A stretch of 64,000 nt of DNA, taken from positions 287,557 to 351,556 of the forward strand of contig MFAS01000001.1 of NCBI GenBank assembly GCA_001774685.1. The letters run 5' to 3'. Below are positions 1-64,000 of this stretch, in pieces (positions within the stretch are counted from its first letter, which is position 1; the number at the start of each line of letters is the position of its first letter). This stretch comes from Candidatus Collierbacteria bacterium RIFOXYD2_FULL_45_13 (GTDB lineage: Bacteria; Patescibacteriota; Microgenomatia; UBA1400; MFAQ01). Made by a program: the position numbers and the translations under genes. Below the pieces are notes generated by a model. The model did no database searches and was not told the origin of the DNA. It worked only from the letters and a program-made list of their open reading frames with translations.

Positions 1-114
1 GATACCTTTATCCAGGTGAGCCACTTGCTTGTCCCGAAAGTATCGAGGTGGTTAAATATGTCCGTCTTGCCCAAAACGATACCTATCACATCCAAGAGGG
101 CAGTTGTCAAGTGA
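1..114 (+). CDS. 3' end of an unidentified upstream gene (partial, runs off window start)
   Basis: Open frame from the window edge to TGA at 112-114 (..SRWLNMSVLPKTIPITSKRAVVK*), followed by a hairpin and then the alaS promoter. No recognisable motif. Confidence 0.25.
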   Translation, partial: DTFIQVSHLLVPKVSRWLNMSVLPKTIPITSKRAVVK

Positions 115-135
115 TCTCGCAGTAACCCAATCAAA

Positions 136-165
136 CCCGATCTTCCAGGTCGGGCTTTCTATTTT
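136..165 (+). terminator. weak hairpin (cccga/tcggg) followed by T-rich tract
   Basis: cccgatcttccaggtcggg then ctttctattttt. The T-run is separated from the stem, so this is weak. Confidence 0.3.
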
Positions 166-203
166 TACACGATCTTCTACACTCACATAAGTCTTAATGA
201 GCT

Positions 204-212
204 TGCTATAAT
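204..212 (+). promoter_or_regulatory. extended -10 promoter TGCTATAAT for alaS (near-leaderless, ATG at 223)
   Basis: TGnTATAAT match 10 nt upstream of the alaS ATG. No Shine-Dalgarno. Confidence 0.45.
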
Positions 213-222
213 TTGTCTGAAC

Positions 223-2058
223 ATGACCATACACGACATTAGACAAAAATACTTCGACTTTATGGAATCGAAGGGGCATAAAATCATTCCTTCTAGTCCG
301 CTTGTCTTGGAAGGCGACGCCACGACTCTATTTACCTCTTCCGGGATGCAACCCATGATGCCCTATTTACTCGGACAAAAACATCCGTTAGGTACCAGAC
401 TAGTCGACTCCCAAAAATGTTTTCGTTCTCAAGATATCGACGAAGTCGGGGATAATCGTCACACCACCTTTTTTGAAATGTTGGGCAATTGGTCCCTTGG
501 TGATTATTTTAAAAAGGAACAGCTGGCATATTTCTTCGCTTTTTTAACGGACAAAAAAATAGGTCTCGGTCTTGACCCCCATCGACTCTACGTTTCTGTC
601 TTCGCCGGAGGGTCCGGTGTTGACAAAGATGACGATGCCATCATGATCTGGCAGAATCTATTCGCCAAAGTCGGCATCCAGGCCAAAGAGGGTCAGCGGA
701 TTTTCCCTTACCCGGCCAAAAAGAATTGGTGGTCGCGCACTGGAATACCGGAACAGATGCCGGCGGGGGAGCCGGGTGGTCCTGATAGTGAAGTCTTCTT
801 CGACTTTGGTGCAGAAAGAAATCTCCACGAAAATTCACCATGGAAAAACGAATCTTGTCACATCAACTGTGATTGTGGACGCTTCGTGGAGATCGGCAAC
901 AATGTTTTTATGCAATATGTCAAACAGGCTGATGGAACCCTCAAAGAACTTCCTCAAAAAAATATTGATTTCGGCGGAGGTCTCACCCGTCTCGAGGCCG
1001 CTGTCCGAGACGATCCGGACATGTTTAACATTTCTTCTCTGGCTCCGGTAATACAAGAAATCGAAAAAATTTCTGAACATTCATACTCACAAGAGGGTCA
1101 CCGCCCGTCCATGCGCGTCATTGCCGATCACCTAACAGCCGCTTCCTTTCTCATCAAAGACGGCATCTTCCCCAGTAATAAGGGCCAAGGTTATGTTCTC
1201 CGCCGCCTTCTCCGCCGAGCAGCCATCAAGCTGTACTTCTTGACCGACAACCGCGAATCAATCGTCAAACTTCCGGACATAGTCAGGGTGATAACTCAGT
1301 TTTATGGCGAACCCTATTTTAGTCCCGATGACTATCCTTTAATTCAGAATACTATTACTGTCGAAATCTCTAAGTTTAGCCACTCCTTAGACAGGGGACT
1401 AAAGGAACTCCAAAAAAATCCCCAGGTCGATGGTAAATTTGCCTTTGACCTTTATCAAAACTACGGTTTCCCTCTAGAAGTCACCGCCGAGATCCTTTCC
1501 CAGATGGGTAAACAAGTTGACATCCAACAGTTCCAAAAGGAATTCGAAAAGCACAAAGAGCTCAGTCGCACCGCCTCTGCCGGTATGTTCAAGGGGGGCC
1601 TTGCCGATCACTCTGATGTTGTAACCGCCTACCACACTGCCACCCATCTGTTGCATGCCGCCCTCCGTCAAATCCTGGGTACTCACGTCCAACAAAAGGG
1701 CAGTAATATCACTTCCGAAAGATTGAGATTTGATTTTTCTCACCCGGAAAAATTATCCGACATCCAAATCAAAGCAGTCCAAGATTTAATCAATCAAGAA
1801 ATTTCCGAGAGACTTACTGTTACCAGAGAAGAACTTCCTAAAGAAAAAGCCTTGGCTCAAGGTGCTCTTGCTTTTTTCGGTCAAAAATACCCCGAAAAAG
1901 TCACTGTATATACCATTGGAGACAAGAAACATTTCTTTTCCAAAGAGCTTTGTGGTGGACCACATGTGGAAAGTCTGGCAGAACTTGCTAAGATAAATAT
2001 AGTCAAACAAGAATCTCTTGGAGCCGGAACGCGCCGTCTCTATTTACAATTTGTTTGA
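223..2058 (+). CDS. alaS: alanine--tRNA ligase, short form (611 aa) lacking the C-terminal domain
   Basis: N-terminus FTSSGMQP, RHTTFFEMLGNWSLGDYFK (class II AlaRS catalytic motifs). Editing domain HxxxH (HTATHLLHAAL) and CGGPHV. Ends after the editing domain. Confidence 0.9.
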   Translation: MTIHDIRQKYFDFMESKGHKIIPSSPLVLEGDATTLFTSSGMQPMMPYLLGQKHPLGTRLVDSQKCFRSQDIDEVGDNRHTTFFEMLGNWSLGDYFKKEQLAYFFAFLTDKKIGLGLDPHRLYVSVFAGGSGVDKDDDAIMIWQNLFAKVGIQAKEGQRIFPYPAKKNWWSRTGIPEQMPAGEPGGPDSEVFFDFGAERNLHENSPWKNESCHINCDCGRFVEIGNNVFMQYVKQADGTLKELPQKNIDFGGGLTRLEAAVRDDPDMFNISSLAPVIQEIEKISEHSYSQEGHRPSMRVIADHLTAASFLIKDGIFPSNKGQGYVLRRLLRRAAIKLYFLTDNRESIVKLPDIVRVITQFYGEPYFSPDDYPLIQNTITVEISKFSHSLDRGLKELQKNPQVDGKFAFDLYQNYGFPLEVTAEILSQMGKQVDIQQFQKEFEKHKELSRTASAGMFKGGLADHSDVVTAYHTATHLLHAALRQILGTHVQQKGSNITSERLRFDFSHPEKLSDIQIKAVQDLINQEISERLTVTREELPKEKALAQGALAFFGQKYPEKVTVYTIGDKKHFFSKELCGGPHVESLAELAKINIVKQESLGAGTRRLYLQFV

Positions 2059-2070
2059 CAAGGCAACTGT

Positions 2071-4236
2071 GTGAACCTAGTCAACTTATTTGGTAATAAA
2101 TCAAAAGCACCCGAACCAGAATATTTCCTGGCTGTAGAAATTCACGAATCCCTAATCAAGACCGCACTCTGGGAAATTCTTGAAGGTCAACCGGAAATCG
2201 TCAACGTCGGGTCTTACGAGTCGTGGACGGATGAAGATTCGCTAATCAACGGTGTCGATTCGTCTTTGGAACAAGCCATCAAGGTTATTAAAGGCCAGCC
2301 CAAGCGAGTCATTTTTGGACTTCCCGACTCCTGGATGGAGCAAGACAAGATTCATGCCACCAAAACCAAATTAATTACTCACCTCTGTAAGGAGCTGGGT
2401 CTTGATCCGATCGGTGTTGTCACCACGAACCGTGCAGTTGCCCATTATTTGAAGAAGCGAGAGGGTATGCCGCCGACAGTGATTCTCTTGGAAGTCTATA
2501 CTTCTAAGGTTGCCGTTTCCTACGTTTATCTTGGCGAAGTCAAACAAACCGAAGAGGCGGCCCGGTCCGGGGACCTGGCTCATGACGTTGAGGAGGGTTT
2601 GACGAGAATGGACCTCCCGAACTATCCTGCCAGGTTTATTTTAACGAATGGAAACAGCCTGGAAGAAGAGTCGCAACAAATCACTGCCTTTCCTTGGACG
2701 GATCGTTTGCCTTTTAAACATATACCAAAGGTCGAAGTCCTACCGATTGACTTTTCTATTAAGTCAATTGCTCTCACCGGCGGAGTCGAAGCTGTTCAGT
2801 TCTTGGGAATGGAGGTGGTCGAAGATGAATCCCCCAACGCCACCGTAGGTGATGATTCAAACTTGGTCATACCGGTAGAAACTCCCTCATCTATGGAAGA
2901 GATCGGCTTTGCCTATGAAGAAACTTCAGCCCCTGCTGACATCCCCGTTGCTCCGTCGACACCGGAGGTCGTCTCCGACGATGATTCTTCCCCGGAAATC
3001 TCCGAAGATGAACCGGAGTACGCCTTTTCCGATGAAGTTGCCCCTCCCCAGAAACCGCGTTTGGCAATCAAACTTCCCCGGATTCCCAAATACTCCCTTC
3101 CTTCGTTGCCTCATTTCGGTTTTTCTTGGTTGTTTCTCTTGGCCATTCCGGCTGTTCTGATTATCGTCTTTATTGGGTATCTATTCTTTGGTCAAGTCCA
3201 GATTACCATTCATTTCGACCCTCAGAAGATTAGCCGCCAGATTGGTATTGCCATAGCCGAGTCATCCCAGTCGGGAATTCCAACTCTTATAGCTACCAAA
3301 AAAACCTTTACCGGCTCTGCCACCGAATCAGTGCCCACTACGGGAACGGCGACGGTCGGAGATAAAGCCTCGGGGACAATTACCATAGCCAATAAGTCAG
3401 TTGCCCCAATCGTCCTTAAAGCGGGTACTGCAATCACCAACGATACCGGGAAATATGTCTATACTTTGGTCAGTCCCGTAACGGTAGCTTCAGCCAGCTC
3501 AGATCCGATAGATCCCGTATCCGGCAAAGCTAATGGAGTTCAGGTGACCGCTGTTCGTATCGGTGCCGAGTACAACCTAACCAAAAATACAATCTTTTCT
3601 GTCGATAATTTTTCCAAATCCATTGCCGCCGCCATCGCCGAATCTGACTTTACTGGCGGGACTTCGAGAACTGTCAACGCTGTTTCCAAAGCAGATCAGG
3701 ATAAAGTTCTGGCTACCGCTACCGAGAAGATAAAGTCACAGGTCAAGGTCGATTCCGAAATACAAACTCCCGGCTTCAAAACCCTTCCTCTGTCAGACAT
3801 CCAATTTACCAAAAAACAATTCGATCACAATCTTAACGAAGAAGCAACTTCCGTAAGCTTGGTTCTGGAAGGCTCCCTTGAGGCTCTGGTCTACTCCGAA
3901 AACGATCTTTACTCCCTGACCATAGAGCAGATCAAAGACCAAATCCCTTCAGGCTCGTCAACCACTCGAGAGTCCACTGTAATCCACGTCGAAAACCCCA
4001 CCAAGGTAGATGGGAGTTATCAGGCCAAAGTAATTATCGAGGCACCTCTATTTCCCGGAATTGACGAAAACAAACTAGCTGGGTATATCAAAGGTAAACC
4101 TACTGCTAGCATCCGCCACTTTTTTGAACCTATTAGTGGTTTTACTTCCGCGGATGTCAAAATCTACCCTCCGATTCCTTTTATCACCAAAATTCTTCCC
4201 CTAAAGAATATCAAGTTTGAGCTAATTGGGAACTAA
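2071..4236 (+). CDS. hypothetical bitopic membrane protein: cytoplasmic N-domain, acidic Pro/Ser-rich linker, single TM, about 350-aa extracytoplasmic domain
   Basis: GTG start 12 nt after the alaS stop. One hydrophobic helix (FGFSWLFLLAIPAVLIIVFIGYLFF) mid-protein. Linker rich in D/E/P/S. The N-domain is only faintly FtsA/PilM-like (LAVEIHESLIKTALWEI), which is not firm. Immediately followed by a sortase gene. Confidence 0.6.
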   Translation: MNLVNLFGNKSKAPEPEYFLAVEIHESLIKTALWEILEGQPEIVNVGSYESWTDEDSLINGVDSSLEQAIKVIKGQPKRVIFGLPDSWMEQDKIHATKTKLITHLCKELGLDPIGVVTTNRAVAHYLKKREGMPPTVILLEVYTSKVAVSYVYLGEVKQTEEAARSGDLAHDVEEGLTRMDLPNYPARFILTNGNSLEEESQQITAFPWTDRLPFKHIPKVEVLPIDFSIKSIALTGGVEAVQFLGMEVVEDESPNATVGDDSNLVIPVETPSSMEEIGFAYEETSAPADIPVAPSTPEVVSDDDSSPEISEDEPEYAFSDEVAPPQKPRLAIKLPRIPKYSLPSLPHFGFSWLFLLAIPAVLIIVFIGYLFFGQVQITIHFDPQKISRQIGIAIAESSQSGIPTLIATKKTFTGSATESVPTTGTATVGDKASGTITIANKSVAPIVLKAGTAITNDTGKYVYTLVSPVTVASASSDPIDPVSGKANGVQVTAVRIGAEYNLTKNTIFSVDNFSKSIAAAIAESDFTGGTSRTVNAVSKADQDKVLATATEKIKSQVKVDSEIQTPGFKTLPLSDIQFTKKQFDHNLNEEATSVSLVLEGSLEALVYSENDLYSLTIEQIKDQIPSGSSTTRESTVIHVENPTKVDGSYQAKVIIEAPLFPGIDENKLAGYIKGKPTASIRHFFEPISGFTSADVKIYPPIPFITKILPLKNIKFELIGN

Positions 4237-4989
4237 ATGTTGTACAGCTATCGCAAGGCCACCCCGGATAATCCACATCCGGGCAGGCGCATACCTCGCT
4301 ATTTAAAAACCATTCCTACCTTGGTGTCTGCCTTGGGACTAGGGATACTCGCTGGCGTTGCCTATCCGGTCGTCAGTTATCAGTTCAAAGACATCAAACT
4401 TTTTAGCTCTTCTGATTCCGGCTTACTCTCCCCCGTTTATTATCAATCAAAGGCAGAAGACAACTCCTCTCCTGTTATCGTCAATGGTTTGGATTACACC
4501 AAAGCCAGTAGTTGGTTCCCGGGTAGTATTCAAAACGAATTTTTTTCTGCTCAAACGCCCGCCACAGACAACTCTCCGGATTCATATACTCTTTCTATTC
4601 CCTCACTCGGAATTATCAATGCACAAGTCGCCATTCGGGACGAAGATCTGACCAAACATTTAGTGCAGTACCCTCAGACAGCTCTTCCCGGTCAAATTGG
4701 CTCTCCGGTGATCTTTGGTCACTCTACACTGCCTCAGTTCTTTGATCCCCAAAAATACACCACGATCTTTTCAACGTTACCAAAAGTCAAAGTCGGCTCC
4801 GATGTTTTTATTACCTACGACGGTATCGAGTATACCTATCGTATTACCAAGACCTTTGAGGTCAAGCCCAATGAGTTGTGGGTTCTCCGACAGGACTACT
4901 CGGATAAAACCCTCAAGGTCATTACTTGTGTACCACCCGGCACCACCCTCCGGCGCCTGATTGTCGAAGGCACCCTCATCAACAACTAG
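4237..4989 (+). CDS. sortase family transpeptidase
   Basis: N-terminal TM anchor. Catalytic triad context: GHS..(His), LKVITCVPPGT (TLxTC Cys motif), RRL (Arg). Start abuts the previous stop. Confidence 0.75.
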   Translation: MLYSYRKATPDNPHPGRRIPRYLKTIPTLVSALGLGILAGVAYPVVSYQFKDIKLFSSSDSGLLSPVYYQSKAEDNSSPVIVNGLDYTKASSWFPGSIQNEFFSAQTPATDNSPDSYTLSIPSLGIINAQVAIRDEDLTKHLVQYPQTALPGQIGSPVIFGHSTLPQFFDPQKYTTIFSTLPKVKVGSDVFITYDGIEYTYRITKTFEVKPNELWVLRQDYSDKTLKVITCVPPGTTLRRLIVEGTLINN

Positions 4990-5005
4990 TCGATATAATC
5001 AAACA

Positions 5006-5398
5006 ATGCCCACAATTCTCTGTCTTGACCCAGGAACCGCTCACACCGGCATCGCTATCTCCGAAGAGGGGGTACTCGCCACACCTGTTACCACCATCTA
5101 CGAAAAGGATCTCGGTCAATTGGTTACCAAGATTTTGCCCTATCTCCGCAAATACAACCCAGATAGAATCGTCATCGGTGTTCCCGAATATGGGCCGATT
5201 GTGCAGTTCGCTACGGACCTTAGTGAAAAAATATATGCCAATTTTCCCAAACAAATTGTATTTTTTCGTGAAGACCTCAGCTCTCACGCCGCCAGACACG
5301 TCTTGAAGGCTCAGGGAAAAACGTTACTGAGACGTAAAAAAGAAGAGCATCAAACCGCCGCCGCCCTCATCCTCCAAGACCACCTCGACTCACTATAA
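5006..5398 (+). CDS. ruvX: Holliday junction resolvase-like YqgF/RuvX
   Basis: ILCLDPGTAHTGIAISE N-terminal RNase H-fold motif typical of YqgF. Start taken at the ATG at 5006, just after the sortase stop, rather than the upstream TTG used by the ORF track. Confidence 0.8.
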   Translation: MPTILCLDPGTAHTGIAISEEGVLATPVTTIYEKDLGQLVTKILPYLRKYNPDRIVIGVPEYGPIVQFATDLSEKIYANFPKQIVFFREDLSSHAARHVLKAQGKTLLRRKKEEHQTAAALILQDHLDSL

Positions 5399-5459
5399 CG
5401 CTTCTCTCATTCAGAGTATCGGGTCCGAAACCAACCGAAATACTTCAACCATACTGTTT

Positions 5460-5468
5460 TGATACAAT
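5460..5468 (+). promoter_or_regulatory. extended -10 promoter TGATACAAT, 6 nt upstream of ATG (leaderless configuration)
   Basis: TGnTAnAAT ending 6 nt before the ATG at 5475. No SD sequence. Confidence 0.4.
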
Positions 5469-5474
5469 CTATTT

Positions 5475-5681
5475 ATGTTCAAGAATATTATTGCTCCGGT
5501 ACAGGCTTGGCTTCTCTCACGAGGCGTTTGCGTCGGCTGTGGTACACCATTAACAGATGGTCAAAGTAAACCTTCCACCAAGGTTAAAGATTGCGACCAG
5601 GTTACCTGCAAGTGTGGCCGGGTTTTTGTTTATAATCCCAAGACCAACACCTATCGCCGTGCTCTCTTGAGCGAAATATAA
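5475..5681 (+). CDS. small zinc-ribbon protein (CxxC...CxC), hypothetical
   Basis: 68 aa with CVGCG...CKCG cysteine pairs. Compact spacing within the operon. Confidence 0.5.
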   Translation: MFKNIIAPVQAWLLSRGVCVGCGTPLTDGQSKPSTKVKDCDQVTCKCGRVFVYNPKTNTYRRALLSEI

Positions 5682-5686
5682 AGATT

Positions 5687-6673
5687 ATGTTTAAGCGATT
5701 TTTCACCGCTTTAACCATACTCGCCGTCTTGTTTTTTGCCTGGTATTTTCAGTCGATTCAGCCTGTTTCCCGCAGTACCGGCCCACTCATTGATTTTGAG
5801 GTTAAACCAGGTGCTGGGGTAGATAGAATCGCCAATGATCTAAGTAGTGCCAGACTAATCCGTTCCCGTGTCGGCTTCAAGATTACCGTTATCCGTTTAG
5901 GCATTGCCAACAAAATTCAGGCAGGTCTCTTCAAGCTTTCACCTTCTATGAGTGCGACAGAACTGGCGGAGGCTCTCACTCATGCATATGCCCGCCAAAT
6001 CCGAGTTACCATTCCCGAAGGTCTCAGAAGCGAGGAAATTAACTTACTTTTTGAAAAAGCTTTTAGTCAAGTTAAAGAGAACATATACAACCCGGCCGAG
6101 TTTACCCGTCAAACCAAGAACTTGGAAGGTTACCTCTTCCCCGACACTTATGATTTTGTCCCCGAAGCCACTGCCTCGGACATAGTCAAACGTCTCACCG
6201 GCCGTTTTAATGACGTTGTTAGTGACTTAAACATTTCCAAAGAAGACCTCCCACGCGCACTCATTCTGGCTTCCCTTCTGGAAAGAGAAGCTTTTTCTGC
6301 CCCCGAAATGCCCTTGGTGTCCGGAGTTATTGTAAAGCGTTTAAACATCGGCATGGCTTTACAGATAGATGCTACGGTTCAATACGCCGTTGGTTCTGCC
6401 CGATGTAAACAAATTGACTGTGACTGGTGGAAGAAAATTCTGACCAAGGACGATCTGAAACTAAGCTCTCCCTACAACACCTATCAGAACCCGGGTCTGC
6501 CCCCAACACCAATTTCCAATCCCGGTAAAGACGCCCTATCTGCCGCGGTCAAACCGGTCATTGGAACCGCATTGTATTACCTTCACGACTCCGATGGCAA
6601 AATTCACTTTGCCGACACCTTACCGCAGCACAATCAAAACATCTGCACCTATCTCAAAAAAGACTGTAGGTAA
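5687..6673 (+). CDS. mltG: endolytic murein transglycosylase MltG/YceG
   Basis: N-terminal TM, hallmark YLFPDTYDF motif, C-terminal YceG-like region. Confidence 0.85.
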   Translation: MFKRFFTALTILAVLFFAWYFQSIQPVSRSTGPLIDFEVKPGAGVDRIANDLSSARLIRSRVGFKITVIRLGIANKIQAGLFKLSPSMSATELAEALTHAYARQIRVTIPEGLRSEEINLLFEKAFSQVKENIYNPAEFTRQTKNLEGYLFPDTYDFVPEATASDIVKRLTGRFNDVVSDLNISKEDLPRALILASLLEREAFSAPEMPLVSGVIVKRLNIGMALQIDATVQYAVGSARCKQIDCDWWKKILTKDDLKLSSPYNTYQNPGLPPTPISNPGKDALSAAVKPVIGTALYYLHDSDGKIHFADTLPQHNQNICTYLKKDCR

Positions 6674-6678
6674 CAAAA

Positions 6679-6705
6679 AACCGGTGGCATTTCTGCACAC
6701 CGGTT
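6679..6705. terminator. bidirectional intrinsic terminator (aaccggtg/caccggtt stem); strong T-run on minus strand
   Basis: 8-bp perfect stem with a 9-nt loop. The minus-strand reading is followed by TTTTTTG. Sits between convergent mltG and the membrane-protein genes. Confidence 0.55.
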
Positions 6706-6710
6706 TACAT

Positions 6711-7034
6711 CTATTTCTCATCACGCATCCAAGATAACTTTCTTTTTTCCAGTTCTGCCCGAAAAGCCTCTTCGTTGAGGCGGATCGAGAGCAGGTCCCA
6801 TTTGAGTTCGTAGCGAACACGGGCAAGGAATTCAAGGTTCACTCCAAATCTTTCCGCAGTACGGTTCATCGCCCAGTATTCCACACCGAATCGCACGGCG
6901 ACCGTCAGAAACGCTAATCCAAAAGCCCAGGGTACCGCCCAGAAATTCCACAAATTAAAAACATGTATTACGACAGTCAGAAGAGTCATTCGTATCGCTA
7001 AAGATCGAATCGCTCCCAGCCAAAACCTTTTCAT
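6711..7034 (-). CDS. small membrane protein, hypothetical
   Basis: 107 aa, two predicted TM helices, AGGAGA RBS 6 nt upstream of ATG on the minus strand. Confidence 0.55.
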   Translation of the reverse strand: MKRFWLGAIRSLAIRMTLLTVVIHVFNLWNFWAVPWAFGLAFLTVAVRFGVEYWAMNRTAERFGVNLEFLARVRYELKWDLLSIRLNEEAFRAELEKRKLSWMRDEK

Positions 7035-7052
7035 TATTGTCTCCTGGTTGGT

Positions 7053-7418
7053 TTATAGCTTCTTCCTTGCACGGTAGTCATTTAGATCACGATAAAAAGA
7101 CTTCGTGTCCCACTCGATGGGCTTCTGGCGACTCTTATATTTGTGGACACAGACCATCTTCACGGCCTCAGTATACTCAATGGCATACAAATCCAACACT
7201 TGGTTGATTCGCACCCATGTGCCGACGAGCGTAGTTACAAATTTCAGCACACAAGCAAATCCTACCGCCGCCACAAATCCCAGCAAAAGTGAACTAAAAG
7301 CTATTCCCGTCAGGCTGTTCACCACCAACAATATTGGGACAACGCTGAAACTCAACAGCATGCATGTAGCCAGTAGCATGAAAGCATCATACAGAGCTAC
7401 CTTTACGATCTTTTTCAT
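7053..7418 (-). CDS. small membrane protein, hypothetical
   Basis: Start chosen at MKKIVKV, preceded by a GGAGGA RBS on the minus strand. Multiple hydrophobic helices. Confidence 0.55.
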   Translation of the reverse strand: MKKIVKVALYDAFMLLATCMLLSFSVVPILLVVNSLTGIAFSSLLLGFVAAVGFACVLKFVTTLVGTWVRINQVLDLYAIEYTEAVKMVCVHKYKSRQKPIEWDTKSFYRDLNDYRARKKL

Positions 7419-7521
7419 ATTTGGCACTCCTCCAGACAAAATGTGAACGTTCGTTTCTCGCCATATTATATACTATTATAAGATGATTGTCCACTATCTG
7501 ACCAAGTTCTCAATCTCCGTG

Positions 7522-7550
7522 TTGACAGCAAGCTAATTCAGCCCTATACT
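7522..7550 (+). promoter_or_regulatory. sigma70-type promoter TTGACA-17-TATACT upstream of rpoB
   Basis: Perfect -35 TTGACA, 17-nt spacer, -10 TATACT, about 95 nt upstream of the rpoB ATG. Confidence 0.5.
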
Positions 7551-7646
7551 ACACACACTGCTCTAAACTTGGCTGGGCTTTTTGCCAGTCAGGTTTTTGT
7601 ATGTTGTCCATTGTTATTTACTCCTGCCTAAATCCAAAAAATCCGG

Positions 7647-10600
7647 ATGATTAAACAAAAAAAACGCGAAAATTGGGGTAACATAGCCTCAAAGTTACCT
7701 GAGTCCAACTTGGCTCAAACCCAGCTAGACTCCTACAAACAATTTCTCGAAGAAGGCATCCGTGAATCATTACTCGAACTAAACCCCATCAAAGACTTTA
7801 CCGGTAAGGTCTTTGAGTTTGAATTTTTGAGCAACCGTGTTGGGCTTCCCAAGTTTTCTCCCAAGCAGTCGATTGAAAAAGGCGTCACTTTTGAGTCTCC
7901 TCTTTGGGCTACCGTCAAACTGACGAATCTCCACACCAAAGCCACTCAGCAGCAGGAAATCTTCCTTGGGGATATTCCCATGATGACTTCTATTGGTACC
8001 TTTATCATCAATGGCGTCGAGCGCGTTGTTGTTAACCAGCTGGTCCGTTCCCCCGGTGCCTATTTTACCCGCGAATTTGATCCTCATTCCGGCAGAGCAA
8101 TGCATCAGGCTGAGGTACGACCCATGCGCGGTTCATGGCTTGAATTTATTGTTTCTCGAAATGATTATATTTCGGTCCGCATTGATCGACACCGTAAAGT
8201 ATCCGCCACGACCCTTATTCGAGCTTTGGGATACTCAACCAACGAGGAAATCTTGGCACTTTTTGCCAATGTGGATACCGACAAAGAACATCGCTACATC
8301 GCCACCACCCTCTTAAAAGACAACAGCACGAATACCGAAGAAGCAATCCTTGACTTCTACCAGAAAGTCAGACCAGGAGAGCCAGCCGTTTTGGAAAATG
8401 CCAAAGCCCTTCTCCACCAAATGTTTTTTGATTCCCGCCGCTACAATCTTGGTTTGGTTGGTCGTTACAAGATGAACCGCAAATTGGGTATCAACACCCC
8501 TGTTGACAAGCAACACATTACTCTCAGTAATGACGACTTCATTGGTTCCATCAAGTATCTGATAGGTCTTCAGAATGGCCAAGGTAAGGTAGACGATATT
8601 GACCACTTGGCTAACCGACGTCTTCGCTGTGTCGGAGAGCTGGTGAACCAGACCTCCTTCAAGGCTGGGCTTTTAAGACTCGAACGCTCGATCAAAGAGA
8701 AGATGTCTCTTGCCAAGCCGGATGAGCTTCCCACCCCGGCTGCCTTTGTCAACCCTCGTCCCATCATCTCCGCTATCACGGAATTCTTCCGCCGAAACAG
8801 ACTTAGTTCTATCTTGGATCAAGTCAACCCTCTTTCCGAAGTGGACAACTTGAGACGTATTTCGGTCATGGGTCCGGGAGGTATCACCCGTGAAAGAGCT
8901 TCTTTCTCCATGCGTGATATTCACTCTTCTCAATACTCTCGTATATGTCCGGTCCGGTCTCCCGAAGGTCCAAACATTGGTCTCGTCACCTACTTGGCCC
9001 TTTACTCCCGTATAAATCCTTATGGTTTTCTCGAAGCTCCCTATCTCAAAGTCAGTAAGGTTGAAAAAGCCGGCAAAACTACCTTCAAAATTGGTGCAGA
9101 AGTTGTTTACTTAGCTGCCGATGATGAGGAGGATGCATATATTACACATGCTGGTATCGAACGTGAAGGCGACGTTATTATCCAAAAGTGGGTGCCTGTC
9201 CGATACGGAGGCAAATTCATTGAAGCAGACATTGATAAAGTTCAGTACATCGACGTGATTCCCAGACAAGTTGTAGGGACCTCCGCAGCCCTTATCCCAT
9301 TTGTCCAGCAAGATGAAGGAACTCGTGCCCTCATGGGTACACATCACCTCACCCAGGCACTTCCACTGGTGAAACCCACCGCCCCCATCGTAGGAACAGG
9401 TATGGAAGAAGTCACTGCCAAGGGTATGGGTTGGGTAGTTTCTTCTGCTTTCGATGGAGAGGTGCTTTCGGTAGACGGTAATCACATTAGTCTAAAGCTG
9501 TCAGTCAAAGACGCGGCCAAGGCCGTCACTGAAATATCCCCTTACGACTATGGCTTTGTCGAACTTCACAAAGACATCGTCACTTATAATCTCCGCAAAT
9601 ACCACAACTCTTCTCAGGACACTTGTTACAACCAACACCCACTAGTCGCCGTCGGGGACAATATAAAAAAAGGAGATGTCATCATTAACGGTCCCGCCTC
9701 CGAGAACGGCGAACTTGCTTTAGGTCAAAATCTTTTAATTGCCTATGCCGCCTTTGAGGGATTGGGTTATGAGGATGCCATTGTCGTCTCCGATCGTTGC
9801 GTCCGCGAAGACTTGTTGTCTTCCATCCACATTCACGAGCATACCTGCGATGTCATGGATACTAAGCTCGGTGCCGAGGAACTAACACGGGACATCCCCA
9901 ATGTTGCCGAAGTTGATCTTAAGAACCTTGGTCAAGATGGCGTCGTTGCCATCGGTTCCGTCGTAGGACCAAATGATATCTTGATCGGAAAAATTGCCCC
10001 TAAGGGTGAAACCGAATTAACCGCCGAAGAAAGACTTTTGAGAGCCATTTTTGGCGAAAAAGCTCGTGAAGTCCGCGACACCTCACTTCGTATGCCTCAT
10101 GGAGAGCAAGGCGTAGTCGTGTCTGTGAGAACCCTTAGTCGCGAAGAAGGCGATGAGCTGGATGCCGGAGTCATTACTCAAATAAAAATTAAAGTTGCTC
10201 AGCTTAGAAAAATCACTGTCGGCGATAAAGTTGCCGGTAGACATGGTAACAAGGGCGTCATCAGTAAAATTGTTTCAGATGCCGACATGCCTCATCTCGC
10301 TGACGGCCGTCCGGTAGACATCATCATTTCTCCTCTTTCTGTTCTGGCTCGTATGAACCTCGGACAGTTATTGGAAGCCCAACTGGCTTTTGCGGGTGAG
10401 CAGCTCGATAAAAGATTTTCTGTACCGGTCTTCGAAAAAGTTTCCGAATCTCAAATTACCGATGTGCTCAAAGAGGCCGGTTTACCGGTCACCGGTAAAT
10501 CACAGCTTTACGATGGGCGCACGGGTGAGCCTTTTGCTCAAGAAACTGCCGTGGGTGTCGGATACATTATCAAGCTCAACCACATGGTTGAGGACAAGAC

Positions 10601-11093
10601 TCACGCCCGCTCGATCGGACCTTATTCCCTGGTCACCCAGCAACCCCTTGGCGGTAAAGCTCAGATGGGTGGACAGCGTTTGGGAGAAATGGAAGTCTGG
10701 GCTCTCGAAGCTCATAAAGCTGCTTATTCTCTCCAGGAAATGCTTACTCTCAAGTCCGATGATGTCGTTGGTCGCTCGAAAGCTTTTGAAGCCATCGTTA
10801 AGGGTGAGACTATCCCCATGTCCTCCATCCCCGAATCCTTTAAGGTCTTGGTTAAAGAGCTCAACTCCCTCTGTCTTGCTGTCATTCCCACCGGTCAGGT
10901 CGTCGCCGCCGTCGAAGAAGCTATGCCGGTCAAACCGGAAATAGCTGCAGCCATTGACGAGGCCACCTCCATGTCCGATGAGCTTAAAGCCTCAACTTTT
11001 GAAGAAGAGGATGAAAGCGGTGAGCCAATAGACGAAGTTAGTGAAGAATCGGCCGAAGCAGGAGATCCAAATCCGGATTTAGAAAATCAGTAA
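7647..11093 (+). CDS. rpoB: DNA-directed RNA polymerase subunit beta (short, 1148 aa, acidic C-tail)
   Basis: Conserved beta regions throughout (e.g. GDKVAGRHGNKGV, NHMVEDKTHARSIGPYSLVTQQPLGGKAQ). Confidence 0.95.
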   Translation: MIKQKKRENWGNIASKLPESNLAQTQLDSYKQFLEEGIRESLLELNPIKDFTGKVFEFEFLSNRVGLPKFSPKQSIEKGVTFESPLWATVKLTNLHTKATQQQEIFLGDIPMMTSIGTFIINGVERVVVNQLVRSPGAYFTREFDPHSGRAMHQAEVRPMRGSWLEFIVSRNDYISVRIDRHRKVSATTLIRALGYSTNEEILALFANVDTDKEHRYIATTLLKDNSTNTEEAILDFYQKVRPGEPAVLENAKALLHQMFFDSRRYNLGLVGRYKMNRKLGINTPVDKQHITLSNDDFIGSIKYLIGLQNGQGKVDDIDHLANRRLRCVGELVNQTSFKAGLLRLERSIKEKMSLAKPDELPTPAAFVNPRPIISAITEFFRRNRLSSILDQVNPLSEVDNLRRISVMGPGGITRERASFSMRDIHSSQYSRICPVRSPEGPNIGLVTYLALYSRINPYGFLEAPYLKVSKVEKAGKTTFKIGAEVVYLAADDEEDAYITHAGIEREGDVIIQKWVPVRYGGKFIEADIDKVQYIDVIPRQVVGTSAALIPFVQQDEGTRALMGTHHLTQALPLVKPTAPIVGTGMEEVTAKGMGWVVSSAFDGEVLSVDGNHISLKLSVKDAAKAVTEISPYDYGFVELHKDIVTYNLRKYHNSSQDTCYNQHPLVAVGDNIKKGDVIINGPASENGELALGQNLLIAYAAFEGLGYEDAIVVSDRCVREDLLSSIHIHEHTCDVMDTKLGAEELTRDIPNVAEVDLKNLGQDGVVAIGSVVGPNDILIGKIAPKGETELTAEERLLRAIFGEKAREVRDTSLRMPHGEQGVVVSVRTLSREEGDELDAGVITQIKIKVAQLRKITVGDKVAGRHGNKGVISKIVSDADMPHLADGRPVDIIISPLSVLARMNLGQLLEAQLAFAGEQLDKRFSVPVFEKVSESQITDVLKEAGLPVTGKSQLYDGRTGEPFAQETAVGVGYIIKLNHMVEDKTHARSIGPYSLVTQQPLGGKAQMGGQRLGEMEVWALEAHKAAYSLQEMLTLKSDDVVGRSKAFEAIVKGETIPMSSIPESFKVLVKELNSLCLAVIPTGQVVAAVEEAMPVKPEIAAAIDEATSMSDELKASTFEEEDESGEPIDEVSEESAEAGDPNPDLENQ

Positions 11094-11119
11094 TTAAAGT
11101 AAACCTAAAAAACTAAAAC

Positions 11120-14100
11120 ATGAATAATATTGTCGATTTCTCAGGTTTGCAGATCAGACTCGCTAGCCCCGAAGATATTCGTAGTTGGTCTTATGGTCTC
11201 GTCACCAAGCCGGAAACCATTAATTACCGAACCCAAAAACCTGAAAAGGACGGTCTTTTCTGCGAGCGCATTTTTGGACCTACTAAGGATTGGGAATGTT
11301 ACTGTGGCAAATACAAACGAGTCCGTTTCAAAGGTATTGTTTGTGATAAATGTGGCGTCGAAGTTACTCTAAGTCGTGTCCGCCGCGAGCGTATGGGTCA
11401 CATCGAGCTTTCCGCCCCGGTCGCCCACGTTTGGTTTTTCAAAGGGGCTCCCAGCAAACTCTCCCTTCTTCTGGATATCTCCCCTAAGGCTTTAACTTCA
11501 GTCATTTACTTTAGTAAGTTCCTTATCATGTCAACTAATGAAGAAGGACGAGAAGAAGCCTTGAAGAGTGTCGAAACCCAAAAAGAAGCCAAGCTCAATG
11601 AAGTTCGTTCCAATTTTGACAAGCAGATCGAAGACATAAAAACTCTGGGAGAAAAAGAAGTTTCCGAATTAAAAAAGAAAATTAAGGTTAAGGACGAATT
11701 AGAGCTCAAAACAGAAGACCTCAAGGTTCAATACAAACAAAAAGTGGCCTCGCTTCGTGAACAAATGGTGGTGGAGCTTACTTTTACCGAAGAAATTTAT
11801 AGCAAACTAGGTGCCTTGGTCGAAAGAATTCAAGCCAACTCTTTGGTTTCCGATTCTGAATTCGCCAAGCTCGAAGAATACCGGCTTGTTGATTGGCTTG
11901 AGGCTGGAATGGGCTCAGAAGCCCTTCTCGATGCTCTCAAAAAAGTAAATCTAGAAGAACTTGCCGCCAAACTCAAAGAAGATCTCAACAGTCCTTCAGA
12001 AGCCAAGAAGCTCAGGGCTACCAAACGACTTCAAGTAGTACGTGGTTTAGCCGACTCCAAAATCAAACCGGAATGGATGATTGTTCAGACTCTCCCGGTT
12101 ATTCCTCCTGACCTCCGTCCCATGGTTCAGCTTTCCGGTGGCCGCTTCGCTGCCTCGGACTTAAACGACCTCTATCGTCGAGTCATCAATCGCAACAACC
12201 GTCTTAAACATCTTATCGATCTTGGTGCTCCGGAGATTATTTTGAGAAACGAAAAACGCATGCTTCAGGAAGCCGTCGATTCTCTGATTGACTCCTCTCA
12301 AGCTAGATCCACTCGTCGATCGCGCACCGGCAAGACTCTCAAGTCCTTGTCCGACATGCTTCGTGGTAAACAGGGTCGCTTCCGTCAAAACCTTCTCGGT
12401 AAACGTGTTGACTACTCCGGCCGTAGCGTCATCGTTGTTGGACCAGAGCTTAAACTTAACCAGTGTGGTCTTCCGAAAGATATGGCTTTGGAAATGTTCA
12501 AGCCATTTGTTCTTCACGAGCTGATAAAACAAGACATGGCTCCAAACGTTAAGGCCGCCAAAGTCCTCATCGAAAAGAGACAGCCGGAAGTTTTTGATAT
12601 TCTCGAAAAAATTACCAAGAAGCACCCGGTCCTCCTAAACCGTGCTCCCACACTTCACAAGCTTTCGATTCAAGCCTTCTGGCCGGTTCTGGTTGATGGA
12701 GCCGCCATTCGTTTACACCCGGTAGTTTGTGGCGGTTTCAACGCTGACTTCGATGGAGACCAAATGGCCGTGCATGTACCCCTGACCAAAAAAGCCATTA
12801 TGGAAGCCAAGAAACACATGCTTCCTCAATTCAATCTTGTAAAACCCTCAGCCGGTAATCCGGTTTCCATTCCTGATTCCAAGGAAATGGCTATCGGTGT
12901 TTACTATCTTACTTCGATCGATACCAAACTGGCTCCCTATGCCACACCTTTCTCTTCTCCAACTGAGGCCATCACTGCCTATGAGACAGGTGTATTGAAT
13001 CCGCGCCAACCGATCAAGGTTCGCTTAGTCGCTGGAAAATCGGAACTTACGGAGACCACCGTTGGCCGCATCATTTTCAACCAAATTCTTCCAAAAGAGT
13101 GGGCCTTCATCAATCACAACCTCCCTCGAAAAGAAATCTCCTCAATGTTCCACCGTGCCATCAAAGAGCTAGATATCAAACGGGTGGTCAGGCTCATTGA
13201 CGGAGTTAAAAACATCGGTTTTGCTTACTCCACCATTTCTGGCCTCTCCTTTGCTATTTCCGATAACGAAATGTACTCCGAAAAAGACGCCGTCATTGAA
13301 GCTGGAAACCAGAAGGCGAAAGAAATTGAGGAAAACTACAACACTGGTCTAATCACCAACGAAGAAAGACGTAAACTCACCATTCAGATGTGGATGGATA
13401 CAGCCGACGATCTCGCCGAAAAAACCTGGCAAGAATTCTCCGAAGATAATCCGGTCCGCTTGATTATTGATACCGGTATGGGACGTATTACCAAAAATAC
13501 TATCAAACAGCTTTCCGCCATGCGTGGTATCAACGTGGATCCTCTGGGTAACATGGTGGAGTTACCTACCAAAGGCAACTTCCGTGAAGGTCTAAATATT
13601 TTTGAATACGTTACTTCAATTCGTGGATCCAGAAAGGGTTTGACTGATACCGCACTTCGTACCGCCGACGCCGGTTACCTAACCCGTCGACTGGTTGATG
13701 TCAGTCACGACGCTATCATCAGAGCCGAAGACTGTGGCACCGATGAATTCGTCACGATTTCTGTAGACGATAGCCGAGGCAAGATCTTCGAAAAACGCAT
13801 CAATTCCCGTTACGCCGCCAAGAAAGTAATCTCACCGGAAACACATAAGGCTTTGGTCGACGCCGGAGAAATGATTACCGAAGAAATTGCTTCCGGGATT
13901 ACGAGATCCGGTGTCAAAGAGGTTGAGGTTCGCTCTCCACTGACCTGCAAGATGCGTTTTGGTCTCTGTATTAAGTGTTACGGAAACAACTTAGCCAGTA
14001 ACTCAGCCGCTGTCATCGGAGATCCAGCCGGAGTTATCGCCGCCCAGTCTATTGGTGAACCTGGAACTCAGCTTACCATGCGTACCAAGCACTCCGGTGG

Positions 14101-14827
14101 TGTGGCTGGTGTCGACGTTACCCAAGGTCTTCCTCGAGTAACCGAGCTATTTGAAGTCCGCCAACCCAAATTGGTAGCCCCCATTTCTGAGGTTTCCGGT
14201 AAAGTAAAAATTGTAGAAACAGATAATGGAAATCTTGTCACAGTTACTCCTACCGGTAAGAAAGAGGACCGTAAAGAATATCTGATTCCTTTGGCCATGC
14301 CTCTTAAGGTTGAGGATGCCGAGATGGTCGCGGTCGGAACTCAACTGGCCGCCGGTGGTGTGGATATTAAAGAGCTTCTCAAGATTAAAGGTCTCAGATC
14401 TGCCCAGAACTACCTTATTGGTGAAATTCAGGCAATCTACGAGTCTCAGGGTATCGGTATTCATGACAAACACTTTGAGGTGATCGTTCGTAAGATGTGC
14501 GACTATGTCCGCATCGACTCGCTTGGAGATACTAGTTTGGTTGCCGGAGATGTTATCAGTCGAGGTGCCTACGAAATGGCCAACGAAGCCATCCTTGCTC
14601 AAGGAGGAGAACCAGCCACAGCCACCAACCTGATTCTTGGTACCATTCGCGCCGCTCTTCACACCGATTCGTGGCTTTCTGCGGCATCCTTCCAGGATAC
14701 CACCAGTGTTCTTACCGATGCTGCCACTCAGGGCAAGATCGATCATCTTGTGGGTATGAAAGAAAACGTTATTATTGGTCGGTTGGTTCCCACGAGTAAG
14801 CTGCGTGCCAGAATAGAGAATATCTGA
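11120..14827 (+). CDS. rpoC: DNA-directed RNA polymerase subunit beta' (1235 aa)
   Basis: [29 protein letters not shown] catalytic motif, zinc-finger CxxC..CxxC at the N-terminus. Charged coiled-coil insertion near residues 130-260. Confidence 0.95.
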
Positions 14828-14830
14828 TAA
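14822..14830 (+). promoter_or_regulatory. possible internal extended -10 promoter TGATAAAAT overlapping the rpoC stop
   Basis: TGnTAnAAT match 16 nt upstream of the rpsL ATG. Confidence 0.3.
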
Positions 14831-14846
14831 AATACACGAGCTAACT

Positions 14847-15269
14847 ATGCCTACAACTAACCAACTAATTAAACACGGGCGTCTAAATAGTGCCCGTAAA
14901 ATCAAAACCACCGCTCTTCGCAAGAGTTTCAACTCGATCAAGCGTCGTATGGTTTCTACCCAAAGTCCACAAAAGGCTGGAGTTTGTCTTCAGGTAAAAA
15001 CCATGACCCCGAAAAAACCAAACTCAGCTCTTCGCAAGATTGCCCGTGTGAGACTCTCCAACAAACAAGAGGTTACCGCCTATATCATGGGCGAGGGACA
15101 CAATCTGGCTGAGCACAGTATCGTCCTTATCCGCGGTGGTCGTGTTCGCGATCTCCCGGGTGTCAAATATCACATTGTCCGAGGAAAGCTCGATACCGGT
15201 GGTATCGAGAAGCGCCGCACTAGTCGTAGTAAATACGGCAGCAAGCGCCCTTCGGCAGCCAAAAAATAA
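14847..15269 (+). CDS. rpsL: 30S ribosomal protein S12
   Basis: [12 protein letters not shown]..., conserved [10 protein letters not shown] region. Confidence 0.95.
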
Positions 15270-15278
15270 AATAAACAT

Positions 15279-15755
15279 ATGAGATCCAAGAAAACCCCAG
15301 CCAAAAAAATCCAACTTGACCCTGTTTACGGCAGCCCTTTAATTGCCAAACTTATTACCAGTGTCATGCAAGATGGGCGTAAATCAGTTGCCGCCAAACA
15401 AGTATACAAAGCTATTGATATCGTAGCTGAACAAACCAAGCAAGACGGTGTCGAATACTTACACGCCTCTTTGGACAACATCAAACCCACCATCGAAGTC
15501 CGCTCTCGCCGTGTCGGCGGTGCTTCCTACCAAGTCCCTACCCCTATCCGTCCAGAGCGTCGTGATTCTCTTGCCATTCGCTGGCTGATCAACGCCGCCA
15601 AAGCTCGTGGAGCCAATCCTTATCGCACTCTGGCCGACAAGCTCGCCGCTGAGATCGTCGAGGCCCACGAAAACGCCGGTGCCGCTATCAAAAAGAAGCT
15701 GGATACCCACAAGATGGCTGAAGCCAACAAGGCTTTCGCCCACTTCCGCTGGTAA
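15279..15755 (+). CDS. rpsG: 30S ribosomal protein S7
   Basis: Typical S7 length and sequence, adjacent to rpsL. Confidence 0.93.
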   Translation: MRSKKTPAKKIQLDPVYGSPLIAKLITSVMQDGRKSVAAKQVYKAIDIVAEQTKQDGVEYLHASLDNIKPTIEVRSRRVGGASYQVPTPIRPERRDSLAIRWLINAAKARGANPYRTLADKLAAEIVEAHENAGAAIKKKLDTHKMAEANKAFAHFRW

Positions 15756-15796
15756 TTGGTGATTCCGCCCTTCGCTCTATTAGACTCCCCTTATCG

Positions 15797-15826
15797 ATTG
15801 TGATATAATACCCCATAACGTTTTCG
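15797..15826 (+). promoter_or_regulatory. conserved promoter motif copy 1: TTGTGATATAATACCCCATAACGTTTT (extended -10 plus conserved downstream block)
   Basis: TGATATAAT extended -10 followed by ACCCCATAACGTTTT. Near-identical copies at 16381-16410 and 42083-42104. Confidence 0.5.
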
Positions 15827-15859
15827 TCGCCCTTTCCCATTTTCTTCAAGGAGTATTCA

Positions 15860-16327
15860 ATGACCATTTTCCAGACTGTTATTCCACCTTATATTGACCC
15901 CCAAACGCGGCTCGAACTTTGGTCTGTTACCATTTTCGAGTTCGACGGGAAATATTATGCCAACCGTACCCTTCGCCAGGTCTCCACTTGGGAGGCGGAT
16001 GGTAAGTCTGTGTTGAAAGCAGTGGACGTACCCGCCAAAGTTTACGGTCCTGGTGACCCAATGATTCTCATCTCATTCCGCATGGGTAAACAAGCTGGCG
16101 TACTACTTCGCACCCGCACCGAGTTTGAGGCTTTAACTAAGGATTTTCCTATTAGGACTCAGCAAGAAGAGGCCGAGTGGCGGGAACAGGTATTAAACCT
16201 CGCAAAGTTGAGTTTTCTGAAGACTGAACATCGGATTCTTGAGCTCAAAGTTTCTCTGGCTCAAACTCAGATTGATCTCTGCCAGGCACTGGTCTCGGCT
16301 CTTCGCGAACCTCAGCCGAAGAACTGA
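15860..16327 (+). CDS. hypothetical protein (155 aa), own promoter and terminator
   Basis: AAGGAG RBS, monocistronic between the motif promoter and the terminator. No recognisable domain. Confidence 0.6.
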   Translation: MTIFQTVIPPYIDPQTRLELWSVTIFEFDGKYYANRTLRQVSTWEADGKSVLKAVDVPAKVYGPGDPMILISFRMGKQAGVLLRTRTEFEALTKDFPIRTQQEEAEWREQVLNLAKLSFLKTEHRILELKVSLAQTQIDLCQALVSALREPQPKN

Positions 16328-16351
16328 CTCCAACTTCCCTTGAAACGCGAA

Positions 16352-16375
16352 CCCCTGCTAGCCAGGGGTTTTATT
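16352..16375 (+). terminator. intrinsic terminator (cccctg/cagggg stem + TTTTATT)
   Basis: 6-bp GC stem, 5-nt loop, T-run. Confidence 0.6.
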
Positions 16376-16380
16376 ATGTT

Positions 16381-16410
16381 TTGTGTTACAATACCCCATA
16401 ACGTTTTAAG
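16381..16410 (+). promoter_or_regulatory. conserved promoter motif copy 2: TTGTGTTACAATACCCCATAACGTTTTAAG
   Basis: TGTTACAAT extended -10 plus identical ACCCCATAACGTTTT block. Upstream of the membrane-protein gene, which has an AGGAGG RBS. Confidence 0.5.
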
Positions 16411-16444
16411 TTCTTTCCAAATCTAGCTCGTATAGGAGGTCTCG

Positions 16445-17011
16445 ATGGGCGTTTTTCAAGGACACCAAGTTGCCTCATTGCTTGGCACTTTAATCATGGC
16501 GGTGTGGTTCATTCTGCCTCTGATCTTCAAAAAGCTGGAGATCATGCCAAAGATTGGAAGAGGTATGAAGTTCTGGGATTACTTCTTGGTGTACGCGTAT
16601 GCTCTGCTGATTCCGAACTCGACCTATGCGATGTTTGAGATCAGACACTTGCTCTACTTGGATGGCGTCGCTGACCTCCTCAGCATCTCCTCGTTTGTGG
16701 TTTTTGGAAGCCTTTCATTGATCGGCCTCTTAACCACGATCTGGGGCATCCGGCTGGTGGTGGACCACTATGCCAAGTCCAAGAAAGAAAGGGCCATTTA
16801 CACTATCGCTCTGTCTACCATCTGTAGCTTTGGGGCTGTGGTTGGTATCATGCAGTTCGCTAGCTTCCCAGCGATCCTCTTCCCTCCAGTTCTTATTCTC
16901 TGTGGAATAGAACTGCTCGCCAGACCCCATCTCATTCTCGTCGCCCTTGCCACCACTCTTTTTCTCTTTATTCTGAATCTCCTTCTCGACTATTTTCACC
17001 AACCCACCTAA
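16445..17011 (+). CDS. hypothetical integral membrane protein (188 aa, about 5 TM)
   Basis: Multiple hydrophobic helices, AGGAGG RBS. Stop codon sits inside the terminator stem. Confidence 0.6.
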   Translation: MGVFQGHQVASLLGTLIMAVWFILPLIFKKLEIMPKIGRGMKFWDYFLVYAYALLIPNSTYAMFEIRHLLYLDGVADLLSISSFVVFGSLSLIGLLTTIWGIRLVVDHYAKSKKERAIYTIALSTICSFGAVVGIMQFASFPAILFPPVLILCGIELLARPHLILVALATTLFLFILNLLLDYFHQPT

Positions 17012-17027
17012 TCAGTGGGTTGTTTTA
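17001..17027 (+). terminator. intrinsic terminator (aacccac/gtgggtt + GTTTTATT)
   Basis: 7-bp stem, 7-nt loop, T-run. Confidence 0.6.
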
Positions 17028-17124
17028 TTACGTTTCACGAAGGCGTTCAGTCATGGTTAGCCCTTAACCGCGCATCCCTACCAGGCTTCCATACTTGCTA
17101 AACATTCATATCGTATTCGTTCTC

Positions 17125-17152
17125 AACCCAAGCTTTAACACTTGGGTTTTTT
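17125..17152 (+). terminator. second intrinsic terminator (aacccaag/cttgggtt + TTTTTT) about 100 nt after the first
   Basis: 8-bp stem, 8-nt loop, 6 T. No ORF between the two terminators. Confidence 0.55.
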
Positions 17153-17177
17153 GTGAGTCGGATTTGAAATAATTTAC

Positions 17178-17186
17178 GGGTAGAAT
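17178..17186 (+). promoter_or_regulatory. -10 element GGGTAGAAT, 6 nt upstream of ATG (leaderless configuration)
   Basis: TAGAAT ending 6 nt before the ATG at 17193. No SD. Confidence 0.35.
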
Positions 17187-17192
17187 AGGTCT

Positions 17193-18203
17193 ATGGAACA
17201 GTCATCAGCCGACACGGAACTTAAAAAAACGGACTCAAAAGCAGAAGATGTCATAGCCAAATCACATTTTGCTGGCAATTTTTCAGAGATTGGCGATTCT
17301 GTTGATCCAAACAAAGACTTATTCATGATCTCTCTCGATTCAATAGCCGATAAAATCAAATTTCTTCCAATACTGCCTAGAGGGTATGGAATCGCAGGTG
17401 GAACTGCAAGGAGCGCATTGTTGGAGCTACTTGGCGAGGATGCACCAAGGGCTATTGATCTCGACGTAGAGGCAATTGGGGAACTTATGCCAGATTTTTC
17501 AAAAAGAGAGGAATTGGCTAATATTTTTCAACAGAATGGTCGGGTTGAGCCGATTTCCGACCAAGGAAGCTTAATTAACTATTTTAGCTCCCGTGATTTC
17601 ACGATAAATGAGGTCTTCATTTATGGGAACAATCTCTACTTTTCCCGCCGAGCCATTCAAGATATGGAGAACAAGATCATTAGGCCTACCGAAAGTGAGA
17701 CTGGTTACGACAATTTCCCGCCCAGCGACGATGTTGTTGATTGGGGATCAGTAAAACCCAAGCTTCTAGTCAAGGCTCTTCTTCTTCAAATTGAATTCAT
17801 CAAACAATTTGGGGATGGGTCAATCCAAGATGCTGAGAGGTGGCGGTGGTCCTTTAACGACATCCCCGCTTTCAACATTGCTCTCGGCTTAGATAAGGCA
17901 ACGAAAAAGAAGGTTGGGTTGGAATTCATGAAGAGACTATTCGAGCTTGGTACTATTGATAAACGCGATATTCCAGAAGGTCTTACCCCTGAAGGGATCA
18001 GGAGATTGGCTGGTCTGACAAAACACTGGATGATACGTGACGGTGACGAGCGAGATTTCCAGTTTAGTGATGATTACTTCGACCAAGAGTACCCAGAAGG
18101 GTGGGAGTCAGCAGACGATAAGAAATTCGAAGAGATCTACACTCAGGCTGTCTCTCGGGCGGTTAAGATCAAGAATGTTGACCAAGAAGAACTACAATAT
18201 TAA
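17193..18203 (+). CDS. CCA-adding enzyme / poly(A) polymerase family nucleotidyltransferase-like protein (head domain, 336 aa)
   Basis: GIAGGTARSALLELLGEDAPRAIDLDVE matches the Pol-beta nucleotidyltransferase G[GS]..R..LL...DxD. RDFTINEVFI matches the conserved RRD(F/L)TINA motif of class II tRNA nucleotidyltransferases. Confidence 0.55.
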   Translation: MEQSSADTELKKTDSKAEDVIAKSHFAGNFSEIGDSVDPNKDLFMISLDSIADKIKFLPILPRGYGIAGGTARSALLELLGEDAPRAIDLDVEAIGELMPDFSKREELANIFQQNGRVEPISDQGSLINYFSSRDFTINEVFIYGNNLYFSRRAIQDMENKIIRPTESETGYDNFPPSDDVVDWGSVKPKLLVKALLLQIEFIKQFGDGSIQDAERWRWSFNDIPAFNIALGLDKATKKKVGLEFMKRLFELGTIDKRDIPEGLTPEGIRRLAGLTKHWMIRDGDERDFQFSDDYFDQEYPEGWESADDKKFEEIYTQAVSRAVKIKNVDQEELQY

Positions 18204-18256
18204 CAAGCCTCCTATTCTAAGGGACCTTCGAATCCTGGACATGACCGAGACGCTTG

Positions 18257-18265
18257 TGGTAAAAT
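18257..18265 (+). promoter_or_regulatory. candidate extended -10 TGGTAAAAT upstream of fusA
   Basis: TGnTAnAAT match about 75 nt upstream of the fusA ATG. Confidence 0.3.
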
Positions 18266-18278
18266 TAGCCTCGTCAAT

Positions 18279-18305
18279 ACCTCTCCTTTAGTGGGGAGGT
18301 TTAGT
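18279..18305 (+). terminator. weak hairpin (cctctcc/ggggagg with one GU pair) + TTT
   Basis: Could terminate the nucleotidyltransferase gene or form part of the fusA leader. Confidence 0.3.
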
Positions 18306-18340
18306 TCGTCAATAACAAATAACTACCAACTAACACTAAA

Positions 18341-20464
18341 ATGGCCGCTCCAACCGGAAAAAAAGTCCCTCTAGACCGTGTTCGAAACACGGGAATCATT
18401 GCCCACATCGATGCTGGCAAAACCACCACCACCGAACGTATTCTTTTTTATACCGGTAAGTCCTACAAAATAGGGGATATCGACGAGGGCAACACCCAGA
18501 TGGACTGGATGGAGCAGGAAAAAGAACGTGGTATCACCATCGTGTCCGCCGCGACGACCGCTTTCTGGACCCCTGTTTTACCCCATGCCCGTTTTAAAGA
18601 AGAACATCGCTTCAATATTATTGATACTCCGGGGCACGTCGACTTTACTGCCGAGGTAGAGCGTTCACTCCGCGTTCTTGATGGAGGGGTTATCGTTCTG
18701 GATGCCGGATCAGGTGTTCAATCTCAGACCGAAACCGTTTGGCGTCAAGCCGACAAGTATCACGTCCCCCGTATCGCATTTATAAACAAAATGGACGTTT
18801 TGGGTGCCGACTATATGGCCACCATTAAAGACGTTCATGAAAAATTAGGTGCCAAAACCGCCATTATGGCACTACCTTTAGGGGTCGAAAACACTTTTAG
18901 AGGTATTGTTATGCTTCTCGAGAGAGAAACCATCGTTTGGAAAGGGGATGAAACCGGGGCTTTATATGAAGTAACCGAAGGCTTTCCTGAAGAAATGAAG
19001 GACGAATGCGAGCTCGAACGCGCTAAACTAATCGAATCTATCGTTGAATTTGATGAAGTCCTCATGGGTGAATACTTGGATGGTAAAGAGCCCGGTATGG
19101 ATGCACTCAAAGCCGCTCTTCGCACTGCCACCTGCAAAAATCAGATTGTCCCCGTGTTCCCCGGCTCATCACTTCGTAATAAGGGTGTCCAGCCTCTTCT
19201 TGACGCTGTCGTCGACTTTCTTCCATCACCTCTAGACAAACCTCTTACGGCCGGGATCAACCCTGAGACCAACGAAGAAGAAATTCGCAAAGCCGATCCC
19301 GGTGAGCCATTTTCGGGGTTAGCCTTTAAGATTCAAGCCGACCCACACGTAGGTAAACTCACGTATGTCCGTGTTTATTCAGGCAAAATTACCTCCGGTA
19401 CCTTTGTTTATAACGCCAGCAAGCGCGAACGTGAACGTCTTGGTCGCTTAATGCTAATGCATGCCAACACCCGCGAAGAAGTCTCCGAAGCTGGTGCGGG
19501 AGAAATCGTTGGTGTTGTCGGTCTCAAAGCCACCAAGACAGGGGACACTCTGTGTGATGAAAACAAACCCCTAATTCTTGAGTCAATTAACTTTCCGGAT
19601 CCAGTCATATCTCTTGCAATTGAGCCAAAAACAAAAGCAGATCAGGAAAAACTCGACCTTGCTCTTGGTCGTCTTGCCGAAGAAGATCCCACCTTTAGAA
19701 TCAAAACCGATCATGAAACCGGCCAAACCGTTATCGCCGGCATGGGTGAGCTTCACCTTGAGATTTTAGTCGACCGTCTCCGTCGCGAATTCAAAGTTGA
19801 AGCCACTACAGGCGCCCCCCAAGTTGCTTACCGTGAAACCATTACCAAGTTCGCCAAAGGCGAAGGTAAATATATCCGTCAATCCGGGGGACGCGGTCAA
19901 TATGGTCACTGTATTCTGGAAGTTACCCCCAAACCTCGCGGCGAAGGTCTTACTTTCACCAACAAAATTGTGGGTGGTGCAATCCCCAAAGAATTCATTT
20001 CTCCCATCGAAAAAGGCGTCCGCGAAGCTCTGGATAATGGAGTTATTGCCGGTTTCCAGATGGTTGATCTTGATGTAGCTGTTGTCGATGGAAGTTTCCA
20101 CGAAGTTGACTCTTCCGAAATGTCCTTCAAAATTGCCGGCTCTATGGCAGTTCAGGACGCAGTCAAGAATGCGTCTCCGGTAATTCTCGAACCTATTATG
20201 AAGGTGGAAGTCACCACTCCCGAGGGTAATATGGGTGACATTATTGGTGATCTTTCTTCCCGCCGTGCCCAAATTGCCGGTACCGCCCAGCGTGGCAACG
20301 CCCGCGTTATTACGGCCACGGTCCCCTTATCCGAACTTTCCGCTTACGCTACCGCCATCCGTTCTCTAACCGCTGGACGTGCCTCGTATTACATGGAGCC
20401 CTCACATTATCAAGATCTTCCAAATAGTTTGGCCGCCAAACTCTTGAAATCCCCGACAAACTAG
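18341..20464 (+). CDS. fusA: elongation factor G
   Basis: [18 protein letters not shown]..., DTPGHVDF, full-length EF-G. Confidence 0.95.
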
Positions 20465-20534
20465 GATAAAATCTGCTAAAATAAATAGGCTCGAAAAACA
20501 GCAATTACCAAATATATAAAAATAATTAATAAAA

Positions 20535-21710
20535 ATGGCAACATTTCAAAGAACCAAACCCCACGTTAATATTGGCACCATTGGTCACGTCGACCACGGT
20601 AAGACCACTCTTACTGCCGCTATTACCACTACTTTAGCTGCTCAAGGTCTAGCAGAAGCCCTTCCTTTTGATCAGATTGATAAATCTCCGGAAGAAAGAG
20701 AGCGTGGAGTTACTATCCAAATTTCCCACGTCCCTTACGAAACCAAGAAACGTCACTACGCCCATATTGATTGCCCCGGCCACCGCGACTACATCAAGAA
20801 TATGATTACTGGTGCCGCTCAGATGGATGGTGCTATTTTAGTTGTCGCTGCCACCGACGGTCCTATGCCTCAAACCAATGAGCACTTGCTTCTTGCTCAT
20901 CAGGTGAACGTTCCTCGTTTGGTGGTTGCTCTTAACAAATGCGATGCAGTTTCTGATGAAGAACTCCTCGAGCTGGTTGAGATGGAAATCCGTGAAAAAC
21001 TAAAAAAATACGGTTTCGAAGAAGATACCCCAATTATTAGAGTCTCTGCTCTTAAGGCTCTCGAAGGCGACAAAGATGCCCAAGCCGGTATTATGAAGCT
21101 TATGGATACTGTCGACGAGTGGATTCCGGATCCGGTTCGTGAGCTCGACAAGCCTTTCTTGATGCCCGTTGAAGATGTCTTCTCCATCAAAGGCCGCGGT
21201 ACTGTCGTCACTGGCCGTATCGAAACCGGTGTTATCAAAGTTGGTGAAGAAATCGAAATTGTTGGTATCAAAGCCACCGCCAAGTCCGTCGTGACTGGAG
21301 TGGAAATGTTCCACCAACAGCTCGAGCAGGGTCAAGCAGGTGACAACGTAGGCCTTCTCCTTCGCGGTATTGAAAAAGATGATGTTCAGAGAGGTCAGGT
21401 TTTGGCCAAGACAGGTTCCATCAAGCCTCACACCAAGTTCGAAGCCGAAGCTTATATCTTAGGCAAGGACGAGGGTGGCCGCCACAGCCCCATGTTCTCT
21501 GGGTACAAGCCTCAATTCTTTATCCGTACTACAGATGTAACTGGTGAGGTCAAGCTCGCTGAAGGTGTTGAAATGATTATGCCTGGCGATAACGCCAAAA
21601 TGACTGTCGAACTCATTCAGCCCATTGCTATGACCGAAGGACAACGCTTCGCTATCCGCGAAGGAGGTTTGACGGTTGGCGCTGGAGCCATTACCAAAGT
21701 CATCGCCTAA
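20535..21710 (+). CDS. tuf: elongation factor Tu
   Basis: [22 protein letters not shown] motifs. 391 aa. Confidence 0.95.
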
Positions 21711-21747
21711 AGCAAAGTTTTAATTAGCACCTTTATTCTTCTTTGTT

Positions 21748-22059
21748 ATGACAGACCAACCACGCATTCGCGTCAAACTCAAGTCATTTGACCACCGCGT
21801 CATTGACGAAGCCGCCAAGAAAATTATTCAAGCGGCACTAGTTTCTGGCGCCCAGGTGGTTGGACCTGTCCCCCTGCCTACCAAGAAGAAAGTTATCGTT
21901 GTTACCGCTTCTCCCCATACGGATAAAGACTCGCGCGAGCAGTTTGCCATCCTTACACATAAGAGGCTAATCGACATCGTCAGTCCTACTAATAAAACCA
22001 TTGACTCACTTCAACATCTGGATCTCCCTGCCGGTGTCGGCATAGAAATCAAGATGTAA
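21748..22059 (+). CDS. rpsJ: 30S ribosomal protein S10
   Basis: [17 protein letters not shown]..., typical S10. Confidence 0.93.
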
Positions 22060-22116
22060 TCTATGTCGAAAACTTTAAATTATTAAAAAACCTCCCGCCT
22101 GCCGTAGGTCGAAGAT

Positions 22117-22142
22117 GCCGCGTATGGCGCGGCCAGGTTTTT
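22117..22142 (+). terminator. GC hairpin (gccgcg/cgcggc) + cagg + TTTTT between rpsJ and rplC; candidate internal attenuator
   Basis: 6-bp GC stem, 5-nt loop, then a 5-T run 4 nt after the stem. Embedded in a larger imperfect palindrome from 22095. Confidence 0.45.
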
Positions 22143-22152
22143 CTTACAAAAC

Positions 22153-22716
22153 ATGTTAAATCAAGTATACGCAACCAAAAAGAGTATGACTCAGGCCTTC
22201 ATCGATGGGCAGCGCCTCCCCTTGACCGTCCTCACGGTAGATCCTCACGTGGTTATTAGAAACAAATCTATTGAGAAGGACGGTTACTCTTCAGTAGTTC
22301 TTTCCGTTGGTACAAAAAAAACCCACGAAGTTATCTCGGTTGAAACCCTGGAGGCCAAGTCAGAGATCAATCTTTCGGAAATCCTCGTTCCCGGTGCCAT
22401 TGTGGACGCTACAGCAACTTCCAAAGGCAAGGGTACCTCCGGTGTTATGAAACGCTGGAACTTTGCTGGAGGTCCTCGTACCCATGGTCAGTCGGATCGC
22501 GAACGTGCCCCCGGATCTATCGGAAGAGGCACCACTCCAGGTCGCGTTCTACCCGGAACTCACATGGCCGGACATATGGGCAACACCAGCACTCACATCA
22601 GAAATCTCAAGATTCATTCCTTTGATCCTTCCACTGGCACTCTTCAAATTACTGGATGTATCCCCGGCGGACGGGGGGCCACAACCCTGATTACTATCAG
22701 CAAGCTAAACAAATAA
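22153..22716 (+). CDS. rplC: 50S ribosomal protein L3
   Basis: GKGTSGVMKRWNFAGGPRTHGQS signature. Confidence 0.93.
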   Translation: MLNQVYATKKSMTQAFIDGQRLPLTVLTVDPHVVIRNKSIEKDGYSSVVLSVGTKKTHEVISVETLEAKSEINLSEILVPGAIVDATATSKGKGTSGVMKRWNFAGGPRTHGQSDRERAPGSIGRGTTPGRVLPGTHMAGHMGNTSTHIRNLKIHSFDPSTGTLQITGCIPGGRGATTLITISKLNK

Positions 22717-22717
22717 T

Positions 22718-23317
22718 ATGCCTACCAAAAAAGTAACCACTACCACTAGTCAGGATCTCTCCATCTTTTCCCTCGAGGTAAGCCCCTCCCTCTTGGCCCA
22801 GGCAATTCACGTCTATCAGGAAAATAGTCATCGTGGAGTTTCCAAAACCAAGACTCGCGGTGAAATCAACGCTACCAAGAAAAAGGTGTACAAGCAAAAA
22901 GGCACAGGCAATGCACGACACGGGGCCAAATCTGCTCCTCTTTATGTCGGTGGAGGTGTTCCTTTCGGACCCACCGGCCTCAAATCCGCCCCCATGTCCT
23001 TAAATCAAAAGATGAAGTCCAAAGCACTCATTGGTACCTTATCCCTTTATCAAAAAGAGAAGAGACTTTCTCTTATAGATTCTGCCGAAATCAAAGATAT
23101 GTCCACCAAGTCTGCTCTCAAGGTTTTGGGCAGAGATGAGGCCGCCTTTGTTTATTTCAACGAAAAGCCGGCGGTCCTAAAAGCCGTCAGCAATCTTGAG
23201 AACATCATCATGCTCTCGGCTAGACGCCTCAACGCCTTTACAGTAGCAAGTTCGCCAAAACTATATTTGACCTCCTCGGCATATGACCATTTAGTTAACC
23301 GTTTGAAACTTATTTAA
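22718..23317 (+). CDS. rplD: 50S ribosomal protein L4
   Basis: Position and sequence (KGTGNARHGAKSAP..). Confidence 0.9.
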   Translation: MPTKKVTTTTSQDLSIFSLEVSPSLLAQAIHVYQENSHRGVSKTKTRGEINATKKKVYKQKGTGNARHGAKSAPLYVGGGVPFGPTGLKSAPMSLNQKMKSKALIGTLSLYQKEKRLSLIDSAEIKDMSTKSALKVLGRDEAAFVYFNEKPAVLKAVSNLENIIMLSARRLNAFTVASSPKLYLTSSAYDHLVNRLKLI

Positions 23318-23318
23318 T

Positions 23319-23627
23319 ATGTCTACTCCACTAGTCCATCAGAATACCATCATCAAGCCTGTCGTTACCGAAAAGAGCTACTCGCTGGCTGCTTTAGACA
23401 AATACGTCTTCCAGGTTGATCCGGCGGCAAGCAAGTACCAGATAAAGAAGGCTGTCGAAGATCTTTTTAAGGTCAATGTCCTATCTATTAATACGATAAA
23501 ACACGCCGCCAGAACAGTTCGCTCCGCCAAAACCGGACGGCACATATCCCTCCCGGTTGATAAAAAGGCGGTTGTCCGCATCAAAAAAGGCCAAAAGATC
23601 GAAATTTTTAACGCCCTAAAGTCATAA
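23319..23627 (+). CDS. rplW: 50S ribosomal protein L23
   Basis: Position, size, KPVVTEKS.. motif. Confidence 0.9.
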   Translation: MSTPLVHQNTIIKPVVTEKSYSLAALDKYVFQVDPAASKYQIKKAVEDLFKVNVLSINTIKHAARTVRSAKTGRHISLPVDKKAVVRIKKGQKIEIFNALKS

Positions 23628-23632
23628 ATACT

Positions 23633-24388
23633 ATGAAAACTACACTTAAAAGACTAGTTTCGCTGAATCCCAAGTCCTCCGGGCGCAATTCTTCTGGTAA
23701 AATAACAGTTCGACATCAAGGTGGCCGCCAGAAACGTTTCCTTCGCCACATTGACTGGAAAAGATCTCTTACTCTACCTGCCCGGGTTGAAGCTATTCAG
23801 TACGATCCCAATCGTACTTCCGACATTGCCCTTTTAGTATATGGAAATGGGGTCAAGGACTACATCCTTGCTCCTCAAAACCTTAAAGTCGGTGACTCAG
23901 TCGTTTTTTCCGAAACGGCCGAAATTAAGGTTGGTAACTGTCTTCCTCTAAAAAACATCCCTATCGGTATTGAAATTCATAACCTGGAAATCACTCCCGG
24001 CAAAGGTGCCCAGATGGTTCGCAGTGCCGGCAACACCGCCGCCGTTCAAAGCAAAGAAGGTAACATTGTCGTGGTCAAGCTTCCCTCCGGCGAAATCCGT
24101 CAGTTTGATGGTAATTGTCGGGCTACTATCGGCAGTCTCAGTAATCCTCACCACAAAGAAGAGATTCTTGGTAAGGCCGGTCGTAAACGCCACATGGGAG
24201 TAAGACCTACCGTCAGAGGTGTGGCCCAGGATCCTCGCTCCCACCCACACGGTGGTGGAGAGGGCCGCAGTGGTATCGGTATGAAGTCGCCCAAATCTCC
24301 TTGGGGCAAGAGGACTCTCGGTAAACGTACCCGAGATCGCAAAAAATACAGTAATAAACATATTATCAAACATCGTTACGCTAAATAA
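23633..24388 (+). CDS. rplB: 50S ribosomal protein L2
   Basis: GRNSSGKITVRHQGG..., HPHGGGEGR motif. Confidence 0.93.
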   Translation: MKTTLKRLVSLNPKSSGRNSSGKITVRHQGGRQKRFLRHIDWKRSLTLPARVEAIQYDPNRTSDIALLVYGNGVKDYILAPQNLKVGDSVVFSETAEIKVGNCLPLKNIPIGIEIHNLEITPGKGAQMVRSAGNTAAVQSKEGNIVVVKLPSGEIRQFDGNCRATIGSLSNPHHKEEILGKAGRKRHMGVRPTVRGVAQDPRSHPHGGGEGRSGIGMKSPKSPWGKRTLGKRTRDRKKYSNKHIIKHRYAK

Positions 24389-24400
24389 ATTAAAAACATC

Positions 24401-24685
24401 ATGTCCAGAAGTTCAATCAAAGGACCATTCGTCGACGAAAAACTCATTGCCAAAATTGAGCGTCTTAAGGTGGCCGGAAAAAAAGAACCCATCAAAACCT
24501 GGTCCCGTGGTAGCCAAATCCCGCCTGAATTCGTTGGTTTCACCTTCGCGGTCCACAACGGCAAGATCTTCAAAGAAGTTTTCATTACCGAAGACATGGT
24601 GGGTCACCGTCTTGGCGAATTCTCTTTAACCAGAAATTTCCGAGGACATGGCCGTATTGTTAAGAGAGTCTTATCTAAAACTTAA
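24401..24685 (+). CDS. rpsS: 30S ribosomal protein S19
   Basis: [14 protein letters not shown]..., FAVHNGK. Confidence 0.93.
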
Positions 24686-24691
24686 AGCTCT

Positions 24692-25138
24692 ATGGCTAAC
24701 AAAGTATCCAAACAACTCGTCATCGCCAAAGCCAGTCACGTCCTCTCTTCACCGAGAAAGACCAATCTTGTTCTCAAGGCCATTGTGGGCCGCCCTGCTT
24801 TATTGGCCATCAAACAGCTTACTGTCAATACCAAGAGAGCCGGAAAGCCAATCATTCAGCTGATTCAGCAAGCTGTCGGTAATGCCGTTTCTCAATTCCA
24901 GGCGTCTCCGGATGTTTTAATTATCGATTCGGCTTTCGCCACCAAAGGCCGCACTCTTAAGCGTGCTCACATCGGCGGCCGTGGTCGTACCAAGCCCTAC
25001 GAAAGAATCACTTCTCATTTGACCCTATCTGTTAGAATTCCTTCCGCCAAGGCACCCGTCCCTAAACTGGAAGCCAAAAAGGTAGAACCCAAAGAGGCTG
25101 CTAAAGAAGTTGTCAAAACTAGTAAAAAATCTAAATAA
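24692..25138 (+). CDS. rplV: 50S ribosomal protein L22 (with Lys/Ala-rich C-terminal extension)
   Basis: Position plus L22-like core. C-terminal extension rich in K/E/A. Confidence 0.88.
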   Translation: MANKVSKQLVIAKASHVLSSPRKTNLVLKAIVGRPALLAIKQLTVNTKRAGKPIIQLIQQAVGNAVSQFQASPDVLIIDSAFATKGRTLKRAHIGGRGRTKPYERITSHLTLSVRIPSAKAPVPKLEAKKVEPKEAAKEVVKTSKKSK

Positions 25139-25140
25139 CC

Positions 25141-25794
25141 ATGGGAAAAAAAGTTAATCCAATTGCCTTCAGAACCGGTTACATCTTCCCAACCAAATCA
25201 GTTTGGTTCGCCAACTTCCGTAGCTACGCCAAGTTCGTCCTCGAAGACAACAAAATCAGACGCTTCTTGGAAGAGAAGCTCAAGCTTGCCGGTATCACCA
25301 GTATCGAAATTAAACGTTCGATCAACTCCGTTGATATTTTTATGAACGTTTCCCGCCCAGGTGTGGTAATCGGCCGCGGTGGTTCTTCACTTGAAGTTCT
25401 CAAAAAAGATCTTGAAAAACTTCTAAGTATCAATCCCAAAGCCAAGAATGCCGTCAAGATCAACCTTCATCCTCTGGAGATCAAGAACCCCGATATGAAC
25501 GCCTCGATCATTGCCGATCGCCTTATTGGACAGCTCGAGCACCGTTATCCTTTCCGTCGTGCCGCCAATCAGGCCATTGAAAAGGTAATGGCTGCCGGAG
25601 CAAAAGGTGTCAAACTGGTCTTTGCCGGTCGTATCGATGGTGCCGAAATTGCCAGAACCGAAAAATTCAAACAAGGAAGAATTCCATCCCAAACCTTGCG
25701 TGCCAATATTGACTACATCGAGAAAAAGGCTCTCACCCGTTCCGGTTACGTCGGCATTAAGGTCTGGATTTACTCAGGCGATATCATCAGTTAA
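25141..25794 (+). CDS. rpsC: 30S ribosomal protein S3
   Basis: GKKVNPIAFR.., KH domain. 217 aa. Confidence 0.93.
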   Translation: MGKKVNPIAFRTGYIFPTKSVWFANFRSYAKFVLEDNKIRRFLEEKLKLAGITSIEIKRSINSVDIFMNVSRPGVVIGRGGSSLEVLKKDLEKLLSINPKAKNAVKINLHPLEIKNPDMNASIIADRLIGQLEHRYPFRRAANQAIEKVMAAGAKGVKLVFAGRIDGAEIARTEKFKQGRIPSQTLRANIDYIEKKALTRSGYVGIKVWIYSGDIIS

Positions 25795-25811
25795 AAGACT
25801 TACCAAAGAAT

Positions 25812-26225
25812 ATGTTACAACCAGCCAGACGCAAATACAGAAAAGAGTTTAGAGGTAGTATGGGTGGCGTTGCTACTCGCACCAACGAGCTTTCTTATGG
25901 TGACTTTGGTATCAAAACTCTTGAAAGTGGTTGGCTTTCCGCCAACGAGATTGAATCCGCTCGCCGTACTATTACTCATCACACCAAACGTGTCGGTAAA
26001 TTCTTCCTTAGAGTTTTTCCTCATAAACCCATCGGCCACAAAACTCCTGGTGCACGTATGGGTTCGGGAAAGTCCGACGTCAGCGGATATGTGGCGGTTG
26101 CCAAGCCTGGTCAAATTCTTATGGAGCTTTCCGGAGTAACGAGGGAAGTGGCCATGGAGGCTATCCGTCTTGCCGGACACAAACTCTCCGTTAAAACTAA
26201 ATTTGTCGAAAAAGAAAATGCCTAA
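25812..26225 (+). CDS. rplP: 50S ribosomal protein L16
   Basis: MLQPARRKYRKEFRG.. typical L16. Confidence 0.93.
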   Translation: MLQPARRKYRKEFRGSMGGVATRTNELSYGDFGIKTLESGWLSANEIESARRTITHHTKRVGKFFLRVFPHKPIGHKTPGARMGSGKSDVSGYVAVAKPGQILMELSGVTREVAMEAIRLAGHKLSVKTKFVEKENA

Positions 26226-26376
26226 AACAAAATCCGAAAACACCATGTCTCTCGAAGAGTTAAAGCTTAAATTGTCCAATATTAAGCTAAACATCCGTTC
26301 TGGCCAGGAAAAGAATACCAACGCCCACAAGAAGACCAAGGTTCAAATTGCTCAATTGCTAACAAAAACTAAATAA
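26218..26376 (+). CDS. rpmC: 50S ribosomal protein L29
   Basis: Start taken at the ATG overlapping the L16 stop (ATGCCTAA). EELKLKLSNIKLNIRSGQ typical L29. The ORF-track start at 26170 is an upstream in-frame extension. Confidence 0.85.
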   Translation: MPKTKSENTMSLEELKLKLSNIKLNIRSGQEKNTNAHKKTKVQIAQLLTKTK

Positions 26377-26378
26377 AC

Positions 26379-26603
26379 ATGAAACACCTACTAGGCACTG
26401 TTAAAAGCGACAAGAACCCAAAAACAGCTATTGTCGACGTTACCAGTTTTAAGGTTCACCCCAAGTACCTCAAACGTATCAAGGTAAACAAGTCTTTCGC
26501 CGCTCAAAACGATTTGAATGCCAAAGTCGGAAATCGTGTACGCATAGAAGAAACCCGACCAATTAGCAAAACCAAGCACTGGAAAATCACTAAAATTATA
26601 TGA
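26379..26603 (+). CDS. rpsQ: 30S ribosomal protein S17
   Basis: Position and size. [14 protein letters not shown]. Confidence 0.9.
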
Positions 26604-26974
26604 TTCAACTTAGATCAGTTCTCAAAGTAGCCGACAACTCCGGGGCCAAACAGGTCAAGGTGATTCTCGTTCATGGCGGTTCACACCGTCGCTTCGGATA
26701 CATCGGTGATATTGTCACCGCCGCGGTCGAAGGTGCCGATACCAATGGTACCGTTAAAGACAAACAAGTTGTCAAAGCCGTTGTTGTCCGTACTCGCAAG
26801 GAAACACGCCGTCCGGATGGCACCTATGTCCGCTTTGATGACAATGCTGTTGTTATTATTGATTCCATCGCCAGCAAGCTTCCGCTAGGTACCCGTATTT
26901 TTGGCCCCATAGCTCGTGAGGTTAAAGATGCCGGTTTCGCCAAGATCGCTTCGTTGGCACCAGAAGTAGTATAA
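26600..26974 (+). CDS. rplN: 50S ribosomal protein L14
   Basis: [17 protein letters not shown].. Overlapping ATGA junction with rpsQ. Confidence 0.93.
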
Positions 26975-26979
26975 AACAT

Positions 26980-27303
26980 ATGTTCAAATTCAAAATCAAC
27001 GACAACGTTCAAATTACCGCCGGCAAGGATAAGGGTCGTTCCGGTAAAATCATCAAGGTTTTGCCTGTGGATCAAAAGGTTTTGGTCGAGGGTATCAACC
27101 TCTACAAGAAGCACATCAAACCCAAGGGCAATGAAGCTGGTACTATTCTTTCGCTACCCCGAGCTCTTTCGGTGGCTTCTGTCGCCTTAATCTGTCCCAG
27201 TTGTGGCAAACCCACACGTGTCGGTTTCGACGCTTCACAAACCCCCAAGGTCAGGGTTTGTCACAAATGCCGCCAGATTATCAGTTCTGTAACTAAAAAA
27301 TGA
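26980..27303 (+). CDS. rplX: 50S ribosomal protein L24 with C-terminal zinc ribbon (CPSCGKP...CHKC)
   Basis: KOW-like N-terminus (VQITAGKDKGRSGKI) plus a C-terminal 4-Cys ribbon. Confidence 0.88.
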   Translation: MFKFKINDNVQITAGKDKGRSGKIIKVLPVDQKVLVEGINLYKKHIKPKGNEAGTILSLPRALSVASVALICPSCGKPTRVGFDASQTPKVRVCHKCRQIISSVTKK

Positions 27304-27848
27304 CACAAACTCTAAAGGAAACTTATCTCAAGCAAATTCGCCCCAACCTTCAAAAGGAGCTGGGCATTACTTCTACGGAAGCTGTTCCGAAGATTGTCAA
27401 AATCACCGTGAACACCGGCTCAAAAGACTTCAAAACAGATAAAGAACTTTTGCTGAAAACCAAAGATTGGATGGGTAAAATCACGGGGCAAGCTCCTCTG
27501 GAGACCAAGTCCCGTTCCAGCATTGCCGCCTTTAATCTCCGAGAGGGAGAAGTTGTCGGTCTCAAAGTCACCCTCAGAGGCAATCGGATGTACGACTTCC
27601 TTCAAAAACTGATTTCCATCGTTCTGCCCCGTCTCAAAGATTTTCAGGGAATTTCCCGGGCAACCTTTGACAAGAATGGCAATTACACCATCGGTTTTCC
27701 CGAACAGATAGTGTTTCCTGAAGTGGAATATGATAAAATCGGGAGGATTCAAGGGCTGGAAATAACCATTTCGACAAGCGCGAAGGATCCCAAAACATCT
27801 TTAATGCTCCTCCAGGCTTTAGGCATGCCTTTTACCAAAGACGCCTAA
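27300..27848 (+). CDS. rplE: 50S ribosomal protein L5
   Basis: Position and sequence. ATGA overlap with rplX. Confidence 0.92.
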
Positions 27849-27861
27849 TCGTATAAAAACA

Positions 27862-28047
27862 ATGGCTAAGAAAAGCAAAATCGCTAAATCAATTAAACTC
27901 GCTGGTCACTCCACGCGTGATCACCGTCGATGCCAGCTCTGTGGCCGGCCCCGAGGTGTCATCCGCATTTTTGGGCTCTGCCGCCTCTGCTTTAGAGAGA
28001 TGGCTCACAAAGGAGAACTCCCCGGCGTTTTCAAAATGTCAAAATAA
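27862..28047 (+). CDS. rpsN: 30S ribosomal protein S14 type Z (zinc-binding)
   Basis: 61 aa, CQLCGRP...CRLC. Confidence 0.92.
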
Positions 28048-28048
28048 C

Positions 28049-28438
28049 ATGGATACTACAGCAGACTTTCTTACTATCATCAGGAATGGCTACCTAGCCA
28101 AAAAAGATACGGTCATTACGGATTTTTCCAAAATCAGAGGAGAGCTCGTCAAGATCTTAAAATCCGAAGCCTTTGTCGAAGATTATTCCATTGAGGAAGG
28201 TAAGCCGACCAACAAAATTATTATTACCCTTAGATACTTCGAAAAAGGACTACCCGCCGTAACCGGCATTAAGAAAATCAGCAAGCCCAGTGTCCGCATC
28301 TACTCCGGTTTTGGCAACATCCCCCAGGTTCTTTCCGGTGCCGGAACCACGATTATCTCCACTTCTTCTGGCTTAATGACCGGCAAGGCCGCCAGAGAAA
28401 AACATCTCGGAGGCGAAGTTATCTGTCAAATTTGGTAA
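28049..28438 (+). CDS. rpsH: 30S ribosomal protein S8
   Basis: Start at MDTTADFLTIIRNGY (ATG 28049), directly after the S14 stop. The 27917 start in the ORF track is an out-of-context extension overlapping rpsN. Confidence 0.9.
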   Translation: MDTTADFLTIIRNGYLAKKDTVITDFSKIRGELVKILKSEAFVEDYSIEEGKPTNKIIITLRYFEKGLPAVTGIKKISKPSVRIYSGFGNIPQVLSGAGTTIISTSSGLMTGKAAREKHLGGEVICQIW

Positions 28439-28445
28439 AACATAT

Positions 28446-28994
28446 ATGAGCCGCATAGGACGCAAACCACTACATCTTCCTGCTACCGTCACCTTCGAAA
28501 AGACGGATACTACCCTAAAATTTACCGGTCCAAAAGGAACGCTGGAATCTGTTCTGCCCGAAGGTATCAAGCTTGAAGAAAAAGATGGTGTCTTAAAGTT
28601 TACTCGTGAAAGTGATATTCCGGCTGTCAGGGCTCTTCATGGTTTGGCTCAACGCCTAGCCCAAAACGCCATTCTCGGGGTCACCGAGGGTTTCTCCAAA
28701 GATCTAATGCTCATGGGAACCGGTTATCGGGTCGCCCCACATTCTGAAGGCCTCTCGCTTTCTGTTGGCTACTCCCACCCCGTTATTTTCAAAAAAGTTC
28801 CCGGCGTTACTATCACTACTGAGGGTCAGGATAAAATTAAAGTGACGGGTATCGACAAACAGCTCGTTGGTCAGGTAGCCGCCGATATCCGCGCCATCAG
28901 AAAACCTGAACCGTACAAGGGCAAGGGTATCCGTTACGTCGACGAAGTCGTCCTTAAGAAACAGGGGAAGACTGCTACCAAAACTGCGGCCTAA
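28446..28994 (+). CDS. rplF: 50S ribosomal protein L6
   Basis: SRIGRKPL.., two L6 repeats. Confidence 0.93.
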
Positions 28995-28999
28995 AACAT

Positions 29000-29344
29000 A
29001 TGAACAAACACTTAACTAGCCAACAAATCAGAGCCGGTCGTATTCGAGCCAAGCTGCTTTCGGTCACCACCAGACCACGTTTGACCGTCAATCGATCCAA
29101 CTCACACATTTTTGCCCAGATTATCGATCAAAAAGGTAAAGCTCTCGTCGCCTACGGCTCTCAGGCTCTGAAAAAATTCAAAGGCACCAAAACGGAAATG
29201 GCTACCGAAGTCGGCAAGAAACTTGGTGAAATGGCCAAAGAGAAAAAGGTGACTACTGTCGTCTTCGATCGTGGTTCATACCGTTTTCATGGCCGCGTCA
29301 AAGCTTTGGCGGAAGCCGTTCGTGCCTCCGGTCTCAAATTCTAA
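29000..29344 (+). CDS. rplR: 50S ribosomal protein L18
   Basis: Position and size, typical L18 C-terminus. Confidence 0.9.
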
Positions 29345-29373
29345 TAACCAATAACTAATAACGAATAACTAAA

Positions 29374-29892
29374 ATGGCATACTCAGGCAACACCAACAAT
29401 ATCAACAGAGGAGGCGGACGTCCCGCCCCAGAAGGCTTCGAGCAAGTTCTCGAAATCCGTCGCGTCAGCAAGAAGACACAGGGCGGTACCAACGTTTCCT
29501 TTTCTGCCCTAGTCGTGACCGGTGACAAAAAAGGCAAGGTTGGTCTTGGTTTAGCCAAAGCCCCCAACGTCGCTGATGCAATCAAAAAAGCCATTCGTTT
29601 GGGCAATCGAGACCTCGTTCAAGTTCCTTTGGTCGAAGGTACAATTCCCTACGAAACCATTTCCAAATACGGCGCCGCCAAAGTTCTTTTTCGACCGGCA
29701 CCCAAAGGTACCGGTCTCATCGCTGGTTCTTCAGTCCGTGCCGTAGTTGAGGCCGCCGGTATTACCGACATTGTCTGCAAGGTCATGGGAACTAACAACA
29801 AAACCAGTAACGCCCGTGCTACCTTCAAAGCCCTAAAACAAATTGAAACTCTGGCCAAGAAATATCAAATGCTCAAGGCTCTCCGCGCCTAA
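29374..29892 (+). CDS. rpsE: 30S ribosomal protein S5
   Basis: [16 protein letters not shown].. ds-RBD plus S5 C-domain. Confidence 0.93.
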
Positions 29893-29897
29893 CTCCT

Positions 29898-30350
29898 ATG
29901 AAAACACTACTTTCCAACCTCCCCAAGCTTAGTAAAACTCCCAAGAAGCGGCTAGGTCGAGGTTTTGGCTCGGGCGTTGGTGGCCATACTGTCGGCCGTG
30001 GTCAAAAAGGCCAAAAGACCCGTGGCGTCATGCCTCTCTGGTTTGAAGGCGGACAGCTTCCGCTTATCCGACGCACCCCGTTTATCAAAGGCAAGCACCG
30101 CTTCCAGGTTATCAAACTTCAGCCTATTACCGTCAACTTTGACCGTTTAGACAAGTTTGAGACTAACTCGGTCATCGATCCGCTATTCCTCGCCACTGCT
30201 CTCAAAGTCAGTGAGAAAGAAGCCAAACGTGGCTTCAAGATCATTGCCACCGGTAAGCTCACCAAAGCCCTCCAGGTGGCCGTTCCGGCCTCCGCAGGTG
30301 CTATCAAAGCTATCGAGGCTGCCGGCGGCAAATACCTAGCCTCCAAATAA
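29898..30350 (+). CDS. rplO: 50S ribosomal protein L15 (follows S5 directly; no L30 gene)
   Basis: [27 protein letters not shown].. typical L15. No rpmD between rpsE and rplO. Confidence 0.92.
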
Positions 30351-30383
30351 GATCACCCCTTGGCAATGTCGTATTTCCTATAG

Positions 30384-30389
30384 TATAAT
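30384..30389 (+). promoter_or_regulatory. -10 hexamer TATAAT upstream of the first inserted gene
   Basis: TATAAT 38 nt upstream of the ATG. AAGGAG RBS present. Confidence 0.3.
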
Positions 30390-30427
30390 TCACGGGAACT
30401 TTCACATTTTTTTCCAAGGAGCTTTTC

Positions 30428-31141
30428 ATGAACATTACCGTAATCAGTTCTGGACCTCTTTCTGAAGAAACCAAAGCCTTGCTGGCTAAACTATATGAGA
30501 CCGTTGATCAAGTAATGGCTGTAGGTGAATACCGTATGGGATTTCGGACCGCCAAGATCCGGAATGGTATTCTCTACTGGCCGAAAGTCGAGGGAGGCTA
30601 TCTGGCCATCGACTCTCTGATCCGGAAAATGCACGATGCGGATACAAACCTGAAGCGTCTGGACGAAAACTTCTCTGTAGACCTCGACGACGTCGCCATC
30701 TTGGCTGAAGTTCTCGAGGAGTGTCTCAAACAGGCAGAGGGTGGTATGTTCAACCCCTCTCGGCGTCTCCAGCGCGCAGTTCAATCCATGCTCTATTCAT
30801 TCAAGAACTTATTCCCTGGAATGAAGTCGTACATGGGACAACCTCTGAACGAAGAGTTCGTTGTTTTAAGGGTCAGTTTTGACTACTACGCTCGTAAGGT
30901 CATCGCCGCGGGCGAGGAAGCCATGAAACTGGTCAACTCCAAGATCATCGACGGTCGGTTGTTCCTGAAAAGCGATGATGGATACTTGGTCGTTGACCCA
31001 GACAGCCAAGGTGGATCCTCACTGTTTCGATGCCCGGACCTCAATTTTGCGAACGCAAAAGCGGTTGGGGGCATTAGTTTTGCGAACGAACGGCAATACC
31101 GAGACATGTTTATTAGTTGGTTAAACGAAGCCGGGCTCTAA
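30428..31141 (+). CDS. hypothetical protein (237 aa) inserted between rplO and secY
   Basis: AAGGAG RBS, followed by a strong terminator. No recognisable motif. Confidence 0.6.
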   Translation: MNITVISSGPLSEETKALLAKLYETVDQVMAVGEYRMGFRTAKIRNGILYWPKVEGGYLAIDSLIRKMHDADTNLKRLDENFSVDLDDVAILAEVLEECLKQAEGGMFNPSRRLQRAVQSMLYSFKNLFPGMKSYMGQPLNEEFVVLRVSFDYYARKVIAAGEEAMKLVNSKIIDGRLFLKSDDGYLVVDPDSQGGSSLFRCPDLNFANAKAVGGISFANERQYRDMFISWLNEAGL

Positions 31142-31155
31142 AGAAAACTGATAGT

Positions 31156-31183
31156 AACCCATCTCGTCTGAGGTGGGTTTTTC
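31156..31183 (+). terminator. intrinsic terminator (cccatctc/gaggtggg + TTTTT)
   Basis: 8-bp stem including one GU pair, 4-nt loop, 5 T. Confidence 0.65.
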
Positions 31184-31198
31184 TTGACAATTATCCTA

Positions 31199-31204
31199 TA
31201 TAAT
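31199..31204 (+). promoter_or_regulatory. -10 hexamer TATAAT upstream of the membrane-protein gene
   Basis: TATAAT 47 nt upstream of the ATG at 31251. An adjacent TTGACA at 31185 has the wrong spacing (8 nt) and is not counted as a -35. Confidence 0.3.
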
Positions 31205-31250
31205 AGTACAATCCAGCTAGTTTGCATTCACTTTGACAAAGGAGTCTCAC

Positions 31251-31760
31251 ATGAGGAAATTTACCATCATCTGGTCGCTATCTTACTTGATCTTAGCTGC
31301 GGCAATGTTCGGGAGCAGCTTTCTAAGGCCTTGCGGTCCCATGACTGGCACAGGACTGTCCTGTGATTTTTCATACGGCATGAAAGCCACGATTGATATG
31401 CCTGCCGAAGTGTCGGTGGGTAGTTTCGCACCATTCACCGTGGCCTATTACTCGGATGGAGCGCTGGTTCCGATCGAAACCTTGAATCTTGGCGGTTTCT
31501 ACTATGTCGTTTTCAACACCACTGGAGCAACTGAGTTATATATGGTCAAAGCCGCCGGTGGTATTCGCTCTCCTACCATCGGAGTCGATGCACTTACAGA
31601 TTATCCGACCCTGCATGTTGTTCGTACCTGGCGGAATGTCCCACTTCAGGTGTGGAAATGGTATCTCTCTCCGGTCTTTTTCCTATGCACCATTATGTCT
31701 ATTTTGCTGCTGATGGCGGCTAGAAGCAGTTTGAAAAACAACCAAAACCACGCCGGCTAA
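31251..31760 (+). CDS. hypothetical secreted/membrane protein (signal-anchor plus C-terminal TM)
   Basis: Start at the ATG at 31251, preceded by AAGGAG. N-terminal hydrophobic segment and a C-terminal TM helix. Confidence 0.55.
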   Translation: MRKFTIIWSLSYLILAAAMFGSSFLRPCGPMTGTGLSCDFSYGMKATIDMPAEVSVGSFAPFTVAYYSDGALVPIETLNLGGFYYVVFNTTGATELYMVKAAGGIRSPTIGVDALTDYPTLHVVRTWRNVPLQVWKWYLSPVFFLCTIMSILLLMAARSSLKNNQNHAG

Positions 31761-31789
31761 ACTTCTCAGCAACCCTCAAAGGAGGTCGT

Positions 31790-32206
31790 ATGTTAAATAT
31801 GCTTGCATTCCTTGGCGTATCAAAGCCGGGAGACATTAAGCTACAAGTTCGTTCTGGAATGATGAACGGTGCCATCAGATTTTTTCGGGAAATAAGGTGG
31901 TTTGAAGTTACCGATCGTAAAGTTAACCAGCCTTGGGGCCAGACCAGATATTTCACTCCGGCCCTGAATAGTTTGGTTGTGGGTTTGTTCGAATCGTCCC
32001 ATGATCCAGACGGATTGACAATGACTCAGAGCCAGCTACCCCTTCATTTTGAGGATGTCGCCCCAGAAGTTGCTGCACGAGCGATCCTCGCGTGGGCCGA
32101 CTACGCGGAAGCTGGTGAGGGAGCTGCCATAGTATCGTACGATGAAGGCGCCCGGTGGCTAGTTTATCTGCCGGCCATCTTCACCTTCGCCATCGAGATC
32201 GTCTGA
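31790..32206 (+). CDS. hypothetical protein (138 aa)
   Basis: AAGGAGG RBS. No recognisable motif. Confidence 0.55.
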   Translation: MLNMLAFLGVSKPGDIKLQVRSGMMNGAIRFFREIRWFEVTDRKVNQPWGQTRYFTPALNSLVVGLFESSHDPDGLTMTQSQLPLHFEDVAPEVAARAILAWADYAEAGEGAAIVSYDEGARWLVYLPAIFTFAIEIV

Positions 32207-32225
32207 TCACCAACGGTATGTGTAC

Positions 32226-32251
32226 ACCACCCTTCATAGGGTGGTTTTTTT
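32226..32251 (+). terminator. intrinsic terminator (accaccc/gggtggt + TTTTTTT)
   Basis: 7-bp stem, 6-nt loop, 7 T. Confidence 0.65.
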
Positions 32252-32318
32252 ATTTGATTTACATTACCTCCAATTCAACCTGTGAATCATCGAACGAATC
32301 TGCTAGGATAAAAATATT

Positions 32319-33086
32319 ATGCCATTCAAATCATGGAACGAAATGACGGATGGACAAGAAGGTGAGTCACCTTTTTCACCAACCGGACCAACAGGGGATA
32401 TTCCTCGAACAGCAGAATCATCAGACTTGTTAACAAAGGCTGGTACGGGAGAAACATTAGATCCCGTTGCAGCAGAAAAGGCTCGCAAAAAATATCGAGC
32501 GCAGTCCAGTCAGGATATTGGCCGACTTCAGGCGAACTCCGTTTCGAGTGACATGGGTTTTGGCAACCCGGGTGAAGCCGACACCGATGAGGAAGCTCCA
32601 GAAGATTATTCTGAGGAAATTTCTCATGACGGCTATCAAGTTATTCGACCGGCCAATGCAGGTCAAGTTGAAAAACAACTCCAGACCAAACTTAAAAAAA
32701 GTTATACCGAATCAACCGATCCCCAAGATATAGAAGGTGAGAAGGATAACTGGATCGGTGACTCACCCACACTTACCGAAGCAGATCTACCTCATTTCAA
32801 TGCTAATGAACACAATCGTGAACCAAAAGGAGATAATAGTCGAATCGATATGGGTCGCTACGATGCAAGGATGCCATCTCCTAACCTAGAATCATCTGCG
32901 TCGGATTTGGAGAAAGAAAATCAAGACCGCAAACTCTGGCGCGATCCATTAGTGCCGGAGTTGATGGATGAACCAGGATTCCCAGAAGAAATTGCCAAAG
33001 AAGAGCTCAGGTTAGCTAGAAAAAAGGGGTACGTAACCGAAGCACGGGAAGAAGAGATTAAAAAACGGGCGAGGGAAGGTCGATAA
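32319..33086 (+). CDS. hypothetical acidic low-complexity protein (255 aa, D/E/P/S-rich, probably disordered)
   Basis: No hydrophobic core or known motif. Basic C-terminal tail (KKRAREGR). Confidence 0.5.
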   Translation: MPFKSWNEMTDGQEGESPFSPTGPTGDIPRTAESSDLLTKAGTGETLDPVAAEKARKKYRAQSSQDIGRLQANSVSSDMGFGNPGEADTDEEAPEDYSEEISHDGYQVIRPANAGQVEKQLQTKLKKSYTESTDPQDIEGEKDNWIGDSPTLTEADLPHFNANEHNREPKGDNSRIDMGRYDARMPSPNLESSASDLEKENQDRKLWRDPLVPELMDEPGFPEEIAKEELRLARKKGYVTEAREEEIKKRAREGR

Positions 33087-33130
33087 TCACTTCTAATTCT
33101 TGTCTTAGCTGATAGAATAGAGCTCACGGT

Positions 33131-34411
33131 ATGAATAATATATTAGCTCCTCTGCGCGCTCTGTTCAAAATCAAAGATCTTCGCAATCGTCTTATTTTTA
33201 CAGCTGTCGTTATCGCCATCTTCCGTCTAGTAGCCCACATTCCCACACCGGGCATCAATTTGGCCGCACTTAAAGGGCTCTTCGACTCATCGGCCTTTCT
33301 TTCTTTGCTGGATGTTTTTTCCGGTGGCACTCTAACGAATTTCTCTGTCATGGCACTCGGCTTGAATCCTTACATCAATGCCTCCATCATCATGCAGATG
33401 ATGGGTATGGTTGTTCCCAGTCTGGAAGCTCTTCAGAAGGAAGGGGATTACGGCCGCCAAAAAATCAATCAGTACACACGTTTACTTACAATTCCCCTAA
33501 GTTTTCTCCAGGGTATCGCTCTAATATTTCTTCTTCGAGGGCAAGGTCTCACCACCACTGCCGATCCGCTTAAGCTCGCCTCGATTGTTTTCACCCTTGC
33601 TGCTGGCACGGCTTTCCTTATTTGGCTCGGTGAACAGCTTAATGATTATGGTTTGGGCAACGGCATTAGTTTAATTATCTTTGTGGGTATCGTTACCCGG
33701 CTTCCAGTCGCCGCTGCTCAGGTACTCACCACCATTGATCCTTCTCAAATATTCACCTACTTGATATTCGGTTTCTTTGCCGTTGCTTCCGTTTACGCAA
33801 TTGTCAGAGTCGGAGAAGCTGTTCGTGAAGTTCCTATTCAGTCGGCTAGACGCGGGGCTTCCTTCACTTCCGCTGTTGGTAACCATCTGCCTCTTCGTCT
33901 TAACCAGGCTGGCGTCATCCCGATCATTTTTGCCGTTTCGTTTATGCTGATTCCCAATTTGCTTAGTCGTGTTTTTGCCAGCTCTAGCCAGCCACTCCTC
34001 TCCCAAATCTCCCGAAGCATGAGTCTCTATCTTGCCCCTAATACTGTTGTTTATAACGTCCTTTATTTTGCCCTAGTTGTCGCCTTCTGTTATTTCTATA
34101 CCGCGGTTGTCTTCAATCCGGAAAAAATTGCCAAAGATCTCCGCTCCTCAGGCTCTTTCATCCCCGGTATTCGGCCCGGTCCCAACACCGTTGATTATCT
34201 GAACTTTGTTTTAAACAGAATTACCTTAGTCGGCGCCTCGTTCTTAGGTCTAGTCGCCATTTTCCCCTCCATTATCTCCGGAGTTACCGGCATCACCTCC
34301 ATCGCCATCGGTGGTACCGGCATTCTCATCGTTGTCTCGGTAGTTTTGGAAATCCTCAAGACAGTCAACTCCCAGCTCTACATGTACAGTTACGACAAAT
34401 TCCTCGACTAA
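33131..34411 (+). CDS. secY: preprotein translocase subunit SecY
   Basis: 10-TM profile. N-terminal LRNRLIFTAVVIAIFRLVAHIPTPGIN typical SecY. Confidence 0.93.
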   Translation: MNNILAPLRALFKIKDLRNRLIFTAVVIAIFRLVAHIPTPGINLAALKGLFDSSAFLSLLDVFSGGTLTNFSVMALGLNPYINASIIMQMMGMVVPSLEALQKEGDYGRQKINQYTRLLTIPLSFLQGIALIFLLRGQGLTTTADPLKLASIVFTLAAGTAFLIWLGEQLNDYGLGNGISLIIFVGIVTRLPVAAAQVLTTIDPSQIFTYLIFGFFAVASVYAIVRVGEAVREVPIQSARRGASFTSAVGNHLPLRLNQAGVIPIIFAVSFMLIPNLLSRVFASSSQPLLSQISRSMSLYLAPNTVVYNVLYFALVVAFCYFYTAVVFNPEKIAKDLRSSGSFIPGIRPGPNTVDYLNFVLNRITLVGASFLGLVAIFPSIISGVTGITSIAIGGTGILIVVSVVLEILKTVNSQLYMYSYDKFLD

Positions 34412-34412
34412 A

Positions 34413-34976
34413 ATGAACTTAATAATTCTCGGTCCACAAGGGTCAGGCAAGGGAACACAAGCCAAATTACTTGCCGACAAGTTTGGCTTTGTTCACGTCT
34501 CTTCCGGCTCTCGACTTCGCGAATTTGCCAAAGGTAATTCGGAGAAGGCTAAGCTAATCGCAGACCTCTTAACTACCGGGGAACTTATGCCTTTTGATAC
34601 TGTCATGCAGGTCATCGAACCAGACCTTTTGGGAGCCCAGCAAGGTTTCATCTTAGATGGTACCCCCCGAGACGTGATGCAGGCAGAGTATCTTGATTGG
34701 TATCTTGGTGAGCACAAACTCCAGATCGATAAAGTTATTCTTCTGGACATCCCCCGAGAGGTAAGTTTGGATCGGCTCTCCAAGAGGGCCCAGATAGAGC
34801 ACCGTTCTGACGACACCACAGAGGCCATAAATGAGAGGTTAAGTATTTACGAAAACGACACACTACCGGTCCTTGATCGCTATCGCAAACAGGGCAAGCT
34901 CATCGAAATTGACGGCACCCCCGACGTCCAAACCATCTTCGCCAATATCGTCCAAAAACTTGACTTGGTCTCCTGA
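34413..34976 (+). CDS. adk: adenylate kinase (short form without zinc lid)
   Basis: P-loop GPQGSGKGTQA. 187 aa. Confidence 0.9.
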   Translation: MNLIILGPQGSGKGTQAKLLADKFGFVHVSSGSRLREFAKGNSEKAKLIADLLTTGELMPFDTVMQVIEPDLLGAQQGFILDGTPRDVMQAEYLDWYLGEHKLQIDKVILLDIPREVSLDRLSKRAQIEHRSDDTTEAINERLSIYENDTLPVLDRYRKQGKLIEIDGTPDVQTIFANIVQKLDLVS

Positions 34977-34994
34977 TCACTTTTGATCACAAGA

Positions 34995-35255
34995 TCATCT
35001 TCTGCGTCTTAGCCACCACCCCTTAAAGAATGGCAGAGTCAAAGTCGATAGGAGAAAACCGATTGCCGGTATAATCGCATTCAGCCACGGATTACTCACC
35101 TTTATTGCCCACATGTACAACCCGACACTTAGATAAGTAAACGTTGCCAGCAATAGTTTCCGCAAGCCACTTGTCTCCCAAGCCTTATCTCCCTCCACTT
35201 TCTTGTTTCTTGATTCAATTTTCAAAACTCTTTTTTCCAATTCAGAAACCTTCAT
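34995..35255 (-). CDS. small membrane protein, hypothetical (86 aa)
   Basis: N-terminal charged coiled segment then two hydrophobic helices. Convergent with adk. Confidence 0.4.
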   Translation of the reverse strand: MKVSELEKRVLKIESRNKKVEGDKAWETSGLRKLLLATFTYLSVGLYMWAIKVSNPWLNAIIPAIGFLLSTLTLPFFKGWWLRRRR

Positions 35256-35331
35256 TTCTACATTATACGTCGACCGCCGTTATAACAAAACAAATGTAAA
35301 ATATACAATATAAAATGACAAATATTTCAAA

Positions 35332-36066
35332 ATGACCAAACTACAAGCCATGACCGAAGGTGGTAAGAGACTCGGGCACATCAAAGGCCTGTTGGCTGGC
35401 ATGGTCAAAGAGGGCGTTACTCCTCTGGAAATTGATACAGAAGCAGAAAAACTGATCAAGGAGGGAGGCGACAAGCCGAACTTCAAAATGGAACCCGGTT
35501 ACCGCCACTCCACCTGTATCAACGTTAACCAAGGTATTGTCCACGGCATACCTGGCAACACTCCTTTCAAAGCGGGCGACGTGGTCAAAATTGATATGGG
35601 ACTTCTTCACGAAGGCTATCACTTGGATACTTCTATCACCGTTGCCATACCTCCAATTTCTCCACATGTAGCCAAATTTTTAGAGGTCTGTCAAAGTTCG
35701 CTCGACGCCGCTATTTTCGAGGCGATTCCCGGACACACAGTCTACGATATTGGGCTAGCAATGCAAACCGTGGTGGAAACCGCGGGGTACAACGTCATCC
35801 GGGATCTCACCGGGCATGGAATAGGCAGGAAGCTCCATATGGAACCATACATTCCTTGCTTTGCCGACACCAAAAGCAAAAAGTTTGTCCTTTCAGTCGA
35901 CCAGACGGTTGCTATCGAGGCCATGGTGGCTATGGGTGACTGGCATCTGGTCGAGGATCCGGATGGCTGGACTCTTTCGACCCAGGACGGATCCACTACA
36001 GCCATGATCGAGGAAACTGTCTATATAACCGCCGACGGCCCCAAAATCCTCACAGGCCTCAACTAA
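35332..36066 (+). CDS. map: methionine aminopeptidase type I
   Basis: Pita-bread fold metal ligands context (DVVKIDMG.., HGIG, EPxI). 244 aa. Confidence 0.9.
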   Translation: MTKLQAMTEGGKRLGHIKGLLAGMVKEGVTPLEIDTEAEKLIKEGGDKPNFKMEPGYRHSTCINVNQGIVHGIPGNTPFKAGDVVKIDMGLLHEGYHLDTSITVAIPPISPHVAKFLEVCQSSLDAAIFEAIPGHTVYDIGLAMQTVVETAGYNVIRDLTGHGIGRKLHMEPYIPCFADTKSKKFVLSVDQTVAIEAMVAMGDWHLVEDPDGWTLSTQDGSTTAMIEETVYITADGPKILTGLN

Positions 36067-36084
36067 TCCAAAAGCCACAAAAAA

Positions 36085-36115
36085 CCCGCCCTCCGTTTTC
36101 GGAGTGCGGGATTTT
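36085..36115. terminator. bidirectional intrinsic terminator (cccgccctccg/ggagtgcggg)
   Basis: 10-bp stem with one mismatch. T-runs on both strands (ATTTT on plus, TTTT on minus). Sits between convergent map and a small minus-strand gene. Confidence 0.6.
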
Positions 36116-36116
36116 A

Positions 36117-36269
36117 CTACTTCTTCTTGCCGGAATCCCTACGGACTCCATCGTGCCAGTCAAGTGTTTTGAGGAGACTCTCGCCTCCAAAGGGTTTTCG
36201 CTTCGGACGAAAGACCAGCCACAAAACGACAAGAACCAACACTCCCAGACCAATGTAGACTATTGGCAT
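36117..36269 (-). CDS. unlisted small membrane protein (50 aa: MPIVYIGLGVLVLVVLWLVFRPKRKPFGGESLLKTLDWHDGVRRDSGKKK)
   Basis: Below the ORF-track size cutoff. GGAGG RBS 5 nt upstream of ATG on the minus strand, one TM helix, terminated by the bidirectional hairpin. Confidence 0.45.
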   Translation of the reverse strand: MPIVYIGLGVLVLVVLWLVFRPKRKPFGGESLLKTLDWHDGVRRDSGKKK

Positions 36270-36379
36270 TTTTCCTCCAACATTGAAGATTTGTGCTTAT
36301 AACAGATGACATGTTAGCACAAAAATGGTGATTTGTCAAGACTATAGGGTGACGATTGTACCTCAATTCAATTTAATTA

Positions 36380-36388
36380 TGCTAAAAT
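36380..36388 (+). promoter_or_regulatory. extended -10 promoter TGCTAAAAT followed by ACCCG
   Basis: TGnTAnAAT about 38 nt upstream of the ATG at 36427. TAGGAGG RBS. Confidence 0.4.
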
Positions 36389-36426
36389 ACCCGATATTCT
36401 CGCATTTTTACATTTAGGAGGCTGAT

Positions 36427-36834
36427 ATGTCCGGTAATTATATTATTCTTCATGCCGCCGATACTTCGGGAAAAGCAGACGAACTTCAGATGGATCTCCT
36501 GTTCGAAGGATTTGCCACCATCACCATCTCGGAGGTCCTTCTCCAGGGTCCTTTAAACATCCCCGAGCTGATCGAATCAGAGCTTGGTGTGATCATCGTT
36601 CTTAGCGATGATCTTTTGAAAGATATCGTCTGTCTCACCATGGCCAAGCAAGCCATGAGAGTTCAAAAGGGCACCGTTATTGTGTTTGACAAGATCTCCG
36701 CTCCAGAGTGGGCTGGGCAACCTTTCAAGTTAGTCCCTGGAGTTCTCTATGAGGTTGATTGGGAGTTTTTCCTGACCAAGCTACGCTCTGTTGAGCGCAT
36801 TTCTCGCCTTGGTGAAGAAGACATCCCAGAATAA
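36427..36834 (+). CDS. hypothetical protein (135 aa) inserted between map and infA
   Basis: Strong RBS, own promoter and terminator. No confident domain call. Confidence 0.55.
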
Positions 36835-36855
36835 GTCCCCGAAAGGGGACTTTTA
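36834..36855 (+). terminator. intrinsic terminator (agtcccc/ggggact, GAAA loop + TTTT)
   Basis: 7-bp stem, GNRA tetraloop, 4 T. Confidence 0.65.
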
Positions 36856-36917
36856 TTGTACAATTGCCCTATTGAGTGGTCTTTGGCCAAACGGGTCTAG
36901 CAATCTGCGCCTGAGTT

Positions 36918-36926
36918 TGGTAGAAT
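36918..36926 (+). promoter_or_regulatory. extended -10 promoter TGGTAGAAT upstream of infA
   Basis: Identical nonamer to the one upstream of rnpB on the minus strand at 63466-63474. Confidence 0.4.
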
Positions 36927-36946
36927 ACCACTTGCACAACTTTTAT

Positions 36947-37165
36947 ATGGCTAAAAACCAGATGACTGAGGTAAACGGAGTCGTCTCCGAGGCGCTACCC
37001 AATATGCAATTCCGGGTAACCCTTGATGACGGCAGAGAAATCTTGGCTCATCTTGCTGGTCGAATGCGACTCCATCGCATTCGCGTTATGCCCGGAGACA
37101 AAGTCAAACTCGAGATGAGTGACTACGACACGGACAAAGGCAGGATAGTTTATAGATCAAGCTAG
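36947..37165 (+). CDS. infA: translation initiation factor IF-1
   Basis: [41 protein letters not shown].. typical IF-1 S1 fold, 72 aa. The ORF-track start at 36791 is an upstream extension. Confidence 0.9.
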
Positions 37166-37212
37166 CTTCGTTTCCCTTTCAACAATAATTATTTAAATAA
37201 ACTTAAACGCGC

Positions 37213-37326
37213 ATGCGGGTTCAATCCTCCGTCAGACCTCGTTGCAAAAATTGCAAAATTATTAAACGCCATGGTAAGGTGCTGGTTATTTGTACCAACC
37301 CTCGCCACAAGCAGCGACAAGGATAA
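37213..37326 (+). CDS. rpmJ: 50S ribosomal protein L36 (37 aa; below ORF-track cutoff)
   Basis: [37 protein letters not shown], canonical L36 zinc ribbon, between infA and rpsM. Confidence 0.9.
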
Positions 37327-37339
37327 ATCATAGAAAAAT

Positions 37340-37771
37340 ATGCCCAGACTTTCAGGTATCGACATCCCAAACGAAAAACGAATCGACATTTCTCTTACCT
37401 ATATCTACGGTATAGGAGAGAAGGTTGCTCACGACCTTCTTAAAAAAGCTAAGGTAGATCCTAGTATCCGTACCAAAAACCTTACCGGAGAAGAACTAAA
37501 AAACATTCAAGCTGCTATCGAAACTTTGCCTACCGAAGGTGAGCTAAGAAAAATTATCCGCGATAACATCGAAACCTTAAAAAGAATTCAAGCTTATAGA
37601 GGCGTTCGACACTCCATGGGACTTCCCGTTCGAGGTCAAAGAACCAGAACCAACGCTCGTACCAGAAAAGGCAAGAGAAAGACCATCGGCGCTATTTCCA
37701 AAGAAGCTGCCACTCCGGCCGCTGCTCCCGTTGCCAAAGCCGCCCCGGCCAAAACTACCGCTCAGAAATAA
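37340..37771 (+). CDS. rpsM: 30S ribosomal protein S13
   Basis: PRLSGIDIPNEKRIDISLTYIYGIG.. typical S13. Confidence 0.93.
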   Translation: MPRLSGIDIPNEKRIDISLTYIYGIGEKVAHDLLKKAKVDPSIRTKNLTGEELKNIQAAIETLPTEGELRKIIRDNIETLKRIQAYRGVRHSMGLPVRGQRTRTNARTRKGKRKTIGAISKEAATPAAAPVAKAAPAKTTAQK

Positions 37772-37776
37772 CTCAT

Positions 37777-38193
37777 ATGGCAGAAACAAAACCAACAACC
37801 AAACCAATCGTTACCAAGGTCAAGAAAGCCTCGACAATTCATTTCAAAAGTGGTCAGGGTAAGATGTTCGTCAAGTCTACTTTCAACACCACCTATGTCA
37901 CCTTTACTGATGCCAATGGCAACACTATTTGCTGGAGCTCGGCTGGTACTTGTGGATTCAAAGGTGCCAAACGCTCTACACCTTTTGCTGCTACCACCAT
38001 CATTGAAGAAGGTATCAGAAAGGCCAAAACGCTTGGTTTGACCAGTGTCGATGCCTACCTCAAAGGCCCAGGCCCGGGTAAAGATGCTGCTCTTCGTGTC
38101 TTAAAGACTTCCGGTGTAGAAATCAGTATGTTGGCCGACACCACCCCCATTCCCCACAATGGTTGCCGCCCAAGGAAACACCGAAGAGTCTAA
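37777..38193 (+). CDS. rpsK: 30S ribosomal protein S11
   Basis: Position and sequence. Confidence 0.92.
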   Translation: MAETKPTTKPIVTKVKKASTIHFKSGQGKMFVKSTFNTTYVTFTDANGNTICWSSAGTCGFKGAKRSTPFAATTIIEEGIRKAKTLGLTSVDAYLKGPGPGKDAALRVLKTSGVEISMLADTTPIPHNGCRPRKHRRV

Positions 38194-38218
38194 CAATCAA
38201 CTAACTAATAAATAAAAC

Positions 38219-38842
38219 ATGGCAAAATATATTGATCCCAAATGCAGACTCTGTCGTAGAGAAGGTGTCAAGCTCTATCTCAAAGGCGCCCGCTGTCTGT
38301 CACCCAAATGTCCTATCGAAAAAAGAGGTGGTCAGGTACCCGGCCAGCATGGTAAGAAGAGAGCCCGTGGTCGTATTTCCGGTTATGGCATTCAGCTAAG
38401 AGAAAAACAAAAAGCCAAAAGACTGTACGCTGTCTTGGAGAGTCAGTTCCACGGTTATTACGACCAAGCCATCAAGTCCAAAGGGAACACCGCCGAAGTT
38501 TTGATTCAGCTTTTGGAATCACGACTAGACAACATCTGTTATCGCTTGGGTTTTGTCGCTTCCCGCTCACTCGCCCGACAGCTGGTTACTCACGGTAATG
38601 TGCTGGTTGATGGTAAAAGAGTCGACGTTCCTTCCTTCCAGACCAAGCCGGGCATGATCATTTCTCTTCCGGAGCATGCGGCCAAATTCGATTTTGTTGC
38701 TCCAAATCTGATCGAGAAAAATGCACCGGCCAAATGGCTCTCCCGCGTCGGCACTCAAGGCAAAGTGGACCGCATGCCCACCGCAGACGAAATTGGATCC
38801 GATATTAAAACCAATCTAATTATTGAGTTCTACTCAAGATAA
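38219..38842 (+). CDS. rpsD: 30S ribosomal protein S4
   Basis: N-terminal zinc ribbon CRLCRREG...CLSPKC plus S4 domain. Confidence 0.92.
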   Translation: MAKYIDPKCRLCRREGVKLYLKGARCLSPKCPIEKRGGQVPGQHGKKRARGRISGYGIQLREKQKAKRLYAVLESQFHGYYDQAIKSKGNTAEVLIQLLESRLDNICYRLGFVASRSLARQLVTHGNVLVDGKRVDVPSFQTKPGMIISLPEHAAKFDFVAPNLIEKNAPAKWLSRVGTQGKVDRMPTADEIGSDIKTNLIIEFYSR

Positions 38843-38866
38843 TTCATTAATAATTACTACACAAAA

Positions 38867-39772
38867 ATGTTAGAACCTAATTTCAAAGTCACCGTAAAAG
38901 ACAAAAAAGAGCTAAACACAGCAGAAGTCGTTATTGAACCGCTTCCACAAAATTTTGGCCATACCATGGGTAATGCGCTTCGACGCGTTTTACTAACCTC
39001 TCTTGAGGGAGGTGCCGCTGTCCGCGTCAAAATTGATGGTGTTTCTCACCAATTTTCCACGCTATCCGGTCTTCAAGAAGATATTGTTGAATTCATCCTT
39101 AATCTAAAAACGCTTAATTTTTTCGTCGACTCCGACGAGCCTGTCGATATCAAGCTAAAAGTCTCTGGTGTCAAAGAGGTTAAAGCCTCCGATCTGGATT
39201 TACCATCCAATGTTACTGTCGCCAACCCCGATACTGTCTTGGCCCACCTCACTTCTCCCAAAGCCAAACTATCTGCTGTTATTACTGTCACCAGAGGACT
39301 CGGTTATGTCGCTTCCGAGGAAAATGCTACCAACGAAATTGGTGTAATCCCCCTCGATGCCTCTTTCTCTCCTGTTCTCAAGGCCAATTACACCATTGAA
39401 GCCGCTCGTGTCGGCCGTTCCAGTAACTTCGACAAGGTCAGGCTCACTTTGACTACCGACGGTACGATTACCCCGGGAGAAGCTGTCAAAAATGCAGCCC
39501 GCGTGTTGACCAGCTTTTATGACTATGTCAATTCCGCCGAAGCCTACATCGTTGAGAAAAAATCAGCCCATGAGGTTATTACTGCCGGTTTCGTTGATGA
39601 TCTAGATCTCCCTACCAGAGTGCTTAATGCTCTAAAAAAATCAGGAATTAATAAATTAGCCGATCTTAAAGCTCTCACGTTGGGCGACTTGAAAAAAGTT
39701 AAAAACCTTGGTGAGAAATCAGCCATGCAAGTGGTCGAAAAAGCTGCAGAAAAAGGCGTAATCATTCAATAA
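38867..39772 (+). CDS. rpoA: DNA-directed RNA polymerase subunit alpha (301 aa)
   Basis: N-terminal dimerisation domain plus C-terminal HhH-like alpha-CTD. Confidence 0.9.
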   Translation: MLEPNFKVTVKDKKELNTAEVVIEPLPQNFGHTMGNALRRVLLTSLEGGAAVRVKIDGVSHQFSTLSGLQEDIVEFILNLKTLNFFVDSDEPVDIKLKVSGVKEVKASDLDLPSNVTVANPDTVLAHLTSPKAKLSAVITVTRGLGYVASEENATNEIGVIPLDASFSPVLKANYTIEAARVGRSSNFDKVRLTLTTDGTITPGEAVKNAARVLTSFYDYVNSAEAYIVEKKSAHEVITAGFVDDLDLPTRVLNALKKSGINKLADLKALTLGDLKKVKNLGEKSAMQVVEKAAEKGVIIQ

Positions 39773-39775
39773 CCT

Positions 39776-40222
39776 ATGGGACGTCGACATCACTCAATCA
39801 TTGCCAAGTTAAACCGCAACACCAAAGAGCGAAAGTCTCTCTTCAGAGTTCAGTTGAAACAGCTTATCGAGCTGGGTAGTCTGACAACCACTGTTACCAA
39901 AGCCAAAATAATCAAACGCTTGTTTGATCGGCTCGCTGCGAAAGCCCAGGGTGGCACATTGGCTTCTCGCCGTCTAGTGTCTGCTGAGCTAGGCAGTCCC
40001 AAAAGTGCCAACAGATTGGTTGATCTTATTATTCCGGCCATGGGCGACAGGCACAGTGGTTTTACCACTATTCAAAAAGTTGGTGTCCGCCGAGGCGATT
40101 CAACCGTAACTGCTTCTTTGAGTTTGGTAGTTCCTTTACCGGAGACACCCAAGAGGGCTCCTAAGGTTGTTAAAGAAATCGCCAAAAAAGAAAACAAGAA
40201 AGTAATTAAGAAAAAATCATGA
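39776..40222 (+). CDS. rplQ: 50S ribosomal protein L17
   Basis: Position after rpoA and sequence. Confidence 0.9.
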   Translation: MGRRHHSIIAKLNRNTKERKSLFRVQLKQLIELGSLTTTVTKAKIIKRLFDRLAAKAQGGTLASRRLVSAELGSPKSANRLVDLIIPAMGDRHSGFTTIQKVGVRRGDSTVTASLSLVVPLPETPKRAPKVVKEIAKKENKKVIKKKS

Positions 40223-40656
40223 AAACTACCACCTTAAAAGTCTCGGATCTCTCTCATCACTGGCATCTCGTAGATCTCGATGGTCAGATACTCGGTCGTG
40301 CAGCCGTCAAAATTGCCACCCTCCTCACCGGCAAGGGTAAAGCTCTCACCGGCGATCATCTGGACAATGGAGACTTTGTTGTGGCTATCAATGCCGACAA
40401 GTTCAGGGTCACTGGCAAAAAGATGACCGACAAGATTTACTATTCTCACTCCGGTTTCCCTGGTGGTTTCCGAGAAATCTCTTTGGAACAGTTAAAAGCC
40501 AGAGATCCTCGCAAGGTCATCGAAAAAGCGGTCAAAGGCATGCTTCCAAAAGACAAGTTCCAACAGACTCGCCTCAGACGCCTCAAGATATTTACCGATG
40601 CCAAACACCCTTATACTGTCGAGTTGGGTTTAGTTAAAAAGGAGGAAACGAAATAA
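40219..40656 (+). CDS. rplM: 50S ribosomal protein L13
   Basis: WHLVDLDGQILGRAAVKIATLL.. typical L13. Confidence 0.92.
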   Translation: MKTTTLKVSDLSHHWHLVDLDGQILGRAAVKIATLLTGKGKALTGDHLDNGDFVVAINADKFRVTGKKMTDKIYYSHSGFPGGFREISLEQLKARDPRKVIEKAVKGMLPKDKFQQTRLRRLKIFTDAKHPYTVELGLVKKEETK

Positions 40657-40657
40657 T

Positions 40658-41137
40658 ATGGCACAAAAACTATCCAAAAAATCAAAAATTGCTGTAAAAC
40701 CAGTCAAGACCGCACCAGTCAAAAAGGGGTCTTTATCGATGCCCAAAGAATTCTTCTCTGCTGTCGGCAGACGTAAAACCGCAATTGCGCGTGTCCGCAT
40801 CTGGCCGGGCAAACAAGAGCTTACTGTCAACGGTAAGCCGATTTCTGCCTACTTCAAAGGGGAAACCTTCAAAAAGATTTATCAGGCACCCTTTACGGTC
40901 ACTGAAACTCTTGGTCAATACACCGGCAGTATCAAAATCGCCGGCTCCGGCTTAATGTCCCAGGCAAACGCCATGGTCCACGGTATTGCCCGTGCTTTGG
41001 TAAAAGTAAACTCAGACCAATACAAACAGATTCTGAGAGACAAAGGTTTCATTACCCGCGACTCCCGTATGAAAGAAACTCGTAAAGCCGGTCAAGGTGG
41101 CCGAGCCCGCGCCAAGAAGCAAAGCCCAAAGCGTTAA
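40658..41137 (+). CDS. rpsI: 30S ribosomal protein S9
   Basis: GRRKTAIARVRIWPG.., C-terminal basic tail ..KRAKKQSPKR. Confidence 0.92.
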   Translation: MAQKLSKKSKIAVKPVKTAPVKKGSLSMPKEFFSAVGRRKTAIARVRIWPGKQELTVNGKPISAYFKGETFKKIYQAPFTVTETLGQYTGSIKIAGSGLMSQANAMVHGIARALVKVNSDQYKQILRDKGFITRDSRMKETRKAGQGGRARAKKQSPKR

Positions 41138-42045
41138 ATCTTACCCAACAACGTTTTTGCCTCCAGTTCGAGGTTCAATTCGGTGCTCGTCACGCCATCT
41201 CTTTCGGCGTCAAAATACCCACCCATGACTCTGGACGCCAGCACCGGCGCAAACTCCTTATCATTCTTCTCGGTCCATTTATTAGTCTCCTTGAACATTT
41301 TCAAAAATTGCTCTGCCAAGTCCGGTCTCTGAAGTTTTGTGTATACCCGATGATAGAAGTAGGCTACGTCATAAAACTTCAGTCCGCCCATTTGGGCCGC
41401 TTCACTGTCGATCAAATAGTAATTTCTACTCTTGGTCTTCATTATTGCCCAAGGGGTAAAGTCCCCATGACTCGCCGCGATTTCGATATCTTCTTTTCTC
41501 TCTTTAATAAATCGAAGTAGTTTTTTAGTATCTCTGTTGGAACCATTAGCCCACTCTTCGGACTTCTGTTCCAATCTTTCCGGCCATACGGTTTTAAAAT
41601 ATTCTTTGTCTTTCGGTAGCAGGCTTACCTCGGCAAGCTCTATGATATTCTTTGCTATCTTCGCCGCCACCTCAATGTCTTTTTCGGAAACACTCGCCTT
41701 CTTTTGGCCCGGTTCGGCTAGCAGTTTTCCAAAAACAAACTCCCCGATAAACCAGTATTTATCTTGAAAATATCCTTCATCAAATACTTTTGGAATTCTA
41801 AATGTTTTAAGGTATTTTTTCCAGATGGTGTTTGTGTTCTCATTGAAACATTTTTCGTTCCATGTCCTTTCTCCAATCTCTTTAGTACTCGCCAGTTTCA
41901 GAAAAAGTTTCTCGTTTTCAAACTTGACCTGACCGGTCACGTGCCGCCACGGTTGTTCCAATTTTTGTATTCGGTACCCCAGATTTTCGAAGTGTCTGCC
42001 GACCTCCTCCAGGTTCATTTTTTCCGAGATTGTTTGGCCAGGCAT
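41134..42045 (-). CDS. aminoglycoside/choline kinase-like phosphotransferase (APH/ChoK family)
   Basis: HGDFTPWAIM (Brenner HGDxxxxN-like) and LIDSEAA (Mg-binding D of a DxE/DFG-like motif) at the correct spacing. 303 aa. Convergent with rpsI. Confidence 0.55.
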   Translation of the reverse strand: MPGQTISEKMNLEEVGRHFENLGYRIQKLEQPWRHVTGQVKFENEKLFLKLASTKEIGERTWNEKCFNENTNTIWKKYLKTFRIPKVFDEGYFQDKYWFIGEFVFGKLLAEPGQKKASVSEKDIEVAAKIAKNIIELAEVSLLPKDKEYFKTVWPERLEQKSEEWANGSNRDTKKLLRFIKERKEDIEIAASHGDFTPWAIMKTKSRNYYLIDSEAAQMGGLKFYDVAYFYHRVYTKLQRPDLAEQFLKMFKETNKWTEKNDKEFAPVLASRVMGGYFDAERDGVTSTELNLELEAKTLLGKI

Positions 42046-42082
42046 TACTTCATTATATCCATATGTTTAATTTATGAATCGT

Positions 42083-42104
42083 CCGTGATATAATACCCCA
42101 TAAC
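42083..42104 (+). promoter_or_regulatory. conserved promoter motif copy 3: CCGTGATATAATACCCCATAAC
   Basis: TGATATAAT plus ACCCCATAAC, identical to copy 1 over 19 nt. Followed by AAGGAGG and a TTG start. Confidence 0.5.
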
Positions 42105-42123
42105 CCATTACAAGGAGGTTTTC

Positions 42124-42522
42124 TTGAACATTAAGATTCTTGTTGATAACGTCAGTCGGGATTGGACGCCGGGTGCTTTCAAAGTACAAGCACTCAAAGA
42201 AATTATTCAAGCCGTATTCAAATGTCCCTCGACATTTATTTTTAAGCCTGCGTCTGAATACTGCTTCACGGAACTTGGTCACATCACCCCGGTCAATAAA
42301 GTCATCGTTACCATCGGACCGGAGACGCCCGACGAGCAGCCCTATCGAAGCGTCGATTTTTCAGCCAAAGCTGAACTGATCAACGAGAAGGTTCAATCCC
42401 TTCTTTTAGGATCCTCTGTACCGTACGAACTCAATTTACCTGCAGAGGTCGACATTACTGCTTTTCGGAAGGTATATTCTTTTCGAGGCAGTCAAGCCAT
42501 TGAAAAGCAGGAATGGCGGTAG
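42124..42522 (+). CDS. hypothetical protein (132 aa, TTG start)
   Basis: AAGGAGG RBS 7 nt upstream, followed by a terminator. Confidence 0.55.
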   Translation: MNIKILVDNVSRDWTPGAFKVQALKEIIQAVFKCPSTFIFKPASEYCFTELGHITPVNKVIVTIGPETPDEQPYRSVDFSAKAELINEKVQSLLLGSSVPYELNLPAEVDITAFRKVYSFRGSQAIEKQEWR

Positions 42523-42537
42523 TCAAACTTTTCACCC

Positions 42538-42560
42538 TCCCCTCGCAAGAGGGGATTTTA
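42538..42560 (+). terminator. intrinsic terminator (tcccctc/gagggga, GCAA loop + TTTT)
   Basis: 7-bp stem, GNRA tetraloop, T-run. Confidence 0.65.
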
Positions 42561-42575
42561 AGTTAAAATAACTCG

Positions 42576-43160
42576 ATGAAAATTTGTGGTTTAGACGAGT
42601 GTGGTCGAGGCGCTTTTGCCGGCCCTCTCGTGGCCGCCGCCGTCATAATAAATTGTGATCTGGAATCTATTCCGGCCCTCCTTCCCGTTCCTCTTCGGGA
42701 CAGTAAAAAACTCACCGAAATCCAACGAAACAAAATTGTCGCCTCTTTGCCGAAACTACCAGTGATCTACAAAATCGCCGAGATCTCTGTTTCTGAAATA
42801 AATCAGTTTGGCATGGGCTGGGCCAACCGCCAGATTTTTGATAACCTTATCTCCGGAATCCAGGCTAATCTCTTTATTGTTGACGGAAATCTAAAGTTTA
42901 CCAATCCTGCCGTCAGAACGCTGATCAAGGGAGACGATAAATGCTACCAGGTAATGCTGGCGAGTATTATCGCCAAAGTCTATCGTGATAATCTCATGTC
43001 CAAACTTCACCAGGACTTTCCGGAATATGGCTGGGATAGAAACTCCGGCTACGGCACTGCCGAACATATCCAAGCTATCAAGCAATTTGGCCAAAACCTC
43101 CACCATCGATCCCAGTATATTGCTAGCTGTTTATCTCGGCAGTGGCCGAGGGGGGTATAA
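42576..43160 (+). CDS. rnhB: ribonuclease HII
   Basis: ICGLDECGRGAFAGPLVAAAV N-terminal DEDD motif context, typical RNase HII. Confidence 0.9.
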   Translation: MKICGLDECGRGAFAGPLVAAAVIINCDLESIPALLPVPLRDSKKLTEIQRNKIVASLPKLPVIYKIAEISVSEINQFGMGWANRQIFDNLISGIQANLFIVDGNLKFTNPAVRTLIKGDDKCYQVMLASIIAKVYRDNLMSKLHQDFPEYGWDRNSGYGTAEHIQAIKQFGQNLHHRSQYIASCLSRQWPRGV

Positions 43161-44152
43161 TCGCTATTATGAAATCAGAAATCGAGCGTAGTCTTCCTGT
43201 TATACCCGAGTCGGATATTTATCGTGAAGATGGTCGCAAGTCTCTTACGGAACTCTGGGAGACTTATCTAACCTTGATCGATAAAGGATGGATTGGAGAA
43301 ATAATCGCCAGCCAGGAGATTACTCTACCGGATGGTTCTATGGCAGAACTTCCGATATTTGCCTTTAGGACTCCATTGCCGGCAGGTAAATCGGAGGAGG
43401 CTCTGTGGGTGTTGGGAGGCGTTCACGGAGAGGAGCCAGCCGGCCCAAATGCCTTTTCTCAAAAAATTGACTCTATCGATCATCTAAGGGAGTTTGGTAT
43501 ACCAGTCGTTTTTATTCCACTTATGAACCCTGCCGGTTACTTTAGGGATTGGCGTTACGAGGATGAACGGAGGGACTTCACCAAAGGTCATAGCGTCAGT
43601 GACTCTGAACACATGTTATTGGCCGAAAACAGTCGGCCTCGCACTGATCACCCCGCCAGCAAAACTGCCGATCAGATTACTTCTTGGATTGAAAGGTCGG
43701 TTTCCGCTTATTACCCCAAACTAGTTATAGATCATCATGAAGACAGAGTTCCGGAAAAATTTCCGGAAGGTGACCCGCGCAATATCACCTCCTGTTACGT
43801 TTACGCGTCTGGTCAAGGATCTCACACAGCCGACATTGCTCAGGCAGTAAACCGGTTATTTATCGAATCTGGACTTCCCGTTATCGATCAAGGCACCACA
43901 CGCTTTGGAGAGCAAATAATCTCTGGAGTTGTGGCCAACGCTGCCGACGGGTCGATCGACGAATTTCTTAGTTCGGCAAAATATTTTTCGCGATCCGAGA
44001 ATAGGATCAAGGATAAATTCCCCGCTTCAACTTCTATTGTCGTCGAGACGACCATTCCGTTTGATGGCTCGATTCCTCTGATCGATAGGGTACGTGCACA
44101 TGGAAAGATAGTCGATTCTTATTTACCGTTTTGGCAACTGGTTAAGAGTTGA
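43142..44152 (+). CDS. succinylglutamate desuccinylase/aspartoacylase (AstE/AspA, M14-like) family zinc hydrolase, putative
   Basis: GGVHGEEPAG and NPAG motifs (GGxHGNE..NPxG pattern of the family). Start is uncertain: GTG at 43142 overlaps rnhB, and an alternative ATG lies at 43168. Confidence 0.5.
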   Translation: MAEGGIIAIMKSEIERSLPVIPESDIYREDGRKSLTELWETYLTLIDKGWIGEIIASQEITLPDGSMAELPIFAFRTPLPAGKSEEALWVLGGVHGEEPAGPNAFSQKIDSIDHLREFGIPVVFIPLMNPAGYFRDWRYEDERRDFTKGHSVSDSEHMLLAENSRPRTDHPASKTADQITSWIERSVSAYYPKLVIDHHEDRVPEKFPEGDPRNITSCYVYASGQGSHTADIAQAVNRLFIESGLPVIDQGTTRFGEQIISGVVANAADGSIDEFLSSAKYFSRSENRIKDKFPASTSIVVETTIPFDGSIPLIDRVRAHGKIVDSYLPFWQLVKS

Positions 44153-44198
44153 TATTTTCATTGACAGCTACTCTTATTGAAACTAAACTGAATCATCG

Positions 44199-47100
44199 AT
44201 GGGAAAAATAAAAACCTTCTTAGGTTCTTTGCGTCCTTGGCAACTTTTTGGTATTCTGTTTGCATCGGTCGGACTGCTCGTCTCTGTCATTCTCGCTTCG
44301 CAGTATCTTCAGCGCTCCGCCAAGCTCAAGCTCGGTTCGACTTCCGGACTTTTGCTCACAGCAGATAGACAAGACTCTCTGGGGACTTTCCAAGACTCCA
44401 CCTTTACCTTAAAGTCCGATCAGGACCTTACGGTTGCCAGTCTGAAGAACAGCGTTATTTTTTTCCCTGAAATAGATTTCGATATTCGTGAGGTCAATCC
44501 CCGCCAGTTTAGTATTTCCCCCAAAACACTTCTGAAGAACAACAGTCTGTATCGCATCAAAATCCTTGCCGAACAGAAGACCTTTTCCTGGGCCTTCCAG
44601 ACCAAAAACGATTTTCGCGTGATTCAGACACTTCCTCGTGACCAAGCAAACTATGTACCTCTTAATTCTGGGATCGAGATTACCTTCAGTCATGACAACT
44701 GGGCCGATATTGGTTTGAAAGAAGGAAATTTTGAAATCACTCCGGCCGTCGATGGCCGTTTTGAACGCCACAAGCGCACCCTGTCTTTCGTCTCCAAAGG
44801 TCTCACACCTGGCACGCTTTACACTATTAAGATTAAAAAAGGTCTAAAACTAAACGGCACTACCGAAACACTCAAAGAGGACTTTGTTTTCCGTTTTGAG
44901 ACTCAACCTTCTAATGTTGGACAGACACTCGGGTTTGCCCGAAACTTTTACGAATTTTCACCTTCGGAAACACCAGCCTTCGATATTTACACCTCTGCTT
45001 CCGGTGGTGGGGATCTTTCTGTTCAAGTTTATCAGTATTCCGGTTTTTCGGGCTTTAATTCAGACTTCAACACTCTCCTATCCATTCCCTCTTGGGCCTA
45101 CAACTCACTTCATTCCAAGCGATTACCGGTCACTAGTCTTACGAAAGTTCTAGACTTCCACACCCCCATCCATCAGCAGACATACACCAACTTCTTCTTA
45201 TTTCCTCAAACTTTACCTAAAGGGTATTATTTGGTCGAATCAAACTTAGGTAGCGTTTCCACCCAGGCCCTAGTTCAAATTACCGATATATCAGCTTATC
45301 TTAGCTCAAGCGGGACCAAAACTCTGGTTTGGGTCAATGATATCGAGTCCAAAAAACCGATTTCCGGTGCCAAGATAAATTTCGGAGGAAAGGTACAGGA
45401 AACCGGATCCGAAGGAGTCGCTTATTTTGATACTCCCCAGTCGCAGATAGACGAACCATCGGCCATCACAGTTAGTTACGGCGACAGCCATCTGCTTCTG
45501 CCTCCGAAAAACTCTGGCAATTACTACTACTCAAAATACCAGCAAACCAGACGAGTGTTAGACAAATACTGGAGTTATTTCTACACCGACCGGCCGGTTT
45601 ATCTTCCTATCGATAGCGTCAAATTTTGGGGACTGCTTCGGGACCGAGATAATCTTAGTCAAAAACAAAAGTTCACCTTAGAAGTCACCCGGTCGGATTA
45701 CACCGGTTGGGATTTCAACCCCATCATCCTGTTTACCAAAGATTTTGAAACCAGCGATCTGGGCACTTTCACTGGTGAAGTCCCTTTGTCGGGTTTTAAC
45801 CCCGGCTGGTATGGAATCGCCCTCAAGATGGGGGACTCTGTGGTCATGAGCTCTTCTTTCACTGTGGCCACTTACACCAAGCCGGCTTACCGCCTCACCC
45901 TCCAATCCTCCAAGAAGGCCGCTATCATCGGAGAGACCATCTCTTTCACCGGACAAGCCACTTTTTTTGAAGGTTCACCGGTACCTGGGATGAACCTAAA
46001 ATACACCAGTCGTGACACCAAAGGCTCTGTAACGACCGATTCGTTGGGTAGATTCAGTTTTAGTCAAGTCGCTTCGATGAGGCCAAGCTTCGTTAACTAT
46101 TCTCCTGAATATACCTACCTTTTCCTTCGACCATCGCAAATGGAAGAGGGCGACATCCAGGCTGACGTGTCGGTAGCGGTTTTCAACTCTTCTTTAGCCT
46201 TCAATTCCATGAAATCGGAATCAAAGGGAAACATCGGTCGGGTGGAGTTGGATCTGCGGCAGGTAGACACTTCAAGGTTTGTCCCCTATACCTCGTTGGA
46301 CAATTTTACCCCTGCTCCGGGCCGGACTGTTACCGGCACTCTTATGGAGAACCAGTGGAACCGTCGTGAGGTCGGTACCTATTACGACTTTATCAATAAA
46401 GTCACCTCCCCAAGATATGAATACGACCGTATCCAAAACAAAATCGCCGATATTAGTTTAACTACCGATACCAACGGTAAAGCCGTCTATGAATTTCCGG
46501 TCGCGGAAGGCAAATCTTACAATGTTATTTTTCGCGCTTCGGATGATCAAAGCAGGACAACCACCCAAGATATTTACGTTTCCGGATCTGCCGATAATTA
46601 TCCTCGAAACAACTATGTCTTCCTAAAATCGGACAAATCAGGTTTCAACGATCCTTTCGCCATCGGTGAGCCGGTTAACCTTACTGTCATGCGGGGAGAA
46701 TCCCCCATGTCCTCCACCGATTCTGACAAATTCCTGTATCTGTTTGCCCAGAGAGGCATCAAGTCTTTCCAGATCTCAGATGATTCAAATATCAGTTTCA
46801 AGTTCTCTGATGCCTTCATTCCCAACATCTCGGTTCGGGCTATTAGATTTACCGGTAAAACCTACGAAGTTTCCGAAGGATTAAATCTGATGTTCGATAG
46901 TTCAGCCAAGAAACTCTCTCTGGACGTTACCATGGATAAATCTTCCTATCTCCCGGGAAGCACTGCCAGGCTTTCTGTTCTTTCCAAAGATTCACACGGT
47001 TCTCCGGTGCCGGCCGAGGTCAATTTATCTTTCCTCGACGAAGCCTACAACGCCATAAACCCCGTTACAGTGGATCCTCTTGCCAGAATTTTCAGTTCCC

Positions 47101-49415
47101 TAGATCCGGACATTATTGTTTCTTATCAGTCTCATCAATATCCCCTTGACGCCTCGGGAGCCGAGGGTGGTGGTTGTTTCCTGCCGGGTACCACCATTCT
47201 CATGGGCAACGGACAGGTGAAAAATATTGAAGATGTTGTCGTTGGCGATACGATCAAAACGCTCCAAAGTCCATCTTCGACCAAAACAGTCAGCGCCAAG
47301 GTTGTCAGAGTATTTCAGCATCAAGTATTCGGGTATCTCATCATCAATGATCGGCTAAGAGTTACCGCCGAGCACAACCTCTACATCAACGGCCGCTTTA
47401 TGACGGCAGGAGAAGTCAAGACGGGTGATTTTTATCTTGACTCACACGGAAATTATCAGAAAATTTATTCCATCGAATCTCGATCGGGTATACACACTGT
47501 CTATAACTTTACCGTCGACAAACTTAGCACTTACATCGCCGACGGTTTTTATGTTCACAACGAAAAAGGCCGCGAACTTTTTGTCGACAATGCCTATTTT
47601 GGCAGCGTCCGCACCGGCAGTGATGGACAAGCCAGTCTGGAAGTCAAGCTTCCGGACAATCTTACTTCATGGAGGATCACTTCGCAGGGAGTAACTGGAG
47701 ATCTAAAAGCAGGCGCAAGCTCTAACCTTTTGGTAGTCAAACAACCCTTTTTTGTCGATGCGGTTATGAATACTGAGTACTTAGTGGGGGAGCGGCCTGA
47801 GATCTCAGTCCGCGCTTATGGAGAAGGTCTGTCGGCGGGAGATCGGGTCGCCTTTCGGATTCAATCACCCACTCTGGGTATAGACAAAAATGTAAATGCT
47901 CAAGCCTTCGAAAACATCCGGGTAGATCTGGGGGCCCTAAAAGAAGGATCACACAGTCTCACTATATCCGGTAGCTCTGGTAGCCATGCAGACAAATTAA
48001 TCAGAAAGATTTCTGTGCTTAAATCACGTCTCAAAATGGTCAAAGCCACCGGTATCACTTTATCCGAGGACACCAAGCCGGAAGGTTCTACCGATTCTCC
48101 CACCACCTTGATTTTTTCCGACAAAAGTCTAGGCCGTTTCTTTCCTCCTCTGTCTAATTTGGCCTACACCTGGGGAGACCGTTTGGATCAGCGCTTGGCC
48201 CGGACACTTTCCGGAGAAATTATCAAAAGAACTTTCGATGAGACCATCACTCCGGAAAAACTAGACTTGGCACCTTACCAAACTCCGGATGGCGGTTTTG
48301 CCCTCTTCCCCTACTCCGGGTCGGACTTGGAGCTCTCTGCCTTTGTCGCCGCACTTGCCCAAAGTAAGATTGACTTCGTCGGTTTAGGTAACTATTTTTA
48401 CCGTGAACTAGCTAAAGCCAAAGATGTCGACACCGCTTCCACGTCTCTTTTTGGTCTGGCTAGTTTGGACGAGCCGGCTCTCTTACTCATCGATAATCTC
48501 TCCGTAGCCAAGAATCTTACCTCGTTGTCTCGGATATTTTTGGGATTGGCTCAGGCTAAAATCGGGGATACCGAGAAAGCCCGGCTCACCTATCAAGCTC
48601 TACTTTCAGATTTTTCTGTCAAACAAGACAACTTTACGTATATAAAGATTGGTTCGGATAAAGATAGTCAGCTTCAGGCCACCGCCCTCATGGCTGCCCT
48701 CGCTTCAATGCTGGGAGAACCGGAAACAGATAGTCTCCTGGGTTACACCCTCGCCAACAACGGCAAAGACATCCTTATGGTTTCCTCACAGCTGCTCACT
48801 ATTTCTCACCAAATTCAAAACATCAAACCACAGCCCGTTTCTTTTGCCTATACTCTGAATGGGAAAAAAGAGGCCAAGACTCTTGTAAAGGGTCAAGTCT
48901 TTAAGCTGGAGTTATCACCCAAAGAACTTTCTCAGATATCTTTTAGCGATCTGAAGGGCGATATTGGTCTGAGTTCGACCTTTACAACAGTTCTTGATCC
49001 GAAGATAGCTAATGTCAGTCAATCTGTAAAATTGGGTAGAACTTATTCTGTTCGTGGAGCTATCACCAATACTTTTTCTAGCGCCGATCTGGTTCGGGTT
49101 TCTTTGCCGGTTACATATGCAGCTATTACTCAAGATGGCTGTTACCAAGTCTCAGATCTGCTCCCCTCTGGCTTAAGACCCATCACTTCCGTTTATAGTT
49201 TCGGGCTTGATACCGGCAATGTCTGGTACCCGTACGAAATCAATGGGCAAAAGATTAGTTTCTGCATTGGCAAGGAAAACAAAAGCGATACCATCAACTA
49301 CTACGCCCGGGTCATCTCATCCGGAGACTTCCGTGCCGAAAGTGCTTTGATTCAATCGTTAATTTCGCCATCGGTTTTCAATCTCTCTCCCTCTGGGTCC
49401 GTAAGCGTCAAATGA
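44199..49415 (+). CDS. alpha-2-macroglobulin-like large envelope protein (1738 aa, N-terminal TM anchor, apparently no CxEQ thioester) with an inserted Hint/BIL domain
   Basis: N-terminal signal-anchor. LPDNLTSWRITSQ (A2M-family PDxxTxW motif). YQTPDGGFALFPYSGSDLELSAFVAALA (TED-domain-like QxxDGxF...LTAxVL pattern). No CLEQ/CGEQ thioester seen. Internal 129-aa Hint domain. Confidence 0.55.
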   Translation: MGKIKTFLGSLRPWQLFGILFASVGLLVSVILASQYLQRSAKLKLGSTSGLLLTADRQDSLGTFQDSTFTLKSDQDLTVASLKNSVIFFPEIDFDIREVNPRQFSISPKTLLKNNSLYRIKILAEQKTFSWAFQTKNDFRVIQTLPRDQANYVPLNSGIEITFSHDNWADIGLKEGNFEITPAVDGRFERHKRTLSFVSKGLTPGTLYTIKIKKGLKLNGTTETLKEDFVFRFETQPSNVGQTLGFARNFYEFSPSETPAFDIYTSASGGGDLSVQVYQYSGFSGFNSDFNTLLSIPSWAYNSLHSKRLPVTSLTKVLDFHTPIHQQTYTNFFLFPQTLPKGYYLVESNLGSVSTQALVQITDISAYLSSSGTKTLVWVNDIESKKPISGAKINFGGKVQETGSEGVAYFDTPQSQIDEPSAITVSYGDSHLLLPPKNSGNYYYSKYQQTRRVLDKYWSYFYTDRPVYLPIDSVKFWGLLRDRDNLSQKQKFTLEVTRSDYTGWDFNPIILFTKDFETSDLGTFTGEVPLSGFNPGWYGIALKMGDSVVMSSSFTVATYTKPAYRLTLQSSKKAAIIGETISFTGQATFFEGSPVPGMNLKYTSRDTKGSVTTDSLGRFSFSQVASMRPSFVNYSPEYTYLFLRPSQMEEGDIQADVSVAVFNSSLAFNSMKSESKGNIGRVELDLRQVDTSRFVPYTSLDNFTPAPGRTVTGTLMENQWNRREVGTYYDFINKVTSPRYEYDRIQNKIADISLTTDTNGKAVYEFPVAEGKSYNVIFRASDDQSRTTTQDIYVSGSADNYPRNNYVFLKSDKSGFNDPFAIGEPVNLTVMRGESPMSSTDSDKFLYLFAQRGIKSFQISDDSNISFKFSDAFIPNISVRAIRFTGKTYEVSEGLNLMFDSSAKKLSLDVTMDKSSYLPGSTARLSVLSKDSHGSPVPAEVNLSFLDEAYNAINPVTVDPLARIFSSLDPDIIVSYQSHQYPLDASGAEGGGCFLPGTTILMGNGQVKNIEDVVVGDTIKTLQSPSSTKTVSAKVVRVFQHQVFGYLIINDRLRVTAEHNLYINGRFMTAGEVKTGDFYLDSHGNYQKIYSIESRSGIHTVYNFTVDKLSTYIADGFYVHNEKGRELFVDNAYFGSVRTGSDGQASLEVKLPDNLTSWRITSQGVTGDLKAGASSNLLVVKQPFFVDAVMNTEYLVGERPEISVRAYGEGLSAGDRVAFRIQSPTLGIDKNVNAQAFENIRVDLGALKEGSHSLTISGSSGSHADKLIRKISVLKSRLKMVKATGITLSEDTKPEGSTDSPTTLIFSDKSLGRFFPPLSNLAYTWGDRLDQRLARTLSGEIIKRTFDETITPEKLDLAPYQTPDGGFALFPYSGSDLELSAFVAALAQSKIDFVGLGNYFYRELAKAKDVDTASTSLFGLASLDEPALLLIDNLSVAKNLTSLSRIFLGLAQAKIGDTEKARLTYQALLSDFSVKQDNFTYIKIGSDKDSQLQATALMAALASMLGEPETDSLLGYTLANNGKDILMVSSQLLTISHQIQNIKPQPVSFAYTLNGKKEAKTLVKGQVFKLELSPKELSQISFSDLKGDIGLSSTFTTVLDPKIANVSQSVKLGRTYSVRGAITNTFSSADLVRVSLPVTYAAITQDGCYQVSDLLPSGLRPITSVYSFGLDTGNVWYPYEINGQKISFCIGKENKSDTINYYARVISSGDFRAESALIQSLISPSVFNLSPSGSVSVK
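47175..47561 (+). other. Hint (intein-like/BIL) domain embedded in the large protein: CFLPGTTILMGNG...TAEHNLY...VYNFTVD...YIADGFYVHN, followed by Glu (non-canonical +1)
   Basis: Block A starts with Cys. Block B TAEHNLY (TxxH). Blocks F/G end in HN. 129 aa with no endonuclease domain. The +1 residue is E rather than C/S/T. Confidence 0.7.
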
Positions 49416-51097
49416 AAACCGGGTGGGGATCAATTTCCTTCACACTTGTTCTTCTTTGTGTATTATTGGCCGTCTATTTTTCCGACCGTCAACCCAAGAA
49501 TCCAATATCACAATCACCAACATTTTCTACTGAGTTTGCCTATGACAATCGGACTTTTCTCCCCGCGGTTTTTCAAAACCCGTCTCCTCCCAAAGGCTCG
49601 GCTCCTTCCGTCATGGTTATTCCTCATCATCTAACCGCTTCAAATCTTATCGCCGGAGGCATCTCCTTACTTACCGCCGACCCGCCGGGGACAATTATTA
49701 TTTTGTCACCGAATCACGCCGACACCGGTCAATGCGATATTGTTTCATCATCAAATAGTTGGGACACCCCATACGGGCAGGTCCCTGTGGACCAAAAGTT
49801 ACTTGATTTATTTGTCAGATACGGCACTGTCTGTTTGGACAATCTGGCCATTGTGCCCGAACATGGTCTTGCCGGACTAATGCCTTTTCTTGCGTATTAC
49901 CTGCCAAATACCCAAGTTGTTCCTTTTGCTCTCAAGAAGAACCTCGATCCGGCTTTGCTCGATAGTTTTATCAGACAACTGATTACTGTCTCACCAGCCA
50001 CCGCCATTATTGCTTCTATTGATTTCTCCCACGGCCTAACTCACGACCAAGCCAAGCAGAGTGACACTCAAACTGAAAATTATATATACAACCACAACTA
50101 TCCGGCCATCGAAAAGTTATCATCGGAGTATCTCGACTCTCCGGCCTCCCTGATATCAGCTCTGAAGATTATTAGTGCGAGATCTCTTTCCCCCGAGGTT
50201 CTGGTCCACACCGATTCGTTCGCCTTTAATCAAATTCCCGACTCGGTCACATCATATTTCTTAATCACCGGTGTCAGTTCTGTATCACCTTCAGACCCCA
50301 TCACCATCCTCTTCGGTGGTGACGTTATGCTTGGTCGGTCAGTCGATACCCGGATCGCCAAAAACCACGATCCTGCTTGGCCATTTAAGAACATCTCCGG
50401 CATCCTAAGTGATGCCGATTTAACCTTCGTAAACTTAGAATCACCCTTTGGTTCTGAGTGTAACTCTACCGACACAGGTATGGTTTTTTGCGCCAATCCA
50501 GCTTCCGTCAAAGGCTTAGTTGATTCAGGCGTAGACTTGGTTGGTCTCGCCAACAACCATATCGATAATCAAGGCAAAAACGGTTTCGACCTCACCGTTT
50601 CCATTCTTAACCAAAACGGTATTGCCCCCGTTGGATTAGGGCAACCGGTATTCAAATCCGTCAAGAACAGCAAGATCGCTTTTCTAGCCTTCAATGATAT
50701 ACCTCCCAATTTTTCGGAGGTTTCTATGGCTTCACCGAATAATATTTCCGGTCAAATAGCCATCGCCAGATCGTCGGCAGATATTGTCATCGCCTCTTTC
50801 CACTGGGGCAATGAATATAGCCATCGGTCACTTCATCAGGAGGAGCTCGCTCATATGGCTATTGATTCTGGTGCTGACGTTGTCATCGGTCACCATCCTC
50901 ACTGGGTTCAGGAAATAGAAACTTACAAGGGAAAACCTGTTTACTACTCCTTGGGAAACTTGGTTTTCGATCAAATGTGGTCGGAAGAAACCAGAAATGG
51001 CTTAGTCGTTAAGCTAACTTTCTCAGGTAATACCCTGGTCAGTCAAGAACAGGTTCCTATCAAGATCGTCGATTATGGTCAGCCCGTTCCCTTATAA
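49412..51097 (+). CDS. fusion protein: N-terminal TM, Memo-like (AmmeMemoRadiSam system protein B-like) domain, C-terminal CapA/PgsA-like metallophosphatase domain
   Basis: C-half: LFGGDVMLGR...ANNHIDNQG...HWGNEY...GHHPHWVQ (CapA/PGA_cap family). N-half: VIPHHLTAS..SPNHAD..FSHGL (Memo-like His ligands; weaker). ATGA overlap with the upstream giant gene. Confidence 0.55.
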   Translation: MKTGWGSISFTLVLLCVLLAVYFSDRQPKNPISQSPTFSTEFAYDNRTFLPAVFQNPSPPKGSAPSVMVIPHHLTASNLIAGGISLLTADPPGTIIILSPNHADTGQCDIVSSSNSWDTPYGQVPVDQKLLDLFVRYGTVCLDNLAIVPEHGLAGLMPFLAYYLPNTQVVPFALKKNLDPALLDSFIRQLITVSPATAIIASIDFSHGLTHDQAKQSDTQTENYIYNHNYPAIEKLSSEYLDSPASLISALKIISARSLSPEVLVHTDSFAFNQIPDSVTSYFLITGVSSVSPSDPITILFGGDVMLGRSVDTRIAKNHDPAWPFKNISGILSDADLTFVNLESPFGSECNSTDTGMVFCANPASVKGLVDSGVDLVGLANNHIDNQGKNGFDLTVSILNQNGIAPVGLGQPVFKSVKNSKIAFLAFNDIPPNFSEVSMASPNNISGQIAIARSSADIVIASFHWGNEYSHRSLHQEELAHMAIDSGADVVIGHHPHWVQEIETYKGKPVYYSLGNLVFDQMWSEETRNGLVVKLTFSGNTLVSQEQVPIKIVDYGQPVPL

Positions 51098-52033
51098 GAC
51101 CTGGCCCCTAAAATACTCAATTGTCTTCGCCAGTCCCTCTCTAAGAGCTACTTTTGGCTTCCACCCAAGTGATTTTTCTGCCAAAGAAATATTTGGCCTT
51201 CTAACTTTTGGATCATCACCCGGAATCGGCCGGAACGCCGTTTTGCTAGTTGATTCCGGAATCATTTCCAAGACCACCCGAGCTAGCTCTTTCATAGTAA
51301 ATTCGTCAGGGTTACCTATATTCACTGGTCCTATAAACCCATCTTTATTTTCCATCATCAGTGTCATTCCTTCGATCAAGTCGCTCACATACTGGAAACT
51401 TCTTGTCTGGGTACCGTCACCATAGATGGTGATTTCTCTATTGGTCAAAGCTTCCACGATGAAACTGCTGACTACCCGGCCATCATTTGGATCCATATTT
51501 GGACCATAAGTATTAAAAATACGGATCAACCTTATCGGTGTTTGGTATTTTCTGAAAAAATCCATGCAAATAGTTTCCGCAGCCCGCTTTCCTTCGTCAT
51601 AGCAGGACCTGATACCACACGGGTTCACATTCCCCCAGTAACTTTCTTTTTGCGGGTGCTCCAAAGGATCTCCGTAGACTTCGGAGGTGGATGCTTGGAG
51701 TACCGGTATATTTCCGTTTTTTCGTGATAGCTCCAGTATGTTATTCATTCCAAGGACAGAAGTTCTCCAGGTAAAGACTGGATCTTTTTGATATGCCGGA
51801 GGAGAAGCGGGACATGCCAGGTTATATATCCTATCCAAACCATTAATCTCCATCGGTGCAGTAATATCCTCTTCAATTACTTGAAAATTAGAGTCACCCA
51901 GAAGGTCGGCAATGTTTTGTCTTCTGCCAGTAAAAAAATTATCCACACAAAGCACCTCATTGTTTTCATCCAGAAGTCTTTTACATAGATGAGACCCCAA
52001 AAACCCCGCGCCCCCGGTTACCAATATTTTCAT
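51092..52033 (-). CDS. UDP-glucuronate decarboxylase / UDP-xylose synthase-like NAD-dependent epimerase/dehydratase
   Basis: TGGAGFLGSHL Rossmann motif, YxxxK context, high overall resemblance to UXS-type SDRs. 313 aa. Confidence 0.8.
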   Translation of the reverse strand: MKILVTGGAGFLGSHLCKRLLDENNEVLCVDNFFTGRRQNIADLLGDSNFQVIEEDITAPMEINGLDRIYNLACPASPPAYQKDPVFTWRTSVLGMNNILELSRKNGNIPVLQASTSEVYGDPLEHPQKESYWGNVNPCGIRSCYDEGKRAAETICMDFFRKYQTPIRLIRIFNTYGPNMDPNDGRVVSSFIVEALTNREITIYGDGTQTRSFQYVSDLIEGMTLMMENKDGFIGPVNIGNPDEFTMKELARVVLEMIPESTSKTAFRPIPGDDPKVRRPNISLAEKSLGWKPKVALREGLAKTIEYFRGQVL

Positions 52034-52101
52034 TTCTCTATTCTAGACCATCATTACTTGATTTTGCATATTTTCAAAACACTGGTATACATATAGTTAG
52101 T

Positions 52102-53250
52102 ATGAAATATTTCAACCGGCTATCAGCCATTCTCCTTTCTGCTTTGTTATTTTCTTTCACCCTCATCTTTCCGGCGCACGCCGTCTACCTGAACTCCGGC
52201 AATCAGCTGGATCTTCCTAAAGATAAAAAAATAAACGAAACCGCCATCATCGCCGCCGGTACTTTAAACATAGACACCGAAATCAACGGTGACCTCTTCT
52301 GTGCAGGCAGAGATATTGTCGTCAATGGAGATATCAAAGGCGATGTGCTTTGTGCAGGGCAGTCCGTCAAAATAAATGGACGAGTCGATGGCAATGTTCG
52401 TATTGCAGCTCAGTTTATCGAGATAAATGGTCAGGTCGGCCGGAATATCACTACTGCCTCTCAAGGCTTGATAGTTTCTAAGTTTGCTTCAATTAAAGGC
52501 GATATTTTCTTTGGGGTCCAAAGTGCTGACCTCAGAGGTACCTTGGGTCGAGACCTGCTCGGTGCCGCCGACCAGCTGACTATTTCCGGGACCCTTATCA
52601 GAAATGCCAAGGTGGCAGCCAGCAAGATATCTTTGGTCGATCCTGCCAAAATTGGCGGGGACTTCGAGTATTACATGGAAAATATTGGAACAGCCTCGGT
52701 CAATCAGCAAAATGTCAAAGGAAGTATCTTAAAACACGAAATTGTCAGAAAGGAAGTCTCCCAAAAAGAAGTAAAGGGTGTCACTATTGCTGCCAAGCTG
52801 ATGGCCCGGCTATTCTGGCTTGTTTCAACTCTATTGTTGGGCTTTACCCTAATCTATTTTCTCAGATCGAGGGTCACTCAGCGCAGTCAGCTAATCACCC
52901 GGAAGCCATTCATCACCGGCTTCGTTGGTTTAGCTGTCCTTATTCTTTCCCCAATCGTCGCGATTCTTCTTTTAATCAGCGTAATTGGAGCCCCCTTGGC
53001 TATCGTCGTTATTCTCGAATACATGTTGTCGCTCATTCTGGCCTCTATTTATCCCACGATTCTCCTCGGTGAATGGGTTATTAAACTGCTTACCAAAAAG
53101 AAGTCTGGCGGTCTGGGCTGGTCGTTATTCGCCGGAGCAGTCACCGTAGGGCTCCTGTTCTTTGTTCCCCTCATCGGCTCCATCGTGGCCTTCATTTTAC
53201 TGTGTTCAGGTTTAGGGTCTATCTTTCTTTCTTACCTTCCAGAGAAATAA
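52102..53250 (+). CDS. membrane protein with signal peptide, bactofilin-like beta-helical repeat region (DUF583-like) and C-terminal multi-TM segment
   Basis: Repeats of INGDL/VNGDIKGDV/INGRVDGNV type (GD-x-x-G/N periodicity). N-terminal signal, 3-4 C-terminal TM helices. Confidence 0.4.
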   Translation: MKYFNRLSAILLSALLFSFTLIFPAHAVYLNSGNQLDLPKDKKINETAIIAAGTLNIDTEINGDLFCAGRDIVVNGDIKGDVLCAGQSVKINGRVDGNVRIAAQFIEINGQVGRNITTASQGLIVSKFASIKGDIFFGVQSADLRGTLGRDLLGAADQLTISGTLIRNAKVAASKISLVDPAKIGGDFEYYMENIGTASVNQQNVKGSILKHEIVRKEVSQKEVKGVTIAAKLMARLFWLVSTLLLGFTLIYFLRSRVTQRSQLITRKPFITGFVGLAVLILSPIVAILLLISVIGAPLAIVVILEYMLSLILASIYPTILLGEWVIKLLTKKKSGGLGWSLFAGAVTVGLLFFVPLIGSIVAFILLCSGLGSIFLSYLPEK

Positions 53251-53271
53251 GAACCGGTCCGGATACGAAAA

Positions 53272-53292
53272 AGCCCCGACTTGGTCGGGGCT
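53272..53292 (-). terminator. intrinsic terminator for the minus-strand gene (agccccgac/gtcggggct + TTTTT on minus)
   Basis: 9-bp stem, 3-nt loop. The T-run is only on the minus-strand reading. Confidence 0.55.
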
Positions 53293-53298
53293 AGTAAG

Positions 53299-53679
53299 TT
53301 AGATTTCGCCAACGCCTGTTTCACTCTCTTCCATGATCCTTTTCAACTTTACGATGAAGCCGTCCTGAACCTCTCCCTCCTTGGAACCTTCTGTGTCAAA
53401 ACCAATGGGGTGATATCCTTTGGACGAATACCACACCAAATACGCCTTTGGTTTTTCACGACCATTTGTTCTGACTCTGATCGACTCTATGAGATTACCC
53501 AAACGGACCGCATCCATAAAATCGGGGCAAGGACGGTAATTATGCTCGTTAATGAAATGAAATATTAAACTATGCACCAAGTATTTATACTCATGTCCAT
53601 GTGCTTCAATTATTATCTCGACCTCACCATAACCGCTATTGTCCACAGCCATGTTGCATTTTGGACACGTTTGGTTCAC
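53299..53679 (-). CDS. hypothetical protein (126 aa) with N-terminal CxxC
   Basis: MNQTCPKCNM.. Terminated by the hairpin at 53272-53292. Confidence 0.45.
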   Translation of the reverse strand: MNQTCPKCNMAVDNSGYGEVEIIIEAHGHEYKYLVHSLIFHFINEHNYRPCPDFMDAVRLGNLIESIRVRTNGREKPKAYLVWYSSKGYHPIGFDTEGSKEGEVQDGFIVKLKRIMEESETGVGEI

Positions 53680-53794
53680 GTCTCACCTCCAAGAATTTAA
53701 AAGTATTACTACGTGAGCATTGTATCACTTGTAATCGTTATCAAATTGTCTATACTTAAATTTATCTCGGTAGCATTATTATTTTGTTTAGAGT

Positions 53795-54910
53795 ATGAAA
53801 AAACAAAAGACAATTGTTTCGGCTTTTCTCCTACTAATTGGTTTGATCATCGTCTTCGGCGTCGCCCTCCTTCTCCAAAAAGGTAATTTCAACGACCAAA
53901 GCCGAGCTTCCACCGGTACCGTAATGCTCGGTAAGCTCATCACTGTCACCGATCGTTCTTGTACCAAATGTGTCGAGCAGTGTCCCGGTGCAGACAATGT
54001 CCTCCGCAACTGTCACCCCATGGAGTCGGACGGTACTTCTATGGAAAGCACCTGCAATGTTGCCGGCCGTATCGAATTCTGTGGTACCAAGTCATTCTGT
54101 TGTCCCAGCCCGGGTGGCAAGTGGACCACCGATCTCACCAAGTGTCCCGGTGGCGCACCCAAAGTCATGACCCCTGTTTCTTACCGACTTCTTAAAGATG
54201 GTGGCGTATGTACTTCCATCATTGTTTCCAAGACATTAGCCGATCCACTGGTTGGCAAAAAAGTCATTGCTACAGGGTCTCTTGAAGAACCATATTTCTA
54301 TGCTACCGAGCTTGTTCAGAACACCTGTGTTCAGCAATGCCCCGGTAAAGACAACGTTCTTCGTAACTGTACTCCTCCGGAAGCCGACGGTACTTCAGAA
54401 GATAGCACTTGCAACGTCGCTGGCCGTTCAGCCTCCTGTGGCGGTACTCAGTTCTGTTGCCCCAAGCCAGGTGCCAAGTGGACCAAGGATATGGCACAGT
54501 GTCCCACCACATCTACTACCCCCACCAAGACACCCACTCCTACACCGACCAAGACTCCTACACCCACAACCACTGCAACCCCGACACCGACAACTACCAC
54601 CAACACTCCTCCTACCGTATCCACAGCTTCACTTCCCACGGGTAACGTGGGGAGGACTTATTCCGCAGCTGTGACAGCGAATGATCCAAATAAAACAGAT
54701 AGGTTAAATATTACTTTTTTCGGATTACCCGCCGGTTTAGTTCCCGGACCTTGTGGTGGAGCCGTAAACAGTGGTCAAATAACTTGCTATATTTCCGGCA
54801 CGCCAACTACTGCCGGGTACTATAAGGTAGGTATTACTGCTACCGATGATCACGGAGGAGCCACTAGCACGTCACTTCCTTTGTCCATTGTTAGTGTAGT
54901 CAGGCAGTAA
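53795..54910 (+). CDS. secreted protein: signal peptide, two tandem 8-Cys modules, Thr/Pro-rich linker, C-terminal putative Ig-like (He_PIG-like) domain
   Basis: Repeated CxxQCPGxDNVLRNCxPxExDGTSxxSTCNVAGRxxxCGxxxFCCPxPGxKWTxDxxxCP module twice. TPTPTKTPTPT linker. LPTGNVGRTYSAAVTANDP...LPAGL...GTPTTAGYY..TATDDHG resembles a putative-Ig domain. Confidence 0.55.
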   Translation: MKKQKTIVSAFLLLIGLIIVFGVALLLQKGNFNDQSRASTGTVMLGKLITVTDRSCTKCVEQCPGADNVLRNCHPMESDGTSMESTCNVAGRIEFCGTKSFCCPSPGGKWTTDLTKCPGGAPKVMTPVSYRLLKDGGVCTSIIVSKTLADPLVGKKVIATGSLEEPYFYATELVQNTCVQQCPGKDNVLRNCTPPEADGTSEDSTCNVAGRSASCGGTQFCCPKPGAKWTKDMAQCPTTSTTPTKTPTPTPTKTPTPTTTATPTPTTTTNTPPTVSTASLPTGNVGRTYSAAVTANDPNKTDRLNITFFGLPAGLVPGPCGGAVNSGQITCYISGTPTTAGYYKVGITATDDHGGATSTSLPLSIVSVVRQ

Positions 54911-54935
54911 AAAGACTGATATCTCCTGTATTTTG

Positions 54936-54995
54936 TCGGGGTACTCAGAATTGAACTGAGATCGCGCGCACCCCATGCGCGCATACTGCCGTTAT
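54936..54995 (-). other. duplicated 3' fragment (60 nt, positions about 12-73) of tRNA-Pro; identical to the intact copy 190 bp away
   Basis: Exact 60/60 match to 55126-55185 including anticodon arm, T-arm and 3' acceptor strand. Lacks the 5' acceptor/D-stem. Confidence 0.55.
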
Positions 54996-55026
54996 TTCCT
55001 AGCATCATAACGAAGTTATGAGCGGA

Positions 55027-55097
55027 AATAAGAGGAAGCGCAGGAAGTACTTTTCAATAACTAAGTTATTGAAAGGATGACGAGCAAGCTCTTATAC
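55027..55097 (+). repeat. structured repeat element B copy 1 (closing stem ATAAGAG/CTCTTAT, inner hairpin caataac-taa-gttattg)
   Basis: Shares ATAAGAGGAAGCRCAGG...GACGAGCAAGCTCTTATAC with copy 2. The inner hairpin differs in sequence but keeps its pairing. Confidence 0.5.
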
Positions 55098-55125
55098 TAA
55101 AACCGAGAGTCTTTCGACCATTTAG

Positions 55126-55196
55126 TCGGGGTACTCAGAATTGAACTGAGATCGCGCGCACCCCATGCGCGCATACTGCCGTTATACTATACCCCG
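55126..55196 (-). tRNA. tRNA-Pro (anticodon GGG), 71 nt, no encoded CCA
   Basis: Minus-strand fold: acceptor CGGGGTA/TACCCCG (7/7 WC), D-arm GTAT/GTAT (2 WC + 2 GU) with GG in the loop, anticodon stem CGCGC/GCGCG with loop AUGGGGU (U33, GGG, G37), variable CGAT, T-arm CTCAG-TTCAATT-CTGAG, discriminator A. Confidence 0.6.
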
Positions 55197-55259
55197 AAAT
55201 GTACTCATTCGGGGTAGAGTTACTATATCCAGCCGATAATATAGTTATCGGCGCCAGAT

Positions 55260-55329
55260 ATAAGAGGAAGCACAGGCTGCCATTTCGATAATGACTATTA
55301 TCGAAAGAAAGACGAGCAAGCTCTTATAC
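55260..55329 (+). repeat. structured repeat element B copy 2 (same closing stem; inner hairpin tttcgataat-gac-attatcgaaa)
   Basis: Conserved flanks as in copy 1. A 10-bp perfect inner stem replaces the 7-bp stem of copy 1 (compensatory change). Confidence 0.5.
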
Positions 55330-55424
55330 CCCGAATCGAACCCGTTCATTTTACCACGCTTCCTCCCTTGCGAAAATAACCCAAATATATATAATGACCT
55401 TAGTTACCAAAATACCCGAAGAAA

Positions 55425-56486
55425 ATGCCAAAGAAAGCCAAGAAAACTAAAGAAGAAAAGTCAGTAGCCAAGCCCGCAGACAACACCGCTCGTCTTACCG
55501 CCGTCAAAATTGCCATGCAGCAAATCACCAAACAGTTTGGTGAAGGGGCGATTATGCATATGGGTTCCGACCGTGTCGATGAAAAGATACCCGTAATCTC
55601 CACCGGTTCGATTAGTTTGGATTTAGCTTTGGGTGTGGGTGGTTTCCCCAAAGGCAGAATTATTGAGATTTATGGTCCGGAAGCCTCAGGTAAGACCACT
55701 TTGGCTCTCCATGTCATTTCAGAAGCCCAAAAAACCGGCGGTATAGCCGCCTTTATCGATGCCGAGCATGCTGTGGACCCCAGCCGTGCGAAATCTATCG
55801 GAGTCGATCTGGATAGTCTTCTTTTATCTCAGCCGGACAACGGTGAGCAAGCTCTGGAGATCGCCGAGACTCTTATCCGTTCCGGCGGTGTGGATGTCGT
55901 AGTCATTGATTCTGTCGCCGCCCTGGTTCCCAAGTCAGAGATCGAGGGCGAAATGGGTGACTCTTCTATGGGGCTTCAGGCGAGACTCATGAGTCAAGCT
56001 TTGCGCAAGATTACCGGTGCTATTTCCAAGAGCAAGTGTATCGTTATCTTTACCAATCAGCTCCGCGAGAAAATTGGTGTGATGTTTGGGAATCCCGAAG
56101 TCACTACTGGTGGTAAAGCTCTCAAGTTCTATGCTTCCATTCGTATCGACATGCGCAAAATTGGGAATATCCAGGAGGGCGATGAAATCATCGGTTCCCG
56201 TCACCGTGCCAAAGTGGTGAAGAACAAAGTTGCTTCACCTTTTAGGACTGCTGAGTTCGATGTTCTCAATGTCGGAGGTATTAGTAAACTAGGCGACCTC
56301 ATCGATACCGCCATCGCCTATAACGTCCTGGAGAAAGCCGGCTCATTTATCAAATATGAAGGGGAGACTCTGGCCCAAGGGCGTGAATCGGCCAAAGCCG
56401 CTTTAGCCGAGCGTCCTCAAGTCATCGAAAAGATTAAGCAGCAAGTCATGGAAAAGGTCAATGCCGGAATCCAGCCGGAAAAGTGA
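55425..56486 (+). CDS. recA: recombinase RecA
   Basis: [12 protein letters not shown] (Walker A), L1/L2 loop context. 353 aa. Confidence 0.95.
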
Positions 56487-56940
56487 CCAGAGGCAGTTTT
56501 TAGTAAAATACGCCGGCAGAATTCTCACCGCCCGGCCGTATTTTAGGATCAAACTAAAAGAAAAACTATTTTTACGGGCCGAGAAAGAAAAGATGGAGGA
56601 TCCGGGCTCGACCATCGAGTCCATCCTCAAAGACTTGACGGCGAGTGGTTACTTAAACGATCAATATCTGGCTGAGGCTTTTGTAAGGCGCCAGCTATCC
56701 AAGCACTATGGACCCCGGATTATCTCTCTAAAGCTCAAATACTTGGGGCTTGAGAGTGAATCCATCGCCGCAGCTCTAAAGTCTGTTGCTACTCCAGATG
56801 CCGAAATAGCCTCGATCAGGCAGTTTGCGGACAAGTTCCCCCGTCTCGACCGAAGAGTGGTGGTCTCAAAGCTCTACCGGCGAGGCTATTCCGACCGTGC
56901 CATCAAAAGTGCATTTGACGGGGACTCTTTTGAAGACTAA
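56461..56940 (+). CDS. recX: recombination regulator RecX
   Basis: Position immediately after recA. Helical-repeat composition ([23 protein letters not shown]..). The exact start is uncertain because it overlaps the recA 3' end. Confidence 0.65.
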
Positions 56941-57107
56941 AATACAGATACTAATCATGTTAGTCACTCAAAATTACGCAATGTTCGATCTCAGTATAAA
57001 TAAAAAGATCCCTCTACAGCCCGCCAGCCGGCTGGCTGGTCGCTAAGCGACTTATTTTGCGTGTTTGTCGGCTAGTCATAGATTAGGTTTATTCATTAAT
57101 TTAAACC

Positions 57108-58682
57108 ATGTCTATACTGTCAATTTTTAGATCCAATATTTTCAAAGGTTCGGATACTCCATCCAAGTCCAAAGCAGTCTCCTCTGCGACTCCGCAAACT
57201 GTCAAAGAAACGGAAAAGACCAATACCAAAGAAGCCCCTGCCGTTCAGGCTCCATCGGTTGACACCGCTGCCATTCTTGCCGCTGCCCAGGCAACGGCCC
57301 AGTCCCAGGCCAGAGAAATAATCATCTCTGCCAAGGATGAAGCCTTCAAGATCAAGGATCAAGCCATCAAAGACGCCCGAATTCAGCTGGAAGAGATAGA
57401 GGTTCGGGCCAAAAACTTAGCTCAAAAACAACAAAGCAATGCTACCATCGAAGAACAGCTCAAACGCGAAAAAGCTAACATAGACCTTCAAACCCAGCAA
57501 ATCGAAGAGCTCAAGGCCAAGATCGCCTCTCAGGCCGATTCAATGGTTGAGAAGTTGGAAAAAATTGCATCTCTTACTACCGAACAGGCCAAAAAAGAGC
57601 TTATTGCACAAGTTGAGAAACGTTCCGCTGCCGAAGCTGCTCGAGCCATCAAAGAAGCCGAAGAAAAATCCAAGATGGAGTGTGAAGATCTGGCCAGAGA
57701 AATTCTGATAGATGCTATGAAAGCTGGAGCCACCGACTATGTAGCCGAATACACTATTTCCACTGTTCCAATTCCGGACGAAGAGACCAAAGGCCGCATC
57801 ATTGGTAAAGATGGCCGCAATATTCGCATTTTTGAAAAAGTTTCCGGTTGCGATGTCTCCATGGATGACTCCCCAGACGAGGTTAAGCTCAGTAGTTTCG
57901 ACCCAGTTCGCCGTGAAATTGCCCGTCTTACTTTAATCCATTTAATCAAAGACGGACGCATTCACCCGGCTAGGATCGAAGAGTACTTTGAAAGATCCAA
58001 ACGCGACGTGGAACAAATCATGTTTCTGGAAGGCCAAAAGCTTTGTCACGCTGTTGGTGTCTATAACATGAACAGGGAAATCATTGCCATGTTGGGGCGG
58101 TTCAAGTTCCGCACTTCCTATGGCCAAAACATGATCAGCCATACTCTGGAAGAAACGAGAATAGGTATCAAGATGGCGAACGAAATTGGTGCCAATGTCG
58201 ACACAGTCCGTATGGGCTGCCTACTTCACGATATCGGCAAAATACTCGAAGGTGAGGGTAATCACGTCGAGCTGGGAGTCCAATATTTAAAGAAATTTAA
58301 TATTCCTCAAGGCATTATTGATTGTGTGGCCCAACATCACGAGGACGAGGAATTCACCTCGAACGAATCCATGATCGTCTACATTTCGGATGCCATTTCC
58401 GGTAGTCGCCCCGGCGCCCGTCATGAAAATACCGAAGAGTATGGCAAGCGAATCCGCCATCTCGAGGAAATTGCCAAGAAACATCCAGAAGTTGACGATG
58501 CCTACGCAATATCGGCAGGACGAGAAATTAGAGTTATCGTCAATCCCGGTAAGGCGGGAGACGATCAGCTAACTATTTTGGCCCAAGCTATTCGTGATGA
58601 AATCAGAGACACTATGACTTTCCCCGGAACCGTCAAGGTGAACTGCATCCGCGAAACGCGAGCCAGTGAAATCGCCAGCTAG
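57108..58682 (+). CDS. rny: ribonuclease Y
   Basis: N-terminal anchor and coiled coil, KH domain (GRIIGKDGRNIR), HD domain (HTLEE...CLLHDIGK). 524 aa. Confidence 0.88.
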   Translation: MSILSIFRSNIFKGSDTPSKSKAVSSATPQTVKETEKTNTKEAPAVQAPSVDTAAILAAAQATAQSQAREIIISAKDEAFKIKDQAIKDARIQLEEIEVRAKNLAQKQQSNATIEEQLKREKANIDLQTQQIEELKAKIASQADSMVEKLEKIASLTTEQAKKELIAQVEKRSAAEAARAIKEAEEKSKMECEDLAREILIDAMKAGATDYVAEYTISTVPIPDEETKGRIIGKDGRNIRIFEKVSGCDVSMDDSPDEVKLSSFDPVRREIARLTLIHLIKDGRIHPARIEEYFERSKRDVEQIMFLEGQKLCHAVGVYNMNREIIAMLGRFKFRTSYGQNMISHTLEETRIGIKMANEIGANVDTVRMGCLLHDIGKILEGEGNHVELGVQYLKKFNIPQGIIDCVAQHHEDEEFTSNESMIVYISDAISGSRPGARHENTEEYGKRIRHLEEIAKKHPEVDDAYAISAGREIRVIVNPGKAGDDQLTILAQAIRDEIRDTMTFPGTVKVNCIRETRASEIAS

Positions 58683-58757
58683 CTCCTTGCGCGTAGTATA
58701 ATTAGGTGGTAACATCAGCTAAATTATTATCAAGATTCTGCCCGGAAAGAGGAACTA

Positions 58758-59033
58758 ATGACCAAACAAACCCTGGTAAACATTGTTAGCAAGAAGGTCC
58801 ACTTGACCAAAAAAGCCGTCAAAGAAACGGTTGACGCTTTTTTTGAAGAGTCCATCGCCGCACTTGGAAAAGGTGAAAAGGTTGTTATCTCCGGCTTCGG
58901 CACTTTCTATATTGGTAAAGTCGAAGACAAGCAAGTAGTTCCCTTCGGTAACGAGTCCAAGAGGCAAGTAGTCAAAGGACACAAAGTTATCAACTTTCAT
59001 GTTGGTAAGCCTTTGAAGAAAAAAGTTGCCTAA
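58758..59033 (+). CDS. hup: DNA-binding protein HU
   Basis: VISGFGTFYIGKV.. beta-arm motif. 91 aa. Confidence 0.88.
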   Translation: MTKQTLVNIVSKKVHLTKKAVKETVDAFFEESIAALGKGEKVVISGFGTFYIGKVEDKQVVPFGNESKRQVVKGHKVINFHVGKPLKKKVA

Positions 59034-60178
59034 TGCCGTCCGTTTTCATCAATACTTTCGGTTGCCAAGCCAACAAGTCAGACTCCGAGCGTATACTTGG
59101 GGATTATCTTTCACGAGGCTATACTGAAGTTTCAAACTGGAGATCTGCCGATGAAATAGTGATCAATACCTGCTCTGTCCGCCAGTCGGCCGAAGACCGG
59201 GTTACCGGATTTCTTCTCAATGTAGACAAGTTTTTCGCAGGGAAGCAGAGGCCTAAGATTATCTTGACCGGTTGCATGCTCCATTTCAATGAAAAAGAAA
59301 TAAGGACCCTTCTGCCCCAGATCGATGAGATCCTTCCTATTGGTGAAGTCGGTTTCAATCAGAAAGCTATCAGAAAGGAAAAGAACAAGGCTTTTATTCC
59401 CATTTCCTCAGGCTGTAACTCTTTTTGCACTTTTTGTATTGTGCCATTTTCCAGAGGACGGGAACGTTCTCGCCCCATTGATGACATTGTTCGGGAAGTT
59501 GAAGGATTGGCCGGAGAAGGCTATACCGAAATCACCCTATTGGGTCAAAACGTAAACTCTTGGGGCTTGGAAAAAGTCGGCGTGGCCCTCAGGAAGATGT
59601 TTATGGATAAAGATACATTCACCACCGATATTATTCCGTCAAACCAATCTCAGTACTTCAAGCCGCAAGACACCCCACCGTTTGTGACTTTACTTAGGGA
59701 AATCAGCAAAATCGACGGCATCAAAAAAATCAGCTTTTTTACCAGTAACCCCTGGGACTTCTGGGACGAGCTGGTCGACGAGATAGCTGTCAACCTCAAA
59801 ATTGACCGTTTTATTCACCTGCCGGTTCAGTCCGGTAGTAATCGTATATTAAAACTCATGAACAGAGGTTACACCCGTGAGTCATATCTTACTTTGATTA
59901 ATCAAATTAAAGATAAAATCCATGACGTTGTCTTTGGCACTGATATTATAGTGGGCTTTCCGGGAGAGACAGACGAAGATTTTCAAGACACCTTGAATCT
60001 GGTAAAAGAAGTTGGTTTCAAGGTTGCCTTCGTAGCCCGGTACTCACCACGGCCGGGAACCGCCTCCGCAAGACTCTACCCTGATGATATTCCGGCTAAA
60101 ATCAAGAAAGAACGCTGGGAAATTTTGGATCAAATTGCCAACAAAGACAATCTCCGATCCCGACCCATCGTCCCATAG
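59033..60178 (+). CDS. miaB: tRNA methylthiotransferase, MiaB-like radical SAM enzyme
   Basis: N-terminal MTTase Cys (FGCQAN..NTCSVR), radical SAM CNSFCTFC, TRAM-like C-terminus. Confidence 0.8.
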   Translation: MPSVFINTFGCQANKSDSERILGDYLSRGYTEVSNWRSADEIVINTCSVRQSAEDRVTGFLLNVDKFFAGKQRPKIILTGCMLHFNEKEIRTLLPQIDEILPIGEVGFNQKAIRKEKNKAFIPISSGCNSFCTFCIVPFSRGRERSRPIDDIVREVEGLAGEGYTEITLLGQNVNSWGLEKVGVALRKMFMDKDTFTTDIIPSNQSQYFKPQDTPPFVTLLREISKIDGIKKISFFTSNPWDFWDELVDEIAVNLKIDRFIHLPVQSGSNRILKLMNRGYTRESYLTLINQIKDKIHDVVFGTDIIVGFPGETDEDFQDTLNLVKEVGFKVAFVARYSPRPGTASARLYPDDIPAKIKKERWEILDQIANKDNLRSRPIVP

Positions 60179-60185
60179 TTCACCC

Positions 60186-60270
60186 GTCATTACGAATCTC
60201 CTGCCCGCAGATGCTAGAGCATCTGCTCTTGCAGGCGGGCGTACTCGAGCTGTGGCAATCTCACTCCATC
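60186..60270 (+). repeat. repeat element R copy 1 (intergenic, 85 bp): GTCATTACGA...20-bp perfect palindrome...GGCAATCTCACTCCATC
   Basis: Termini shared with copies at 60383-60445 and 60918-60964. Inner palindrome gcagatgct-ag-agcatctgc at 60207-60226. Confidence 0.55.
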
Positions 60271-60293
60271 CATAATATAAAATTACGATACGA

Positions 60294-61316
60294 ATGAATA
60301 ATGTTTTAGTCATCTGCGGTCCCACCACCTCCGGTAAAACCTCCCTAGCTCTCTCCATCGCAAAGCAAATAATCTCGAACCAGTCATTGCGAGGAGCGAA
60401 GCGACGTGGCCCGCTGGTACCCGAAGGGGTAAATCTCACTCCACCAGGATCAGTCAACCTCCTCTCCGCCGACTCCCGACAGATATACAAGGGTCTGGAC
60501 ATTGTTACAGGCAAAGATATTCCTACAGATCTCCCTCCAAACATTTGTTTTTTTGGTTTGGATTTGGTCGAGCCCAACCAAAGCTTTAATCTCGCTGACT
60601 ACTTGGATTATTCCAAAAAAATAATTCAAAGCTCGATAAAAAGCCATACTCCGCTGATTATTGTGGGCGGTACTGGTTTATACCTGAAAGCCATTACTAC
60701 TGATTTGCTGACTGTCAGAGTTCCTCCAAATAGATTACTTCGTCTGGATCTCGAGAAACTTGATTTACCGGCTCTTCAGTCTCGTCTATCAATATTAAAT
60801 CCTCAAAAATTCTCCTCCCTGAATAATTCTGATCTCAATAATCCCAGACGTCTCATCCGCGCCATCGAAATCTCAACCTACGACAATTCACAATCTGCCG
60901 CTTTCTCTTCCTCCAACGTCATTGCGAGTTTCGGTACTCCGAACCGCGGCAATCTCACTCCATCAAACTTTCTTTGGGTTGGCCTTAAAGTCGATAAAGA
61001 AATTCAGAAATCCCGGATCAATCATAGAGTCATTGATAGATTAGAAAACGGAGCGGTGGAAGAAGTAAAAAACTTAATTGCAAAATACCCCGACCTCCAC
61101 TTGCCAATCTACACCAGTCTAGGCGTCAAACAGATTCTTCAATTCCTGCACCAAGAAATCCCTCGAGAAACGCTGGTAGACCTATGGGCGGCTTCCGAAG
61201 TAGATTATGCTCGTCGGCAAACGGTCTGGTTTAAAAAACAACCCGGCATAGTTTGGTATGATAAAAGTACGGTAGACGACCATCTTATCGCTAAGTTAGC
61301 CGAAATATATAAATAA
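60294..61316 (+). CDS. miaA: tRNA dimethylallyltransferase (340 aa) carrying two in-frame insertions derived from repeat element R
   Basis: P-loop GPTTSGKT, SADSRQIY, typical MiaA. Extra segments ..SLRGAKRRGPLVPEGVNLTPPGSV.. and ..VIASFGTPNRGNLTPS.. coincide with repeat copies. Confidence 0.85.
   Translation: MNNVLVICGPTTSGKTSLALSIAKQIISNQSLRGAKRRGPLVPEGVNLTPPGSVNLLSADSRQIYKGLDIVTGKDIPTDLPPNICFFGLDLVEPNQSFNLADYLDYSKKIIQSSIKSHTPLIIVGGTGLYLKAITTDLLTVRVPPNRLLRLDLEKLDLPALQSRLSILNPQKFSSLNNSDLNNPRRLIRAIEISTYDNSQSAAFSSSNVIASFGTPNRGNLTPSNFLWVGLKVDKEIQKSRINHRVIDRLENGAVEEVKNLIAKYPDLHLPIYTSLGVKQILQFLHQEIPRETLVDLWAASEVDYARRQTVWFKKQPGIVWYDKSTVDDHLIAKLAEIYK
60383..60445 (+). repeat. repeat element R copy 2 (63 bp, in-frame inside miaA)
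   Basis: GTCATTGCGAG...GGTAAATCTCACTCCACC. Corresponds to a roughly 20-aa insertion after the MiaA P-loop helix. Confidence 0.55.
60918..60964 (+). repeat. repeat element R copy 3 (47 bp, inside miaA)
   Basis: GTCATTGCGAG-ttcggtactccgaa-ccgcGGCAATCTCACTCCATC. The 17-mer GGCAATCTCACTCCATC is identical to copy 1. Confidence 0.55.
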
Positions 61317-61317
61317 A

Positions 61318-62313
61318 ATGATCAAAAAGAAACACGTCATCTTTGATTTTTCCATCGGCAGCATTTTTTGGGTCCTGTTTTCTCTCGCCGCCGCGTATAT
61401 TCTTTTGAGGCTTACCAGTGTTATTGCTTTATTGTTTATTGCCATTCTGATTACTTTGGCTGTTTGTCCTATGGTAGACTACCTGGAAAAGTTTAAGGTA
61501 AACAGGGCTCTTTCTTCGATGGTGATTTTACTAGCCACCTTCGGTACCATTATTTTTGCCATAGTTTCTCTCGCGGCTCCTTTGTTGGATCAAACCCAAT
61601 TATTTCTCCAAAAATTACCGGCCATAATTGATACAGTTAGTCCATTTAAAATTGCTGACGGCTCACTCAACGCTCAGTTTGCCACTGTTCCCGGTAAAGT
61701 ACTTACCTTTGCCTTAGACACTTTTTCCGCTTTCATAACCGCCTTTACTGTTATTGTCATCAGCTTTTACATGATCCAGGACCTCCACAATTTGGAGAAG
61801 CATCTCAAATTTTGGTTCGGAGACAAAGGTCACCGCTATTTTGTCATCGCCGAAAAGCTAGAAGTCCAGATTGGTTATTGGGTGAGAGGGGAGTTACTTC
61901 TCATGTTGCTGGTGGGACTTCTGAGTTACATTGGTTATCTCATCATTGGCCTGCCTTTTGCTATCTCTCTGGCCTTCATTGCCGGCATGTTGGAACTCAT
62001 TCCCAACATCGGTCCCACCATAGCCACTGTACCCGCCGTTCTCGTCGGCTTTTCTATCTCAACCGGTCATGGTATCGCCGCCCTTGTTGTTTCACTCATT
62101 GTTCAGCAGCTGGAAAACAATCTTATCGTTCCCAAAATCATGCAACACGTTGCCGGACTCAATCCCATTATTACGATAGTTGCCATCATGATAGGTTTCC
62201 AGCTGGGTGGCCCACTTCTGGCCATCCTGGCTCTACCCACAGTCTTATCCGCACGGGTCATTTTGAGCCATATTCAGCTCAACAAAGACACCACCATTCC
62301 CGAAATCGACTAG
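61318..62313 (+). CDS. AI-2E family transporter (PerM/YhhT, UPF0118)
   Basis: 8-TM profile with the characteristic length and the conserved C-terminal IPNIGPxI-like region. Confidence 0.7.
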   Translation: MIKKKHVIFDFSIGSIFWVLFSLAAAYILLRLTSVIALLFIAILITLAVCPMVDYLEKFKVNRALSSMVILLATFGTIIFAIVSLAAPLLDQTQLFLQKLPAIIDTVSPFKIADGSLNAQFATVPGKVLTFALDTFSAFITAFTVIVISFYMIQDLHNLEKHLKFWFGDKGHRYFVIAEKLEVQIGYWVRGELLLMLLVGLLSYIGYLIIGLPFAISLAFIAGMLELIPNIGPTIATVPAVLVGFSISTGHGIAALVVSLIVQQLENNLIVPKIMQHVAGLNPIITIVAIMIGFQLGGPLLAILALPTVLSARVILSHIQLNKDTTIPEID

Positions 62314-62343
62314 CCCAAATCCCAGTCAGCAAAACCTATAATG

Positions 62344-62372
62344 TTGACATTTGGGGATTACTGTGGTACACT
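62344..62372 (+). promoter_or_regulatory. sigma70-type promoter TTGACA-17-TACACT (with TG extension)
   Basis: Perfect -35, 17-nt spacer, TGgTACACT -10, about 75 nt upstream of the ATG at 62446. Confidence 0.5.
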
Positions 62373-62445
62373 AGCCACAGTTATAGTTCAACTTGAGGCT
62401 AATTAGTCTCAATAACAATCCTGCTCATTAAACTAGGAGGCGCGA

Positions 62446-62769
62446 ATGCCATCAGGAATAGCTTGGCATGTTGAAGATGAGATTAGGCAGATGCTTAAGG
62501 GTAAGCTTCCTCAAGGCTGTGCCCTCGAATTTGAGGAAACCGAAGAATCTCATTCGGTGGGAGTTCTCATGGATGATCATGACGAATTCAACGGACGTCT
62601 GACGATTACTCTTACCGGTGCTGAAACAAGGGTGCTAGCTTCTTTGAAATCATCAAACACGTTCCGAGAGTCTGTTTCTGGTGGTAACTCCTTTGATCGG
62701 AATCAGTACCACTACTCAATCAGAGACATCACAGTTATTCGCTGGTTCGAAAATATCCCCGCTCAATAG
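62446..62769 (+). CDS. hypothetical protein (107 aa)
   Basis: AGGAGG RBS, own promoter and terminator. No recognisable motif. Confidence 0.55.
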   Translation: MPSGIAWHVEDEIRQMLKGKLPQGCALEFEETEESHSVGVLMDDHDEFNGRLTITLTGAETRVLASLKSSNTFRESVSGGNSFDRNQYHYSIRDITVIRWFENIPAQ

Positions 62770-62781
62770 GCGGGGATTTTA
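62755..62781 (+). terminator. intrinsic terminator (atccccgc/gcggggat + TTTT) overlapping the stop codon
   Basis: 8-bp stem, 7-nt loop, T-run. Confidence 0.6.
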
Positions 62782-62857
62782 ACATAGAGATCTAGTATTT
62801 TGAGCTTAAAAATACAAATAGTCTTATCAATGAGTACATGACGCTATAAAACAGCTA

Positions 62858-63169
62858 ATGATATATTCATATATTATGGAACAGCAAGAAAAAACTTACG
62901 CTGAGCGGATTACTGCAATTTACGAAAAAGTTAAAAACAGCCTCGGTGAAGAAAGGGCTAAATTATTTAATGAAGTAGTTAGAGGTGCCAGCTTATTAGA
63001 TGAAGATAAGAACTTATTAACCCAAATAGATAGTTTAGACATGGGTGGATTAGATATTGAGGTAAGCAAGCTTGAAGAAATTGTGGAAGGCATGAAAAGG
63101 CAGTATGAAGCTAGTAGTATTTACGAAGCCTTTGCGCCGCGAGCCCTTGCGGGCTCCCTAGTACAATAA
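62858..63169 (+). CDS. hypothetical protein (about 100 aa) in an AT-rich segment
   Basis: Charged helical composition. Start uncertain (alternative ATG at 62876). Weak. Confidence 0.35.
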   Translation: MIYSYIMEQQEKTYAERITAIYEKVKNSLGEERAKLFNEVVRGASLLDEDKNLLTQIDSLDMGGLDIEVSKLEEIVEGMKRQYEASSIYEAFAPRALAGSLVQ

Positions 63170-63184
63170 GCCGGATTCTGTCGT

Positions 63185-63455
63185 GGAGGAATATCTATCT
63201 ATGCTCGAGACTTTAGGGATAGAAAAGGCACCTTAGTCCCAATTCGTCGATTGCAGCGGGGCGGGTTACCACCCCTATACCGTTACCGGTACAGGGTCTC
63301 CACCTAACGGTGGAACGTTTCACCTTTGATCGTCTCTGTGGCCCTATCGCGCCTCCCGAGTCACCTCGGGAAGGACTGGGTTTCCCCAGCCACCCTTCCT
63401 TTTAGCTGTCCGGACTTTCCTCCCCACCTTGCGGCGGGGCATTCCTCTCGTACTA
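63185..63455 (-). ncRNA. rnpB: RNase P RNA, compact bacterial type
   Basis: Minus strand contains GGAAAGTCCGGAC (P4 5' strand), CCCCGCC-GCAA-GGTGGGG (P3 with GNRA loop), GGGGAAACCCAG, ACAGAGA, GGTGAAAC, GGGACTAAGG (P4 3' strand). P1 GAGGAAT/ATTCCTC defines the ends. GC-rich with no ORF. Confidence 0.75.
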
Positions 63456-63465
63456 GGGATAGCCA

Positions 63466-63474
63466 ATTCTACCA
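63466..63474 (-). promoter_or_regulatory. extended -10 promoter TGGTAGAAT for rnpB (minus strand)
   Basis: TGGTAGAAT ends about 7-10 nt upstream of the inferred 5' end of P1. Same nonamer as upstream of infA. Confidence 0.4.
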
Positions 63475-63486
63475 CAAATTCCCCCA

Positions 63487-63520
63487 AAAAGCCCCATAGT
63501 GTTGACAAGGGCTTTTTATT
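63487..63520. other. hairpin (aagccc / gggctt, 13-nt loop containing TTGACA) + TTTTTATTT between divergent rnpB and the mscS-like gene
   Basis: 6-bp stem flanked by A-run and T-run. Could serve as a terminator and/or overlap promoter elements (TTGACA 63502-63507; TTGACT-17-TATGAT at 63520-63548). Confidence 0.3.
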
Positions 63521-63556
63521 TGACTTCCAACCTATATGTTCTTATGATTAGTGTAT

Positions 63557-64000
63557 ATGCAGACAAATGTTCTTCTTTCCTTCCAAAATTCCCTTTCCTT
63601 TGCCGCCAACCAAGTCTTGGTTGGAGTTATTAGTTTTTTGCCTAATATTCTGGGCGCCCTTGTTGTCTTCCTTATCGGTTGGCTCATCGCCGACTGGCTC
63701 AAAACACTCACCACCAAGATTGTTAACGTCACCAGGCTTGGCTCGCTGTTCAAAAACCCCGTTATTACTGATTTCCTCAAAAATGCTCAGGTCTCACAAA
63801 GATTCGAGGACGTGATTGGTGAAATTGTTAAGTGGCTAGTCGTCACCCTGTTCTTTGTGGCCGGTATCAACATCCTTGGTATTACTTCCATCAGCCTGTT
63901 CCTAAACGGTATCATTGCCGGCATTCCCACTCTCATCGCCGCCGTCATTACTCTGGTCATTGGTATCGTAGTTGCCGGGTTCTTGGAAAAAGTCGTCAAG
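63557..64000 (+). CDS. MscS-family mechanosensitive channel-like protein, N-terminal part (partial, continues past window end)
   Basis: Open frame with no stop to the window edge. This frame is not in the ORF track. Two copies of the conserved TM-helix repeat (VISFLPNILGALVVFLIGWLIADWL.. and IVKWLVVTLFFVAGINILG..) typical of MscS-like N-termini. Confidence 0.55.
   Translation, partial: MQTNVLLSFQNSLSFAANQVLVGVISFLPNILGALVVFLIGWLIADWLKTLTTKIVNVTRLGSLFKNPVITDFLKNAQVSQRFEDVIGEIVKWLVVTLFFVAGINILGITSISLFLNGIIAGIPTLIAAVITLVIGIVVAGFLEKVVK

Follow-up and report, generated by a model that had tools for sequence, protein, structure and literature searches.

An alpha-2-macroglobulin (A2M)-like protein typical of Patescibacteria, extracytoplasmic, membrane anchored, and devoid of a thioester, carries a type-A bacterial intein-like (BIL) Hint domain, PT-HINT in Pfam, within a Gly-rich loop that lies where A2M has its bait region and C3/C5 have the anaphylatoxin. 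It is encoded on the forward (+) strand at positions 44199..49415 of the window, i.e., the whole 64,000-nucleotide stretch of Candidatus Collierbacteria DNA that was analysed. From its sequence, the Hint domain most likely excises itself after export. Tentatively, we prefer an outcome in which the loop is religated behind the departing domain.

Searches of the literature on macroglobulins combined with Hint or intein-like domains, and on Hint domains or inteins in CPR bacteria, found no description of such an architecture among the matches listed; CPR A2M genes are mentioned solely as putative anti-protease defence (PMC8080830). BILs, described in 2003, usually sit in variable, poorly defined proteins, and their natural role has long been unclear. 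The BIL in the window lies instead at a fixed, structurally interpretable site in a Patescibacteria-wide protein for which natural Hint-less orthologues serve as controls, so that cutting, splicing, or conjugation by a BIL becomes testable in its native context.

A membrane-anchored macroglobulin scaffold

The open reading frame encodes 1738 aa. Only ~12 aa, the cytoplasmic tail, precede a transmembrane helix or signal anchor (aa 13 to 38; 44235..44312, +), which was recovered both as a helix in the AF2 model and in a hydropathy scan, in agreement with the protein length and N-terminal anchor given in an earlier note on this DNA. The extracytoplasmic array of beta domains opens with a Big_5 Ig-like domain (aa 138 to 235; 44610..44903, +; Pfam E 1.3e-9, all-beta in AF2). 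It includes an MG2-type macroglobulin domain (aa 460 to 530; 45576..45788, +), with PF01835 above cut-off and profile matches to ECAM and TEP1, and the bait-region domain A2M_BRD (aa 819 to 950; 46653..47048, +; Pfam E 3e-7), which aligns with the end of the C5 beta chain. Beyond the Hint insert come the A2M domain PF00207 (aa 1134 to 1204; 47598..47810, +; Pfam and profile), which includes LPDNLTSW (aa 1151 to 1158); a helical TED-like domain without a thioester (aa ~1309 to 1541; 48123..48821, +), identified from the AF2 helices and the Foldseek match to 4ZIU; and a C-terminal beta domain (aa ~1610 to 1737; 49026..49409, +), equivalent to MG8/bMG10 by AF2 and Foldseek, which holds Cys1648 and Cys1689.

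The A2M homology put forward in the earlier note is borne out by domain profiles and structure alike. In Pfam, MG2, A2M_BRD, and A2M scored above their cut-offs, with bMG3 and bMG6 as weak matches, and the family profile matched ECAM, TEP1, A2M, C4, and C5. The AF2 models were confident (pLDDT 89.7 and 87.2) and laid the protein out as a transmembrane helix, an all-beta MG array, a folded Hint domain, and the helical TED-like domain. With both halves, the top Foldseek matches were native ECAM (5A42, E 8e-35) and Salmonella A2M (4U48). The TED-like region of the AF2 model matched the MG7-to-C-terminus structure of ECAM (4ZIU) with a TMt of 0.65 and an rmsd of 6.0, beta domains flanking the helices.

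The window protein has no CxEQ thioester motif, as previously noted, since its Cys residues number three in total (993, 1648, and 1689) and none stands in such a context; the motif was likewise found in 0 of 120 homologues, with or without Hint. However, the site is not simply absent. In the family alignment the sequence G-D-R-L-D-Q (aa 1326 to 1331; 48174..48191, +) replaces G-C-x-E-Q, and this degenerate form is conserved throughout the family. Accepted superfamily members, namely, MagD and C5, also lack the thioester.

The MG array, bait-region domain, CUB-TED insertion, and C-terminal MG domain are shared with ECAM/YfhM and Salmonella A2M (type I) and with MagD (type II). The window protein differs from these bacterial A2Ms in its transmembrane anchor, which stands in place of a lipobox or a soluble periplasmic form, in its extra N-terminal Big_5 domain, and in having a short, conserved, Gly-rich, Hint-bearing loop in place of a variable bait. 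It is not of type I, having no lipobox (the transmembrane helix contains no Cys), no thioester, and no pbpC. With type II it shares the missing thioester but not the six-gene magABCDEF/yfaSTQPA-type operon, neither pbpC nor mag-like genes being present near the gene.

The Hint domain, its loop, and its inheritance

The mini-Hint domain spans aa 993 to 1121 (47175..47561, +) and was recognised by Pfam, NCBIfam, profiles, and AF2. The PT-HINT match covers aa 1008 to 1121 (E 1.5e-10, above the gathering score), intein_Cterm scored above cut-off in NCBIfam, and AF2 predicts the domain as folded with high pLDDT. Its catalytic set consists of Cys993 (Cys1, nt 47175), Thr1056 and His1059 (block B TxxH), and His1120-Asn1121 (ending at nt 47561), and at 129 aa there is no room for an endonuclease; the complete, endonuclease-free mini-Hint described before is therefore confirmed. 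So is the non-nucleophilic +1 residue, which is read directly as Glu1122. By sequence, the closest solved relative is the type-A BIL of Clostridium thermocellum (2LWY), while the family profile, among solved structures, matched Tetrahymena BIL2 best (6Y75/6TMM, E 4e-18).

Like type-A BILs, the domain is a mini-Hint of ~130 aa with an N-terminal Cys, TxxH, and a terminal His-Asn, no +1 Cys/Ser/Thr, no endonuclease, and a secreted or surface host protein. The BILs described so far are found within hypervariable stretches of proteins that are not conserved, or ahead of polymorphic toxin domains (PMC7765530). In contrast, the window Hint always has the same site, within a loop that is conserved, as is the protein family itself, and it is inherited vertically across the radiation. 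With class-1 mini-inteins it shares the fold, Cys1, TxxH, the terminal HN, insertion into a conserved motif, and the existence of clean insert-free alleles, but it differs in that the family's +1 residue is rarely Ser (2/79 loci), block F has Asn instead of Asp at position 4, its host is extracytoplasmic, and no remnant of a homing endonuclease is seen. A canonical intein was rejected on the +1 Glu, the lack of an endonuclease, and vertical inheritance. A pretoxin Hint of a polymorphic toxin was rejected as well, given that an A2M body, and no toxin, lies behind the domain; no toxin or immunity module was found beside it. The insert shows no GC or skew anomaly, and a recent foreign origin was rejected on that ground. 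A homologue search with the Hint domain alone retrieved four short PT-HINT proteins and nothing else, and an exhaustive representative search was used instead.

The domain is placed between A2M_BRD and PF00207. Its N-terminal flank (aa 976 to 992; 47124..47174, +; ...QSHQYPLDASGAEGGG) is disordered in the AF2 model (pLDDT <50) and ends in a conserved GAEGGG with Gly at -1. The C-terminal flank, EKGRELFVD (aa 1122 to 1130; 47562..47588, +; conservation and AF2), consists of the +1 Glu, a conserved +2 Lys, and R1125-x-x-F-x-D1130, the equivalent of the post-bait or post-ANA segment. These two flanks and the first three residues are the only low-confidence stretches of the model. From the last residue of the Hint on, the profile segment aligns with residues 728 to 801 of human A2M, the bait region of which is 690 to 728 (UniProt numbering). 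Ahead of the Hint the alignment is to the C5 beta chain; behind it, to the C5 alpha chain past C5a. Profile, structure, and comparison thus uphold the bait-equivalent position claimed in the earlier note; they do not uphold its placement of the domain directly before a PDxxTxW motif, as LPDNLTSW follows 30 residues after the Hint.

When the Hint is discounted, the loops of Hint-containing and Hint-less proteins have the same median length, 17 aa, and similarly narrow interquartile ranges (16 to 20 and 17 to 20 aa, respectively). GAExGG and [D/E]xGG flanks are common to both groups (motif GAExGG-[D/E]-GG), the acidic +1 residue being a conserved residue of the host loop that is found in Hint-less relatives too. 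Nearly all Hint-containing proteins have a Lys at +2 or +3, whereas Hint-less ones have none at that site. The loop being a conserved Gly-rich motif and not hypervariable, "bait" names its position only.

The Hint-in-A2M architecture was present in 64 of the 120 best homologues and in 78 of the 80 best genome loci, in many CPR classes of Patescibacteria; conservation of the layout extends over the entire CPR radiation. Cys1, the block-B Thr and His, and the terminal His-Asn were invariant in 64/64 Hint homologues, down to 31% identity to the query. Block-B residues were scored in these homologues only; the 79 genome loci scored for Cys1, His-Asn, and flanking residues all had Cys1 and the terminal His-Asn, and 78 had Gly at -1. 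The +1 residue in these loci was E in 34, D in 30, Q in 6, A in 5, S in 2, and N in 1 (in one locus the pattern caught an internal HN), that is, acidic or amide in 71/79 and Glu, Asp, or Gln in 70/79. The domain measured 128 to 131 aa in all homologues and loci. From the invariance of the catalytic residues we infer that it is autocatalytically active.

With a dN/dS of 0.083, compared to 0.092 for the rest of the gene, the Hint is under purifying selection equal to that of its host. Hint and host identities were correlated (Pearson 0.85), with the Hint more conserved than the rest (48% versus 37%). The domain thus co-diverges with its host and is inherited vertically. Alignment with Hint-less homologues confirmed the insertion point, the loop of 17 residues being the same; three nested orthologues lack exactly the Hint and have poly-Gly at the junction. 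The P0029 and P0033 genes are collinear with 80.8% DNA identity, 387 nt being missing in frame and the loop length identical, and P0022, one of the three nested Hint-less orthologues, shares the synteny of the window. On at least three occasions the Hint has disappeared cleanly, everything else being left unchanged.

Conservation together with vertical descent would also be expected of a functionless mini-intein-like element that must excise cleanly, which counts against the best explanation given here. The domain could then be a catalytically irrelevant passenger, either a fixed intein-like relic that excises, brings the host no benefit, and persists solely because losing it imprecisely would ruin the protein, or an unreactive folded spacer or binding module. 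An intein-like insertion site inside a conserved host motif, presence/absence polymorphism between close orthologues, and purifying selection as strong as that on the host, as expected of an "addictive" element, all fit this. We nevertheless consider a passenger unlikely. An unreactive module would leave unexplained why the catalytic residues are invariant down to 31% identity, with Cys1 and His-Asn in 79/79 loci, while presence in 78 of the 80 best loci and in many CPR classes, the lack of a homing endonuclease, and conservation above that of the host suggest more than the tolerance of a benefit-free relic.

Predicted fate of the loop

In the proposed mechanism, Cys993 would attack the Gly992 carbonyl once the protein has been exported and folded, an N-S acyl shift aided by Thr1056 and His1059 converting the peptide bond into a thioester. 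Asn1121, aided by His1120, would then cyclise and break the Asn1121-Glu1122 bond, so that the Hint leaves the loop. Because +1 is Glu, a branched ester intermediate is impossible. The thioester at Gly992 would be attacked instead by the freed alpha-amine of Glu1122 or the epsilon-amine of the conserved Lys1123, restoring by religation a loop of ~17 residues equivalent to that of the Hint-less orthologues. With or without religation, the Hint would provide built-in, protease-independent processing at the usual processing or trigger site of the superfamily. That it is functionally linked to a protease-trapping scaffold is something we infer, as the earlier note did.

The chemistry has precedents in part. 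Type-A BILs need no +1 nucleophile to join their flanks, which they can do by aminolysis, cleavage products dominating in the tested cases (review PMC4031507); according to another review they are unable to ligate (PMC7765530). The earlier statement that BIL domains autocleave rather than splice was thus right as to the type of domain but too strong as to the outcome. Tetrahymena BIL2 forms a Lys isopeptide (PMC8616854). It resembles the window family in the Gly-Gly end of its N-extein and in ligating to Lys, as the conserved +2/+3 Lys might allow here, but it is eukaryotic, cytoplasmic, and located between ubiquitin-like domains, and for the window protein isopeptide chemistry is a candidate.

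Loop length and flanks shared with Hint-less proteins, the exact Hint-less deletions, and the +2/+3 Lys favour a restored loop, and religation is the outcome to which we give the most credence, at somewhat less than an even chance. On the other side, flanks and loop length could be constrained by Hint catalysis or by the uncut precursor instead. By analogy with the tested type-A BILs, cleavage would prevail over ligation, and the junction residues do not match, being E/D-K in Hint-containing proteins and G-G in secondarily Hint-less orthologues, so that the spliced product would not be identical to the Hint-less loop.

In a second possibility, less probable in our view though a serious one, both junctions are cut and the Hint departs without religation. 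The mature molecule would then consist of two chains in non-covalent association, like C3/C4/C5 after furin processing or A2M after bait cleavage, namely, a membrane-anchored MG1-MG6/BRD arm of ~110 kDa and an MG7-CUB-TED-MG8 body of ~68 kDa, and the Hint would stand in for an external protease in maturation or in triggering the conformational switch. In C3, C4, and C5, a folded anaphylatoxin is removed by cleavage at the same topological position, and the cut chains stay associated. There, however, external convertases or furin remove a signalling helical bundle, while the window Hint would remove itself. Pseudomonas MagD, in which the thioester is likewise absent, is processed in vivo into ~100- and 65-kDa products, sizes that match the expected fragments; for thioester-less bacterial macroglobulins, the bearing of the window protein is that here the processing device would be built in. 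The dominance of cleavage in tested type-A BILs (PMC4031507, PMC7765530), the coincidence of the Hint site with the superfamily's cleavage site for activation or maturation, and the invariance of both catalytic centres are also consistent with a two-chain product. If the loop were always severed, though, drift would be expected, yet its length and the distal GAE motif are constrained as in Hint-less relatives, and poly-Gly, a poor protease substrate, at the Hint-less junctions suggests that the loop works when intact and flexible. In addition, the AF2 model is nearer to native than to activated ECAM (TMq 0.48 versus 0.28 to 0.29), which is weak evidence, the model being of the uncut precursor.

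Rather than being resolved within the loop, as religation would require, the Gly992~Cys993 thioester might react in trans with a foreign molecule that offers an amine or hydroxyl, for example, a protease, a protein on the host-cell surface, or peptidoglycan. The anchored N-terminal arm would thereby become covalently coupled to its target, the Hint replacing the lost TED thioester as a warhead in a Hedgehog- or BIL2-like conjugation, for which Hedgehog uses cholesterol and BIL2 uses substrate lysines. If true, conjugation chemistry would have been recruited into a protease-trap scaffold for the defence or host attachment of a CPR epibiont. In line with this, a thioester-forming Cys1 and an unhindered -1 Gly are invariant where the TED thioester has been lost, the N-extein ends in Gly-Gly like the ubiquitin-like substrates of BIL2, and BIL2, the best solved match of the profile, attaches its own N-extein to lysines on other proteins; CPR epibionts would profit from a means of covalent tethering or trapping (PMC8080830). 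We regard coupling in trans as improbable all the same. The TED thioester is missing in Hint-less relatives too, so there is no complementary distribution, an idea rejected on the 0/120 CxEQ count. Moreover, there have been at least three clean Hint losses without other change, the C-terminal His-Asn is invariant although trans-conjugation needs none, and there is no known acceptor.

Gene neighbourhood

In the window, the neighbours of the A2M-like gene are genes for RNase HII, a protein of unknown function, and, downstream with a 4-nt overlap, a membrane-anchored fusion of a Memo-like (AmmeMemoRadiSam B-like) and a PGA_cap/CapA domain (49412..51097, +). PADLOC returned no anti-phage defence match for the gene or its neighbours, and an anti-phage defence family was rejected on this basis. 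A Memo-like gene follows the A2M-like gene in 59/84 loci, and an ECF sigma gene, not present in the window, precedes it in 32/84. Together these define a conserved surface module, A2M-like plus Memo-like with or without ECF sigma, in ultrasmall epibiotic bacteria; surface proteins of epibiotic CPR bacteria have been proposed as mediators of host interaction and defence. The sigma-linked relatives have long cytoplasmic tails in which a Pfam scan found no known anti-sigma domain, and the gene context makes an anti-sigma role of these tails a candidate reading.

A membrane-anchored macroglobulin without a thioester

The features listed in an earlier note, namely the 1738-aa open reading frame (window positions 44199 to 49415, + strand), the limits of its inserted Hint domain, the absence of CxEQ, and Glu at +1, were all present at the coordinates it gave. 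Profile searches agreed with its domain reading, yielding Pfam matches to Big_5 (aa 138-235), MG2 (aa 460-530), A2M_BRD (aa 819-950), PT-HINT (aa 1008-1121; E 1.5e-10, above the gathering score), and A2M (PF00207; aa 1134-1204), and the intein C-terminal model of NCBIfam scored above its cut-off. The proposed kinship with alpha-2-macroglobulins (A2Ms) was borne out by PDB comparison: a profile built from 38 family members matched ECAM/YfhM (E 1e-16) and also TEP1, Salmonella A2M, human A2M, C4, and C5. AF2 models (pLDDT 87.2 for aa 1-800 and 89.7 for aa 800-1738) show an all-beta MG/Ig array with a well-folded Hint, and with either half of the protein as query the top Foldseek matches were native ECAM (5A42, E 8e-35) and Salmonella A2M; 4ZIU (ECAM from MG7 to the C terminus) matched with a TMt of 0.65.

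In the models, a transmembrane (TM) helix spans aa 13-38 and a helical domain resembling the thioester domain (TED) lies between beta domains at aa ~1309-1541. CxEQ was found neither anywhere in the protein, which has only three cysteines (993, 1648, and 1689), nor in any of 120 homologues; the thioester site is degenerate (G1326-D-R-L-D-Q1331), a form conserved across the homologues. On the strength of these profile and fold matches, the TM helix, and the degenerate site, the protein is a bacterial A2M homologue that is anchored in the membrane and lacks the thioester. With no lipobox, no pbpC neighbour, and no mag operon, it belongs to neither of the two bacterial A2M classes described so far; it also differs from them in its membrane anchor, its partners, a conserved Gly-rich loop, and a predicted self-processing insert.

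The Hint domain and its insertion site

The Hint starts at Cys993 (nt 47175) and ends with His1120-Asn1121 (last nt 47561), followed by Glu1122. Its best solved sequence relative is the type-A bacterial intein-like (BIL) domain of C. thermocellum (2LWY, E 3e-8), while the family profile best matches the Tetrahymena BUBL BIL2 domain (6Y75/6TMM, E 4e-18). Across 64 Hint-bearing homologues the domain measures 128-130 aa, with Cys1, the block-B Thr/His, and the terminal His-Asn invariant. The +1 residue in these is D (28), E (22), or Q (9), with I, N, T, K, and A once each; among 79 distinct genome loci it is E (34), D (30), Q (6), A (5), S (2), or N (1), one locus having been mis-scored when the pattern caught an internal HN. 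Gly occupies -1 in 78 of the 79, and the motif (x)EKGG follows His-Asn almost everywhere. The Hint is thus, as first described, a complete mini-Hint with a non-nucleophilic +1, specifically a type-A BIL/PT-HINT domain. A canonical intein was rejected given Glu at +1 in the window and mostly E/D/Q in the 79 loci, and so was a pretoxin module, since no toxin follows the Hint.

An exhaustive search with the Hint alone returned 1254 proteins at E <= 1e-10; the single-copy matches at 43-60% identity were the A2M family, and the remaining top matches carried 2-10 tandem PT-HINT copies. Such tandem proteins (P0125, P0127, P0128, P0129, P0131, and P0141) are the closest Hint relatives outside the A2M family, some tandem proteins also bear Tim44-like, Big_9/cadherin-like, or MopE-like domains, and they look like an uncharacterised class of multi-Hint polyproteins. 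Whereas described BILs sit in hypervariable regions of non-conserved proteins (PMC7765530), the A2M-family Hint is vertically inherited at a fixed site in a conserved family.

A2M_BRD precedes the Hint and PF00207 follows it. Residues 728-801 of human A2M, whose bait region comprises residues 690-728 (UniProt numbering), align with the profile stretch starting at the last Hint residue, and the C5 beta chain (395-610) and alpha chain (107-267, downstream of C5a) align ahead of and behind the Hint, respectively. Low confidence in the C-terminal AF2 model is confined to its first three residues and the Hint-flanking linkers (aa 976-990 and 1123-1130). Alignments and model together place the Hint at the bait/anaphylatoxin position, in a disordered loop, in line with the bait-like location previously proposed.

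In Hint-less relatives (from Dehalococcoidia, Clostridia, Bacillota, and a few lineages of CPR, i.e., Patescibacteria), this loop has a median of 17 residues and the conserved pattern G-A-E-x-G-G-[D/E]-G-G-x-R-x-D-F. With the Hint subtracted, the median in Hint-bearing proteins is likewise 17, with G-A-E-x-G-G before the Hint and [D/E]-K-G-(G)-R-x-x-F-x-D behind it. Judged from this shared motif, the insertion point relative to homologues without the insert therefore falls precisely after GG and before the acidic residue that is conserved. The host loop thus supplies the non-nucleophilic +1, and the loop is not hypervariable, in contrast to a true multi-protease bait. The conserved motif A-E-(K/R/G)-G-G (window 47148-47174 and 47562-47573, and Hint-less loops) looks superficially like a glycine-bridged peptidoglycan stem peptide (Ala-Glu-Lys), and M23 lysostaphin-type peptidases act on Gly-Gly bonds; this likeness may be a coincidence.

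Inheritance, loss, and predicted processing of the Hint

Relatives are encoded in >571 species genomes. The Hint is present in 78 of the best 80 loci, nearly all from Patescibacteria; the lineages represented are Collier-, Magasanik-, Uhr-, Peregrini-, Falkow-, Kerfeld-, Gracili-, Doudna-, Moran-, and Saccharibacteria, together with WOR-1. A Collierbacteria MAG shares 86% identity with the window. Many TPA MAGs titled "uncultured Pseudomonadales" or "Gammaproteobacteria" (L004, L006, L009, L010, L012, L014, L022, L023, and others), and one "Nanoarchaeia archaeon," carry a typical CPR gene in CPR-type synteny; these titles are probably taxonomic mislabels or reflect mis-binned contigs.

Pairwise identities of Hint and host correlate (Pearson 0.85), and the Hint is the better conserved (48%, versus 37% elsewhere in the protein). 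In a comparison with the closest relative, dN/dS is 0.083 in the Hint and 0.092 in the remainder; no GC anomaly was seen over the insert. In a neighbor-joining tree with the Hint masked, three Hint-less proteins fall within the Hint-bearing CPR clade, each sister to a Hint-bearing protein. One, P0022, has the synteny of the window from the ribosomal-protein/rpoA block through recA; the genes for P0029 and P0033 are collinear (80.8% DNA identity), with 387 nt missing in frame, the same loop length, and junction codons A|IK versus GGG. Poly-Gly marks the junction in all three. The Hint has been lost repeatedly.

From known Hint chemistry (PMC4031507, PMC7765530), the invariant Cys1/TxxH predict a Gly992~Cys993 thioester and the invariant His-Asn predict Asn1121 cyclisation, which together would excise the Hint following export, with no branched ester intermediate because +1 is Glu. 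The loop could then be religated by aminolysis, as documented in type-A BILs (PMC4031507); BIL2 ligation goes through a lysine epsilon-amine (PMC8616854). We lean slightly toward religation because the loop is as constrained in its length and its distal GAE motif as that of Hint-less proteins, because some orthologues cleanly lack the Hint, and because a conserved Lys adjoins the junction. That the loop stays cut for good, leaving a protein of two chains, is nearly as likely since cleavage dominates in published type-A BILs; a precedent is thioester-less MagD, which is processed in vivo (~100 kDa plus a lost ~65-kDa part), and in human A2M the conformational switch requires cutting of the bait-equivalent segment. 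That the Hint acts as a trans-conjugating "replacement thioester" is less likely, the TED thioester being missing from Hint-less relatives too and the Hint repeatedly lost; less likely than religation or scission, too, is a fixed element without benefit.

Both building blocks, A2M scaffold and BIL, are already known; the literature searched contained no description of their combination at the bait site, and its CPR genome papers (PMC8080830 among them) name A2M genes solely as a putative defence against proteases of the host. The family offers a tractable natural system for the part that BIL domains play in biology and bears on the processing of thioester-less macroglobulins.

Gene neighbourhood

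Of 84 loci, 59 have a codirectional, membrane-anchored Memo-like gene (AmmeMemoRadiSam B-like) directly 3'; in 21 of the 59, the window copy among them (49412-51097, +, with a 4-nt overlap), it is fused to a PGA_cap/CapA domain. The Memo-like gene also neighbours Hint-less Firmicute-type and Dehalococcoidia relatives, the Memo part being the conserved neighbour across all three groups with CPR. The CapA part weakly resembles the lasso-peptide epimerase MslH.

In 32 of 84 loci (outside the window, e.g., L002:7451-8020 and L003:7420-7998) the gene directly 5' encodes an ECF sigma-70 factor, and there the cytoplasmic tail ahead of the TM helix of the A2M-like protein is about 35-114 aa long; Pfam recognised no anti-sigma domain in these tails. 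The sigma neighbour and long tail suggest that in such lineages the macroglobulin ectodomain is the sensor of an anti-sigma-like factor. In the window, no sigma gene adjoins the A2M-like gene, and the tail measures ~12 aa.

Downstream of the module are a bactofilin-domain gene (52102-53250, +) and recA (55425-56486, +), which L001 and L086, both Collierbacteria relatives, have there too. Taken with the upstream ribosomal-protein/rpoA block, these genes show that the module sits in a stable chromosomal region rather than an island. The 336-aa protein encoded directly 5' (43142-44152, +) appears from its distribution not to belong to the conserved module, since a homologue next to the A2M-like gene turned up in the closest relative (L004) alone; its only match, a weak one, is to the succinylglutamate desuccinylase/aspartoacylase (zinc hydrolase) catalytic domain.

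Follow-up and report, generated by a model that had tools for sequence, protein, structure and literature searches.

Two copies, B1 and B2, of a previously undescribed hairpin-forming mobile element of about 100 bases that is common in Collierbacteria lie upstream of recA in the 64,000-nucleotide stretch of Candidatus Collierbacteria bacterium RIFOXYD2_FULL_45_13 analyzed here ("the window"), and both are very probably mobile-element insertions. This reading is carried by family membership, a common structure, precise ends, presence and absence between genomes, and a preference for tRNA genes. Literature searches on Collierbacteria repeats, on miniature inverted-repeat elements of the candidate phyla radiation (CPR) and on tRNA-duplicating elements turned up no description of the family. 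The locus reads as three tandem tRNA-Pro copies, i.e., copy C interrupted by B1, an intact copy B, and copy A interrupted by B2, arranged as follows:

54930–54994, minus strand: copy C, the 3′ part of tRNA-Pro(GGG), recognized as a 66-nt direct repeat and ending in GCCGTTA at the start of B1.
54995–55094, plus strand: B1, a complete element copy of subfamily 1 (covariance model match 54993–55094, 109.9 bits, E 1.6e-21), with helices P-a (54995–54999 with 55024–55028) and P1 (55029–55034 with 55089–55094) and hairpins hp1 (55005–55021) and hp2 (about 55050–55076).
55095–55125, minus strand: spacer, read from the sequence as TACTAAAACCGAG, unrelated filler and then the ATTTAG trailer of the intact gene.
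55126–55196, minus strand: copy B, the intact tRNA-Pro(GGG) gene (ARAGORN; Rfam 51.6 bits).
55188–55216, no strand: hairpin TACCCCGAA / TTCGGGGTA, an inverted repeat (DNA fold −11.2 kcal/mol, z-score −5.8).
55208–55225, minus strand: copy A of tRNA-Pro, 3′ part, internally deleted, from comparison with the intact gene and L176.
55226–55326, plus strand: B2, the second complete element copy, of subfamily 2 (covariance model match 55222–55326, 86 bits, E 2.4e-16), with hairpins hp1 (55232–55252) and hp2 (arms 55283–55292 and 55297–55306).
55327–55360, minus strand: ancestral tRNA-Pro 5′ end (TACCCCGA on the plus strand) plus the original upstream flank, from colinearity.
55368–55395, plus strand: recA promoter-like site TTGCGA-16-TATAAT (promoter scan, 10/12 matches; sigma70-like).

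The intact gene was accepted by ARAGORN (55125–55196, minus strand) and by the Rfam tRNA model (55126–55196, 51.6 bits, E 5e-10), and its sequence is identical in the element-free relative L222. The partial copy (54930–54995; tRNA positions ~12–76 plus 6 nt of 3′ trailer) forms with 55120–55185 a 66-nt direct repeat with one mismatch (65/66 identical), slightly longer than the 60 nt given in an earlier note on this DNA, all of whose listed features are present. These include the extra copies of the tRNA 5′ and 3′ ends, which a repeat search placed at 55208–55216 and 55327–55336, and two palindromes: the one at 55232–55252 is hp1 of B2 (its B1 equivalent being 55005–55021), and the one reported at 55190–55216 spans 55188–55216, where the intact tRNA's 5′ end pairs with the 3′ acceptor strand that remains of copy A. 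The B elements are equally real, although the ~70 nt ascribed to them falls short of the element proper (54995–55094 and 55226–55326).

Relatives without the element carry a single tRNA-Pro and no fragments, and therefore we read the window as a B1-broken copy, an intact gene and a B2-broken copy; the 60–66-nt 3′ tRNA fragment, the short end copies and the 55188–55216 hairpin are leftovers of the broken copies. Specifically, B1 sits in the D-loop of tRNA-Pro(GGG) and B2 after acceptor position 7–8. What is left of copy A is TCGGGGTA, its 3′ acceptor strand, and GAGTTACTA, a D-arm remnant ending in YTA at the start of B2, while the sequence at 55327–55360, which probably includes the tRNA-Pro −10 box (TAAAAT on the minus strand), is colinear with that directly after the intact tRNA in L015 and L220. 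To the right of B1, TACTAAAACCGAG appears by its letters to be a decayed remnant of the copy C 5′ end (intact version TACTATACCCCGA); 5 nt of continuing tRNA sequence followed by divergence are also seen in L032, L015, L003, and L030, and a copy C-type fragment also abuts the element in L015 and L032. Gene conversion with the live gene probably keeps the long fragment identical. The 55188–55216 hairpin is missing from the element-free L221–L223, and its counterpart in L176 follows that genome's own acceptor stem sequence, CGGGGTG.

Since tRNA pieces and B alternate and the tRNA-Pro sequence is present three times, the locus could also be taken for an immobile tRNA-plus-B unit that was merely duplicated in tandem on the spot—a simple recent event of this kind was the case that the earlier note held against itself. 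The family data refute it, and we give it practically no credence. Only 80 of 109 aligned positions agree between B1 and B2, as against the near identity of the tRNA repeat, and the two belong to different subfamilies; each is closer to copies at other sites in other genomes, B1 to the L031 copy (91%), which lies inside tRNA-Pro(CGG), and B2 to the L030a copy (80%). The spacings differ as well (190 nt vs. 232 nt), and the two types are found separately in relatives: the region upstream of recA holds only a B1-type copy in L015 and L032, only a B2-type copy in L176, a B2 cut to 14 nt in L220 (the closest relative), and no element in L221–L223.

The family extends well beyond this locus and is widespread in Candidatus Collierbacteria, which belong to the Microgenomates within the CPR. 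A covariance-model search for B, as the earlier note had proposed, was run and, together with pattern scans, gave a total of 128 distinct copies from genomes and metagenomes of Candidatus Collierbacteria, with the covariation supported. An exact-core scan of genome contigs returned about 30 true copies, all in Collierbacteria-type genomes, a metagenome scan added 94 copies, and covariance model R1 gave 37 and 111 matches; a scan of viral contigs for the element gave 0 matches. The element is about 100–113 nt long, has no coding capacity, and is built of two stem-loop domains. In domain 1, helix P-a surrounds hairpin hp1; in domain 2, helix P1 (TAAGAG/CTCTTA) surrounds the invariant unpaired GAAGCRCAGG and GACGAGCAAGC plus hairpin hp2; and both hairpins are topped by a near-invariant ATAA(Y)...(R)TTAT. 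We rejected the idea that the conserved stretches are coding, as copies do not keep the ATG and differ in hairpin loop length by numbers that are not multiples of three.

The ends are precise. The left end reads T(A/T)TYC... and the right end ...GCAAGCTCTTA, terminating in CTCTTA; the last 8 nt are invariant but for one position (C in 112 copies, G in 11), and left and right ends are not inverted copies of each other, i.e., there are no terminal inverted repeats. On the left, YTA flanks about 65–80% of copies (position −1 is Y in 80%, followed by TA), which makes for a short and weakly defined target, and on the right, position +1 is Y in 95%. A natural pair of empty and filled sites within one genome (L078 and L027) is colinear once the element is removed. 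That pair and the tRNA comparisons, likewise colinear after element removal, reveal no target duplication; a 2-nt TA duplication is possible at most sites, the T-loop target in L059 (GGTTCGA^TTCCC), which has no TA, being the sole site arguing against it. Most copies stand alone, each between unique flanks and without another copy close by. Head-to-tail tandem copies occur in L045, L215, and L133, and such arrays fit the element's own TTA terminus acting as target.

Four helices covary strongly across the family. In alignment A2, 89.5% of cells are paired, compared with 35–57% when partners are slid, and 17 pairs have changed on both sides, values reached in 0 of 500 shuffles; in the independent alignment A3 the figures are 90.8% against 37–49% in controls, with 398 double-change cells vs. 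110 in shuffles. P1 is among the covarying helices (variants TAACAG/CTGTTA and TAAAAG/CTTTTA), as are the lower pairs of hp1 and hp2, and both hairpins fold as single-stranded DNA (fold z-scores −3.9 for B1 and −5.6 for B2). Thus, the different yet perfectly paired internal hairpins first noticed in B1 and B2 are a covarying, selected structure, and one that belongs to the family as a whole. Copies at orthologous sites with compensatory changes (L069 with L109, and the window with L176) could alternatively mean selection by the host.

The same covariation, along with the invariant unpaired nucleotides and RNA fold z-scores of −3.1 to −5.2, would also be expected if B encoded a functional structured RNA, e.g., a small RNA, a cis-regulator, or the guide-RNA scaffold of an IS200/IS605 derivative with the right flank as guide. 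Gene-less IS200/IS605 derivatives have been reported often to encode omega RNAs (PMC10055086), which offers a precedent. A promoter scan places an outward promoter-like site at the right end of B1, and the divergence of the right flank after 4–22 nt (see below) would, on this account, stop a guide from targeting the intact tRNA. We nonetheless regard a functional RNA as improbable. Counts of G-U vs. A-C cells were 29 vs. 17 and 90 vs. 63, with one peripheral pair giving most of the excess, so that neither strand has a clear G-U bias; DNA folding is equally good for both strands, and both orientations occur relative to neighboring genes, neither consistently. Across the whole window, Rfam at gathering thresholds found only tRNA and RNase P, and between 54700 and 55600, with E relaxed to 10, only tRNA and chance-level matches, i.e., the element matches no known family. 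No TnpB-like gene was matched by tblastn with an ISDra2 TnpB query in 0.89 Mb of element-bearing DNA, which is a weak negative. Likenesses by eye to hammerhead, twister, and signal-recognition-particle RNA had no Rfam support, and a reverse-strand role as a promoter or 5′ leader module was ruled out because both orientations are found beside gene starts.

The recA neighborhood weakens the regulatory variant further. The recA promoter-like site is conserved in L015, L220, L221, and L176 and lies downstream of B2, B2 is almost wholly deleted in the closest relative, and other relatives have recA without any element. A role for B1 and B2 as recA regulators is therefore not supported, the elements being upstream of the recA transcription unit, and neither is the proposal of a small-RNA or regulatory locus in front of recA. 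As they lie outside that unit, the elements carry little weight for recA biology.

The family data do show that the element preferentially enters tRNA genes. Thirty-six of the 128 copies have a tRNA within 300 nt, and at least 24, across 12 tRNA species, interrupt tRNA-derived sequence and abut its fragment; in every one of these at least 24 cases an intact copy of the same tRNA stands alongside. Entry points comprise the D-loop, anticodon loop, variable region, and T-loop, in either orientation, and the right-flank tRNA piece continues for 4–22 nt before it diverges. Two further ways of linking B to tRNAs were considered and rejected. The element does not behave as a tRNA intron or as the joint of a split tRNA, given that it occurs in either orientation relative to the tRNA and that the short exon-like piece is decayed; and reverse-transcriptase template switching onto tRNAs would sit poorly with a Pro fragment that reads through position 37 and with two sense-orientation cases.

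An intact tRNA, a short insert, and a repeat of the tRNA 3′ part that reaches 6 nt past the 3′ end make up the classical attL/attR geometry, and the earlier note had accordingly considered a decayed integrative element or excision scar at tRNA-Pro; the partial tRNA would be attR and B what remains of attP arms. This explanation is close to refuted, and we consider it highly improbable. About 70% of the 128 copies (about 90 sites) are unrelated to any tRNA and lack flank repeats, whereas those in tRNAs break 12 species at D, anticodon, variable, and T positions in both orientations. In the window, only about 130 nt separate the repeats, and these are a copy of a dispersed repeat; no integrase lies nearby, and viral contigs gave no matches. 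Moreover, the tRNA carries on for 4–22 nt in the right flank, which makes the element an insertion within a gene copy, not a crossover boundary. What stands of the proposal is mobile DNA at a tRNA; its att footprint gives way to an independent ~100-nt element with precise ends and no integrase.

A different recombination-based account treats B as a folded recombination site like integron attC, or as another substrate of a tyrosine or serine recombinase, with small circles of B plus a neighboring segment excising, by recombination between copies, and re-inserting to yield tandem arrays and tRNA "cassettes" bordered by a B copy on either side. Domain 2 resembles the architecture of attC sites, its closing helix and unpaired bases being conserved and its top variable. 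Two copies in the same orientation do flank an intact tRNA, both in the window (B1...tRNA...B2) and in L030, tandem unit arrays exist in L015 and L045, and the covariation has no G-U bias. Yet copies have no recurrent integrase or recombinase gene in their neighborhood, and most of them stand alone between unique flanks; the ends are unlike the GTTRRRY core of attC sites, and L031 has the tRNA duplication with a single element copy. We judge this account improbable, to the same degree as a functional RNA.

We favor instead the explanation that B1 and B2 are two independent insertions of a non-autonomous mobile DNA, one that may move as folded single-stranded DNA and may be mobilized in trans by a hairpin-recognizing HUH/Y1 (IS200/IS605-type) transposase, thus working like a palindrome-associated transposable element. 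The IS200/IS605-type mechanism specifically is put forward tentatively; insertion and mechanism taken together, the explanation as a whole is reasonably probable. IS200-type Y1 transposases (Pfam Y1_Tnp, E 1e-26 to 1e-30) are encoded in these genomes 0.2–1 kb from element copies, and three types of Y1_Tnp element were found in the 0.89 Mb searched, where no autonomous element had ends matching B. GC-rich hairpins (GGAAACCCCG...CGGGGAGGA) mark the ends of the resident Y1-transposase elements and bear no resemblance to B, and alignments of B to resident IS200-like ends gave no higher scores than shuffled controls did; as these ends differ from B, we infer both the mobilizing enzyme and the origin of the duplications. 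No transposase recurs beside copies, all-against-all clustering of neighboring ORFs having given only syntenic orthologues, and no transposase turned up in the 64-kb window either.

Palindrome-associated transposable elements, i.e., IS200/IS605 derivatives without genes that the Y1 HUH transposase TnpA moves in trans, are likewise non-coding and present in several copies per genome, have mutually similar hairpins near both ends, lack terminal inverted repeats, and insert 3′ of a short conserved motif. They do so without target duplication, and none is seen for B at the sites compared; IS200-type TnpA genes are present in B-bearing genomes. However, the ends of B match no TnpA-bearing element found, its target motif is only about 3 nt (YTA), and it has two closing helices more, both covarying, as well as long unpaired stretches that are invariant. 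We know of no described counterpart of those stretches, or of helices P-a and P1, in IS608-type ends, nor, to our knowledge, has a strong tRNA preference with accompanying gene duplication been described for palindrome-associated transposable elements.

Other short repeats share less with B. REP and REPIN sequences with their RAYT (TnpA-REP) are also short, structured, intergenic, multi-copy palindromic sequences, often in mosaics with other repeats; they are probably moved in trans by a Y1 transposase, as B may be. A REP measures 20–40 nt and carries a GTAG or CGTC tag, and a REPIN is an inverted doublet; B, instead, has a constant ~100-nt unit in which two different domains follow each other in direct order, with no flanking RAYT gene arrangement seen. 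RUP of pneumococcus (107 nt) and the Correia elements of Neisseria resemble B in their size near 100 nt, TA-containing intergenic sites, and possible outward promoters. Elements of this type have clear terminal inverted repeats, TA target duplication, and DDE transposases. B differs from TA-duplicating miniature inverted-repeat elements (IS630/mariner-type) in lacking terminal inverted repeats and in having, at L059, a target without TA. With integrative elements at tRNA genes B shares the intact tRNA beside a direct repeat of its own 3′ portion, but B is only about 100 nt long, has no integrase, lies mostly away from tRNAs, and breaks them at varied positions, and the repeat in the window is what remains of a broken gene copy, not the product of a crossover.

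Single-strand "peel and paste" transposition alone does not predict the tRNA duplications. The spare intact tRNA might come from insertion coupled to local duplication or template-switch repair; alternatively, a small circle of element plus tRNA piece might integrate by homologous recombination. A bolder version, which we think rather unlikely, would make B a tRNA-seeking element whose every insertion is mechanistically coupled to a local duplication that regenerates the intact target (by template switching, fold-back repair, or tiny-circle integration). If true, essential single-copy genes in ~1-Mb genomes would become colonizable through a safe-landing strategy unlike that of integrase att-site regeneration or of self-splicing introns.

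The mobile DNA of candidate-phyla-radiation bacteria, whose genomes are tiny and tightly packed, is little known. The family provides a defined, easily modeled element with no fewer than 128 distinct copies and a marker of recent genome change in Collierbacteria, and it accounts for tRNA pseudo-fragments, which would be mistaken for island scars by annotation pipelines and att-site finders. Its constant pairing with an intact tRNA, across 12 species, bears on how a transposon enters essential, mostly single-copy genes without killing its host; were insertion and duplication coupled, this would amount to a new way of duplicating tRNA genes. Within the window, the covariance model and pattern scans find these two family copies only, both on the plus strand, and the B flank motifs have no further occurrence in the 64 kb (chance expectation 0.02–0.15 matches). 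The cumulative GC skew is negative across the whole window.

The study region (54911-55424) lies between a 371-aa open reading frame (53795-54910, plus strand; no Pfam match) and recA (55425-56486), downstream of which are recX and the RNase Y gene; the window's RecA is 84-94% identical to proteins labelled Candidatus Collierbacteria. ARAGORN and Rfam agree on a single tRNA-Pro(GGG) on the minus strand (55125/6-55196), as the earlier note had read it, and the copied tRNA 3' end described there is present as a direct repeat of 66 nt with a single mismatch (54930-54995 = 55120-55185), which covers six bases of trailer and the tRNA itself from position ~12 to its 3' end. The reported palindromes and short copies of the tRNA ends are likewise all present, and the flank motifs of the two B elements occur only at their two reported places in 64 kb (chance expectation, 0.02-0.15 matches). 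A sigma70-like recA promoter (55368-55395) lies downstream of this tRNA and element array and is kept in relatives with and without elements; the elements thus fall outside the recA leader, and the suggestion of a small-RNA or regulatory locus for recA was not upheld. Elsewhere in the window, a bactofilin-domain protein is encoded at 52102-53250, upstream of the 371-aa frame, and a bacterial class A RNase P RNA (63151-63459, minus strand; 129.9 bits) is the only Rfam gathering-level match; the tRNA-Pro is the sole tRNA gene according to ARAGORN.

The B elements belong to a dispersed family. When 185,579 species genomes were scanned for the two conserved unpaired stretches of the element (GAAGCNCAGG and GACGAGCAAGC, separated by 20-50 nt), ~30 true relatives were recovered, exclusive to Collierbacteria-type genomes, together with chance matches in GC-rich genomes. 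A single genome often had several of the true relatives, and they frequently lay at the ends of contigs. Conserved sequence in the relatives extends further left, so that the unit, from T(A/T)TYC to GCAAGCTCTTA, measures 100-113 nt rather than the ~70 nt initially proposed, with the following boundaries:

54995-55094: B1 unit, with the domain 1 hairpin (hp1) at 55005-55021
55226-55326: B2 unit, in which hp1 is the previously noted palindrome at 55232-55252

Metagenomes yielded 94 further copies and the viral contigs scanned yielded none. The covariance-model search that had been called for, with a model built from 32 copies, gave scores of 109.9 bits for B1 and 86 bits for B2, with no other match in the window, and recovered 37 and 111 matches in the fetched loci; when copies are told apart by sequence and flanks together, the total is 128. 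No Rfam family matches the element and a literature search found no published description of the family. The copies make up a new mobile-element family, small and structured, in a lineage that has received little study.

Several element-bearing MAGs are deposited under other names, as Spirochaetia (L003, L024, L032, L051, L064, L108, L109) or Pseudomonadales (L010, L017, L031, L036, L037, L045, L047, L059, L061, L097, L222); L019 and L096 also carry the element, and labels in the whole set are Spirochaetia, Pseudomonadales, Rikenellaceae or Oligoflexia. In L032 (labelled Spirochaetia) and L222 (labelled Pseudomonadales), the recA-recX-rny locus is of Collierbacteria type and RecA is 84-89% identical to that of the window. 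These non-Collierbacteria labels look wrong.

Each element contains four helices: helix P-a and hairpin hp1 in domain 1, and helix P1 and hairpin hp2 in domain 2. P-a varies (e.g., TATTC/GAATA, TTTCC/GGAAA, TAATC/GATTA, TATCA/TGATA), P1 is TAAGAG/CTCTTA with variants TAACAG/CTGTTA and TAAAAG/CTTTTA, and both hairpins combine a near-invariant top, ATAA(Y)...(R)TTAT, with variable lower pairs; the unpaired stretches of domain 2 are invariant. The earlier view that the covarying hairpins reflect a selected structure is borne out: in the 32-sequence alignment 89.5% of cells are paired, versus 35-57% with slid partners, and 17 pairs have changes on both sides, values that 0 of 500 shuffles reach. 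An independent metagenome set, whose alignment was fitted to the covariance model and is somewhat biased toward structure, gave 90.8% paired cells versus 37-49%, and 398 double-change cells versus 110 in shuffles. G-U cells exceed A-C cells only slightly (29 vs 17 and 90 vs 63), mostly at one peripheral pair, neither strand folds better than the other as single-stranded DNA, and copies occur in both orientations relative to adjacent genes. Together with the covarying pairs, these properties lead us to infer that what is selected is Watson-Crick hairpins in the DNA, not an RNA made from one strand.

Comparison of flanks and termini across copies shows sharply defined ends. A pyrimidine stands immediately before the element in 80% of copies, followed by TA; the last eight element bases are invariant but for one position (C in 112 copies, G in 11); and the first right-flank base is a pyrimidine in 95%. 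The Collierbacteria genome LCJG01 holds one repeated segment twice, empty in locus L078 (...AACTTA/TTTTCGGG...) and filled in locus L027 (...AACCTA-element-TTTTCGGG...), and the two are colinear after removing the element. A second dispersed repeat module with GC-rich palindromes, GAGGTnTTATAACGAAATTC...TTTTCGGGAC...GGCTCACCGCCCTGCCTGCCGGCAGGCAGG, is present in two copies in one Collierbacteria genome, of which one has the element and one lacks it (L078 ~4619-4783, L027 ~4330-4575); these genomes appear to carry mosaics of several repeat types. Upstream of recA, the window and related loci from other genomes carry:

Window: B1 and B2
L015 and L032: a B1-type insertion alone
L176: a B2-type insertion alone
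L220 (closest relative, RecA 91%), 1228-1262: the last 14 nt of B2 (CGAGCAAGCTCTTA) joined to a hairpin remnant
L221, L222 and L223: a single intact tRNA-Pro, with no element, tRNA fragments or hairpin

Since B2 is cut down to 14 nt in L220, the element can decay and the host does not need it there. B1 has 91% identity with a copy in the tRNA-Pro(CGG) of another genome, compared with at most 85% for the same-site copies of L032 and L015, and it shares 80 of 109 aligned positions with B2; B1 and B2 are therefore independent insertions, and local duplication as their source was rejected. An HNH_repeat-domain gene lies between tRNA-Pro(GGG) and recA in two relatives (L221 690-1454, L223 498-1394), so the elements are not the only source of variation in this intergenic stretch.

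The element has a repeatable and unusual link with tRNA gene duplication. A tRNA gene lies no more than 300 nt away from 36 of the 128 copies, and at least 24 copies directly adjoin a fragment of the neighbouring tRNA, with an intact copy of the same tRNA 10-45 nt off. Twelve species are hit (Pro-GGG, Pro-CGG, Arg-CCT, Arg-TCT, Arg-CCG, Thr-TGT, Thr-GGT, His-GTG, Val-CAC, Ala-GGC, Tyr-GTA, Ile-GAT), at the D-loop, anticodon loop, variable region or T-loop and in either orientation. Usually a long, almost perfect tRNA fragment stands on the element's left, while on its right the tRNA continues for 4-22 nt only, followed by unrelated filler and the intact gene. Read in tRNA orientation, from right to left, the window has this arrangement:

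55360-55327, minus: presumed promoter region of the ancestral tRNA gene, then its 5' acceptor strand
55326-55226: B2, second part in tRNA orientation
55225-55208, minus: stump of the B2-broken tRNA copy (D-arm remnant and 3' acceptor strand)
Between stump and intact tRNA-Pro: twelve bases of filler
55196-55126, minus: intact tRNA-Pro
55125-55095, minus: trailer of the intact gene, filler and decayed 5' end of a third tRNA copy
55094-54995: B1, inside the third tRNA copy
54994-54930, minus: 3' 60 nt of the third tRNA copy and trailer

In the hairpin at 55188-55216, the 5' acceptor strand of the live gene pairs with the 3' acceptor strand left over from the copy that B2 broke, and the equivalent hairpin in L176 matches that genome's own, different acceptor sequence. 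Of the earlier interpretation, mobile DNA at a tRNA gene stands and an integrase scar does not.

Element-free relatives have one tRNA-Pro and zero fragments, which ties the duplication to insertion, either mechanically or via selection. The spare tRNA could come from selection of rare duplications already present, or from a small circle (element plus tRNA piece) integrating by homologous recombination. Template switching or fold-back repair during insertion is a further option, suggested by inverted copies of the right flank immediately left of the element (window B2, L176, L096/L097, L149). In L031 an entire ~87-nt tRNA unit with short flanks is tandemly duplicated, with the element in one copy; at non-tRNA insertions no flank duplication was seen except in L045 (237-nt unit). 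Gene conversion by the live copy would account for the long fragment staying identical as the short one decays. A minority reading, in which the element specifies a guide-type RNA, would have right-flank divergence stop self-targeting of the live tRNA, but no TnpB was found in the 0.89 Mb of element-bearing DNA searched, nor any RNA-type signal.

Single-strand transposition of the IS200/IS605 type (IS608, ISDra2) involves neither terminal inverted repeats nor target duplication, inserts 3' of a short motif, and uses two alike near-end hairpins with structure-level covariation lacking G-U bias. The element lacks terminal inverted repeats and has similar near-end hairpins that covary in structure without G-U bias; it appears to insert 3' of a short motif and without target duplication, although a 2-nt TA duplication may have occurred at most sites. 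We propose that it may move like a gene-less IS200/IS605 derivative. Searching 0.89 Mb of element-bearing DNA by tblastn with IS200 and IS608 TnpA identified five Y1 transposase genes of three types, each 0.2-1 kb from an element copy and confirmed as Y1_Tnp by Pfam (E 1e-26 to 1e-30). The IS200-like genes are:

L078 4791-5222, minus
L210 603-1022, plus
L218 1335-1766, minus
L131 and L132

These resident IS200-like Y1-transposase elements have GC-rich end hairpins (GGAAACCCCG...CGGGGAGGA) that are unrelated to the ends of B. No Y1 transposase gene was found in the window, nor any transposase recurring beside element copies. Gene-less IS200/IS605 derivatives are the palindrome-associated transposable elements (PMC10055086). 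One of their defining features is ends that match a resident autonomous element; those of B, however, match none found in the 0.89 Mb searched, and membership is therefore not established.

Head-to-tail copies occur in L045, L215 and L133, which fits the element's own TTA end acting as a target. At 3385-4004 of L045, a terminator and a diverged element are duplicated in perfect tandem over 237 nt (215 nt identical), with an extra element at the end of the second duplicate. Four copies of the element lie within 900 nt there. At 55069-55098 (plus strand), the hp2 3' arm and the right junction of B1 make up an outward sigma70-like site, TTGAAA-18-TATACT; the TTGAAA is kept in most copies, and the element may create putative read-out promoters.

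Follow-up and report, generated by a model that had tools for sequence, protein, structure and literature searches.

In the window, that is, the whole 64-kb stretch of DNA that was analysed, which comes from a Collierbacteria (CPR) genome, a MiaB-like gene is followed on the forward strand by an intact miaA gene, and three copies of a short repeat (R1, R2 and R3) are located in the spacer between the two genes and inside miaA. The features of the locus are as follows.

59033..60178, + strand: MiaB-family radical-SAM methylthiotransferase-like ORF of 381 aa, the upstream gene (from the ORF list)
60185..60270, + strand: R1, intergenic copy tagged CGTC; its 5' end (GTCATTACGAA) is diverged, its 3' end reads GGCAATCTCACTCCATC, and its middle is a long central hairpin holding an 8+4+8 inverted repeat
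60294..61316, + strand: miaA (tRNA dimethylallyltransferase), intact 340-aa ORF that hosts R2 and R3
60383..60445, + strand: R2, in-frame copy at MiaA site 1, encoding SLRGAKRRGPLVPEGVNLTP
60411..60431, + strand: secondary hairpin of 21 bp (CCGCTGGTACCCGAAGGGGTA) nested in R2 and flanked by GTGGC and AATCTCAC
60917..60964, + strand: R3, in-frame copy at MiaA site 2, with a CGTC tag, encoding VIASFGTPNRGNLTPS

The stop codon of the upstream ORF lies 7 nt ahead of R1, and Pfam domains UPF0004 and Radical_SAM were found on an identical copy of this gene in sequence L001. The product of the downstream gene is MiaA as judged by domain, motifs and predicted fold. It carries Pfam PF01715 (precomputed) as well as the GPTTSGKT P-loop, DSRQIY and GGTGLY motifs, phmmer matched it to the MiaA crystal structures 2qgn, 3d3q, 3crm and 2zm5, and its model was aligned to 2zm5 by Foldseek with a TM score of 0.72-0.80. 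The insert-bearing protein is 100% identical on 26 contigs from several samples.

All three copies were recovered on the forward strand with the conserved ends reported in the initial annotation. The boundaries given there held for R2, whereas R1 and R3 start one base earlier, at 60185 and 60917, with the C of a CGTC tag (60185-60188 and 60917-60920); the tag of R2 reads AGTC. The 5' end GTCATTRCGAR is exact in R1, R2 and R3, and the 3' 17-mer GGCAATCTCACTCCATC is matched perfectly by R1 and R3 and with 3 mismatches by R2. Within the window the 17-mer has 3 matches against 0.13 expected, a number reached in 0 of 100 shuffles; the 5' end alone is without significance (4 matches at up to 1 mismatch, 3.6 expected). 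The signal is the pairing of both ends, whose conservation greatly exceeds chance. In other genomes the termini recur abundantly, but no copy was found in the window beyond these three, and other hairpins with a GTCAT tag, sought generically across the window, were no more frequent than chance.

An ATTGC...GCAAT arrangement with an A-T stem start is present in R1, R2 and R3; beyond the window the A-T start is no independent test, since AT.../...AAT was part of the search pattern. The middles of R1 and R2 are far longer than the inner stem-loop of canonical copies. The supposed 20-bp perfect palindrome of R1 turned out to be an 8-bp inverted repeat (GCAGATGC/GCATCTGC) with a 4-nt loop. Compared with the canonical 36-mer and with L126 and L229, R2 consists of a canonical 36-nt unit plus the nested 21-bp hairpin, and a module related to the latter is present in L121. 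Single-copy folding energies are unremarkable (z of -1.98 for R1, +0.06 for R2 and -1.55 for R3), with R2 folding no better than shuffled sequence. The hairpin is supported by covariation across the family, as described below, but not by the energy of single copies.

Inserts in MiaA and its orthologues

As initially proposed, R2 and R3 lie in frame inside miaA, both encode (V/G)NLTP, and they fall at loops that are normally short; neither contains an in-frame stop. Site 1, which holds R2, is the loop joining the P-loop helix to strand 2 and comprises only 3-4 residues in the MiaA structures of the PDB, while site 2, which holds R3, is the linker from the helical insertion domain to a core strand. 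In the AlphaFold model of MiaA (pLDDT 82.7), the two inserts are predicted as coil and are the sole low-confidence segments, with mean pLDDT of 54-56 at aa 31-50 (R2) and 37-44 at aa 201-220 (R3).

Judging from open frames and orientation, R2 and R3 most likely form additional flexible loops of the translated MiaA. In-gene copies are all stop-free, and copies in miaA occur in all three sense frames, with none in antisense among the copies found; such a constraint is expected only if the copies are translated. Junction-spanning peptides, for instance GPLVPEGVNLTPPGSVNLLSADSR and GNLTPSNFLWVGLK, would be expected of the insert-bearing protein.

Alignment of MiaA homologues revealed orthologues, some of them close, that have no insert at exactly these two loops or carry another family or frame there. 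Of 120 homologues, 18, all from Microgenomates, carry element-derived peptides at these two sites; a regular expression returned 19, of which P0112 was discounted as a chance match. At site 2, canonical and undegraded copies occur in distant lineages, including P0021/22 (SLRGAKRRGNLT), P0030 (HCEERSDVAIS) and P0031 (VIPAKAGIH). At site 1, the copies of L124, L125 and L126 are all tagged CGTC. The miaA gene of L124 also contains a textbook CGTC-1 REP, CGTCATTCCCGCGGAGGCGGGAATCCA, in frame beside an R3-type copy, with an 8-bp stem and a GGAG loop, and it has a 19-codon extra insert that is absent from the window miaA.

A case of turnover is provided by L126 and L229, whose flanks are 100% identical and which differ by a single precise 24-bp indel inside the element, with no target-site duplication, at the same position as the nested 21-bp hairpin of R2. 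In addition, the miaB-miaA spacer is absent altogether in L229 and L126, which makes R1 a lineage-specific insertion. The orthologue comparison shows that the family has repeatedly landed in the miaB-miaA spacer and the two MiaA loops of Microgenomates and that its copies turn over by precise indels. The site-1 insert occurs in diverged form in many Collierbacteria, and one old insertion followed by later remodelling may account for this pattern rather than many insertions.

The ATTGC family and its relation to known repeats

The family has the form YGTC-ATTGC-GAG-[variable stem-loop]-GNR-GCAAT-CTC, in which an unpaired YGTC tag precedes an outer stem of ATTGC paired with GCAAT; a GAG/GNR internal loop separates this stem from an inner stem-loop that varies freely, and the tail, CTC, is lengthened to CTCACTCCA in copies from Collierbacteria. 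The outer stem comprises 5 bp and the inner stem about 5 bp, closed by a loop of 3-5 nt. The inner stem covaries: both sides changed in 21 cases, compared with 7.6 in shuffles, and the share of paired cells is 83%, compared with 22-52% when the partners were slid. The tail reads CTC in 6 of 7 bystander copies that had not been selected on it.

An exact-pattern scan found GTCATTGCGAG...AATCTCAC in at least 120 stretches of genomes that represent most bacterial phyla, and the family was also present on 25 viral contigs and on plasmids of cultured Methylosinus, Methylocystis, Calothrix and Halomonas; cultured carriers include Methylosinus trichosporium OB3b and Lacinutrix venerupis. Copies are mostly singletons, and the few pairs in this small sample (L012, L031 and L058) are arranged tail to tail. 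Among 123 copies from many phyla, position -1 is a pyrimidine in 89% (T 56%, C 33%), with no target motif beyond it, and 112 have no target-site duplication, the remaining 11 showing 2-nt matches at chance level. An all-against-all comparison of 1563 ORFs from 120 loci detected no linked mobilising gene; the recurring neighbour families are generic only (ABC ATPases, response regulators and glycosyltransferases). With crude gene calls, the copies showed no preference for either strand of their neighbouring genes, a result that speaks against an RNA role tied to one strand. The R3 subtype occurs near-identically in the miaA gene of L124 and at two non-homologous places of L065, namely the metG-tatD spacer and the inside of tatD. 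In other genomes, in-frame copies were found in hsdS of Lacinutrix venerupis, a ychF-like gene, argS, a radical-SAM gene and tatD, and where copies in such genes are antisense, the antisense frame in use is the one reading ...RND. The scan shows a family dispersed over bacterial phyla at unrelated loci.

As read from the sequence, the architecture of the element is like that of the CGTC-tagged REP superfamily (Di Nocera, De Gregorio and Rocco, 2013, BMC Genomics 14:522; PMC3733652), and the ATTGC family is not in the published CGTC lists. Members of that superfamily include Neisseria dRS3 and Rickettsia RPE-6 (both CGTC-1) and RPE-4 (CGTC-4), and they are defined by a CGTC tag (variants TGTC and CCTC), a stem that opens with A-T and a 3-nt tail, CCA (PMC3733652). 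They are units of about 25 nt with a continuous 8-9 bp stem and a 4-5 nt loop, predominantly in head-to-head dimers, with intragenic in-frame units and no dedicated transposase; CPR bacteria lay outside the sampling of the study (PMC3733652). The ATTGC family likewise has an unpaired CGTC/TGTC tag, a distribution over many phyla, in-frame intragenic copies and no transposase gene found beside its copies at 120 loci; R1, R2 and R3 open their stems with A-T, which the search pattern imposed on copies elsewhere, and a short unpaired tail is present but of another sequence. Moreover, the peptides VIPAKAGI/SFPRKRES encoded by in-frame CGTC-1 units in R. conorii (PMC3733652) also appear in CPR orthologues of MiaA. 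In contrast, the stem of the ATTGC family is longer and bipartite, its 5-bp outer part being set off from a variable inner part by an internal loop that contains G·A-type mismatches, its units measure 34-60+ nt, its tail is CTC (CTCACTCCA in Collierbacteria), and head-to-head dimers are not predominant, as far as a small sample can tell. Its peptides SLRG, VIAS and HCEE, as well as miaA, are absent from the supplementary lists of PMC3733652, and the ATTGC/GCAAT string is absent from the main text. A full-text literature search for GTCATTGCGAG returned only unrelated primer lists, and a search for palindromic repeats in CPR returned nothing relevant.

A precedent for the in-frame copies is the RPE-1 type of Rickettsia (Ogata et al., 2000, Science 290:347; Ogata et al., 2002, Genome Res 12:808), which is summarised in PMC10969869. 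According to that summary, RPE-1 elements are palindromic repeats of about 100-150 bp that lie in frame in unrelated housekeeping genes of a small-genome bacterium, encode a conserved peptide of 30-50 aa, are compatible with the fold and are regarded as translated selfish DNA. R2 and R3 are likewise palindromic-type repeats in frame in a housekeeping gene of a small-genome host; compared with RPE-1 as so summarised, the miaA elements differ in their size (45-63 bp), their use of three frames and their recurrence at the same two loops over many lineages. Within this genome the examination covered miaA, and in-frame copies in other genes were seen in other genomes only. Since in-frame REP and RPE insertions are documented (PMC3733652, PMC10969869), the initial description of the arrangement as unusual on any reading was overstated.

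Other systems fit less closely. The ATTGC family has in common with GTAG REPs and REPINs, which RAYT (Y1/HUH) transposases mobilise, that its units are short hairpins with a tag and no target-site duplication, now and then located inside genes and in some cases arranged as inverted pairs, whereas its tag is YGTC, no RAYT-like or recurrent gene was found near 120 loci, and the paired REPIN-like layout is rare among the copies sampled (L012, L031 and L058). The very small dispersed repeats (SDRs) of cyanobacteria, which Elhai et al. reportedly described in 2008, are palindromic units of 20-40 nt that nest in each other and occasionally lie inside genes; by description they have other sequences and are lineage-restricted. 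MITEs such as Correia, ERIC and Nezha are likewise small and non-autonomous repeats, for which in-frame fusion to host ORFs is also described (PMC10969869). Unlike these, the ATTGC element has no target-site duplication, its ends are only weakly inverted (GTCATTGC vs GTGAGATTGC), it is well below the typical size, and it has no known parental insertion sequence.

Origin and fate of the elements

It is likely that R1, R2 and R3 belong to a non-autonomous, hairpin-forming REP-type repeat and that R2 and R3 are translated as tolerated loops of MiaA. The presence of the family elsewhere, the indel alleles, the MiaA alignment and the placement of the inserts in the low-confidence coil segments of the model all bear out the original suggestion that a REP- or MITE-like element has colonised the coding region in frame with the gene left intact. 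Neither of the two outcomes named as refuting in the initial annotation was obtained, since inserts of orthologues are recognisably the same DNA repeat and the termini recur abundantly outside the window; as a counterweight, only three copies exist in 64 kb, all at one locus. The copies would spread as DNA, probably through a single-stranded hairpin intermediate handled in trans by an enzyme that is encoded away from the element, and we infer this transposition step rather than observe it. Selection would then leave intragenic survivors in structurally permissive loops only, and these would also need a stop-free orientation and frame and a net addition of bases that is divisible by three. Both R2 and R3 would simply be transcribed and translated, yielding disordered surface loops in a MiaA that still functions, while R1 would be a bystander in the miaB-miaA spacer.

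Transposition may have played no part if recombination, gene conversion or hairpin-driven replication slippage remodelled old, vertically inherited sites in miaA. In favour of this, the NLTP tail at site 1 is common to many Collierbacteria orthologues, changes occur within existing elements (the nested 24-bp and 21-bp pieces at the same position), different families adjoin each other, and neither a transposase (120 loci) nor a target-site duplication (123 copies) was found. The gene is also mosaic, since the 200 nt adjoining R3 are 92% identical between the window and L124. Nevertheless, undegraded copies of different families and frames at site 2 in distant lineages, the R3 subtype at non-homologous loci and the spread of the family over most phyla, plasmids and viral contigs would each require de novo insertion at some stage, and an origin wholly without transposition is considered unlikely.

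Less plausible still is the possibility that the elements are kept since they are useful at the locus, either as hairpins tuning the stability or translation of the miaB-miaA mRNA or as interaction loops of MiaA. The concentration of three copies at one locus with no others in 64 kb, the occupation of the same two loops in many lineages and the retention of the NLTP end at site 1 in many orthologues would agree with such a role. R3, moreover, is 44/45 identical (98%) between the window and L124, where the whole miaA is 79% identical. This identity adjoins the 92%-identical block and may reflect recombination, and an element-specific constraint was therefore set aside. On the other hand, many orthologues, including close ones, have no inserts or have another family or frame, so that the locus needs no one peptide or hairpin. 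The orientation of intergenic copies at other loci is unbiased with respect to genes, a scan around R1 found nothing promoter-like or terminator-like, and the inserts are predicted to be disordered.

Removal of R2 and R3 from the mature product, as also envisaged in the initial annotation, is highly improbable, whether through mini-intron-like excision from the mRNA, protein excision or ribosome skipping, for which T4 gene 60 and the mitochondrial 'byp' elements would be models. In its favour, the inserts are 45-63 nt long, form hairpins and lie within a gene of essential type. However, no stop follows any take-off codon and the in-gene copies are open with the frame kept, and both the sense-only copies in miaA and the ...RND antisense frame elsewhere would be needless if the segments were removed. 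In addition, 15-21 codons are far too few for an intein or a group I or II intron, searches of Rfam 15 with the locus and eight loci with canonical copies gave no relevant family, and related RPE-decorated Rickettsia proteins are reported as expressed (PMC3733652). A chance or low-complexity likeness of ordinary lineage-specific MiaA loops to each other and to R1, for which only the non-significant 5' 11-mer in the window and the general length variability of sites 1 and 2 could speak, is refuted by the 17-mer statistics, the pairing of both termini in at least 120 unrelated genome stretches, the near-identical R3 copies at non-homologous loci and the reading of recognisably the same DNA repeat in three frames among orthologues.

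With R2 and R3 regarded as translated, tolerated insertions, they would be a new example, from a new bacterial group and an uncatalogued family, of the 'selfish DNA inside protein genes' known first from Rickettsia. Translated selfish palindromes in housekeeping proteins, described so far for Rickettsia and a few Proteobacteria, would thereby be known from the Candidate Phyla Radiation as well. A broader proposal is tentative and, on balance, doubtful, namely that the ATTGC element is an uncatalogued pan-bacterial REP family served by a universal trans-acting machinery and, together with CGTC-1, a recurrent generator of loops in CPR. About 20 terminal nt (YGTCATTGCGAG...GCAATCTC) are near-constant over more than 20 phyla, plasmids and phage contigs, and the inner hairpin covaries freely; such constant ends with a free interior would imply the universal machinery, possibly an enzyme of host replication or repair, or else one of HUH type that many bacteria share, and not a co-encoded RAYT. 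If so, the ATTGC element and CGTC-1 REPs would make new surface loops in MiaA, TatD, YchF and ArgRS, and these loops would turn over on population time-scales via precise hairpin indels.

The wide spread, invariant ends, lack of a linked transposase and cultured carriers of the ATTGC family should make the movement of CGTC-type REPs experimentally approachable. A compact natural experiment is available as well: the two MiaA loops hit repeatedly by at least two repeat families in three frames, and the near-identical alleles that differ solely by a precise 24-bp hairpin indel. For annotation, the strings SLRGAKRRGNLTP, VIA..QSH, HCEERSD.AIS and VIPAKAGIH in proteins from CPR and other metagenomes are repeat-derived and best not taken for conserved motifs.

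Repeat copies at the miaA locus

All three repeat copies of this locus, whose host is a member of the Collierbacteria within Microgenomates/CPR, were found where the initial annotation had placed them:

59033-60178, MiaB-family radical-SAM gene, upstream neighbour of miaA
115-bp miaB-miaA spacer, between the radical-SAM gene and miaA
60185-60270, + strand, R1, intergenic
60294-61316, miaA, 340 aa, with a permease gene next downstream
60383-60445, + strand, R2, within miaA (MiaA site 1)
60917-60964, + strand, R3, within miaA (MiaA site 2)

The identity of MiaA is based on its assignment to PF01715 (Pfam), on matches by sequence search to five solved MiaA/Mod5 structures and on a confident model (pLDDT 82.7), which superposes on E. 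coli MiaA-tRNA with a TM of 0.72-0.80. The identical insert-bearing protein was encoded on 26 contigs from several samples, and the allele is therefore stable. The 5' 11-mer is exact in R1, R2 and R3 and is not significant alone, and folding energies of the single copies were unremarkable. The 'perfect palindrome' described in R1 turned out to be an 8-bp inverted repeat around a 4-nt loop. R1 and R3 carry a CGTC tag and R2 an AGTC tag (YGTC family-wide), and R2 is a canonical 36-mer into which a 21-bp hairpin is nested, with GTGGC on one side and AATCTCAC on the other.

The ATTGC family and CGTC-tagged REPs

The element is a dispersed, structured and tag-bearing repeat. An exact-pattern scan (GTCATTGCGAG-N14-44-AATCTCAC, one genome per species) matched at least 120 stretches; the matches listed include Patescibacteria, Bacteroidota, Chloroflexota, Proteobacteria, Planctomycetota, Methylomirabilota, Melainabacteria, Bacillota, Actinomycetota and others, with Lacinutrix venerupis and Ochrovirga pacifica as cultured carriers. 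Intergenic, unannotated copies lie on plasmids of Methylosinus trichosporium OB3b, Methylocystis rosea, Calothrix and Halomonas, all cultured, and 25 IMG/VR contigs bear the element too. The typical unit (34-38 nt), with outer stem ATTGC/GCAAT, reads GTC-ATTGC-GAG-[inner stem-loop]-G(A/T/C)(A/G)-GCAAT-CTCAC. Since the search pattern fixed the termini of all copies across the phyla, the constancy of these ends is to some extent built in; GC ahead of AAT and the CTC tail of bystander copies were observed independently of it. The inner stem covaries: among 27 distinct 36-mers, its both-side changes numbered 21 versus 7.6 in shuffles, and pairing was 83% versus 22-52% with partners slid. A pyrimidine occupies position -1 in 89% of copies. 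Neither target-site duplication nor downstream conservation was seen at the copies examined, intergenic copies were not oriented preferentially with respect to the genes on either side, no recurrent neighbouring gene was found beside the copies, and no Rfam family matched the element.

The superfamily of CGTC-tagged REPs was defined by an unpaired tag reading CGTC or often TGTC, a stem beginning A-T and a 3-nt tail, and it includes intragenic units, without a dedicated transposase, in several phyla (Di Nocera et al., 2013; PMC3733652). Of its families, CGTC-1 corresponds to Neisseria dRS3 and to RPE-6 of Rickettsia, and CGTC-4 to RPE-4; the supplementary list gives VIPAKAGI and SFPRKRES as in-frame CGTC-1 peptides of R. 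conorii (PMC3733652), and these match peptides in CPR MiaA orthologues. A textbook CGTC-1 unit (CGTCATTCCCGCGGAGGCGGGAATCCA) lies in frame in the miaA of L124, a Collierbacteria stretch whose gene is 72% identical to the window's, directly upstream of its R3 copy. Because the ATTGC stem is bipartite and longer than in the published families, the tail is CTC, and neither its peptides nor miaA appear in the lists in PMC3733652, ATTGC is filed as a further family on the CGTC-REP plan, outside the four described. Intragenic REP/RPE is a known kind; new details are the ATTGC family, the clade of the host and the repeated use of two loops in MiaA.

Three stretches (L007, L047, L107) contain a sister family, GTCATTCTGAG-CCGAAGGC-GAAGAATCTCAC, nested with ATTGC units, in which the outer stem ATTCT/AGAAT replaces ATTGC/GCAAT, a compensatory change. 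This points to a putative wider superfamily on one plan. Another Collierbacteria-type copy with a CTCACTCCA tail (CGTCATTGCGAAGCACACAGTGCTGTGGCAATCTCACTCCA) lies at 1471-1515 of L126, some 1.5 kb before the miaA of that genome and in what is probably the rny-hup spacer.

In-frame inserts in MiaA and other genes

Two permissive loops of MiaA have been occupied repeatedly. Alignment of 33 Microgenomates MiaA proteins revealed two hypervariable places, site 1 after the P-loop helix and site 2 where the helical insertion domain ends. Many of these orthologues lack an insert there, and site 1 comprises 3-4 residues in the solved MiaAs. The sole low-confidence stretches of the model are aa 31-50 and 201-220, both predicted as coil. 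Pattern search gave 19 carriers among 120 homologues; P0112 was discounted as a chance match to the peptide pattern, leaving element-derived peptides at the two sites in 18. The ATTGC unit is read in all three sense frames (VIA...QSH, SLR...NLT, HCE...AIS), and CGTC-1 frames are likewise present. The canonical unit is open in three sense frames and one antisense frame. None of the 18 carriers has an antisense insert; elsewhere, antisense in-frame copies occur in tatD of L065 and a ychF-like gene of L014 (frame reading ...RND).

Further in-frame hosts are hsdS of Lacinutrix and, in MAGs, argS and a radical-SAM gene, and the phenomenon is therefore wider than miaA and CPR. In the cultured flavobacterium L. 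venerupis DSM 28755 (L009, 2602-2635), the element (VIASTQDEAISP) lies in frame in an ORF resembling a type I restriction S-subunit, where it separates the two target-recognition halves; a second copy (HCERSEAIS) lies near the 5' end of this ORF. In L065 (Collierbacteria CG_4_9_14_3_um_filter_43_16), two tandem antisense copies (5881-5999) lie immediately before tatD; an ATG is present in CTCGCAATGAC, which is the 5' end of the element in reverse complement, so that the element can give a downstream gene an apparent start codon and N-terminal extension ('...LAMT').

Turnover and competing explanations

The indels are precise. P0007 and P0009, two MiaA homologues, are 87% identical overall; in their DNA (L126, L229), 69 bases before and 34 after site 1 are identical, and the one precise 24-bp indel between them falls inside the element exactly where the window has its 21-bp piece. 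Site 2 of L124 has 19 codons more than the window. L229 and L126 lack the miaB-miaA spacer, and R1 is therefore a lineage-specific insertion. The R3 subtype recurs in L124 miaA (44/45 identical), twice in L065 (metG-tatD spacer; in frame within tatD) and in P0006, at site 1 rather than site 2. The high R3 identity between genomes is confounded by an adjoining mosaic block: window and L124 miaA share 71% nucleotide identity for aa 52-200 and 92% for aa 224-290, which suggests recombination between Collierbacteria lineages within miaA. The CGTC-1-type peptide VILANAGIH occurs in an L124 upstream reading frame, just before the miaA start, where DNA scanning recovered no matching unit. The MiaA orthologue P0008 (393 aa) has several stacked elements at site 1 (alignment columns ~60-140), and its host segment SVHILSADS recurs as RVTILSADS across the insert; there was therefore either recombination of two copies or an insertion that also duplicated about nine host codons.

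The remodelling can probably be put down to recombination or slippage alone, but this leaves occurrence at non-homologous loci and across phyla unexplained. The REP/MITE-like reading of the in-frame inserts is supported. In the mechanism inferred for it, the element would spread as DNA in hairpin form, acted on in trans by a putative enzyme, selection would purge intragenic copies unless they are stop-free, frame-preserving and in a permissive loop, and R2 and R3 would simply be translated as disordered MiaA loops. A selected local function is conceivable, is not required and appears unlikely. Removal of the inserts at the RNA or protein level, the other option initially raised, found no support and is very improbable. 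Chance similarity among the repeats is refuted, the 3' 17-mer (up to three mismatches) occurring three times in the 64-kb window against 0.13 expected, with no copies beyond R1, R2 and R3.

Other repeats were also noted in the window. A 66-nt stretch (54930-54995 and 55120-55185; 98% identical, 190 bp apart) covers the 3' part of tRNA-Pro(GGG) (55125-55196, minus strand), where ARAGORN called one tRNA, and a 32-nt pair (55066-55097, 55298-55329) has 232-bp spacing. This arrangement resembles an att-like remnant or the product of tandem duplication on a local scale. A 34-nt motif with TGTGATATAATACCCCATAACG, an extended -10-like box, occurs at 15791-15824, 16374-16407 and 42076-42109 and may be a shared promoter.
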